From Promethearchaeota archaeon (GTDB taxonomy: Archaea; Asgardarchaeota; Lokiarchaeia; Sigyniarchaeales; SOKP01), in the NCBI GenBank assembly GCA_019058015.1, contig JAHLWH010000205.1, forward strand, positions 1 to 30,472: DNA of 30,472 nt, in the 5' to 3' direction. Made by a program: the position numbers and the translations under genes. Each line of letters starts with the position of its first letter. Within the stretch, counting starts at the first letter, position 1. This document shows, in pieces, positions 1 through 30,472 of this stretch. Below the pieces are notes generated by a model. It was not told the DNA's origin. It was given only the letters and a program-made list of their open reading frames with translations, and did no database searches.

Positions 1-1
1 C

Positions 2-1585
2 ATCTATACATTCTCAATTGATGTATATGATATGGATAATAATTATCCAACCTATGTGTATATTGAAATAAATAGCAATAATTATACAATGAATAATATT
101 TACGGAGATTGGGATTGCTCATCAAATGCTACAGGTGTAGATACAGGTATTCGATTTGAAAAGGGATTATATATTGAAGATTTTGACGATTTGACATTTA
201 GATTTCACGCGTATGATGGAAATAATATTAGTTCAACCGAATGGTATAATGAGGAAGAGAACACTCTAATTGATTTTTCTAATCATATACCTTTTAATTA
301 TTACACAGAATTTGGATATAAATTTGATGTTCTGTCTCTTGATGAATTTTATATAACTGGTTTTCCAGAACCGAGAGAATCTACAATTTGGCTTTCTGCA
401 GATGATACATGGCATTGTATAAATTCCTCAATATATTGTGGAATTGGTCAATTGAATGTAATAACCAGTGATAATGGTTATGGAGCAAATTGGAATGCAA
501 AATTAATAACTCACCCACTGAATTTAGGAACAAAAAGTATTAATTATATTCAATTTTTTCAGAATATAACTTTAGAAAACGAGGGAGAGGAATTCTACGA
601 AGGAGATGATTATGATCAGTGCAATATTTCGATATCAACAGACTTTGGAGCAACCTGGCATGAATTAATAAAATATACGTATTTAAGCAATACAGAAGGT
701 TATTACTATATCGATATCTCCAACTTTAATGGTGAGGTTGTCATGATTAAGTTTGAACTGGATTCAAATGAAGAAACAAATCCCTCTGGACTTGGATGGT
801 TTATAAAAGATTTATTCATCGGTTATAGTGTTTTAATTGATTTTTTAAATCCAAACGAAGAGATTATTGTAAGTAATGTCAAAATAATTAATGCTTCCAT
901 ATCTGAGAAGGATGGACATGAATTGAAACAGATCGAATTGTATATTAATGACACTTTAATTGAGGCTTCCTATGAAAATGGAATTTTAAACTTTGTTTGG
1001 GATACTAATCTATACGCAGATGGGGAATATGTATTAAAAATTGTCGTATATGATAATTATGATAATATGATAGATGCCTCAATTGTTGTCATAGTTGATA
1101 ATATTCCTATTTGGATTGAATTACTTCCATGGATAATTTTTATCGGTGTGTTACTAAGTGTATCAGTGATAGCAGCATTAATTACTGTTAAAAAAGGTAT
1201 AGTTTTGGTAGATAAGATCAAAGTAAATCGTAGTATAAGAAAGGAAAGAACTATAGTGCTTGATAAAGAAAAAGAAATAATCAGAAAAAGAATTGAAAAC
1301 TTGACCAAAGAAGAATTAAAAGAAAGACCATATACATATTTTTGTAAAAATTGCAAATCGTGGTTTGTTGATAATTATGGTTTTAAATGGAATTGTCCAT
1401 CTTGCAACACAGATCAATTATATCTTGCATATCAATGTCCCATTTGTAGAAAATGGTATTTTAAAGATAATCCAGGCGATTATGATTGCAAAAAATGTAA
1501 AATAAAAATGGTAAAGCTATCAAGAGAAGAAATCAAAAAAGAATTAGTTTGGAAATCGTTTGACGAATTAGGAGAAAAATCCTAA
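2..1585 (+). CDS. 5'-partial single-pass membrane protein: extracellular Ig-like and jelly-roll (immune-inhibitor-A/cleaved-adhesin-like) domains, TM helix, cytoplasmic double zinc ribbon
   Basis: The frame is open from base 2 (IYTFSIDVYD before the ATG at 32), so the gene probably starts upstream of the window. It contains jelly-roll-like motifs (ISISTDFGATW, IDISNFNG..VMIKF, GWFIKD), a bacterial Ig-like motif (VWDT..YADGEYVLKIVVYD), a hydrophobic segment (LLPWIIFIGVLLSVSVIAALITV followed by KK) and four CxxC pairs near the C-terminus. Confidence 0.75.
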   Translation: MYTFSIDVYDMDNNYPTYVYIEINSNNYTMNNIYGDWDCSSNATGVDTGIRFEKGLYIEDFDDLTFRFHAYDGNNISSTEWYNEEENTLIDFSNHIPFNYYTEFGYKFDVLSLDEFYITGFPEPRESTIWLSADDTWHCINSSIYCGIGQLNVITSDNGYGANWNAKLITHPLNLGTKSINYIQFFQNITLENEGEEFYEGDDYDQCNISISTDFGATWHELIKYTYLSNTEGYYYIDISNFNGEVVMIKFELDSNEETNPSGLGWFIKDLFIGYSVLIDFLNPNEEIIVSNVKIINASISEKDGHELKQIELYINDTLIEASYENGILNFVWDTNLYADGEYVLKIVVYDNYDNMIDASIVVIVDNIPIWIELLPWIIFIGVLLSVSVIAALITVKKGIVLVDKIKVNRSIRKERTIVLDKEKEIIRKRIENLTKEELKERPYTYFCKNCKSWFVDNYGFKWNCPSCNTDQLYLAYQCPICRKWYFKDNPGDYDCKKCKIKMVKLSREEIKKELVWKSFDELGEKS

Positions 1586-1623
1586 CATGTATTATATCAT
1601 AATATAAAAAATTTATAATTAAT

Positions 1624-4581
1624 ATGAAATTAAAAAGAAGATTAAAGAGGAAATTTAACCTTCAATGGATTAAGCATTCTTGGATCGACTTAAAGAAAAA
1701 TCCTACAAAAACTCTTTTTGGAGTTATAGGTATTTCTATTTCTCTGGCCTTATTGACAGGGATAGGAATGGTAAATGACACAATGAATTTTAATTATATG
1801 GATATGATCACAAATCAGACAGGTTCCAGCGATATCTGGATAATGAAGACCCTCAGCACTGATATGAGTTTTGACATATATTTCAACCATACTTATGTAG
1901 AAGATGCCCTAAGAGATATAGAAGAGATTGAAGACTTGTTTCCTCGAATACAGATTCTACCTGTCGATGTAAAGAATCTTGACAACAATATAAGCGGAAG
2001 CATAATGCTTTATGGAATTGATTTTGAAAGAGAAAAGGATTCTGGAAATATTGGAGATCTAATAATTAATGATGAAAATTTAACTGAAACTGATGAAATT
2101 TACGAAAATACACCGGAAAAAGGACATTGTATAATTTTAAAGGCAACATCTGTTAAATTTAACGCGTCAAAAGGAGATGCACTACATATGGTTTATCAGT
2201 ATAAAGAAATCGATTTAATTATTGATGAAATTTGTATCCAAGATTCAAAATTTAACGAATATGAAAATAATCAAATTATTATGGATATTGAACATGTTCA
2301 AGATTGGCTAAATAAGGGAGACCAAGCATCTATGGTTATGATTTTATTAAGAGATAGAGAATTTATTTATGATTCAAGTGATATTACAGGTACAAAACTG
2401 GCATTAAGAGATATTGGAGAAAAAATCCAAAAAATTCTAACTATAAAAGAGTATCAAGTTTTACTTCCAAAATTAGAAGAATTAGAAATGTCTGAATTTT
2501 CAATGATTGGACGAACAATTATGTTTTGGTTTGTCACTCTATTATCTATGTTGATAACAGGCATCCTAATAAATGGTATATTATCCACCTCTGCAGAAGA
2601 AAGAACCAGAGAGTTCGGGATTACAAGAGTATTAGGTGGAAGAAAAAATTATTCAATTAAAATGGTTTTATTTGAAGGATTTTTATTAGGTTCCATTGGT
2701 ACTATAGTTGGAATTATGACTGGATTATTTATTACACCTCCATTAGTCAATTCATTGTTTGAATTTTTTATCCAAAGGTATGGTGAAAATTTAGAATATA
2801 TAATCAGCCCTCAAACGATTATTTTAGCTGTCATGGTTGGAATTATAGTATCTCTTGGGGTTGCATTACTACCTGCATTAAAGGTAGCACGAATCAAATT
2901 AATAAGAGCCATAACACCTTATCAAACAAAAGAAGAAGGCTGGGAAGTAGCTAAAGAAGGTTCCATGAATGTTAAAGGATTTTTAGTTGGAATCTCAATT
3001 GCCCTAATTGGTTTATTAATTTTCATATTACTACCCAGAATTTTTAGTTCAATGGATTTTATGTTAATTGCAACATTTTTTATTGGTTTATTAGCAGCGA
3101 TTGTTATTGGATTTGTTTTTGCATCTCTGGGAGTTATACCATTCATACAAACATTTTTTGTGTATCTAATGATGCCTTTTTTTCGAAAATACATACATAT
3201 TGTTAAAATCTCTCTAAAAAGATACCAGAGAAGAAATTCTGGGACGATTTTAATGTTTGCACTATCGTTTTCGTTCATATTTTTCATAACAACTTCTTCT
3301 GAAATTGAGAAACAAACGTGGTCTTTAAATTTTAAATTTCAATATGGAGCAAATTTAGTACTTGCTAATTATGGAACTTTAGAAGAAGGAAATGCTTTTA
3401 CTATGGAGTCCGTAGAACAAATAAAAGAATTACAAGGCGTAGAAGATGTCGCACCGGTATTACACAACTCATTTGATCTCACTTCCTTCATGTCTTTATT
3501 AGACTTCAGTGCTGAATCAGGATTAGACTTTAGTCCAGAACGACTTCAAACACTTATGGCACAAGCGGCGTTATTTAGTCAATATGGAGAGAGTAAATTT
3601 TCAATATCTGTCTCTGATGTCGTGGAATTTGCTTCTGTCGATGTAAAAATAGTTGGAATTGATGAACGATATCTTAATCTAGTAGATCGAAATTTATTTA
3701 TTTGGAAATCTGCAGGGAGTGGATTTGATGCATCATTTTCTGCACTTTTGGATAGAAATGATACGTGTATAATCTCTAAAGCAATCGCATCAAGGATAGG
3801 AGTAAGAGAGGTTGGACAAAGAGTTAGATTGACTGTTAGAGATCCTAAAAAGGGAGGAACTGGAAATATCTCATTATTTGAAGTCGTTGGAATTTCTGGA
3901 GGTGTGCCAGGTTTTATTAATTTTAAATCTTCAGAAATGACAGCGGAAGATGGCGGGATTATGGTTTCTATGGATACCTACATTGAACTTATGAGTTGGC
4001 CTAATGGTGGAAAACCTGAAATGATCGTAGACAAGATTTTTATAAATTTAAATGATCCAAGTGAAGATAATATTAGAGATACTAAGCAATTAGTAAACGA
4101 TATGTATTTGGATAATTTCTTCACTATTGATGATGCGATTTCCAAAATCAAATTTGTTGAAGAGATGAATGAAGAATTTTCTGCACTCTCAGAAATTCTC
4201 CTAACATTTACTGTCATTATTTGTATTTTTGGATTAATCTCGTCGATGTATGCAACAATTCTTGAACGAAATTTAGAAATTGGAATATTACGTGCCCTCG
4301 GAATGAGAGTAAAAGAAGTAAGGCATATGTTTCTATTAGAAAGCATGATTTTAATGATATCAGCTGGTTTTATGGGCGTGTTAATTGGCAGCTATTCGGC
4401 TTACTTGATGGAGAGCAATTTAAGCCTCCTCACGGAACTTCCAACTATATTTTCGATTCCAATTGATACAATAATTAGAGTTTTTGGTATGAGTATTATC
4501 GTAGGGATAATAGGAATGTACTTAATTCTTCTTAAACTGAGCAGACAAACTTTAATGGATATCTTTAGACAGACATTTTAA
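1624..4581 (+). CDS. FtsX/MacB-like ABC transporter permease (duplicated permease architecture)
   Basis: Two FtsX-type motifs, ERTREFGITRVLG and ERNLEIGILRALG, each preceded by a large extracytoplasmic domain and followed by TM helices. Confidence 0.9.
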   Translation: MKLKRRLKRKFNLQWIKHSWIDLKKNPTKTLFGVIGISISLALLTGIGMVNDTMNFNYMDMITNQTGSSDIWIMKTLSTDMSFDIYFNHTYVEDALRDIEEIEDLFPRIQILPVDVKNLDNNISGSIMLYGIDFEREKDSGNIGDLIINDENLTETDEIYENTPEKGHCIILKATSVKFNASKGDALHMVYQYKEIDLIIDEICIQDSKFNEYENNQIIMDIEHVQDWLNKGDQASMVMILLRDREFIYDSSDITGTKLALRDIGEKIQKILTIKEYQVLLPKLEELEMSEFSMIGRTIMFWFVTLLSMLITGILINGILSTSAEERTREFGITRVLGGRKNYSIKMVLFEGFLLGSIGTIVGIMTGLFITPPLVNSLFEFFIQRYGENLEYIISPQTIILAVMVGIIVSLGVALLPALKVARIKLIRAITPYQTKEEGWEVAKEGSMNVKGFLVGISIALIGLLIFILLPRIFSSMDFMLIATFFIGLLAAIVIGFVFASLGVIPFIQTFFVYLMMPFFRKYIHIVKISLKRYQRRNSGTILMFALSFSFIFFITTSSEIEKQTWSLNFKFQYGANLVLANYGTLEEGNAFTMESVEQIKELQGVEDVAPVLHNSFDLTSFMSLLDFSAESGLDFSPERLQTLMAQAALFSQYGESKFSISVSDVVEFASVDVKIVGIDERYLNLVDRNLFIWKSAGSGFDASFSALLDRNDTCIISKAIASRIGVREVGQRVRLTVRDPKKGGTGNISLFEVVGISGGVPGFINFKSSEMTAEDGGIMVSMDTYIELMSWPNGGKPEMIVDKIFINLNDPSEDNIRDTKQLVNDMYLDNFFTIDDAISKIKFVEEMNEEFSALSEILLTFTVIICIFGLISSMYATILERNLEIGILRALGMRVKEVRHMFLLESMILMISAGFMGVLIGSYSAYLMESNLSLLTELPTIFSIPIDTIIRVFGMSIIVGIIGMYLILLKLSRQTLMDIFRQTF

Positions 4582-4750
4582 ATGAAACATTCAATAAATA
4601 TGCGAAAATCTTTTTCAAATTCTTTTTTTATAAATATCCGTGTATAAACGACTTTTAGAAATTTTTTAATCTCCATAATTAAAAAAAAAGTTTTAAAGCA
4701 TAAAACTTCACTGCATCATCTAACTAATCACAAAAGATTTTTTCATAATC

Positions 4751-5737
4751 TTACTTTGTAGAATTTTCACTTTCTGAATTACTAATGAAATTAATTGCCT
4801 CTTTTGCACAAAAATCTATTAATTCTTTACATTCTTCACTAGACGCTCCAAATTGCTGAAATTCTTTCCAATTGTTAAATGTTGTATTAGTAATATCTTT
4901 GCATTCTAAAGTGCCAGTTCGTTCTAAAAATCCCTCTATAATTTTTCTTCCACCAACGAAAACATCATTAGAGTCAGATGGTTTCATCTTTCTTTGTCTT
5001 TTTGCGGATTTATAGAAGGCTCTCATATTTTTAAGCATACCTGATTCCATATAATTTACACCTGAATGAAGGCTTATAGCCATAATCGCTCCAGCTATAG
5101 CGCCACAAGCACCTCCTTGTAACCCTATACCGCCATCAAGTGCCACAGATATTCTTTCAAGGTGAGGACTACCAACAGATGTGCTTTTTCTTACCTCTTC
5201 AAAAACAGTGCGAGCACAATGGAAACTATTTGAAAAACCAGAAAATTGACTCGAATCTATTTCAGGTAAAGTATCTTTGATTGAATAGAGATGTTTCATA
5301 GCTTTAGAAGTATGTGATAAGCATCTATATAAGTTTTGGGGTAGTAAGACTCCCATTACACCTCTTCTTTTCCACAAATTCAATTTTACTCTTTCTCGAC
5401 ATAGTGTTGTTCCATATTTTTCATGCCACCAGTTTATATAATCTTTTATGAGAGCATGAAGTTTTACTTCATCTTCTGTTTTCCATTCTGAGAGTTTGGA
5501 ATCCATTAACATCGCCAAACTTAGAGCACCGCTGAAAACAACACCACAAGATGAACCTTTTCCGAGAACTCCTCCTGAACATTGTGCTATTGATTTTAAG
5601 ACATCATCATCTTTTAGATCATAAGCGTCTTGAAAGACTCTAATCTGTGTTAGAGCACACTGAAAAGTCTTAAGAAGCGTTCTTTTAGCTTTTGTACTCA
5701 ACTTTTTTGCTTCTTTTTTGTTCTTATCTTTTTCCAT
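4751..5737 (-). CDS. C-GCAxxG-C-C family putative redox protein, two tandem domains
   Basis: Two repeats of the family pattern: QCA..GG..SCGVVFSG..LCRE..RC and HCA..GG..ACGAIAG..ECKD..EC. A GAGTGA SD lies upstream of the ATG. Confidence 0.8.
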   Translation of the reverse strand: MEKDKNKKEAKKLSTKAKRTLLKTFQCALTQIRVFQDAYDLKDDDVLKSIAQCSGGVLGKGSSCGVVFSGALSLAMLMDSKLSEWKTEDEVKLHALIKDYINWWHEKYGTTLCRERVKLNLWKRRGVMGVLLPQNLYRCLSHTSKAMKHLYSIKDTLPEIDSSQFSGFSNSFHCARTVFEEVRKSTSVGSPHLERISVALDGGIGLQGGACGAIAGAIMAISLHSGVNYMESGMLKNMRAFYKSAKRQRKMKPSDSNDVFVGGRKIIEGFLERTGTLECKDITNTTFNNWKEFQQFGASSEECKELIDFCAKEAINFISNSESENSTK

Positions 5738-6116
5738 TCATATCACTCTAAAATCTTTATTTCTCAAAAATTTAGATTTTGATATATTTTCCTAATTTAA
5801 AAATTAAGGGCATCTTATATTTAATATTTTTGTAAAATATATATATCTCAGAAGCCGAAAATGAGCTCTAAAAAGTTCATATAAGTAGTAAATAATGTTG
5901 AATCTTAATGATAAAATAGATTATAATTATTGAGAGTAATCATAATTACATATTACATTATAATTTCTTGATATTCCTCTTTTCATGTAAAATAAATATT
6001 ATTTAAATGAAGATTCAATAAAATGGAACCTTAGAGGTATATTGTAATTAAAGATGATATAGTTGGCTCTAAGTAATAAGTTATTTATGAATATTTCGGT
6101 TATAACAATATTTTTT

Positions 6117-6719
6117 TTATAAATTTTGTTTAAGAAAATCCACTAATTTGTTGAATGCTTGACTTCTATGAGATAATTTATTTTTTTCCTCAATCGGAAT
6201 CTCAGAGAAGGTTTTATCTGGAAATGTATCAGGTAAAAAAATAGGATCAAAACCAAAACCATGGTTTCCCCTCATCTTTTTAGCGATTTTACCACTAACT
6301 TCACCTTTAAAAATTTTAATTTCATTAATTGGTTTGAAATAGAGTGCAATAACGCTCTCGAAATGCGCACAAGTTTTGGACTCTTCTCCAATTAACATAA
6401 GAATCCCTTCATTTCCTATGGTTTTATAAACATACGCCGAATAAACTCCCGGAAATCCATTTAAAGGCTCATCAACGAAAAATCCAGCATCTTCAACAAA
6501 ACAAGATTCATTTAATTTATCTTTAACACTTTTAATTTTAAAGACAGCTACATCTCTTAAATTATCGACTTGTATTTCAATTGGTTCGAGCTTAGAATGA
6601 AATAATTTATATTTTTTATTTAAATTAGATTTATTAAAAATTTCTGAAACTTCATTAAATTTATGAATATTGCCAGTGATAAAATGAATGGGTTTTTTTC
6701 CTCCGTTCATATTAGCCAA
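6117..6719 (-). CDS. rdgB: RdgB/HAM1 family non-canonical purine NTP (XTP/dITP) pyrophosphatase
   Basis: Motifs TGNxxKFxE, EDAG, LNGFPGVYS, GFGFDPIF and KNxLSHR. The start is TTG at 6719 or ATG at 6710. Confidence 0.95.
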   Translation of the reverse strand: MANMNGGKKPIHFITGNIHKFNEVSEIFNKSNLNKKYKLFHSKLEPIEIQVDNLRDVAVFKIKSVKDKLNESCFVEDAGFFVDEPLNGFPGVYSAYVYKTIGNEGILMLIGEESKTCAHFESVIALYFKPINEIKIFKGEVSGKIAKKMRGNHGFGFDPIFLPDTFPDKTFSEIPIEEKNKLSHRSQAFNKLVDFLKQNL

Positions 6720-6948
6720 CTTAAAATTTAATAATTGAAATAGAATTTATTTGTGTATAAATGTTTTTAATTAAATACTAATTAATTTTAATAGTTAAAA
6801 AATAATTTACGATTAATCTTTAGTTATTAGTAGTCAATGGGAAAAAAAAAAGTGTTTTAAATCTTGATTCCTATAAATAGAATCATTCAATGTAAATTCA
6901 TAAACATATGAAAAATATACATTTTTAAATTGTAAAACTTGAACTTAA

Positions 6949-7539
6949 ATGTTTCATAATATTCCAGAAGTTGTAAAAAAGAGAATGGAATACTTAGAAG
7001 AAATAGATAGAAGAGATAGGCTTGATGGAACACCTAGAATAAAAAGACTTCGTCAAATTCCTCAGGAAACAGGGAAATTTATTTCAATTTTAGCAGCTTG
7101 TGCTCCAAAAGGGGAATTTTTAGAAATTGGAACAAGTGCGGGTTATTCTACACTGTCGATAGCGCTGGCGTGTCAATTAAATGAAAATAAAATAACAACT
7201 TTTGAAATTTTAAAAGAAAAAGCTAAATTAGCTAGAGAAACATTCCAAATAACTAATTTAGAGAAAATTATCGAACTAATAGAGGATGATGCTCGAAATT
7301 ATTTAATTCGTTATACGAATATCTCATTTTGCTTTTTAGATGCAGAGAAAGAAATTTACGGCGAATGTTACGAATTAATAATTCCAAATATGGTTAAAGG
7401 AGGGATATTTATTGCTGATAATGCAATTAATCATTATAAAACGTTAAAACCTATGTTAGATAAAGCTATGGCTGATGATCGAGTAGATTCATTAATAGTG
7501 CCAATTGGAAAAGGTGAATTGGTTAGTAGAAAAATTTAA
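6949..7539 (+). CDS. O-methyltransferase (class I SAM-dependent, caffeoyl-CoA OMT/YrrM-like)
   Basis: [11 protein letters not shown] motif I, FLDAEK and GGIFIADN. Confidence 0.88.
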
Positions 7540-7553
7540 TTAAGAAAAAAAAG

Positions 7554-8858
7554 GTGTTTAAAATCACAGTAAATTTTGATTATATTGTTATTGGTGGAGG
7601 CATCGCTGGATTACACATTGGTGCTTTACTAAGTCAGCACGGAAAGGTAGTTGTTCTCGAAAAAACGAATGAAATTGGCGGTCGAGCAAAAGTTGTTGAA
7701 AAAGATGGATTTAAGCTAGATTTTGGAGCGCATCCCATAAGATTTGGACCTAAATCAGATCTTGGTGAATCTTTTGAAGAAATAGGAAAACCTATTGAAT
7801 TCATTAAACCAGGAAAAGTATTGGCGTTCTTGGACGATGGTTCTATAACCACATATCCCTCGGGAGGTATTATAGCAGTTCTAAAAAGTAAATTGGTTCC
7901 TTTTTTCAAGACTTTAAAATTAATGATAATGATAAAAAAAATGGCTGAGCAAGAGTTTATAGCTCTTTATGATATGTCTTTAGAAGAATGGTTTAATAAG
8001 GAGAACATTACCCCTAAAATTCGAGAATTTTTAACCATGGCAAGCGCTACTCTCCAAGTAAATCCCTTTATTGAACGATCCTCTGCCGGTGAAACTCTAC
8101 AAAATATTAGAAAAGTTCTAGATATTGGAAGTGTATATTATCCAAGAGGTGGATGGGGTGAAATTTTCTCAAAGTTTTCGGAAAAAATTAAAGAGAACGG
8201 AGAGATTAGATTAAAAAGTGAAGTATCAGAAATTATAGTTAAAGAGGGTAAAACAACAGGAGTTAAAATTGGAGAAGAAATAATTAATGGTGAAAAAATT
8301 ATTTCTACAATCCCAGTCCAGCAACTCTTTACCATATTGGATGAAAAATTATGTGATAAAGATTTAATTACTAGATGTAAAGGTTTGAAATGTACTGCAG
8401 GAATCAGTATTGATTTTTGTTTATCTAAACCAATTAGTGATATTGATGGAGGTATTATGCTCGAGAAGCCACTGGGTTTTGGTTTTATTCCATCTAATAT
8501 TTCACCAGAAGTAGCTCCAGAAGGAAAATCTTTAATGACTTTTTTTACAATAACTAATGTTGAGGATATTAAAGATAAAACTAAATCTAATGAAATTTAT
8601 CAACATCTTAGAAGTACAATTTTAAGATTCTTCCCGGAGATTGAAAATAATTTGGATTTTGAAAGACCATTATTTCATGAAATGATTGATGGAGTTGAGA
8701 TTAATACAGAACAACATCGATTAAAGAGATTGGGAAATGAAATCAAAGGAATTTCCAATTTATTTCTTACTGGAGATTCTGTAGGAGGTGAAGGCGCTGG
8801 GGGCGATGTCGGACATACTAGCGTTCGAAACTGCTATAAAAAAATTGTTGGAAGATAA
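7554..8858 (+). CDS. FAD-dependent oxidoreductase, phytoene desaturase/amine oxidase family
   Basis: DYIVIGGGIAG Rossmann motif, LEK..IGGRA, DFGAH, YPRGG and C-terminal NLFLTGD. GTG start. Confidence 0.85.
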   Translation: MFKITVNFDYIVIGGGIAGLHIGALLSQHGKVVVLEKTNEIGGRAKVVEKDGFKLDFGAHPIRFGPKSDLGESFEEIGKPIEFIKPGKVLAFLDDGSITTYPSGGIIAVLKSKLVPFFKTLKLMIMIKKMAEQEFIALYDMSLEEWFNKENITPKIREFLTMASATLQVNPFIERSSAGETLQNIRKVLDIGSVYYPRGGWGEIFSKFSEKIKENGEIRLKSEVSEIIVKEGKTTGVKIGEEIINGEKIISTIPVQQLFTILDEKLCDKDLITRCKGLKCTAGISIDFCLSKPISDIDGGIMLEKPLGFGFIPSNISPEVAPEGKSLMTFFTITNVEDIKDKTKSNEIYQHLRSTILRFFPEIENNLDFERPLFHEMIDGVEINTEQHRLKRLGNEIKGISNLFLTGDSVGGEGAGGDVGHTSVRNCYKKIVGR

Positions 8859-8927
8859 TTGCTTAAATTAACGATCCTCTGGCTATTCGAGCATAAATAT
8901 ATAATTAATTGACGATTTTTATATAAT

Positions 8928-9164
8928 ATGGAATTTTCTTTTGATAAAGTTGCAAATGCACTCTATCTTCGCTTCTCTTATGAAAAAGTTCAAACCACCG
9001 AAGAAATTGCTGAAGGCATAATAATCGATTATGGAAAAGGTAATCATAAGGTTGGCATAGAGATTTTAAATTTTTCTGATCGACATCTCAATCTTAATGA
9101 TCTTATTCAAATGGATGCTGAAGAAATTATACCAATGATAATCCAATGCATTGCAAAGGATTAA
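8928..9164 (+). CDS. DUF2283 family small protein (putative antitoxin/TA-associated)
   Basis: Typical pattern FDxxANALYLRF...TEEIAEGIIIDY....VGIEIL. Confidence 0.85.
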   Translation: MEFSFDKVANALYLRFSYEKVQTTEEIAEGIIIDYGKGNHKVGIEILNFSDRHLNLNDLIQMDAEEIIPMIIQCIAKD

Positions 9165-9227
9165 GATCCGAAATCTTTCTAAAGAAGAAATCCTTAATAC
9201 ATTAAATCAACCCAACAATGTGAAGAA
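9145..9227 (+). pseudogene. Remnant of a DUF4258 (RelE/BrnT-like) gene, the usual partner of DUF2283
   Basis: The +1 frame relative to DUF2283 reads NALQRIKIRNLSKEEILNTLNQPNNVK, matching the DUF4258 N-terminal pattern (HAxxRMxxRxIsxeeIxxxlxxP). There is no in-frame start (stops at 9136 and 9139), and similarity is lost after about 9227. Confidence 0.6.
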
Positions 9228-9414
9228 AAACTCTGCAAATCCTTCAGGGAGATCCACATCATTTACCTTTTTATGTTTTAATGAGTTCAATTTATTACTC
9301 AAATAAATTTTGTTTGAGATAAATATTTTAATAAAACCAAAATTTTATTTATTTTATTTCTTTATACTTTTTAAATTATATTTGAACAAGCTTTAATCAT
9401 ATAATTTAAATTAA

Positions 9415-9885
9415 ATGAGTTGGTTTAGCATCGCACGGATGCACAGCAGAAAAAAAGGAAAAAGTGGTTCGACAAGGCCATCAAGATTAGAAAAACCTAG
9501 TTGGCTAACAATATCGTCTGAAGAAGTAGAAGATTTTGTCATAAAACTTGCACGAAAGGGAAATTCTAAGAGTATGATTGGTACGATTTTAAGAGACAGT
9601 TTTGGAGTTCCACTAGTTAAAATTGTCACTGGAAAAAAAATTAATCAGATTCTGGAGGAAGCCAAAATCGAGGAAGATTTACCGGAAGATTTACGCAATC
9701 TTGCTAAAAAAGCTGTAAATTTACGGAAACATTTAGAAACAAATAAAAAGGATTTAGATTCTAGGAAAGGATTGCAAAGAATCGAATCTAAAATTTACAG
9801 ATTAATTAAGTATTATAAAAAGAAAGGAGTTCTTTCTCAAGAATTCAAATATACCCCTGAAGAAATCAAAACATTGTTAATATAA
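9415..9885 (+). CDS. rps15: 30S ribosomal protein S15 (uS15; archaeal S15/eukaryotic S13 type)
   Basis: ARMHSRKKGKSGS, GTILRDSFGVP, LPEDL, HLETNKKD..GLQRIESKIYRLIKYYK. The true start may be ATC at 9430 (see findings). Confidence 0.97.
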   Translation: MSWFSIARMHSRKKGKSGSTRPSRLEKPSWLTISSEEVEDFVIKLARKGNSKSMIGTILRDSFGVPLVKIVTGKKINQILEEAKIEEDLPEDLRNLAKKAVNLRKHLETNKKDLDSRKGLQRIESKIYRLIKYYKKKGVLSQEFKYTPEEIKTLLI

Positions 9886-9904
9886 TCATCAAAAAGGCGT
9901 AATT

Positions 9905-10735
9905 ATGAGTAAAAAAGGAAAGAGAGAAAGAAAAAAGGCCGATACTTGGAAAGAAAAAATTTGGTACGATGTTTATGCCCCTAAATCTTTTAAAAATCAA
10001 TATATAGGTAAAATTGTAGGAAAGAATACAGACTTTATTTTAAATCGAACAATAGAAACCTTATTATATGATTTTACGCGGGATTTTCATGATATTACTA
10101 CTATCTTGCGCTTTAGAGTTATAAAAGTTGAGGGAAATAGATGTGAAACATATCTTGTTGGGCATCAATTGACAAAAGATTTCATTCGTTCATTAATTAG
10201 AAAAGGAGTTTCAAAGGTTCAAATGATAAATAATTATAAAACAGTAGATAATTACATTTATCGTATTACTAGTGTTTGCACAACAATTCAAAAGGCTAGA
10301 TCCAGTCAGATCATTACAATCAGGCGAATTATAGATGACATTTTGAATACTTTTGCCAGAGATCTAAAGCATGAGAAATTTATTCGAGGTATGATATATG
10401 GAGAATTTTCACACCAAATAAAAAGGGTTGCAAAAACGATATATCCACTTTTCGAAGCAATAATTATTAAATCAAAACTGATCTCCTCACCTAGTCTGGA
10501 GGATCAAGAAGCACCTCCAAAAGAAGAAGATTTTGAAATTGTTGAACCTGAAATTAGAAGGACAGTAAAATCTCAAATTGCAAGAGCTAAAAGAGTTAAT
10601 GTTCAGAAGTTAACATATAAGAAGCAAAGAGCGGAAAGAGCGAAAGCTAAAGGTCAACAGAACATGAAACAAGAAGTATCTGATGAAAAGATTGAAGAGA
10701 AAGTCAATAAAGAAATAGTTGAAGTTGAAAAATAA
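9905..10735 (+). CDS. rps3ae: 30S ribosomal protein S3Ae (eS1) with C-terminal extension
   Basis: DTWKEKIWYDVYAPKSF, RTIETLLYD, LTKDFIRSLIRK and KTIYPL. Confidence 0.95.
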   Translation: MSKKGKRERKKADTWKEKIWYDVYAPKSFKNQYIGKIVGKNTDFILNRTIETLLYDFTRDFHDITTILRFRVIKVEGNRCETYLVGHQLTKDFIRSLIRKGVSKVQMINNYKTVDNYIYRITSVCTTIQKARSSQIITIRRIIDDILNTFARDLKHEKFIRGMIYGEFSHQIKRVAKTIYPLFEAIIIKSKLISSPSLEDQEAPPKEEDFEIVEPEIRRTVKSQIARAKRVNVQKLTYKKQRAERAKAKGQQNMKQEVSDEKIEEKVNKEIVEVEK

Positions 10736-10741
10736 ACTAAC

Positions 10742-12031
10742 TCAATCGATTTGTTTTTTGAGGATAATATTTTTAAAATCAGCATAATATACTGATTTTG
10801 GGGGAATATCTTCATTCACCATAGTATGTGCTCCAACTAAAACATCATTTTCGATCTTTACCCCACACATTATACTAGAATTTATACCAATCTTGACGTT
10901 ATCGCCAATAATTGTACCCATTTTCCTCCTTTTAGTATCTATTATTTTTCCCTCAATATTCATTCTAACAGATCTTTCAGTTAATTTCAAATTAGCAATT
11001 TTCGTTCCAGCACCAAAATTTACCCTACTCCCAATAATAGAATCTCCTGAGTAATTATAGTGTGGTAAATTTGTATTTGACATAATTATTGAATTTTTTA
11101 TTTCACTTGAGTTTCCAATATGACAATTATTACCAATTGTAGAATAGGGTCTTAAGTGTGAGTTTGGACCAATGATGCATCCTTCACCAATAAATACAGG
11201 ACCCTCAATGTAAGTCCCAGACATTATTCTTGAGTTTTCCCCAATACTTACCTTACCCTTAATATTCACATTATCCTCTATAACTCCTTCAATTCTACCC
11301 TCAAGTTTGCCCAGTATGAACTTATTGGCGTCCAATAATTGCCAAGGAAGCCCAATATCGCTCCAAAAAAATTTACTTAAATTATATCCGTGGATTTTAG
11401 CACCATTCTTAATCATTATTTTAATGGAATCTGTTATTTCATATTCACCTCGAATAGATTTCTCAGTTTGATCAATTGCATCAAATAATTTTGAATTAAA
11501 TATATAGATCCCAGCATTAGCCATATTTCCAACGTCAGATCCTTTAGGTGGTTTCTCAATAATATCTGTTGCATAACCTTGCTCATCTAGAGTAATAATA
11601 CCAAAGTTCTCAGGATTTTCAACGCCAAAAAGTGTGATTATCCCATCGTAATTACCTTCTTGAAATGATTTAACTACATCAATAAAAACTTGCTCATCAG
11701 TTAGGACATCGCCATTCATCAATAAAAAAGGTTCATTTTCCACAAAATTCTGACAATATTTGGCAGCATGGGCTGTACCAAAACGCTCCTCTTGAATAAG
11801 ATACTTGATTTTTACTCCAAATTTATTTTGCCCATCTCCAAAATATTCCTTTATCATTTCATTTTTATAGCCAACAATTAAAAGAATTTCTTTAATATCA
11901 GTATTTTTAATGTTATTTATAGAATGTTCAAGTAACGGAGTACCCCCAATTGGTATCAACGGTTTAGGTCTTGTATTTGTAAGTGGTCTTAATCGTTTAC
12001 CTATTCCAGCTGCTAAAATAACTGCTTTCAT
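10742..12031 (-). CDS. glmU: Bifunctional sugar-1-phosphate nucleotidylyltransferase/acetyltransferase (archaeal GlmU-like)
   Basis: ILAAGxGxRLRPLT..RPKPL, EKP, RGEYEITD and WSDIGLPWQLL, followed by a hexapeptide beta-helix with PHYNYSGDSIIG and NFGAGT. Confidence 0.92.
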   Translation of the reverse strand: MKAVILAAGIGKRLRPLTNTRPKPLIPIGGTPLLEHSINNIKNTDIKEILLIVGYKNEMIKEYFGDGQNKFGVKIKYLIQEERFGTAHAAKYCQNFVENEPFLLMNGDVLTDEQVFIDVVKSFQEGNYDGIITLFGVENPENFGIITLDEQGYATDIIEKPPKGSDVGNMANAGIYIFNSKLFDAIDQTEKSIRGEYEITDSIKIMIKNGAKIHGYNLSKFFWSDIGLPWQLLDANKFILGKLEGRIEGVIEDNVNIKGKVSIGENSRIMSGTYIEGPVFIGEGCIIGPNSHLRPYSTIGNNCHIGNSSEIKNSIIMSNTNLPHYNYSGDSIIGSRVNFGAGTKIANLKLTERSVRMNIEGKIIDTKRRKMGTIIGDNVKIGINSSIMCGVKIENDVLVGAHTMVNEDIPPKSVYYADFKNIILKKQID

Positions 12032-12134
12032 TTGAAATTCACAAATTAGATTATATAAGAAAAATTAAATTGAATACTATTAAAAATAATCCTTATTAAA
12101 AAAACAGTTATAGTTAATACCTATAAAAATAATA

Positions 12135-13028
12135 TTATTTATTCACATATAACACAATTTGCTCAATATCACTATTGAGATCTTTGTAAGGCTTTAAATC
12201 TCCGTTGAAATTATTTTGTAATACTTCATATTTAGAAAGAGTGTTTAGAAGTTCATCAAATATTTTCTGAATTTGAAAATAATTTCCTGTTCCTACCATC
12301 TCCACTGTATAACCATTTATTTCCCCAAAAAGAGAGTATTTAAAAGAGTTTTCTTCAATATCCTTGATATGAATAGATTTCAGATGATAATTTGCCTTAA
12401 TCAGAGCATTTACTGCGATAGTAGATAGTTTTGAGGAAAAATTAGAAATAAAAATCTCTCTCTTTTCATCATTAACTTTGAAATCCAAATTTTTAAATAA
12501 AGAATTATTAAATAGTTTATAAATAATGGGAAGTCCATTAGCTGATATTCCACAATAGATTATTTTATTTTCTTTAAAATCATTATACATCGCATCTACT
12601 TCAAACCATTCATTATCAAAGAGTTCTTCATATTCTTTTAAAATGAAATCAACAATATTTTCAATAATCGTCTTAAATAATACCTTTTTGTGAGCTTGTT
12701 TCAAGATTTCTATTGATTTGTAATATATCTCAACTTTATTCTGAAAGTCTCTTAATAATTCATAGCACTTTATTGAAAATTCACTAAATTCTCCAATCAT
12801 GCAAAAAAACAATTGGTCTCCATTTAACACGATATGTTTTATAATAATAGTTTCTCTTTTGGAATGAACTGATTCCAATGCGATTTTATGTAATCGCCAA
12901 GTATTCTTAGGGTTTATATTTGTCAGCAAATCTTTTAAATACAAAATAATCTCAAATGTATTATATCTACTTTTATCTGAGCAGTAAATAATATTATTGT
13001 TTAAAATTATAGAAAATTCAGTAATCAT
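12135..13028 (-). CDS. Hypothetical protein with two putative longin-like domains
   Basis: Two segments with a beta-beta-alpha-beta-beta-beta-alpha-alpha hydrophobic pattern. The second begins IIYCGISANGLPIIYKLF and ends FNGDLKPYKDL. The fold call is by pattern only. Confidence 0.55.
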   Translation of the reverse strand: MITEFSIILNNNIIYCSDKSRYNTFEIILYLKDLLTNINPKNTWRLHKIALESVHSKRETIIIKHIVLNGDQLFFCMIGEFSEFSIKCYELLRDFQNKVEIYYKSIEILKQAHKKVLFKTIIENIVDFILKEYEELFDNEWFEVDAMYNDFKENKIIYCGISANGLPIIYKLFNNSLFKNLDFKVNDEKREIFISNFSSKLSTIAVNALIKANYHLKSIHIKDIEENSFKYSLFGEINGYTVEMVGTGNYFQIQKIFDELLNTLSKYEVLQNNFNGDLKPYKDLNSDIEQIVLYVNK

Positions 13029-13309
13029 TAATAATTTCCCAAATAACTGTTTTTAAGAATTTAACCTTATATCCTCACAATTAAATATACTTCACATTTT
13101 ATGGTAATTTAATTTTGATAAAAATTAATCAATATGTTCTATTGCAAAAAACTAATCAATTCTACCTTTAATTTAAATACATCAAGATCAGAAATAATTG
13201 AAATTACAGAAATTAATAAGTAAAACTTCTTACAAAAAATTATAAAATTCATTTTTAATTCATTATAATTTTTCCTTAAATATCCCTTGTAAAATTTTGG
13301 TATTATACT

Positions 13310-14968
13310 ATGACTGAGAAATTTAAATGGTGGATGAAAACTGTTGTATATCAGATTTATCCCCGATCATTTAAAGATACAACCGGTAATGGAATTGGAG
13401 ATCTGCAAGGAGTTATTGAAAAATTAGATTATTTACAAGAATTGGGTATAGAAACTATTTGGTTTAGCCCTTTTTTTAAATCACCTCAAGCAGATCATGG
13501 ATATGACATAACAGACTTTTGTGATATTGCTCCGGAATATGGATCAATGTCTGATTTTGATAAATTATTAAAAGAAATGCACGATAGAGACATGAAAATG
13601 GTATTGGATTTCGTTTTAAATCATACATCTGTTGAGCATCCTTGGTTTAAAGAATCTGCATCAAGTAGGGATGACCCAAAACGTGATTGGTATATATGGC
13701 GTGATGGTAAAAAATCAGGTGGTAAAAAACCTCCTAATAATTGGAAAACAATGACTGGAGGATCTGCTTGGTTATACTATGATAATACAGATCAATGGGT
13801 TTATTTCCACTTTTTACCTAGTATGATCGATTTAAATTACCGAAATCCTGAAGTAAAAAAGACAATGTTTAATGTCATGCGATTTTGGTTGGATAAGGGA
13901 GTTGATGGGTTTCGATTAGATATATTGCATGCAATTTACGAAGATGAGCAGTTAAGAAATGACACTTTTACTTGGCAAATATTACCTTCCGATAAAAATA
14001 CCGCTACTTTATTTAGAACGCATAAATACGATTTAAATCTACCAGAAACTTACGATTTTGCCATGGAATTAAGAAAAGTTATGGATGAATATGAACCTGA
14101 GAGATTCCTAGTGGGAGAAGTTGATGGAACCGTAGAACAATTGAAAAAATATTATGGTCCTAAAAATAATGGATTACATATGTTATTTTTATTCGAATTT
14201 ACATCTACACCTTTTAATCCCTATAAATACGCAGATATAATAAATAGAATTGAAAAAAATTTTCCTTTTCCTTATACACCAACTTATGTTTTTGGCAATC
14301 ATGACCGTATGAGATTTATTTCTATCCTAAATGAAAATGTACAAAAAGCAAAACTCGCTGCAACTATGCAATTAACTTTGCGTGGTGTCCCATTCATTTA
14401 TTACGGCGAAGAAATTGGTATGCCAAATACTAAATTTAAGCTTAGAACGAGTCAAGACCCAATTGGTCGGAAATTTTCATGGATTCCAATATCTCAAATT
14501 AAAATCTTGGGATTTTCATTAACACGTGATGGATGTCGAACTCCCATGCAATGGACTGATAAATTTAACGCTGGTTTTTCTCCAGAAAATTGTGAAACGT
14601 GGTTGAGAGTATCTGATTCATATAAAAAAATTAATGTTGCTAGAGAAATAAAAAATCTCGGGTCACTATTAAATTGTTATAGGCGATTATTGAAAATTAG
14701 AAGAGAAAATATCATATTACAAGAAGGAAAATTTGAATTTATAGAAATGAAAAATTTAAAAAAGAAGTGTTTAGCATACCGTAGAATTCATAATAATCAA
14801 GAAATATTCATATATCTCAATTTTTCAAAAGATTTCTTGAAATTGGATTGTCCTGTAAAAAAACCTACTTTATTATTTTCCACATTGGCTAATAGGGTCG
14901 CATTAAATGTGAATTCCAACAATAATATTATGAAATTAACGCCATTTGAAGGAATAATCTTCTCCTAA
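13310..14968 (+). CDS. GH13 alpha-glucosidase/oligo-1,6-glucosidase (cytoplasmic)
   Basis: WW..VVYQIYPRSF.D..GNGIGDL and DFVLNH, catalytic GFRLD, GE and NHD motifs intact, RDGCRTPMQW. No signal peptide. Confidence 0.95.
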   Translation: MTEKFKWWMKTVVYQIYPRSFKDTTGNGIGDLQGVIEKLDYLQELGIETIWFSPFFKSPQADHGYDITDFCDIAPEYGSMSDFDKLLKEMHDRDMKMVLDFVLNHTSVEHPWFKESASSRDDPKRDWYIWRDGKKSGGKKPPNNWKTMTGGSAWLYYDNTDQWVYFHFLPSMIDLNYRNPEVKKTMFNVMRFWLDKGVDGFRLDILHAIYEDEQLRNDTFTWQILPSDKNTATLFRTHKYDLNLPETYDFAMELRKVMDEYEPERFLVGEVDGTVEQLKKYYGPKNNGLHMLFLFEFTSTPFNPYKYADIINRIEKNFPFPYTPTYVFGNHDRMRFISILNENVQKAKLAATMQLTLRGVPFIYYGEEIGMPNTKFKLRTSQDPIGRKFSWIPISQIKILGFSLTRDGCRTPMQWTDKFNAGFSPENCETWLRVSDSYKKINVAREIKNLGSLLNCYRRLLKIRRENIILQEGKFEFIEMKNLKKKCLAYRRIHNNQEIFIYLNFSKDFLKLDCPVKKPTLLFSTLANRVALNVNSNNNIMKLTPFEGIIFS

Positions 14969-14982
14969 TTATTATTATCAAT

Positions 14983-15028
14983 GAAAAGAGTTTAAATAAG
15001 TTATTTACTTATATAAGTAAATAGGTGA
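14983..15028 (+). promoter_or_regulatory. Archaeal promoter (BRE-TATA), 22-bp palindromic operator and SD upstream of the MNT-HEPN pair
   Basis: Purine-rich GAAAAGAG (14983-14990), then TTTAAATA (14991-14998), a perfect palindrome TATTTACTTATATAAGTAAATA (15002-15023) and GGTGA (15024-15028) 7 nt before the TTG at 15036. Confidence 0.75.
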
Positions 15029-15035
15029 TGTTTAA

Positions 15036-15773
15036 TTGAAATGGCTGCCAAAGTGGGTTGGAAAGGTATATTCGAAATTATGGGCTGAATTTAGAGAAAA
15101 TCTATTTTTTTTTGAAGATGCCAATAAGATTTTGGGAAAAACCACCCCAAATTATTTAAGTGAGTTAAAAAAAGCTCAAGCATTATTTATTTTTAAAAGA
15201 AAAACAAGGAAAAGAATATATCGGCTTGTTCCACCAAACTTATTTTCATTTGCTATTGCCAATAATATAGATCTAGGATGGTTAAAGCAAGGAAGATATT
15301 CCAACATAATCTTATTAGTTTTTTTAAAATTAAAGGATTTTTTTGGTTCTGATTTTTTAAGCCTAGGAATTTTTGGCTCTATAGCTAAAAATATGGCAAA
15401 AAATGACAGTGATATTGATTTTTTTGTAATACTTAAAGACTTGCCAGATAGTATAGGTGAACGAATAAATTTACTTGTAGAGATTGAAGATGCTAAAGAA
15501 ATCAAAGATGAATTAACTTTCTTAAATAAAAACTCAATTTATCCACATTTTAGTTATCATATACGTAAAAAGGATGAATTAGGTTTAAATTTCTTTATAA
15601 TTGATATGGCTTTTGATTTAAAAATTATCTACGATTCTTTAAAGATATTGGAAAATTTCTTATTTGAAATAAATAAAAAAATTAGAGAAAAACATATCCA
15701 AAGAAAATATTTAGATAAAGAGCGCTATTATTTAGATTTAAATATTTCTTTTGGAGAGGTATTTAAGTTTTGA
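15036..15773 (+). CDS. Minimal nucleotidyltransferase (MNT) with N-terminal winged-HTH-like domain; putative antitoxin
   Basis: Pol-beta superfamily motif FGSIAK....DSDIDFFVI. The N-terminal ~70 aa (FFFEDANKILG..YLSELKKAQALFIFKRKTRKRIYRL) look like a wHTH with wing. TTG start with SD. Confidence 0.85.
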   Translation: MKWLPKWVGKVYSKLWAEFRENLFFFEDANKILGKTTPNYLSELKKAQALFIFKRKTRKRIYRLVPPNLFSFAIANNIDLGWLKQGRYSNIILLVFLKLKDFFGSDFLSLGIFGSIAKNMAKNDSDIDFFVILKDLPDSIGERINLLVEIEDAKEIKDELTFLNKNSIYPHFSYHIRKKDELGLNFFIIDMAFDLKIIYDSLKILENFLFEINKKIREKHIQRKYLDKERYYLDLNISFGEVFKF

Positions 15774-16189
15774 ATCAAATAGATTTGGCTAAGGATCATC
15801 TAAATGAATCTCAATTTAGATTTGAGGTTGCTGAACATATTTATAATAAAAATGGTTATGCATTTTGCGTTCGAATATGTCAAGAAGCTGTAGAATTTGC
15901 CTTAAAAGCAGCTTTAAGGCTTATTGGTGTGGATCCTCCTAAATGGCATGATGTAGGTCCATTTTTAAAAGAAAAAATGGAAAGTTATCCTGAATGGTTT
16001 CAAAATAAAATTACCGAATTAGCATTAATTTCAAAGCTGTTAGCTAGTAAAAGGGAGCCCTCGATGTACGGTGATGAGAGAACTAATAAATCTCCTTCAA
16101 GTATGTTCAATAAATCAGATGCAAAAAACGCTTTAAAAAGTGCCGAAATATGTTTAAAAAATGTCAAAGAATTATTTCACCAAATATAA
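15770..16189 (+). CDS. HEPN domain protein (putative toxin partner of MNT)
   Basis: CQEAVEFALKAAL, PPKWHDV, REPSMYG and DAKNAL..AE. Overlaps the MNT stop by 4 nt (TTGA), implying translational coupling. Confidence 0.9.
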   Translation: MNQIDLAKDHLNESQFRFEVAEHIYNKNGYAFCVRICQEAVEFALKAALRLIGVDPPKWHDVGPFLKEKMESYPEWFQNKITELALISKLLASKREPSMYGDERTNKSPSSMFNKSDAKNALKSAEICLKNVKELFHQI

Positions 16190-16262
16190 TATGATTAATT
16201 ATCTATAGTGTATTTTTTTTATGTAATTAGTAATTCTAAATAAAAATCTTTTTGAGGATATT

Positions 16263-17051
16263 ATGGATAAGCAAGCAGTTTTAATATATATCGCAAAATT
16301 AGCAAAAATGATAATCGATGCAAAACAAACAACCGTTTTGACAGGAGCTGGTATCTCAACTGAAAGTGGAATCCCAGATTTTCGAAGTCCGGGTGGTCTA
16401 TGGGAAAAATATGCTCCAGAGATTTATGCTAATATTCATAGTTTTTTAAAGAACCCTACCAAATTTTGGGAGATGGCAGAAAAAATAGCTCCAAACATTT
16501 TTAACGCTAAACCCAATTCTGCCCATTATGCATTAGCAGAACTAGAAAAAATGAACATGATTAAAGCCATTATCACACAAAATATTGATGGACTTCATCA
16601 AAAAGCTGGATCTTTTATAGTTTATGAAGTTCATGGAAATATCGAGCGCCTTATTTGTTTAGGTTGTAGATCTTCTTATCCCAAAAAACAAGTCATAAAG
16701 CAACTTAAAAAAGAAAAGAATTATCCTCCAATATGTGATATGTGCGGAGCTCCTTTAAAGCCTTCAGTCGTTTTATTTGGAGAGGACTTGCCTAAGTTTG
16801 AATTTTATCAATCTCATGCACTTTCTGAAAAATCAGATTTAATGATTGTAGCGGGTTCTTCCTTAGAAGTTGCACCTGTAAGTGAATTCCCAAATTTAAC
16901 TATTAAATATGGAGGCAAATTGGTAATTATCAATGATATGCCAACACATATGGATAAAAAAGCTGAATTGGTTATTATAGGTAAATTAGGCACCGTTCTT
17001 CCACTTGTTGTTAAAAAAGTTAAGGAATTGCTAAAAAATAAGAATAATTAA
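16263..17051 (+). CDS. cobB: Sir2/CobB NAD-dependent protein deacylase
   Basis: TGAGISTESGIPDFR, TQNIDGLH, EVHG, zinc finger CLGC..CDMC, PSVVLFGE and GSSL.V.P. Confidence 0.95.
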   Translation: MDKQAVLIYIAKLAKMIIDAKQTTVLTGAGISTESGIPDFRSPGGLWEKYAPEIYANIHSFLKNPTKFWEMAEKIAPNIFNAKPNSAHYALAELEKMNMIKAIITQNIDGLHQKAGSFIVYEVHGNIERLICLGCRSSYPKKQVIKQLKKEKNYPPICDMCGAPLKPSVVLFGEDLPKFEFYQSHALSEKSDLMIVAGSSLEVAPVSEFPNLTIKYGGKLVIINDMPTHMDKKAELVIIGKLGTVLPLVVKKVKELLKNKNN

Positions 17052-17067
17052 AGTCAATAATATTATA

Positions 17068-18711
17068 ATGGAATATCTTATTGAAGAGCAAAATATTGTT
17101 AAAAAAGATTGGAGAACAATAAAATTATCATTTGCTTTAATATATCCGAATGTTTATCGCATTGGAATGTCTAGTTATTCTATACATCTCATTTATTCAT
17201 TATTAAATTCAAGAGAAGATATTGTATGTGAAAGATTTTTTCTACCTGAAAATATTAGATACCCTGCTTCTCAAGATAAAAATGTTAATATGGGGAGAAT
17301 TTTCAGTATAGAAAATCGAATTTTATTAAAAGAGTTTGATATTTTAGGATTTTCAATTCAATTTGAAAATGATTATAGAAATCTTCTTTGGATTTTGGAA
17401 GCAGCAGGAATTCCTCTAAGAACCAAGGAACGAAGTGAAGAATTTAAAGAAAAGGGAATAATTTATCCTTTAATAATTGCTGGTGGACCTTGTGCAACTT
17501 CAAATGCAATGGTTTTATCGGAATATATTGATTTATTTTTTATTGGTGATATTGAGCCAAATTTAAATGAGTTTTTGGACTTAACAATAGAAATAAAAGA
17601 AGAATTTGTAAATTTGAATAATAACTTAGAAGTTTTTCGAAAAATCAATGGTATATTTATCCCTTTGATAAAAAATAATTGTAAAAGAACAATCTTAATA
17701 AATTTAGATGAATCAAAAACGCCTTTATTACAAATTAAATCAATTTTTGATCTACCAATAACCAATCGAAAAGGTGGCAAGAAACAAAAGGGATTAGCTT
17801 TTGGTGATACATATCTACTGGAAATAAATCGTGGATGTCCATTTAATTGTAAATTTTGTATCTCATGTCATCATAACAAACCCTTTAGAAATAAGAGTTT
17901 TGAAGATATTATTAAAACGATTGACAAAGCCAAAGAACTGCAGAAGATAAAAAAATTTACTTTTATTGGCTCCTGTGTGACAAGCCATCCGAATTTTATT
18001 GAGATTTGTAATTATTTATTGAAAAATAACATAGAATTTATGATACCATCAATTAGGATTGATCATATTACCAAGAGATTAATTGGGATTTTAGAGAAAG
18101 GAAATATCAAAACAATAACAATAGCTCCTGAAACTGGTTTCAATAATCTTAGATATTCTATAGGAAAAAAGATTTCTAATGAACAAATAATAGAAGCCGC
18201 TAAAATTATAAGAAATTCAACTATTAAGAATATAAAATTTTATTTTTTAATTGGCTTGCCAGACGAATGGGAGAATGAAGCTGATGCTATTGTGGAATTA
18301 ATGACAGTTATCAGTGAATTAGGTTTTGAAAAAGATTCTTTAAAAGTCAATGTAAATCCTTTTATCCCTAAATTAAATACTCCTTTTCAAATCTATACAG
18401 ATTATTTTTTTAAAGCTAATTTAATGAGCATAAAAAGTAAATTTGAAAAAATTCAAAATGGAATTAGCAAAATACCTTCAGTAAAATTAAAAATAAAAAA
18501 TATTAAAAAAATAATAAATGAAGCAGTAATACAAACTCTTTTTTCTTTGGGGGATATTGAAGTCTCAAAATTATTATTGGATTATTATCATTATGGTGCA
18601 ACCTTTGGGGCGTTAAAAAGAGTGGTAAAAGAATCAAAATTTTCATTTGATACATATTTTGAAAAGATTAAAGAAGGATACGGTCCTTTGCCACCTTCGT
18701 GTTCAATTTGA
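17068..18711 (+). CDS. Radical SAM protein with N-terminal B12-binding-like domain (function unknown)
   Basis: CPFNCKFC (CxxxCxxC), YPNVYRIGMS, FDILGFS..FE, AGGP, TIAPETG, YFLIGLP and FIPKLNTPFQ. Confidence 0.9.
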   Translation: MEYLIEEQNIVKKDWRTIKLSFALIYPNVYRIGMSSYSIHLIYSLLNSREDIVCERFFLPENIRYPASQDKNVNMGRIFSIENRILLKEFDILGFSIQFENDYRNLLWILEAAGIPLRTKERSEEFKEKGIIYPLIIAGGPCATSNAMVLSEYIDLFFIGDIEPNLNEFLDLTIEIKEEFVNLNNNLEVFRKINGIFIPLIKNNCKRTILINLDESKTPLLQIKSIFDLPITNRKGGKKQKGLAFGDTYLLEINRGCPFNCKFCISCHHNKPFRNKSFEDIIKTIDKAKELQKIKKFTFIGSCVTSHPNFIEICNYLLKNNIEFMIPSIRIDHITKRLIGILEKGNIKTITIAPETGFNNLRYSIGKKISNEQIIEAAKIIRNSTIKNIKFYFLIGLPDEWENEADAIVELMTVISELGFEKDSLKVNVNPFIPKLNTPFQIYTDYFFKANLMSIKSKFEKIQNGISKIPSVKLKIKNIKKIINEAVIQTLFSLGDIEVSKLLLDYYHYGATFGALKRVVKESKFSFDTYFEKIKEGYGPLPPSCSI

Positions 18712-18722
18712 AAAAATATTAG

Positions 18723-18753
18723 ATAATATAAATAAATAATATAAATAAATATA
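18723..18753. repeat. Short AT-rich tandem repeat (13-bp unit ATAATATAAATAA, ~2.3 copies) between convergent genes
   Basis: 18723-18735 and 18736-18748 are identical. U-rich on the minus strand, so it may act as a terminator. Confidence 0.5.
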
Positions 18754-18776
18754 ACTATCAAACCAAATCCAATGTT

Positions 18777-19268
18777 TTATGTCAATTTTAAACGAAATTG
18801 ACATATATTATCTCCTAATCCCATAAATTTGTCTCTTTTTACTTGAATTTTGGGATTAAATGATTCAATAGCACTCTTATAAAGAGGAATACATATTTTC
18901 TTGCATATTTGAGAGATTACATGGTGGCGCTCTTCATTTCTATCCATCATTGCTTTATAAGGACACTTTTTTATTTCGATATCTGCCTCTTTCTCCTCAT
19001 TTTTGACAATTTTATACTCCCAACCTTCACAACTCCATCTAAATGAGAGAATTTCAACTAAATCTTTAATGGAATCTGATTTTATGTTTAAATAACGTTT
19101 TATCCTACCAAGTATTATGTTTAAAAACTTCTGCCAAACTATTAAATCGATTTTTAACGCCGTCTCAAAATCCGTTTGATTCTCAATCTCCACTACAAAT
19201 AAACCGTCAAGTGTAAAAAAATTTTTTTCAAAATAAAACAATTTATCCTCTATACTTACATCCTTCAT
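18777..19268 (-). CDS. DUF6125-like / V4R-fold small protein
   Basis: NFFTLDGLF..E...TALKID..VW N-terminal pattern, KCP, CKKIC, FNPKI and a terminal C-x-F strand. Confidence 0.65.
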   Translation of the reverse strand: MKDVSIEDKLFYFEKNFFTLDGLFVVEIENQTDFETALKIDLIVWQKFLNIILGRIKRYLNIKSDSIKDLVEILSFRWSCEGWEYKIVKNEEKEADIEIKKCPYKAMMDRNEERHHVISQICKKICIPLYKSAIESFNPKIQVKRDKFMGLGDNICQFRLKLT

Positions 19269-19430
19269 TTAAGTTCAAATTGCAGAAATTATACTTCACT
19301 AAATTGATTTAATAAATATTTTAAAATTTAAGACTTTTATTATCACTAAAAGAAATTCATTACAAAACGGTTATTAAAAAAATTCTAATAATATGCTAAT
19401 AAAATCAGATAATAAAAGAAGATTAAAGTT

Positions 19431-19452
19431 AAGAAAAAAGAAAGAAAAGAAA
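19431..19452 (-). terminator. Oligo-U archaeal terminator downstream of the FrhB-TrmB gene
   Basis: The minus strand reads TTTCTTTTCTTTCTTTTTTCTT about 10 nt after the stop codon. Confidence 0.55.
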
Positions 19453-19462
19453 CACTTTCAAT

Positions 19463-20884
19463 CTAAATCAAATCCATAAATCCTTTGTATCCCATATGCA
19501 TAAGATTATTTTGAATAAAGAGTTTCTCTAAATCAATTAAACCATCCGATTTGAGTTTTTTAATGTTTTTCTGGAACTTGTATATTTCACTCTTGATAAG
19601 CTGAGTTGGATTAATCGGATTATAAACACCGTTAGTTTTTAATATCCATTCTCGTTGCTGTAGCGTATTAAGAACATTATTAATCTCTGTTTCCTCTACT
19701 TTCATTACCTTACTTAACATCGAGATATCTGCATATCCTAAAGACATAAGGGTTGTATAAGTTTTTGCCTCGACCTCGGATACATTCAAAAGTTGTATAG
19801 CAGATATTACTTTCTCATCCATTTTGGTTAATTTCGACTTTTTTCTTAGAGACTCTTTCTCAACTTTCGAGAGATCAATTGTATCAGCAACAGTTATTTT
19901 CCCAGCAGCTACTGCATCATTAAATAGTTTTACACCAATATCAGAGCGAATAATTACACTATTCCAATCATCTGCAGGAGCACCGACACTTCCTACTGAT
20001 ATATCTGCAAAATCAGCAGTGTAATCCTTACAGTATTGACAACTAGGCCAATTATGTATTTTAGTCTCTTTTATTAGAATTTCTTTAACCGACCCATCTT
20101 TCTTATAGATTAAGAATTTACCACGTGAAATGTCAATTTTCTTTACATCATTTATTGGTATTCTAAGTTTTTCTTGAACAGTTTTTCTCATTAAATCATA
20201 TGAATAATTTGAGGAACAATAAAGTCCAATGATTAGTTTAAATTTACCAAGTTTATCTGAGAGAGGGGGACACAATTGGAGTTTTCTTGCCGCTAGGATT
20301 TGGCAAGGCATACCAACAAAAGCAAGTTTTTCGAGTTCATATTCATATATTGCATCTTTATATGTTAATAAACTTGACGCAATAGTATAACGGGAGCCCG
20401 CAGCAGCCAAAACCTCTTCCGGTGTTCTTGCAATAATGGGTTTCGGTTGCCAATTTTCATCCCTACCCGTAAGAAGGGCTCCATCAATTAATCCTGTATT
20501 TAGAGCGTGAATAAGTAGTGTAGAAACCACTCCACCATTTTGAGCTACCTTTAAAACTGCTTCATCTGTGCTTTTTGCGACATTAGCTTTTTGATAATAT
20601 CCTAATAAAGAATTTTTACGAGTTTGACCATTGAAAAATTCTTTCTCAGCCTCTTCTTCTGGAAAATATGTTCTTGCGCAATATTTAAAGCACATAGAAC
20701 ACTCTGGATCGTATTCTAGAAGTTTTGGTTCTTTATCCTTTATATCAATGCGAGGACAAAGTGAAACGCATGTTCCGCAAAGGACACAGAGATCTTTATC
20801 TAAAACGAAGTCATACAAGTCTCGAAATCCGATACCTTCAATACAAGATTGTAAATAATCAATAATTGGCTCTTTTATTTCCAT
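19463..20884 (-). CDS. Coenzyme F420 hydrogenase/dehydrogenase beta-subunit (FrhB/FpoF-like) fused to a C-terminal TrmB-like wHTH
   Basis: Ferredoxin motifs CVLCGTCVSLCP and CSMCFKYC; FrhB motifs QNGGVVSTLL, AAGSRY, GMPCQ, IGLYC, CQYCKD and ADISVG; C-terminal LNVSEVEAKTYTTL...ISMLSK..INNVLNTLQQREWI..YNPINP. Confidence 0.88.
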   Translation of the reverse strand: MEIKEPIIDYLQSCIEGIGFRDLYDFVLDKDLCVLCGTCVSLCPRIDIKDKEPKLLEYDPECSMCFKYCARTYFPEEEAEKEFFNGQTRKNSLLGYYQKANVAKSTDEAVLKVAQNGGVVSTLLIHALNTGLIDGALLTGRDENWQPKPIIARTPEEVLAAAGSRYTIASSLLTYKDAIYEYELEKLAFVGMPCQILAARKLQLCPPLSDKLGKFKLIIGLYCSSNYSYDLMRKTVQEKLRIPINDVKKIDISRGKFLIYKKDGSVKEILIKETKIHNWPSCQYCKDYTADFADISVGSVGAPADDWNSVIIRSDIGVKLFNDAVAAGKITVADTIDLSKVEKESLRKKSKLTKMDEKVISAIQLLNVSEVEAKTYTTLMSLGYADISMLSKVMKVEETEINNVLNTLQQREWILKTNGVYNPINPTQLIKSEIYKFQKNIKKLKSDGLIDLEKLFIQNNLMHMGYKGFMDLI

Positions 20885-21149
20885 TTTTCAATCCTCTTTT
20901 ATTTTTGTTAATTTATTTGATTTTGTTTTTTCTATAATCGTACATGTAATATAACCAAAATGAAAATTTAAATTTTTATAGTTGATAATCCTACACACGA
21001 TCTGCAATATATGATCTATGATCTTGATAATAGAACCTATCAAATTAAAAAACCTTATGAATTTAATAGATAACGTGATTTAAAAGGAACCATTTACTGA
21101 TTTATTAAAAGGACTATATTATTAAATTACAAATCATTTAACGATTGAA

Positions 21150-21677
21150 ATGAGAAAAAATAGAAAGTTAATAGTATTTATGCTTATTCTGGAATTTTTT
21201 TTCTCAATATATATTATTAACTCCAAGGATTTTAAACCAAATTCAAAAATATCAAAAATAAAAATATTGGATGAGGATGATATTTTTGGAGAATTTATTG
21301 TAATTAGTCCAAGTGGTCTTGATGTATTAAGAATGGGGGAAAATTTCACTATAAAGTGGAATTTTATGGGTGACGTTAAATACGTCTCGATTGCATTATA
21401 TAAAAGTATGGATTATATTGATTCAATTGCCATTACTGCAAAAAATGACGGAGAGTATAAATGGAGTGTTGGACAATATGAGGAGGGAATAGACTATTCA
21501 ATTCGTATATGGGATTATAATAATTACCTAACTGGTGATCTTAGCGATTATTTTAAAATTATATCTAATAATGGCAGTCATTTTGAACCAATTATTAGTT
21601 TATTCTTAATTATTGGGATTTCAGTTGGAATAGTCTTTGTTATTATAATTTTTCTAAAAAAAGAGATATTTTCCTAA
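21150..21677 (+). CDS. Exported, C-terminally membrane-anchored protein with one Ig-like (Kre9/Ser-Thr GPI-anchored-like) domain
   Basis: N-terminal signal/TM, VISPSG..GENFTIKW..VSIALYK..NDGEYKW..YSIRI..SDYFKI, and a C-terminal TM followed by KKE. Confidence 0.75.
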   Translation: MRKNRKLIVFMLILEFFFSIYIINSKDFKPNSKISKIKILDEDDIFGEFIVISPSGLDVLRMGENFTIKWNFMGDVKYVSIALYKSMDYIDSIAITAKNDGEYKWSVGQYEEGIDYSIRIWDYNNYLTGDLSDYFKIISNNGSHFEPIISLFLIIGISVGIVFVIIIFLKKEIFS

Positions 21678-21768
21678 AGAAAATCAAGATATGATTTATT
21701 AGTTAAAGTATCAAATCCAAGATCATTAGTTTTTAAAGAAATAAAAGGGGGATAGCTGAGAAGATAAC

Positions 21769-21986
21769 GAATTCGGGCCAATATTTAGCTACATGTCGCG
21801 TTCCCATGGACGAGTTTGAGCGGCATCGGTGTAACCAGCCCAGATATCAACCACAAATTCGCCATCTATTGTTGCTGCAAACGAAGCACCGATATTTAAA
21901 CCAGATTCGAAATTTTTTTGAAATGCTTCTTTGACAGGAGTAAATCGATCATCGCAATAACCATGTATTTCAATCTTATTTGTCAT
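21769..21986 (-). pseudogene. Truncated, internally deleted beta-lactamase-family serine hydrolase (EstB-like)
   Basis: The N-terminus HGYCDDRFTPVKEAF..GASFA..DGEFVVDIWAG..RPWERD is typical. The next recognisable block, VAKYWPEF, follows immediately in another frame (21792-21769). The SxxK segment between them and the rest of the gene are absent. Confidence 0.85.
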
Positions 21987-22059
21987 ATCTATTTACCTTT
22001 ATAGAAAAGATACAACCTATTAATTATGTAAAATTGCTAGAAAATTTAACTATTTTGAA

Positions 22060-22884
22060 TTATATAGGTTTTTTACCAACGCATAGTAGGTAGCCAATAT
22101 AATCCCTACATTTTCTAAATCCAGATTTTACCCTTCCCACACCTCTTAGCTTTTTTCCTAGAGAACTCCTTGTCATAGTATAATACAGAATCTTTAAGGT
22201 TAATTTCGTGAATTTCCATTTTCCACCGACTGATTTGACCATTTCTTTGAAGTCTTGCTTAGGCTCACACTCTATCGCCGAAATATCAACCAATCCCGCT
22301 TTCTCAAAAAAATCTTTCCATTCTTTAGGTGTCAAGATTGGAAAATCAAGACAAGATATTTGTTCGAAAATTTTTTCCACTTCCTTTAGCTTTTCATCAA
22401 TTTCAGGAGGGTTTTCATTAGATTTAAAGATTTCGTTAATACCCACAAACCCGCCTGGTTTTAATATTCTTGCGTATTCTATAAATGCCTTATCCTTATC
22501 CTTTAGGAATATAGATACGAATTCTGTGATAACTATATCAAATGTGTTATCATCAAATGGAATGTTCATGGCATCACCGTACTGGAACTCAACTTGTTCA
22601 TCTAAATTTGAATTCTCGGCACGTTCTTTCGCCCAATTAACCATATTTTCTGCGATGTCTATTCCTACTACTTTACACCTGTACTTTTCTGCAATGTGGA
22701 AGGCTTGATATCCGCTCCCGCAACCCACAATTAAAACAGATTTTGTTTCGTCAACTTTGCACATCTCGATTAATTCTTCCGTAGCTTTTAGTCCGCCCCA
22801 ATTAAAGAAGGGAATACCGAGATGGGCCATAGCATCGTAATATCCCATCTCTTTTACATTAACTTTTTGTTTCATTATAATCAA
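22060..22884 (-). CDS. Class I SAM-dependent methyltransferase (Methyltransf_11/UbiE-like)
   Basis: VLIVGCGSG, VVGIDI, GDAMNIPFDDNTFDIV and RILKPGG. Starts 5 nt after the upstream URO-D stop. Confidence 0.9.
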   Translation of the reverse strand: MIIMKQKVNVKEMGYYDAMAHLGIPFFNWGGLKATEELIEMCKVDETKSVLIVGCGSGYQAFHIAEKYRCKVVGIDIAENMVNWAKERAENSNLDEQVEFQYGDAMNIPFDDNTFDIVITEFVSIFLKDKDKAFIEYARILKPGGFVGINEIFKSNENPPEIDEKLKEVEKIFEQISCLDFPILTPKEWKDFFEKAGLVDISAIECEPKQDFKEMVKSVGGKWKFTKLTLKILYYTMTRSSLGKKLRGVGRVKSGFRKCRDYIGYLLCVGKKPI

Positions 22885-22889
22885 TTTTT

Positions 22890-24071
22890 TTATTCAATAG
22901 AATCCATTAGAGGGAGTGGAGGTACAACATCGGCTTTCCATTCAGAAACAACAGGATAATCCCACCAATGTGCGGGAATTTCGGAATATACACTATATTT
23001 TTTAAGACCCCTTTCAAATGCTCTGATATTTTTTCTCGATACTTTAATTACATCTGGTTGTGGATAGAAATAAGCCCCGAATCCACCTTCCTTAGTACCA
23101 AGATTCCTAACCATATGCCACACTTCTCGCTCACATTCTTCTGGTGTTCCTTGCGAATATATCGACTGTATATTCACGCATCCCCACATCATTATCTTAC
23201 CGCGATGAGGCTTTAAGTCAGGATAACCACTCATTCTTGGACTGTCAAGTTCAATTGTATCCAAACCCCATTCAATTAAAGATGGTATTAATCGATCTAT
23301 TTTACCACAGCAATGAATATGGTACTCACATCCCAAGTTATGTGCCTCATCAAAAATAGTACGATAAAATGGTTCGTAGAATTTGTTAAAAAGTTTTGGA
23401 CTAAAGAAAGGGCCCAATTGCTCGCCTAAGTCATCACTTAACCAAAAACCATGAGGTTCTAATCCGTATTTAAAACTCATTTTCATAACTTTTAAATGAT
23501 ATTCTGTTAAGTGATCAAGTAATTTTTTTAATTCTTGTGGGTGTTTTCGATGATCCATTAAATAATTGGTAAAACCTCTAATTTTAGAAGCTAATTCAGA
23601 AAGTCCAAAAGTATTAATAAACATTCTGTATTTATCGTTGTCAAAAGATTTTTTCAGGGTATGAGCAAATATATATCGACTTTTATCATCAGGATCGGGG
23701 TAATATTTTGAAATATATTCTTCATAATCATTCCAATCAGTTAAAACTGCTCTTCCCGGGTGACCCATATTATCTCCGCGCCCTGACATGTTCCAAATGC
23801 AGCCCCATTCATCTATATCCTCCCGGGGCAGATGACGCCATTTATTTCCTTCATATTTAGGATTTTCTTTTGCCCATGCTGGTTTATCCCATTTAAATTC
23901 TACTCCTGCATGCGGAAATAATCCCTCTTCATTTTCATCCCACCCTGGTCGCCACTTTTTTGAGGGAATCATTAGCAAGGGTAAAACATCTCCTTTGACA
24001 CCATTAAAAATAGGCGCTCGATCAGGATTTTTAAAGTGGATTGCTGCTTTAACACGTTCTATCGAATTCAT
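22890..24071 (-). CDS. Uroporphyrinogen decarboxylase-fold protein (URO-D/MtaA-like superfamily)
   Basis: MNSIERVKAAI..PDRAP, DEWGCIW, RGFTNYLMD, SDDLG, SPKLF..FYEP, HCCG and GTPEE. Confidence 0.88.
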   Translation of the reverse strand: MNSIERVKAAIHFKNPDRAPIFNGVKGDVLPLLMIPSKKWRPGWDENEEGLFPHAGVEFKWDKPAWAKENPKYEGNKWRHLPREDIDEWGCIWNMSGRGDNMGHPGRAVLTDWNDYEEYISKYYPDPDDKSRYIFAHTLKKSFDNDKYRMFINTFGLSELASKIRGFTNYLMDHRKHPQELKKLLDHLTEYHLKVMKMSFKYGLEPHGFWLSDDLGEQLGPFFSPKLFNKFYEPFYRTIFDEAHNLGCEYHIHCCGKIDRLIPSLIEWGLDTIELDSPRMSGYPDLKPHRGKIMMWGCVNIQSIYSQGTPEECEREVWHMVRNLGTKEGGFGAYFYPQPDVIKVSRKNIRAFERGLKKYSVYSEIPAHWWDYPVVSEWKADVVPPLPLMDSIE

Positions 24072-24229
24072 TATGTCACATTTTAATATCTTTTTTTTTA
24101 TTTAAATTTCATATACTTTTATTCGTTAAGCATTAGTGTTAATTTTTTAAAATTAAGAAAAAATATTTTTATTGATGAAATTGATTAGTATATAAAAAAT
24201 CAAATCTCAAATTTAATGAATGCGGCATC

Positions 24230-26191
24230 ATGAGACAAAATCAATATCCGATTCAACCTATATCGTTTACTAAAGTCCAAATTACTGATAAATTCTGGGC
24301 ACCTAGAATTGAGACCAATCGTAAGGTAACAATTCCTCTTGCATTTAAGATGTGTGAAGATACTGGTCGCATTAACAATTTTTCAAAAGCAGCTGGGTTA
24401 ATTGAGGATGATATATCGCCTTTTTTTCCCTTTGATGATTCAGATGTATATAAAATCATTGAAGGTGCAGCATATTCATTGAACATAAGACCAGATTCCG
24501 AGCTTGAAAAATATGTTGATGATATAATTAAAAAAATTGCAGCGGCCCAAGAAAAAGATGGTTATCTTTATACAACTCGAACAATTAATCCCAAAAAGCC
24601 CCATTACTCGGCGGGAAAGAGGCGTTGGGAATGGGTTTCACTTGTAAGTCACGAATTATATAATTTAGGTCATCTTATAGAGAGCGCAGTGGCGTACTAT
24701 CAAGCGACAGGTAAGCGTAACTTATTAGAAGTTGCCATCAAAAGTGTTGATCTAATAGAAAAAGTATTCGGACCAGGTAAAAATGAAAGCGCACCTGGGC
24801 ATCAAGAAATTGAAATGGCATTAGTACGCCTATATCGCGTCACCAATAATAAAAAATATTTGAAATTAGCGAAATTTTTTCTGGATATTCGTGGTTCTAA
24901 GGATGCAATCGGCTATGATCATTATGTAAAATTAGCAAAAACTCAATTTGTTAAATGGAGAGATAAATACCTTCAATACAATCAAACTCATAAAAAAGTT
25001 ATAGAGCAGGATGAAGCAGTTGGGCATGCAGTTCGTGCAACATATATGTATTCTGGGATGGTAGATGTCGCAGCACTAACAAATGATAAAAATTACATTG
25101 AAGCCGTTGATAATATTTGGGAGAATGTTGTCTCTAAGAAGATTTACATAACAGGTGGTATTGGGGCTAAATCTCACGGTGAAGCTTTTGACCGGAATTA
25201 TTTATTACCAAATATGAAAGCCTATAATGAAACTTGCGCCGCAATTGGTAATATTTTCTGGAATCATCGTCTTTTCTTATTGCACGGGGATTCTAAATAC
25301 ATAGATGTCTTGGAACGAACGATTTATAACGGTTTCCTTTCAGGAATTTCTCTAGACGGGAAAAAATTTTTCTATCCTAATCCGCTTGCTTCAAGTGGTT
25401 ATCACGAAAGAAGTGAATGGTTTAAGTGTGCTTGTTGCCCTTCAAATATAGTGCGTTTCATTGCTTCAATTCCCGGTTATGTATATGCACAACATGATGA
25501 TATATTCTATGTTAATCTTTTTGTTAGTAATACTGCCACAATTTCAATTGACGAAAAATTTGTATCTATTACTCAAGATACAGAATATCCTTGGGATGGA
25601 ATAGTAAAAATAACGGTTAATCTTCAAAAAAATTTAGATTTTAATATCGCAATTCGAATACCAAGTTGGACGCAGAACCAACCAGTGCCAAGTGATTTAT
25701 ATCATTATTTGAAAAAATTTGATGAAAAAGTAAGCCTTAAAGTTAATGGCAAACCAATTGAAATTATTTGTGAAAAAGGTTATACCTACATTTCACGCAC
25801 GTGGAAGGATGGAGATATAATTGAATTGAACTTTCCTATGACCATTAGGCGTGTATTAGCACATGAAAAAGTTAAAGAAGATAATGGAAAAGTTGCCTTT
25901 GAACGCGGTCCGATTGTCTATTGTGTTGAATGGGTAGATAATAAGGTAAAATATTTACGAAATTTGTTTATTGATGATGATATCGAACTTGCATCTGAAT
26001 ATCATGAAGATATGCTTAATGGGATTGTTATTATTAGAGGTACTGCTCATTACCTTAAACATACTGAAGATAGGAAAGAAATTATTAAAAGTAAACAAAA
26101 TTTTCTCGCAATACCTTATTATGCTTGGGCACATCGCGGAAAGGGTGAAATGATAGTGTGGATGCTACGTGATTTAAAGGCTTTTAAATAA
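24230..26191 (+). CDS. GH127 beta-L-arabinofuranosidase-like glycoside hydrolase
   Basis: DSDVYK.IE, HELYNLGH, GHQEIE, GHAVRA, GEAF, YNETCAA, CACCP (Zn/Cys nucleophile set as in HypBA1) and IPYYAW.HRG. No signal peptide. Confidence 0.93.
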   Translation: MRQNQYPIQPISFTKVQITDKFWAPRIETNRKVTIPLAFKMCEDTGRINNFSKAAGLIEDDISPFFPFDDSDVYKIIEGAAYSLNIRPDSELEKYVDDIIKKIAAAQEKDGYLYTTRTINPKKPHYSAGKRRWEWVSLVSHELYNLGHLIESAVAYYQATGKRNLLEVAIKSVDLIEKVFGPGKNESAPGHQEIEMALVRLYRVTNNKKYLKLAKFFLDIRGSKDAIGYDHYVKLAKTQFVKWRDKYLQYNQTHKKVIEQDEAVGHAVRATYMYSGMVDVAALTNDKNYIEAVDNIWENVVSKKIYITGGIGAKSHGEAFDRNYLLPNMKAYNETCAAIGNIFWNHRLFLLHGDSKYIDVLERTIYNGFLSGISLDGKKFFYPNPLASSGYHERSEWFKCACCPSNIVRFIASIPGYVYAQHDDIFYVNLFVSNTATISIDEKFVSITQDTEYPWDGIVKITVNLQKNLDFNIAIRIPSWTQNQPVPSDLYHYLKKFDEKVSLKVNGKPIEIICEKGYTYISRTWKDGDIIELNFPMTIRRVLAHEKVKEDNGKVAFERGPIVYCVEWVDNKVKYLRNLFIDDDIELASEYHEDMLNGIVIIRGTAHYLKHTEDRKEIIKSKQNFLAIPYYAWAHRGKGEMIVWMLRDLKAFK

Positions 26192-26226
26192 ATAATTTAA
26201 AAGATAAAGCTGATATTGAGAAATAC

Positions 26227-27609
26227 TTAAAATTGAGGGAGCCACTTAGCTTCAGCTTCAAACATTTCATCAACCATAATTCGTATTTCTTCTGGAGAAC
26301 ACACACTAGCAGTATTTGGGTCAAGTAGCACAGCTTGATAAATTTTTTCCCGGTCTAATTCGAGGGCTCCCTCGACTGCGGCTTTTTGTACCATAATATT
26401 TGAGATACATAGTGCTTGACAGATGGTAGGTAAAACAATGCCTCCCTGTGGATGTATTCCATGACTATCCGCAAAAACTGGTACTTCCACACAACATTCC
26501 TTAGGAAGGTTAGTAATTAAACCCCCCTCTTTATTTATAACATTTCCATTAAATCGAAATGGTTTGTTTGTTTCCATAGCATCAATAATGTGTGAAGCGT
26601 ATTCTCCTGATGGTTTTTCTTTGTATGGAAGTTTTTTGCGTTTGAGTTTTCTCTGGAAATTTTTATCTATTTTTCCTTGAAATATGACTTGCTGGTTATA
26701 ATCTGAAGCTTGCTCTAAGTTAGAAAGCCAGTGCAGGTTGCTTTTATATTTCTCCAAAAGTTCAGTGCGTTTTCGATAATAAGGAAGATATTCACTCAGA
26801 TGGCCAGAGGATTCTGTCATAAAATATCCACCTGTTGCCTTCATCATATCATAACGCACTTTCTCTAATTCAATTAAATTGGGGTTATCTTGAATAGCTT
26901 TCATAATTAACGGATAAGCATTTTGCCAAGTTGAATTGGACTTATTTGAGTATTTATACCAAACTTCGAGAAACCAAGCCATGTGGTTAATCCCTGCACA
27001 TAAAAAACTGAATTCTTCTGGCTTTGCTCTGATACAACCACGCAAAATTGCAGCTGTACCCTGAACGCCATGACAAAGACCAACCGTAGAATCTGGAACA
27101 AGTGAATTACAATACCATGTATTCATAGCCATTGGATTAGTATAATTAAGTAATAACGGTTTTATTCCATCATTTCCTACATTATATCCAATTTCTTGAA
27201 TATCTTCTAAAAGTGATTTAAAAAATGGTGTTGTTCGGAGGAAACGAAAGATTCCACCGGGTCCTAGTGTATCCCCGACAGTTTGAGACACTCCATATTT
27301 GAAGGGTATTTCAACATCTAATTTAAAGGCCTCAAGCCCACCTATATGTACTGTATTGATAATATACTTCGAATCCTGAATTGCTTTCTTCTGATTTGTA
27401 GTTTTCTCAAAAACAATTCCCTCTAGCTCTTGAGAATAATTATCCTTATATTTTTGCATGTAATTAAACATTAAGTCTAAACGATGAGAATCTAAATCTT
27501 CGAGACAAATTATAGTATCCTTCTGAAGCGTAGGAAATGAAGTAATATCGGTAAGTAAATTTTGCCCAAATACTAAAGACCCTGCACCAATAAATGCAAT
27601 TTTTAACAT
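26227..27609 (-). CDS. GH4 NAD+/Mn2+-dependent alpha-galactosidase/alpha-glucosidase (MelA-like)
   Basis: KIAFIGAGSLVF, GDTLGPGG, NYTNPM, GLCH, AGINH, TESSGHLSEY and VEVP. Start reassigned to ATG 27609 (MLKIAF) rather than 27651, which overlaps the upstream gene. Confidence 0.93.
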   Translation of the reverse strand: MLKIAFIGAGSLVFGQNLLTDITSFPTLQKDTIICLEDLDSHRLDLMFNYMQKYKDNYSQELEGIVFEKTTNQKKAIQDSKYIINTVHIGGLEAFKLDVEIPFKYGVSQTVGDTLGPGGIFRFLRTTPFFKSLLEDIQEIGYNVGNDGIKPLLLNYTNPMAMNTWYCNSLVPDSTVGLCHGVQGTAAILRGCIRAKPEEFSFLCAGINHMAWFLEVWYKYSNKSNSTWQNAYPLIMKAIQDNPNLIELEKVRYDMMKATGGYFMTESSGHLSEYLPYYRKRTELLEKYKSNLHWLSNLEQASDYNQQVIFQGKIDKNFQRKLKRKKLPYKEKPSGEYASHIIDAMETNKPFRFNGNVINKEGGLITNLPKECCVEVPVFADSHGIHPQGGIVLPTICQALCISNIMVQKAAVEGALELDREKIYQAVLLDPNTASVCSPEEIRIMVDEMFEAEAKWLPQF

Positions 27610-27637
27610 AATCAGTGGATTGAATTTTTTCTGATTC

Positions 27638-28714
27638 TTAATATTTTCCATATTTTAATACTGCGGCCATAAAAGTCTTGACATTTTCAAGGGGAATTTC
27701 CTTAAAAATGACCGTGCTGGGACCTAATATAAAATGTCTGTTATCCTTTAGTGCTTCCATTAATTCTTTAACATGAGCATCAACTTGGTCTGTTGTACCG
27801 AATGGAAGAACATCACTAACATCTCCAAAGCCAATTACTACAAAATCTGGAAAATGCTCATTTATATAGAAAGGATCACAACCACCTTCCCAACCTTGTA
27901 AACCTTGAAAACCAGCTCTCTGAAAAGAAGATATCATTTCTGTTGCATTACCGTCTGTATGAACTTGAGGAATCATTCCAGCATCTGTGATTATTGAATT
28001 AATTTCTTTATAATGAGGTAAAAAATCCTGATCCCAATGCTTAGATGAAATCATTGTTCGACCCTTGTATGCGATATCATCTAAAAGATTTAAGATCTTT
28101 CCTCTTCCATCCGTTGCCTCGATTAAACCTTCAATATTTAATCTCGATATTTCTGCATAGAATTTTATCAATTCTCTGTAGAGTTTTGTTTTTTTTCGGA
28201 AATGATGGCTAAATACAGACATCCCCATGCTCCTCCATACTTTATCAAAAATGCCATCAATTATCAATACTGGAAATATCGAAGGATATAACTTTTCATA
28301 TCGTATGATCATATCTCTAATTTGCTTGCTTCTATCAATTCGCTTTAAATTTGCTCGAAGCCTATCCAAAATCTCCAATGAATATATATATCCTCCTTGA
28401 TAATAAGGAGAATCACTAAGTACAGCTTCTCCGTTTGCATTAATCCTAACTTTATTACCTTTACTATCTTCTATCGTAATTGATTTGGTTTTAACACTTG
28501 AAGGAAATGGCGCAAAAATTGCATCAAATCCTAAAACAAACGGAATATCAAAATATAGATTATTAAATAATTGCCCTTTATAATTTTCTAACAATGTATC
28601 TTTATGTTGGATAATAAACTCATTTCTTATGTATTGTACATGGGTGGGAACGCGATCTAATTTTTTTCTTTTATCATCATTATAAACAGCAAGATATCGC
28701 TCACTGGCATTCAT
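27638..28714 (-). CDS. URO-D-fold protein (divergent)
   Basis: MNASERYLA..LDRVP, DDIAYKG..MIS, HTDG, LPFGT..V, FILGPS and IPLENV. Confidence 0.82.
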   Translation of the reverse strand: MNASERYLAVYNDDKRKKLDRVPTHVQYIRNEFIIQHKDTLLENYKGQLFNNLYFDIPFVLGFDAIFAPFPSSVKTKSITIEDSKGNKVRINANGEAVLSDSPYYQGGYIYSLEILDRLRANLKRIDRSKQIRDMIIRYEKLYPSIFPVLIIDGIFDKVWRSMGMSVFSHHFRKKTKLYRELIKFYAEISRLNIEGLIEATDGRGKILNLLDDIAYKGRTMISSKHWDQDFLPHYKEINSIITDAGMIPQVHTDGNATEMISSFQRAGFQGLQGWEGGCDPFYINEHFPDFVVIGFGDVSDVLPFGTTDQVDAHVKELMEALKDNRHFILGPSTVIFKEIPLENVKTFMAAVLKYGKY

Positions 28715-29029
28715 GATATTTCCCCATTTCTTAATTAGTTTTCTACTTATATTTCTGAATTATTAATAATAAAAAGATGAAAGCAATTACTAAATATATA
28801 ATTAATTTAATATCCTCTAAATTTAGAACTTATTTTAATATTTTTTAATTCTTACATAGAAAATTGATATTTAGATATTTATTTAATAAGATAAATATCA
28901 TTTTTTAAAAATGTCAATCTAAGAAAAAGTAGATGTTAGAAGACTTTCAACTTTAATAAAATAAAATATAAATAAATAGAATTTGGTTTTATTTAATTTA
29001 TTGAAAACATATTTAAGTGATTTCTAATA

Positions 29030-30100
29030 GTGAGTTTAGACTATACAAAAAAAAAGATGGCAAAGGATAGATTAAGATTTTTTATTTATGAAATTTCAAT
29101 ATCGTTTGTTTTTATATTTTTCCTTATGATTGTCGTTTGGGGATTACTTACTTTTATTGTAAATATAGATTCGATTTTTTTTGGACCATTATTTTATTTA
29201 ATAAGAGCTCTAATGACATTTTTCGCGATACCATTAATTTTATTATTATCTTCTAAATTTTTATTGGGATCTGAAAGTAGAAATACAATTTTAGAACAAG
29301 ATATTTCTCCTTCTATTGGGCATTTGAGACTTTATAAAATAACAAAAAATAATTATAAATATCAGATAATATATGGGATTTTGATTTTTTTTTTAGTCTT
29401 TTTACCAATAGATTTTCTTACATATATCTTAATTCCCGAAATGATTGAATATCAAGCCTCCGCATTAAGTCTTTATGTACAAAATTCTTATTTATTATTG
29501 GATAACTATTTTCTATTTTTAATATCTGTAATTATTATTCAAATTTCTATTTCAATCTCTGAAGAAACAATTTGTAGAGGTCTTCTTACTAAAAGAGGGA
29601 GTGAGCATTTTCACAAAATGTCGGCGGTTATAATCTCATCTTTATATTTTGGATTATGTTATTTTACTTATTATCTTAATCCTTTAAGTAGATTTTATCC
29701 ATTTTGGTTTCCATTCATTTGGTTTTTAGAAGCATTTATAATAGGAATAATTCTTTCTCTAATATTATTAAGAAAGAAATGGTTGTTGCCAGCGATTTTT
29801 GCACACTCATTAAATAATATAATTTCAATACATACAATTTGGAATTTCTTGCAAGGAAATGAATTTATTGTCGTATTTTTATATCTTTATCTTCCTTTAT
29901 TAATTATCAGCTGTCTTATATTCATCTGGCAACTTCCTAAAATTAAAAAAAGTTTGTCGTTAGGGTTTAAAATTTTTAAAACGTATTTTAAAAATGATGA
30001 CCGCGTCCCAGAATCTAATAATAATAAATTTTTTCGCATGTTTATTGATTTACTTATCGGAATCCTAGTTTTTTTAATGAGTTTCTTGATTATAATATAA
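29030..30100 (+). CDS. CPBP family (CAAX protease type II/Abi) intramembrane protease-like protein
   Basis: Multiple TM helices, EETICRG (EExxxR) and HSLNN (HxxxN). The FxxxH motif reads FGLCY. GTG start. Confidence 0.85.
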   Translation: MSLDYTKKKMAKDRLRFFIYEISISFVFIFFLMIVVWGLLTFIVNIDSIFFGPLFYLIRALMTFFAIPLILLLSSKFLLGSESRNTILEQDISPSIGHLRLYKITKNNYKYQIIYGILIFFLVFLPIDFLTYILIPEMIEYQASALSLYVQNSYLLLDNYFLFLISVIIIQISISISEETICRGLLTKRGSEHFHKMSAVIISSLYFGLCYFTYYLNPLSRFYPFWFPFIWFLEAFIIGIILSLILLRKKWLLPAIFAHSLNNIISIHTIWNFLQGNEFIVVFLYLYLPLLIISCLIFIWQLPKIKKSLSLGFKIFKTYFKNDDRVPESNNNKFFRMFIDLLIGILVFLMSFLIII

Positions 30101-30249
30101 AAAAAGTTATGACTTATTGAAACTTGGGATTATGTCTAAAGTTCTTAGATTTTTTTATTAAAATTATTAATCGAAAAATTCTAGAATTATAATAATAAAA
30201 ATTAATGAAAGAAAAATTATTTTTTTTTAAAATACTGATGGTAATTATT

Positions 30250-30472
30250 ATGGATATACAAGTATCAAAGTTACGAGAAAATTTTAAGGGAAAACACTAT
30301 TTACTCACCACATCAGATAATATCACTTTATTTTTAAGAGTATGGAACCTACTAAAAAATCTAATAAGGCGATTCTGATTCTACATGGCATAACGGCTTA
30401 TAGTGGTCCCTATGAAGTAATAGGTAAGAATTTATCAAAGATGGACTACACCGTACTTGGGTTGGATTTAAG
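30250..30472 (+). pseudogene. 3'-partial alpha/beta hydrolase (lysophospholipase/monoacylglycerol lipase-like) with a single-base frameshift
   Basis: MDIQ..TTSDNITLFLRVW from 30250. Restoring one G after TGG (30343-30345) gives EPTKKSNKAILILHGITAYSGPY..GKNLSKMDYTVLGLDL(R), the Hydrolase_4 N-terminus. May be an assembly error. Confidence 0.75.

Follow-up and report, generated by a model that had tools for sequence, protein, structure and literature searches.

The gene at 19463..20884 (minus strand) of the analyzed window, that is, the whole stretch of 30,472 nucleotides, encodes a single protein in which a ferredoxin-like domain and an FrhB-type core are followed by a tail derived from TrmB transcription regulators. 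With a probability of about 0.6, the protein is an F420-linked electron-transfer module of the FpoF/zeta/FwdI type, which is paired or docked through its domesticated TrmB tail, and not a classical regulator. The original prediction had presented it as a candidate one-component F420-redox sensor. The fused architecture was found as described, but the function of a one-component transcription factor is not favored: the Tyr, Asp, and Arg contacts of TrmB are lost in nearly all members, no other element is as poorly conserved as the recognition helix, and the nearest relatives are enzyme subunits.

The open reading frame starts with ATG and comprises 473 codons plus a stop (473 aa). All the motifs by which a complete FrhB-type protein had been recognized are present in the translation, that is, NGGVVS (residues 116–121), GSRY (163–166), GMPCQ (191–195), GLYC (220–223), and CQYC (282–285), together with the N-terminal cysteines 33/36/39/43 and 62/65/69. 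The domain searches with Pfam and NCBIfam agree with this reading. In Pfam, Fer4 matches residues 27–44 (23.4 bits vs. a cut-off of 21.1), FrhB_FdhB_N (PF04422) residues 102–172 (86.3 vs. 22), FrhB_FdhB_C (PF04432) residues 185–335 (139.5 vs. 23.3), and TrmB (PF01978) residues 366–422 (33.9 vs. 25.6), so that both FrhB domains and TrmB lie on one chain, each above its cut-off. The AlphaFold2 model of the full-length protein (mean pLDDT 88.8, pTM 0.87) presents the in-frame C-terminal domain as a winged helix followed by a long helix. The junction near 19830 is crossed without gaps by contigs from two independent studies (19456–20950 and 19480–20636), and the fusion is thus not an assembly artifact.

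The architecture is not confined to this assembly, since it was counted in 49 of the 400 Asgard genomes, with a patchy distribution even inside genera (e.g., approximately 23 of the 54 genomes of one genus). The best 120 database relatives have lengths of 469–499 aa and are aligned over 96–100% of the protein; a precomputed PF01978 match exists in 102 of them. The literature search for an FrhB-type module fused to TrmB returned no paper describing it, in line with the earlier statement that no characterized protein of this architecture was known.

The phylogeny was examined with a quick tree only, in which the cores of the 44 fusion proteins cluster as one group (SH-aLRT 88, not starred), and all 44 full-length members carry the tail. 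In the sister protein of this group, the same core is followed by a polyferredoxin at the C-terminus. The next branches of the same quick tree, and thereby the nearest unfused relatives after this sister, are zeta/FwdI-type proteins of Methanotrichaceae, alkane oxidizers, and Methanosarcinales.

The N-terminal ferredoxin-like domain (residues 1–90; 20615..20884, minus strand) is defined by the Fer4 match and by seven cysteines invariant in the family (33, 36, 39, 43, 62, 65, and 69). Its matches are the ferredoxin portion at the C-terminus of FrhG (3zfs_B; query residues 9–83, E 9.8e-7) and 8riu_B from residue 11 onward, the alignment with 8riu_B starting at residue 22. The first motif, CxxCxxCxxxCP, passes Fer4. 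The second [4Fe-4S] motif offers three cysteines only (62, 65, and 69), with which a second cluster in this domain is plausible. The domain is proposed as a site of docking and electron entry, by analogy with the zeta subunit, whose counterpart ferredoxin domain is described as its anchor on the partner enzyme (PMC11493965).

The FrhB-type F420 reductase/oxidase core occupies residues 91–350 (19835..20614, minus strand). Besides the two Pfam domains, it is identified by PRK09325 (276.2 bits vs. a cut-off of 269), by phmmer (E 9.9e-61 to FrhB 9r51_B), and by its fold. Comparisons of the model gave Z scores of 29.9–41.6 to FrhB, Fsr, zeta, and FwdI, the best match being 8riu_B (Z 41.6, rmsd 2.1 Å, 335 residues aligned), then 8rja_E (Z 34.8), and afterward Fsr and FrhB. 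Cys194, Cys223, Cys282, and Cys285 are invariant in 121 family members and align with cysteines of the FrhB chains; they are the predicted ligands of the [4Fe-4S] cluster of the core, which would carry one such cluster and FAD. The Pfam domains, the cysteine set, and the fold all place the core in the FrhB/FdhB family. This genome contains at least 11 FrhB paralogs, and the TrmB tail is absent from all the other 10.

The closest solved relative is the zeta subunit of the F420-reducing CO dehydrogenase/ACDS (8RIU chain B), which, like FwdI (8RJA chain E) of the same organism, Ca. Ethanoperedens thermophilum, has its parts in the same order as the fusion protein and shares 34–35% identity with it. 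Zeta is described as consisting of a ferredoxin domain (1–83), a reductase domain (84–349), and a C-terminal extension (350–370) which promotes homodimer formation (PMC11493965). The tail of the fusion protein begins at the same point as this extension; however, the latter has about 20 residues and no winged helix, whereas the TrmB-derived module has about 120. According to the same source, the gene for zeta lies within the ACDS operon, and FwdI takes the place of FwdF in the Fwd complex (PMC11493965). Reductases of the zeta/FwdI type are encoded with a partner oxidoreductase, to which they bind; near the fusion gene, the window contains neither CODH nor Fwd genes.

FpoF/FqoF shares the ferredoxin-like N-terminus and the FrhB core with the fusion protein (NF040616 matches residues 27–330) but lacks the TrmB module, and no Fpo genes are found in the window. 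The FpoF models scored far under their thresholds (NF040616, 176.7 vs. 475; PRK09326, 170.9 vs. 444), and by the NF040616 score the fusion protein is not an FpoF. Soluble FpoF is described as a ferredoxin:F420 oxidoreductase, and FdhB homologs are placed in HdrA gene clusters (PMC9012536). By analogy, a ferredoxin:F420 oxidoreductase activity is proposed for the stand-alone fusion protein. FrhB (9R51, 4OMF/3ZFS, and 6QGR) is about 40% identical over residues 93–355 of the fusion protein with a conserved cysteine pattern, but it has neither the N-terminal ferredoxin domain nor the tail. The FrhB equivalog TIGR03289 gave 259.7 bits (cut-off 331.5), and neither FrhA nor FrhG is encoded next to the gene.

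The tail consists of three parts. A linker with a short helix (357–364) joins the core to the winged helix (residues 351–369; 19778..19834, minus strand) and has a conservation of 0.63. The TrmB-type winged helix-turn-helix (residues 370–425; 19610..19777, minus strand) is supported by PF01978, by alignments to the TrmB proteins of the same genome and to 3QPH/5BPD, and by column counts, whereas the last part (residues 426–473; 19466..19609, minus strand), a long amphipathic helix followed by a short terminal one, is drawn from the model and the conserved columns. In the model, the tail forms helices 370–382, 387–394, and 398–410, a beta-hairpin (414–423), and a helix of 38 residues (426–463). 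Taken as a domain from the full-length model, it superposes on residues 2–115 of TrmBL2 (Z 13.0–13.3, rmsd 2.2–2.5 Å, 109–110 residues aligned) and on Pyrococcus furiosus TrmB (Z 10.6), and the module profile matches 3QPH with an E value of 1e-4 over residues 5–105. With a winged helix over the cut-off and an amphipathic helix, the tail belongs to the TrmB family, and it descends from the N-terminal part, with DNA-binding domain and coiled coil, of a TrmB regulator of Asgard archaea.

The homologous winged helix and amphipathic helix of TrmB (3QPH), TrmBL2 (5BPD), and MreA are N-terminal, whereas the module is C-terminal in the fusion protein. A C-terminal sugar/effector-binding domain is present in TrmB and TrmBL1 and absent in TrmBL2 and MreA, and in the Pfam search of the fusion chain such a domain is also absent. 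In TrmB, DNA binding is attributed to Tyr50 and Asp51 of the recognition helix and dimerization to the coiled coil of helix alpha5; MreA is described as a global regulator of the family without the Tyr, a lack which the fusion protein shares with it alone among the characterized members presented in that account (PMC4158304).

In the recognition helix of the fusion protein (398–410), the Arg-x-Tyr-Asp contacts are replaced by Glu400, Asn402, and Asn403, so that neither the contact Tyr nor the neighboring Asp is found. Across 121 family members, the position equivalent to Tyr50 holds a Tyr only once and that equivalent to Asp51 an Asp five times, while the Arg48 position is hydrophobic in 60, acidic in 37, and K/R in 8. 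By comparison, R-[IVT]-Y is present in all five canonical controls (three TrmB of this genome, P. furiosus TrmB, and TrmBL2). The recognition helix has the lowest conservation of all elements (0.52, vs. 0.75 for the FrhB core), whereas the canonical TrmB regulator, compared over 20 genomes of this archaeal family, conserves it more strongly than any other element (0.97), although the two sets are not matched for divergence, with a mean identity of 88% in the canonical TrmB and 43% in the fusion modules. The winged helix has a net charge of zero or less in 81 of the 121 members, and relative to TrmB and TrmBL2 its wing is shorter by three residues. Net charge was discarded as a decisive criterion for DNA binding, as one of the canonical TrmB proteins encoded in this genome likewise has a charge of 0.

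On the contrary, the pairing surface is retained. The positions equivalent to F84, L88, and I91 of the TrmB dimer (430, 434, and 437) are hydrophobic in 120, 121, and 119 of the 121 members, respectively, and the long helix shows a conserved 3-4 hydrophobic seam, with I430, E433, I434, F437, I441, L452, N459, and N460 conserved. Within the whole tail, L408, W413, P426, E433, L452, and N459 are invariant, and the basic residues K374, K395, and R411 are kept in 86–93% of the members; 33 of the 121 have K/R at position 402, and 58% have it at position 409. The caveat attached to the original prediction, that is, that the recognition helix is acidic and the domain may serve dimerization instead, is the better-supported reading.

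The gene stands alone in the window, as had been stated: the scan of the 23 other open reading frames revealed no gene for a hydrogenase, a formate dehydrogenase, Fpo, or Hdr. The neighborhoods were further counted in 47 related loci, the window not being one of them. Redox genes lie within 6 kb in 24 of these, namely Hdr/Mvh-type genes in 16, an Mpt_N (Mtd-like) dehydrogenase in 11, and another FrhB paralog in 16, while the other 23 loci have no redox partner nearby. A few loci have genes for methylmalonyl-CoA mutase, ACT-domain proteins, and ADP-forming acyl-CoA synthetase next to the fusion gene. In eight loci, the adjoining FrhB paralog is about 621–638 aa long. Six of these eight were scanned; five contain an MvhD/FlpD domain, and in all six a DeoR-like HTH match precedes the ferredoxin and FrhB part; this match reached the cut-off of 21 in one case (24.0 bits) and stayed below it in the other five (16.4–19.8 bits). 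A cluster with a DUF7347 (winged-helix-like)-HdrA-MvhD protein occurs in five loci.

The most serious competitor of the enzymatic interpretation, although rather doubtful, is a DNA-binding protein in which the FrhB module senses the redox state of F420/F420H2 or of ferredoxin and a remodeled, dimeric TrmB-type winged helix binds DNA. It would be either a dedicated regulator or a moonlighting enzyme-regulator whose flavin and Fe-S state alters DNA binding. The PF01978 score above the cut-off and the preservation of the full TrmB layout (winged helix, wing, and pairing helix) agree with such a sensor, as do the purifying selection on the tail, seen in its invariant and its widely kept basic residues, and the K/R of some members at 402 and 409. 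However, the very residues with which TrmB reads DNA are gone in nearly all members, the Arg48 position being mostly hydrophobic or acidic, and the winged helix has no positive net charge in most members and has a shortened wing. The variability of the recognition helix could mirror lineage-specific operators, but this helix evolves fastest, which is the opposite of what canonical TrmB shows in this archaeal family. Regulation without the Tyr, as described for MreA (PMC4158304), speaks for the sensor; the nearest relatives and the sister protein, all enzyme subunits, speak against it. The gene is usually single-copy, and its isolation in the window and in the 23 loci is as compatible with a regulator as with a soluble enzyme; its patchy presence within a genus counts against a regulator, and its 5′ region in the window (20885–21140) shows no RNA fold beyond shuffled sequences (z 0.09). 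Rex (an NADH/NAD+-sensing winged-helix repressor), PutA, and BirA are conceptual analogs of such a sensor, in which a cofactor-binding or enzymatic domain governs the DNA-binding domain of the same polypeptide, but their DNA-reading surfaces are functional and conserved, whereas that of the fusion protein is degraded. To our knowledge, the fusion protein has no homology to Rex.

Of much lower probability is a docking between different proteins, where the winged helix and the long helix would recruit the F420 module to a partner, for example, to Asgard redox proteins with HTH-type domains, and form a modular electron-bifurcating assembly of the Hdr/Mvh type instead of a homodimer. The long adjoining FrhB paralogs with their HTH matches and MvhD/FlpD domains, the DUF7347-HdrA-MvhD cluster, and the Hdr/Mvh-type genes adjoining the fusion gene in 16 of the 47 loci point in this direction. 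Yet, five of the six HTH matches are below the cut-off, no such partner is close by in the window or in 23 of the loci, and the conserved 3-4 seam lies at positions equivalent to the TrmB homodimer, for which self-pairing is the simpler explanation. The least credible proposals, and very improbable ones, are a nonspecific DNA/RNA tether which would place the enzyme on the nucleoid, like the chromatin protein TrmBL2, and a decaying tail without function. TrmBL2 is indeed the best structural match of the module and a variable recognition surface would suit nonspecific binding, but TrmBL2 itself keeps the R-T-Y motif and the low net charge speaks against binding to the DNA backbone. A relic is contradicted by the invariant residues and by the retention of the tail in 44 of 44 tree members and in all of the best 120 relatives.

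Returning to the F420-linked electron-transfer module, F420 and ferredoxin are its inferred substrates. Electrons from reduced ferredoxin or from the Fe-S chain of a partner enzyme would enter at the Cys-rich N-terminal domain and pass through the [4Fe-4S] cluster of the FrhB core to FAD and finally to F420, a path which would be reversible. The tail would be re-used as a structural module. Its long amphipathic helix most likely brings two copies of the protein together, as alpha5 does in TrmB and the C-terminal extension in zeta. The winged helix would have lost sequence-specific DNA binding and, because its DNA-reading residues are gone, may pack on the enzyme or dock a partner. It counts against this interpretation that a mere helix would be enough for pairing, as the extension of 20 residues in zeta shows, and that the whole winged helix, wing included, with its invariant L408 and W413, is nevertheless retained in lineages with a mean module identity of 43%. 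The winged helix should therefore have a ligand of its own, which for this fold is by default DNA.

The cofactor appears to be available. CofE is above its cut-off in all 61 genomes of the archaeal family and CofH in 53 of the 61; both CofD and CofE are found in this genome, and by this gene content F420 is made in the lineage. In the present genome, CofG gave no match and CofH reached 38.6 bits, a gap which is probably one of the assembly, as the MAG is 94% complete and in 283 contigs. FO scavenging was also considered and rejected on the grounds of the 53 family genomes with CofH over the cut-off, two complete genomes of the same genus among them.

Through FrhB-type modules, archaea connect F420 with hydrogenases, with the dehydrogenases of formate, CO, and formylmethanofuran, with sulfite reductase, and with complex I-like enzymes; here the same F420 plug bears a tail from a transcription regulator in Asgard archaea. 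The electron-transfer metabolism of these archaea is relevant to models of eukaryote origin and biochemically almost unexplored. If the tail pairs or docks, it would show clearly how a DNA-binding domain can be turned into a structural component of a redox enzyme, and the gene would mark an uncharacterized F420-linked enzyme for study. If the sensor interpretation were true, F420 would be linked directly to transcription in some Asgard archaea; we know of no characterized F420-sensing transcription factor, and this one would be the first.

The Rfam search of the 5′ region gave no match, and a sigma-70-type promoter scan, which is not designed for archaea, returned 11 hits against 11.2 expected from shuffles and 0 terminators. 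One run labeled as RNA-Seq, which probably is DNA, gave a single contig of 256 nt. An Ile-rich frame of 51 codons, started by TTG, ends 4 nt before the ATG and is regarded as a chance frame in DNA of 29% G+C. A frame of seven codons (MICNLII; 21114..21137, minus strand) is located 253 nt upstream of the gene, at the offset where some relatives have a longer frame rich in Ile, Val, and Leu; it is possibly a remnant or due to chance, and the same seven-codon frame occurs in one related locus (L009).

The fusion gene (19463-20884, minus strand) is a single ORF of 473 codons. In its product, Pfam detected a 4Fe-4S motif at residues 27-44 (23.4 bits against a cut-off of 21.1), FrhB_FdhB_N at 102-172 (86.3 bits), FrhB_FdhB_C at 185-335 (139.5 bits) and TrmB (PF01978) at 366-422 (33.9 bits, cut-off 25.6), and every sequence motif listed in the original prediction is found in the translation. 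Invariant across the family are seven N-terminal cysteines and, in the core, Cys194, 223, 282, and 285. NCBIfam assigns the core to the FrhB subfamily PRK09325 (276.2 bits, cut-off 269), and the protein stays below its equivalogs for FrhB proper (259.7 vs. 331.5) and FpoF (176.7 vs. 475). According to sequence comparisons, the core shares ~40% identity with FrhB, and the first 80 residues are similar to the ferredoxin part at the C-terminus of FrhG. The protein is named in public records only as [quoted passage not shown] or "hypothetical protein."

The FrhB-TrmB fusion is real and recurrent. The junction of core and tail is crossed without gaps by contigs of two independent studies, and the architecture is present in 49 of 400 Asgard genomes when counted by best E-value. 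The best 120 of 299 relatives are all 469-499 aa long, with 55-91% identity and 96-100% query coverage; a precomputed PF01978 match exists for 102 of these 120, and the remaining 18 have the same length and a coverage of 99-100%. The labels of the database relatives are Promethearchaeota, Lokiarchaeota, Hodarchaeota, Thorarchaeota, and Heimdallarchaeota, that is, Asgard archaea.

The 400 Asgard genomes were searched with a profile of the tail alone, and the matches fall into two classes. Strong matches (E ≤ 1e-37) lie mostly in frames of ~470-515 aa and represent the fusion, the few in shorter frames being located at contig ends or carrying an in-frame stop. Weak matches (E ~1e-6 to 1e-14) lie mostly in frames of ~245-345 aa and represent canonical TrmB regulators, whose alignments span profile positions ~5-112, long helix included. 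The raw tally of 257/400 (E ≤ 1e-5) is inflated because these canonical proteins are counted too. By family, the fusion occurs in 43 of 135 genomes of the window's own family, in 5/5 of another and in 1/31 of a third, plus one fragment, and it is patchy inside genera (e.g., ~23/54 and 11/42 genomes). Among species-representative genomes, full-length matches are confined to records that are Asgard-type or unclassified ("uncultured archaeon"); those of Bathyarchaeia, Methanomassiliicoccales, Methanotrichaceae, and alkane oxidisers end near residue 330-370. A tail-only search of 1.84 billion representatives gave just 22 matches at E ≤ 0.001, which are full-length fusions or short proteins, the latter mostly fragment-like.

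In a quick maximum-likelihood phylogeny of the core (96 rows, after removal of those not covering query residues 40-320), the 44 full-length fusions left by this filter form one group, indicating one change (SH-aLRT 88). Its sister, a 588-aa protein, combines the same core with a C-terminal polyferredoxin (support 100), and the next branch consists of unfused zeta/FwdI-type proteins (support 98).

The AlphaFold2 model, computed from 121 sequences, has high confidence (mean pLDDT 88.8, pTM 0.87). The modeled core superposes best on the F420-reductase subunit 8riu_B (Z 41.6, rmsd 2.1 Å over 335 residues), followed by the F420-reductase subunit 8rja_E (Z 34.8), and then by Fsr and FrhB (Z 29.9-33.7). 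Within the tail, which is of TrmB ancestry, modeled residues 354-465 match residues 2-115 of TrmBL2 (Z 13.0-13.3) and TrmB (Z 10.6), with generic winged-helix structures ranking below both.

The layout of the protein has a close counterpart in zeta, a subunit of the CO dehydrogenase of Ca. Ethanoperedens. According to PMC11493965, zeta consists of a ferredoxin domain (1-83) with two [4Fe-4S] clusters, serving as partner anchor and electron bridge, a reductase domain (84-349) with one [4Fe-4S] cluster and FAD, plus an extension at the C-terminus (350-370) that promotes a homodimer; FwdI has the same layout without the extension. The zeta extension as described there and the tail of the fusion protein start at an equivalent point. 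Ferredoxin:F420 oxidoreductase activity is known for soluble FpoF, and HdrA gene clusters include FdhB homologues (PMC9012536). The fusion protein would be a known plug-in F420 reductase with a domesticated regulator module. No publication on the FrhB-TrmB architecture was found in the literature searched, a scope outside which supplementary tables of Asgard genomics papers might list the combination; the passages of PMC11237513 that were covered treat the Fsr fusion and not the FrhB-TrmB one.

The residues of the tail were compared with those known from TrmB. According to PMC4158304, DNA binding by TrmB depends on Tyr50 and, less so, on Asp51 of the recognition helix, two residues that TrmB shares with TrmBL1, TrmBL2, VNG1451C, and MalR, whereas in MreA, yet a global regulator, Ser replaces Tyr. 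The same source describes helix alpha5 as a coiled coil after the winged helix, with dimerisation via Phe81/Ile91' and Phe84/Leu88'. These positions were transferred onto the 121 family members through a profile alignment to 3QPH. Position 402 (Tyr50) holds Tyr in 1/121, the commonest residues being Ile (39), Arg (21), and Asn (13); position 403 (Asp51) holds Asp in 5/121; and position 400 (Arg48) is K/R in 8/121, hydrophobic in 60, and acidic in 37. The window's protein has Glu400, Asn402, and Asn403, and the R-[IVT]-Y pattern is kept in all five canonical controls (three TrmB of the same genome, P. furiosus TrmB, and TrmBL2). The pairing positions 430, 434, and 437 (F84, L88, and I91) are hydrophobic in 120, 121, and 119 of the 121 members, respectively, and Glu433 is invariant. 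The wing of the fusion is three residues shorter than that of TrmB/TrmBL2.

In the family alignment, the FrhB core has a mean top-residue frequency of 0.75, the long helix of 0.62, and the recognition helix of 0.52, the lowest of any structured element if the last ten residues (0.45) are set aside. In canonical TrmB from 20 same-family genomes, the recognition helix is the most conserved (0.97; first 20 helix residues, 0.84), but since this control set is far less diverged (mean identity 88% vs. 43% for the fusion modules), it is the reversed rank order and not the absolute values that is informative. The winged helix has a net charge ≤0 in 81/121 members, which alone settles nothing because one canonical TrmB control also has charge 0.

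The most likely reading (probability about 0.6) is an F420-linked electron-transfer module resembling FpoF and zeta, with a TrmB-derived tail that serves in pairing or docking without sequence-specific DNA reading. Electrons would move between F420 and either ferredoxin or the Fe-S chain of a partner, passing through FAD, the core cluster, and the N-terminal clusters. The tail would have lost sequence-specific DNA reading, and its simplest form of action would be a homodimerising coiled coil.

The redox-sensing DNA-binding protein of the original prediction now seems rather unlikely in view of the substituted DNA-contact positions. It still draws on a complete winged helix and wing under purifying selection, where pairing would need the helix alone, on the conserved K374, K395, and R411, on the one regulator, MreA, in which the Tyr is dispensable, and on the frequent stand-alone position of the gene. 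A tail that docks onto a different protein is less probable again: HTH-type domains in neighboring Asgard redox proteins (MvhD-HTH-ferredoxin-FrhB and DUF7347-HdrA-MvhD) favor it, and the near-complete retention of the TrmB homodimer contacts points to self-pairing. A nonspecific nucleic-acid tether or a relic is very unlikely. A precedent is DsrD, a winged-helix protein for which DNA binding was long suspected and which was reported later to activate sulfite reductase allosterically.

The gene content of the window is archaeal (ribosomal proteins S3Ae and S13/S15; G+C ~30%), and the fusion gene stands alone in it, as originally described. A DUF6125/ATC_hydrolase-like gene follows 194 nt downstream on the same strand, a divergent Kre9_KNH-like membrane protein gene lies upstream, and radical SAM, Sir2, URO-D-like, and methyltransferase genes are more distant. 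Among 47 related loci, 24 have at least one Hdr/Mvh-type, Mpt_N, or FrhB-paralog gene within 6 kb, and the other 23 lack any such gene. Hdr/Mvh-type neighbors (HdrA pieces, MvhD, HdrD-like CCG protein, and large and small [NiFe] hydrogenase subunits) are found in 16/47 loci, an Mpt_N dehydrogenase-like gene within 6 kb in 11/47, and an additional FrhB paralog within 6 kb in 16/47. Other repeated neighbors encode a GlcD-like FAD oxidase, methylmalonyl-CoA mutase with B12 subunit and MeaB, an ACT-domain protein, an ADP-forming acyl-CoA synthetase-like protein, FeoB, and AsnC-type regulators.

Judging from gene content, the lineage has F420 as a cofactor: in genomes of the window's family, CofE exceeds the cut-off in 61/61 and CofH in 53/61. 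Cof genes of the window's own genome were traced on contigs C129, C20, and C253, with CofD and CofE a short distance apart on C129 and another CofE-like gene on C20. This genome has no match to CofG, and its CofH signal is 38.6 bits at most (cut-off 374.1). The gap is probably due to the assembly, because the same-genus genomes G146 and G148 carry CofH (~453 bits); FO scavenging as its cause is disfavored on the same ground.

In the closest relatives (L009:7639-9063, L010:7638-9059, and L019; fusion protein 96-97% identical), a 474-aa MFS_2 transporter gene separates the fusion and DUF6125-like genes; it is absent from the window, where only the 194 nt of 19269-19462 lie between them. Of the 43 related loci whose upstream DNA extends over at least 400 nt, 16 (L016, L020, L022, L023, L027, L029, L030, L032, L033, L042, L044, L048, L053, L054, L055, and L058) have a conserved frame of 26-37 codons, with an Ile/Val/Leu run at its end, ~120-270 nt 5' of the fusion gene, 14 of the 16 being without redox neighbor. 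One possible product of this frame is a small membrane peptide. At the corresponding offset, the window has just a 7-codon frame (MICNLII; 21114-21137, minus strand), around which folding does not go beyond shuffles (z 0.09).

In eight loci (L017:7935-9818, L025:3457-5364, L034:3918-5801, L037:3936-5852, L038:3949-5814, L039:3930-5801, L045:3262-5178, and L056:349-2232), the fusion gene adjoins a gene for another FrhB architecture, 621-638 aa long. Six of the eight were scanned: five have an N-terminal MvhD/FlpD domain, and in all six 2x[4Fe-4S] and FrhB are preceded by a DeoR-like HTH match around residues 200-250, the HTH exceeding the cut-off in L034 only (24.0 bits vs. 21). By this domain order, an HTH-type domain sits inside a clear electron-transfer protein. 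HdrA-MvhD fusions of ~850-1040 aa carry an N-terminal, winged-helix-like DUF7347 (40.4 bits, cut-off 27.6), for instance L017:1190-3736, whose cluster is found in five loci; in L017, L031, and L034 the gene lies beside the large and small subunits of an Mvh-type [NiFe] hydrogenase. In L011, L012, and L013 (clusters 4 and 6), an HdrA-like protein is apparently split upstream of the fusion gene into adjacent same-strand ORFs, a NAD/FAD-binding N-terminal piece and a Fer4/Pyr_redox piece (~133-181 and ~449-453 aa). The split could be genuine, or it could come from a frameshift or an in-frame stop such as selenocysteine.

The window's own genome has 14 FrhB_C matches, and the 10 further paralogs scanned show varied fusions (contigs C125, C237 with three genes, C131, C10 with two, C216, C136, C272, and C68). 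C131 encodes a 912-aa FrhB with Fer4_20 and Pyr_redox_2 (GltD-like), and C68 a 467-aa FrhB_C with NAD_binding_1 and DHODB_Fe-S_bind. Three of the FrhB genes have N-terminal extensions of 135-157 aa, whose HTH signals are all subthreshold (TrmB 13.8 bits, HTH_DeoR 14.0 bits).

Elsewhere in the window, a nucleotidyltransferase (Polbeta/NTP_transf_2) and HEPN gene pair (15036-16189, plus strand), with frames overlapping by 4 nt, has the layout of a HEPN/MNT-type toxin-antitoxin module and is followed by a Sir2-family gene (16263-17051).
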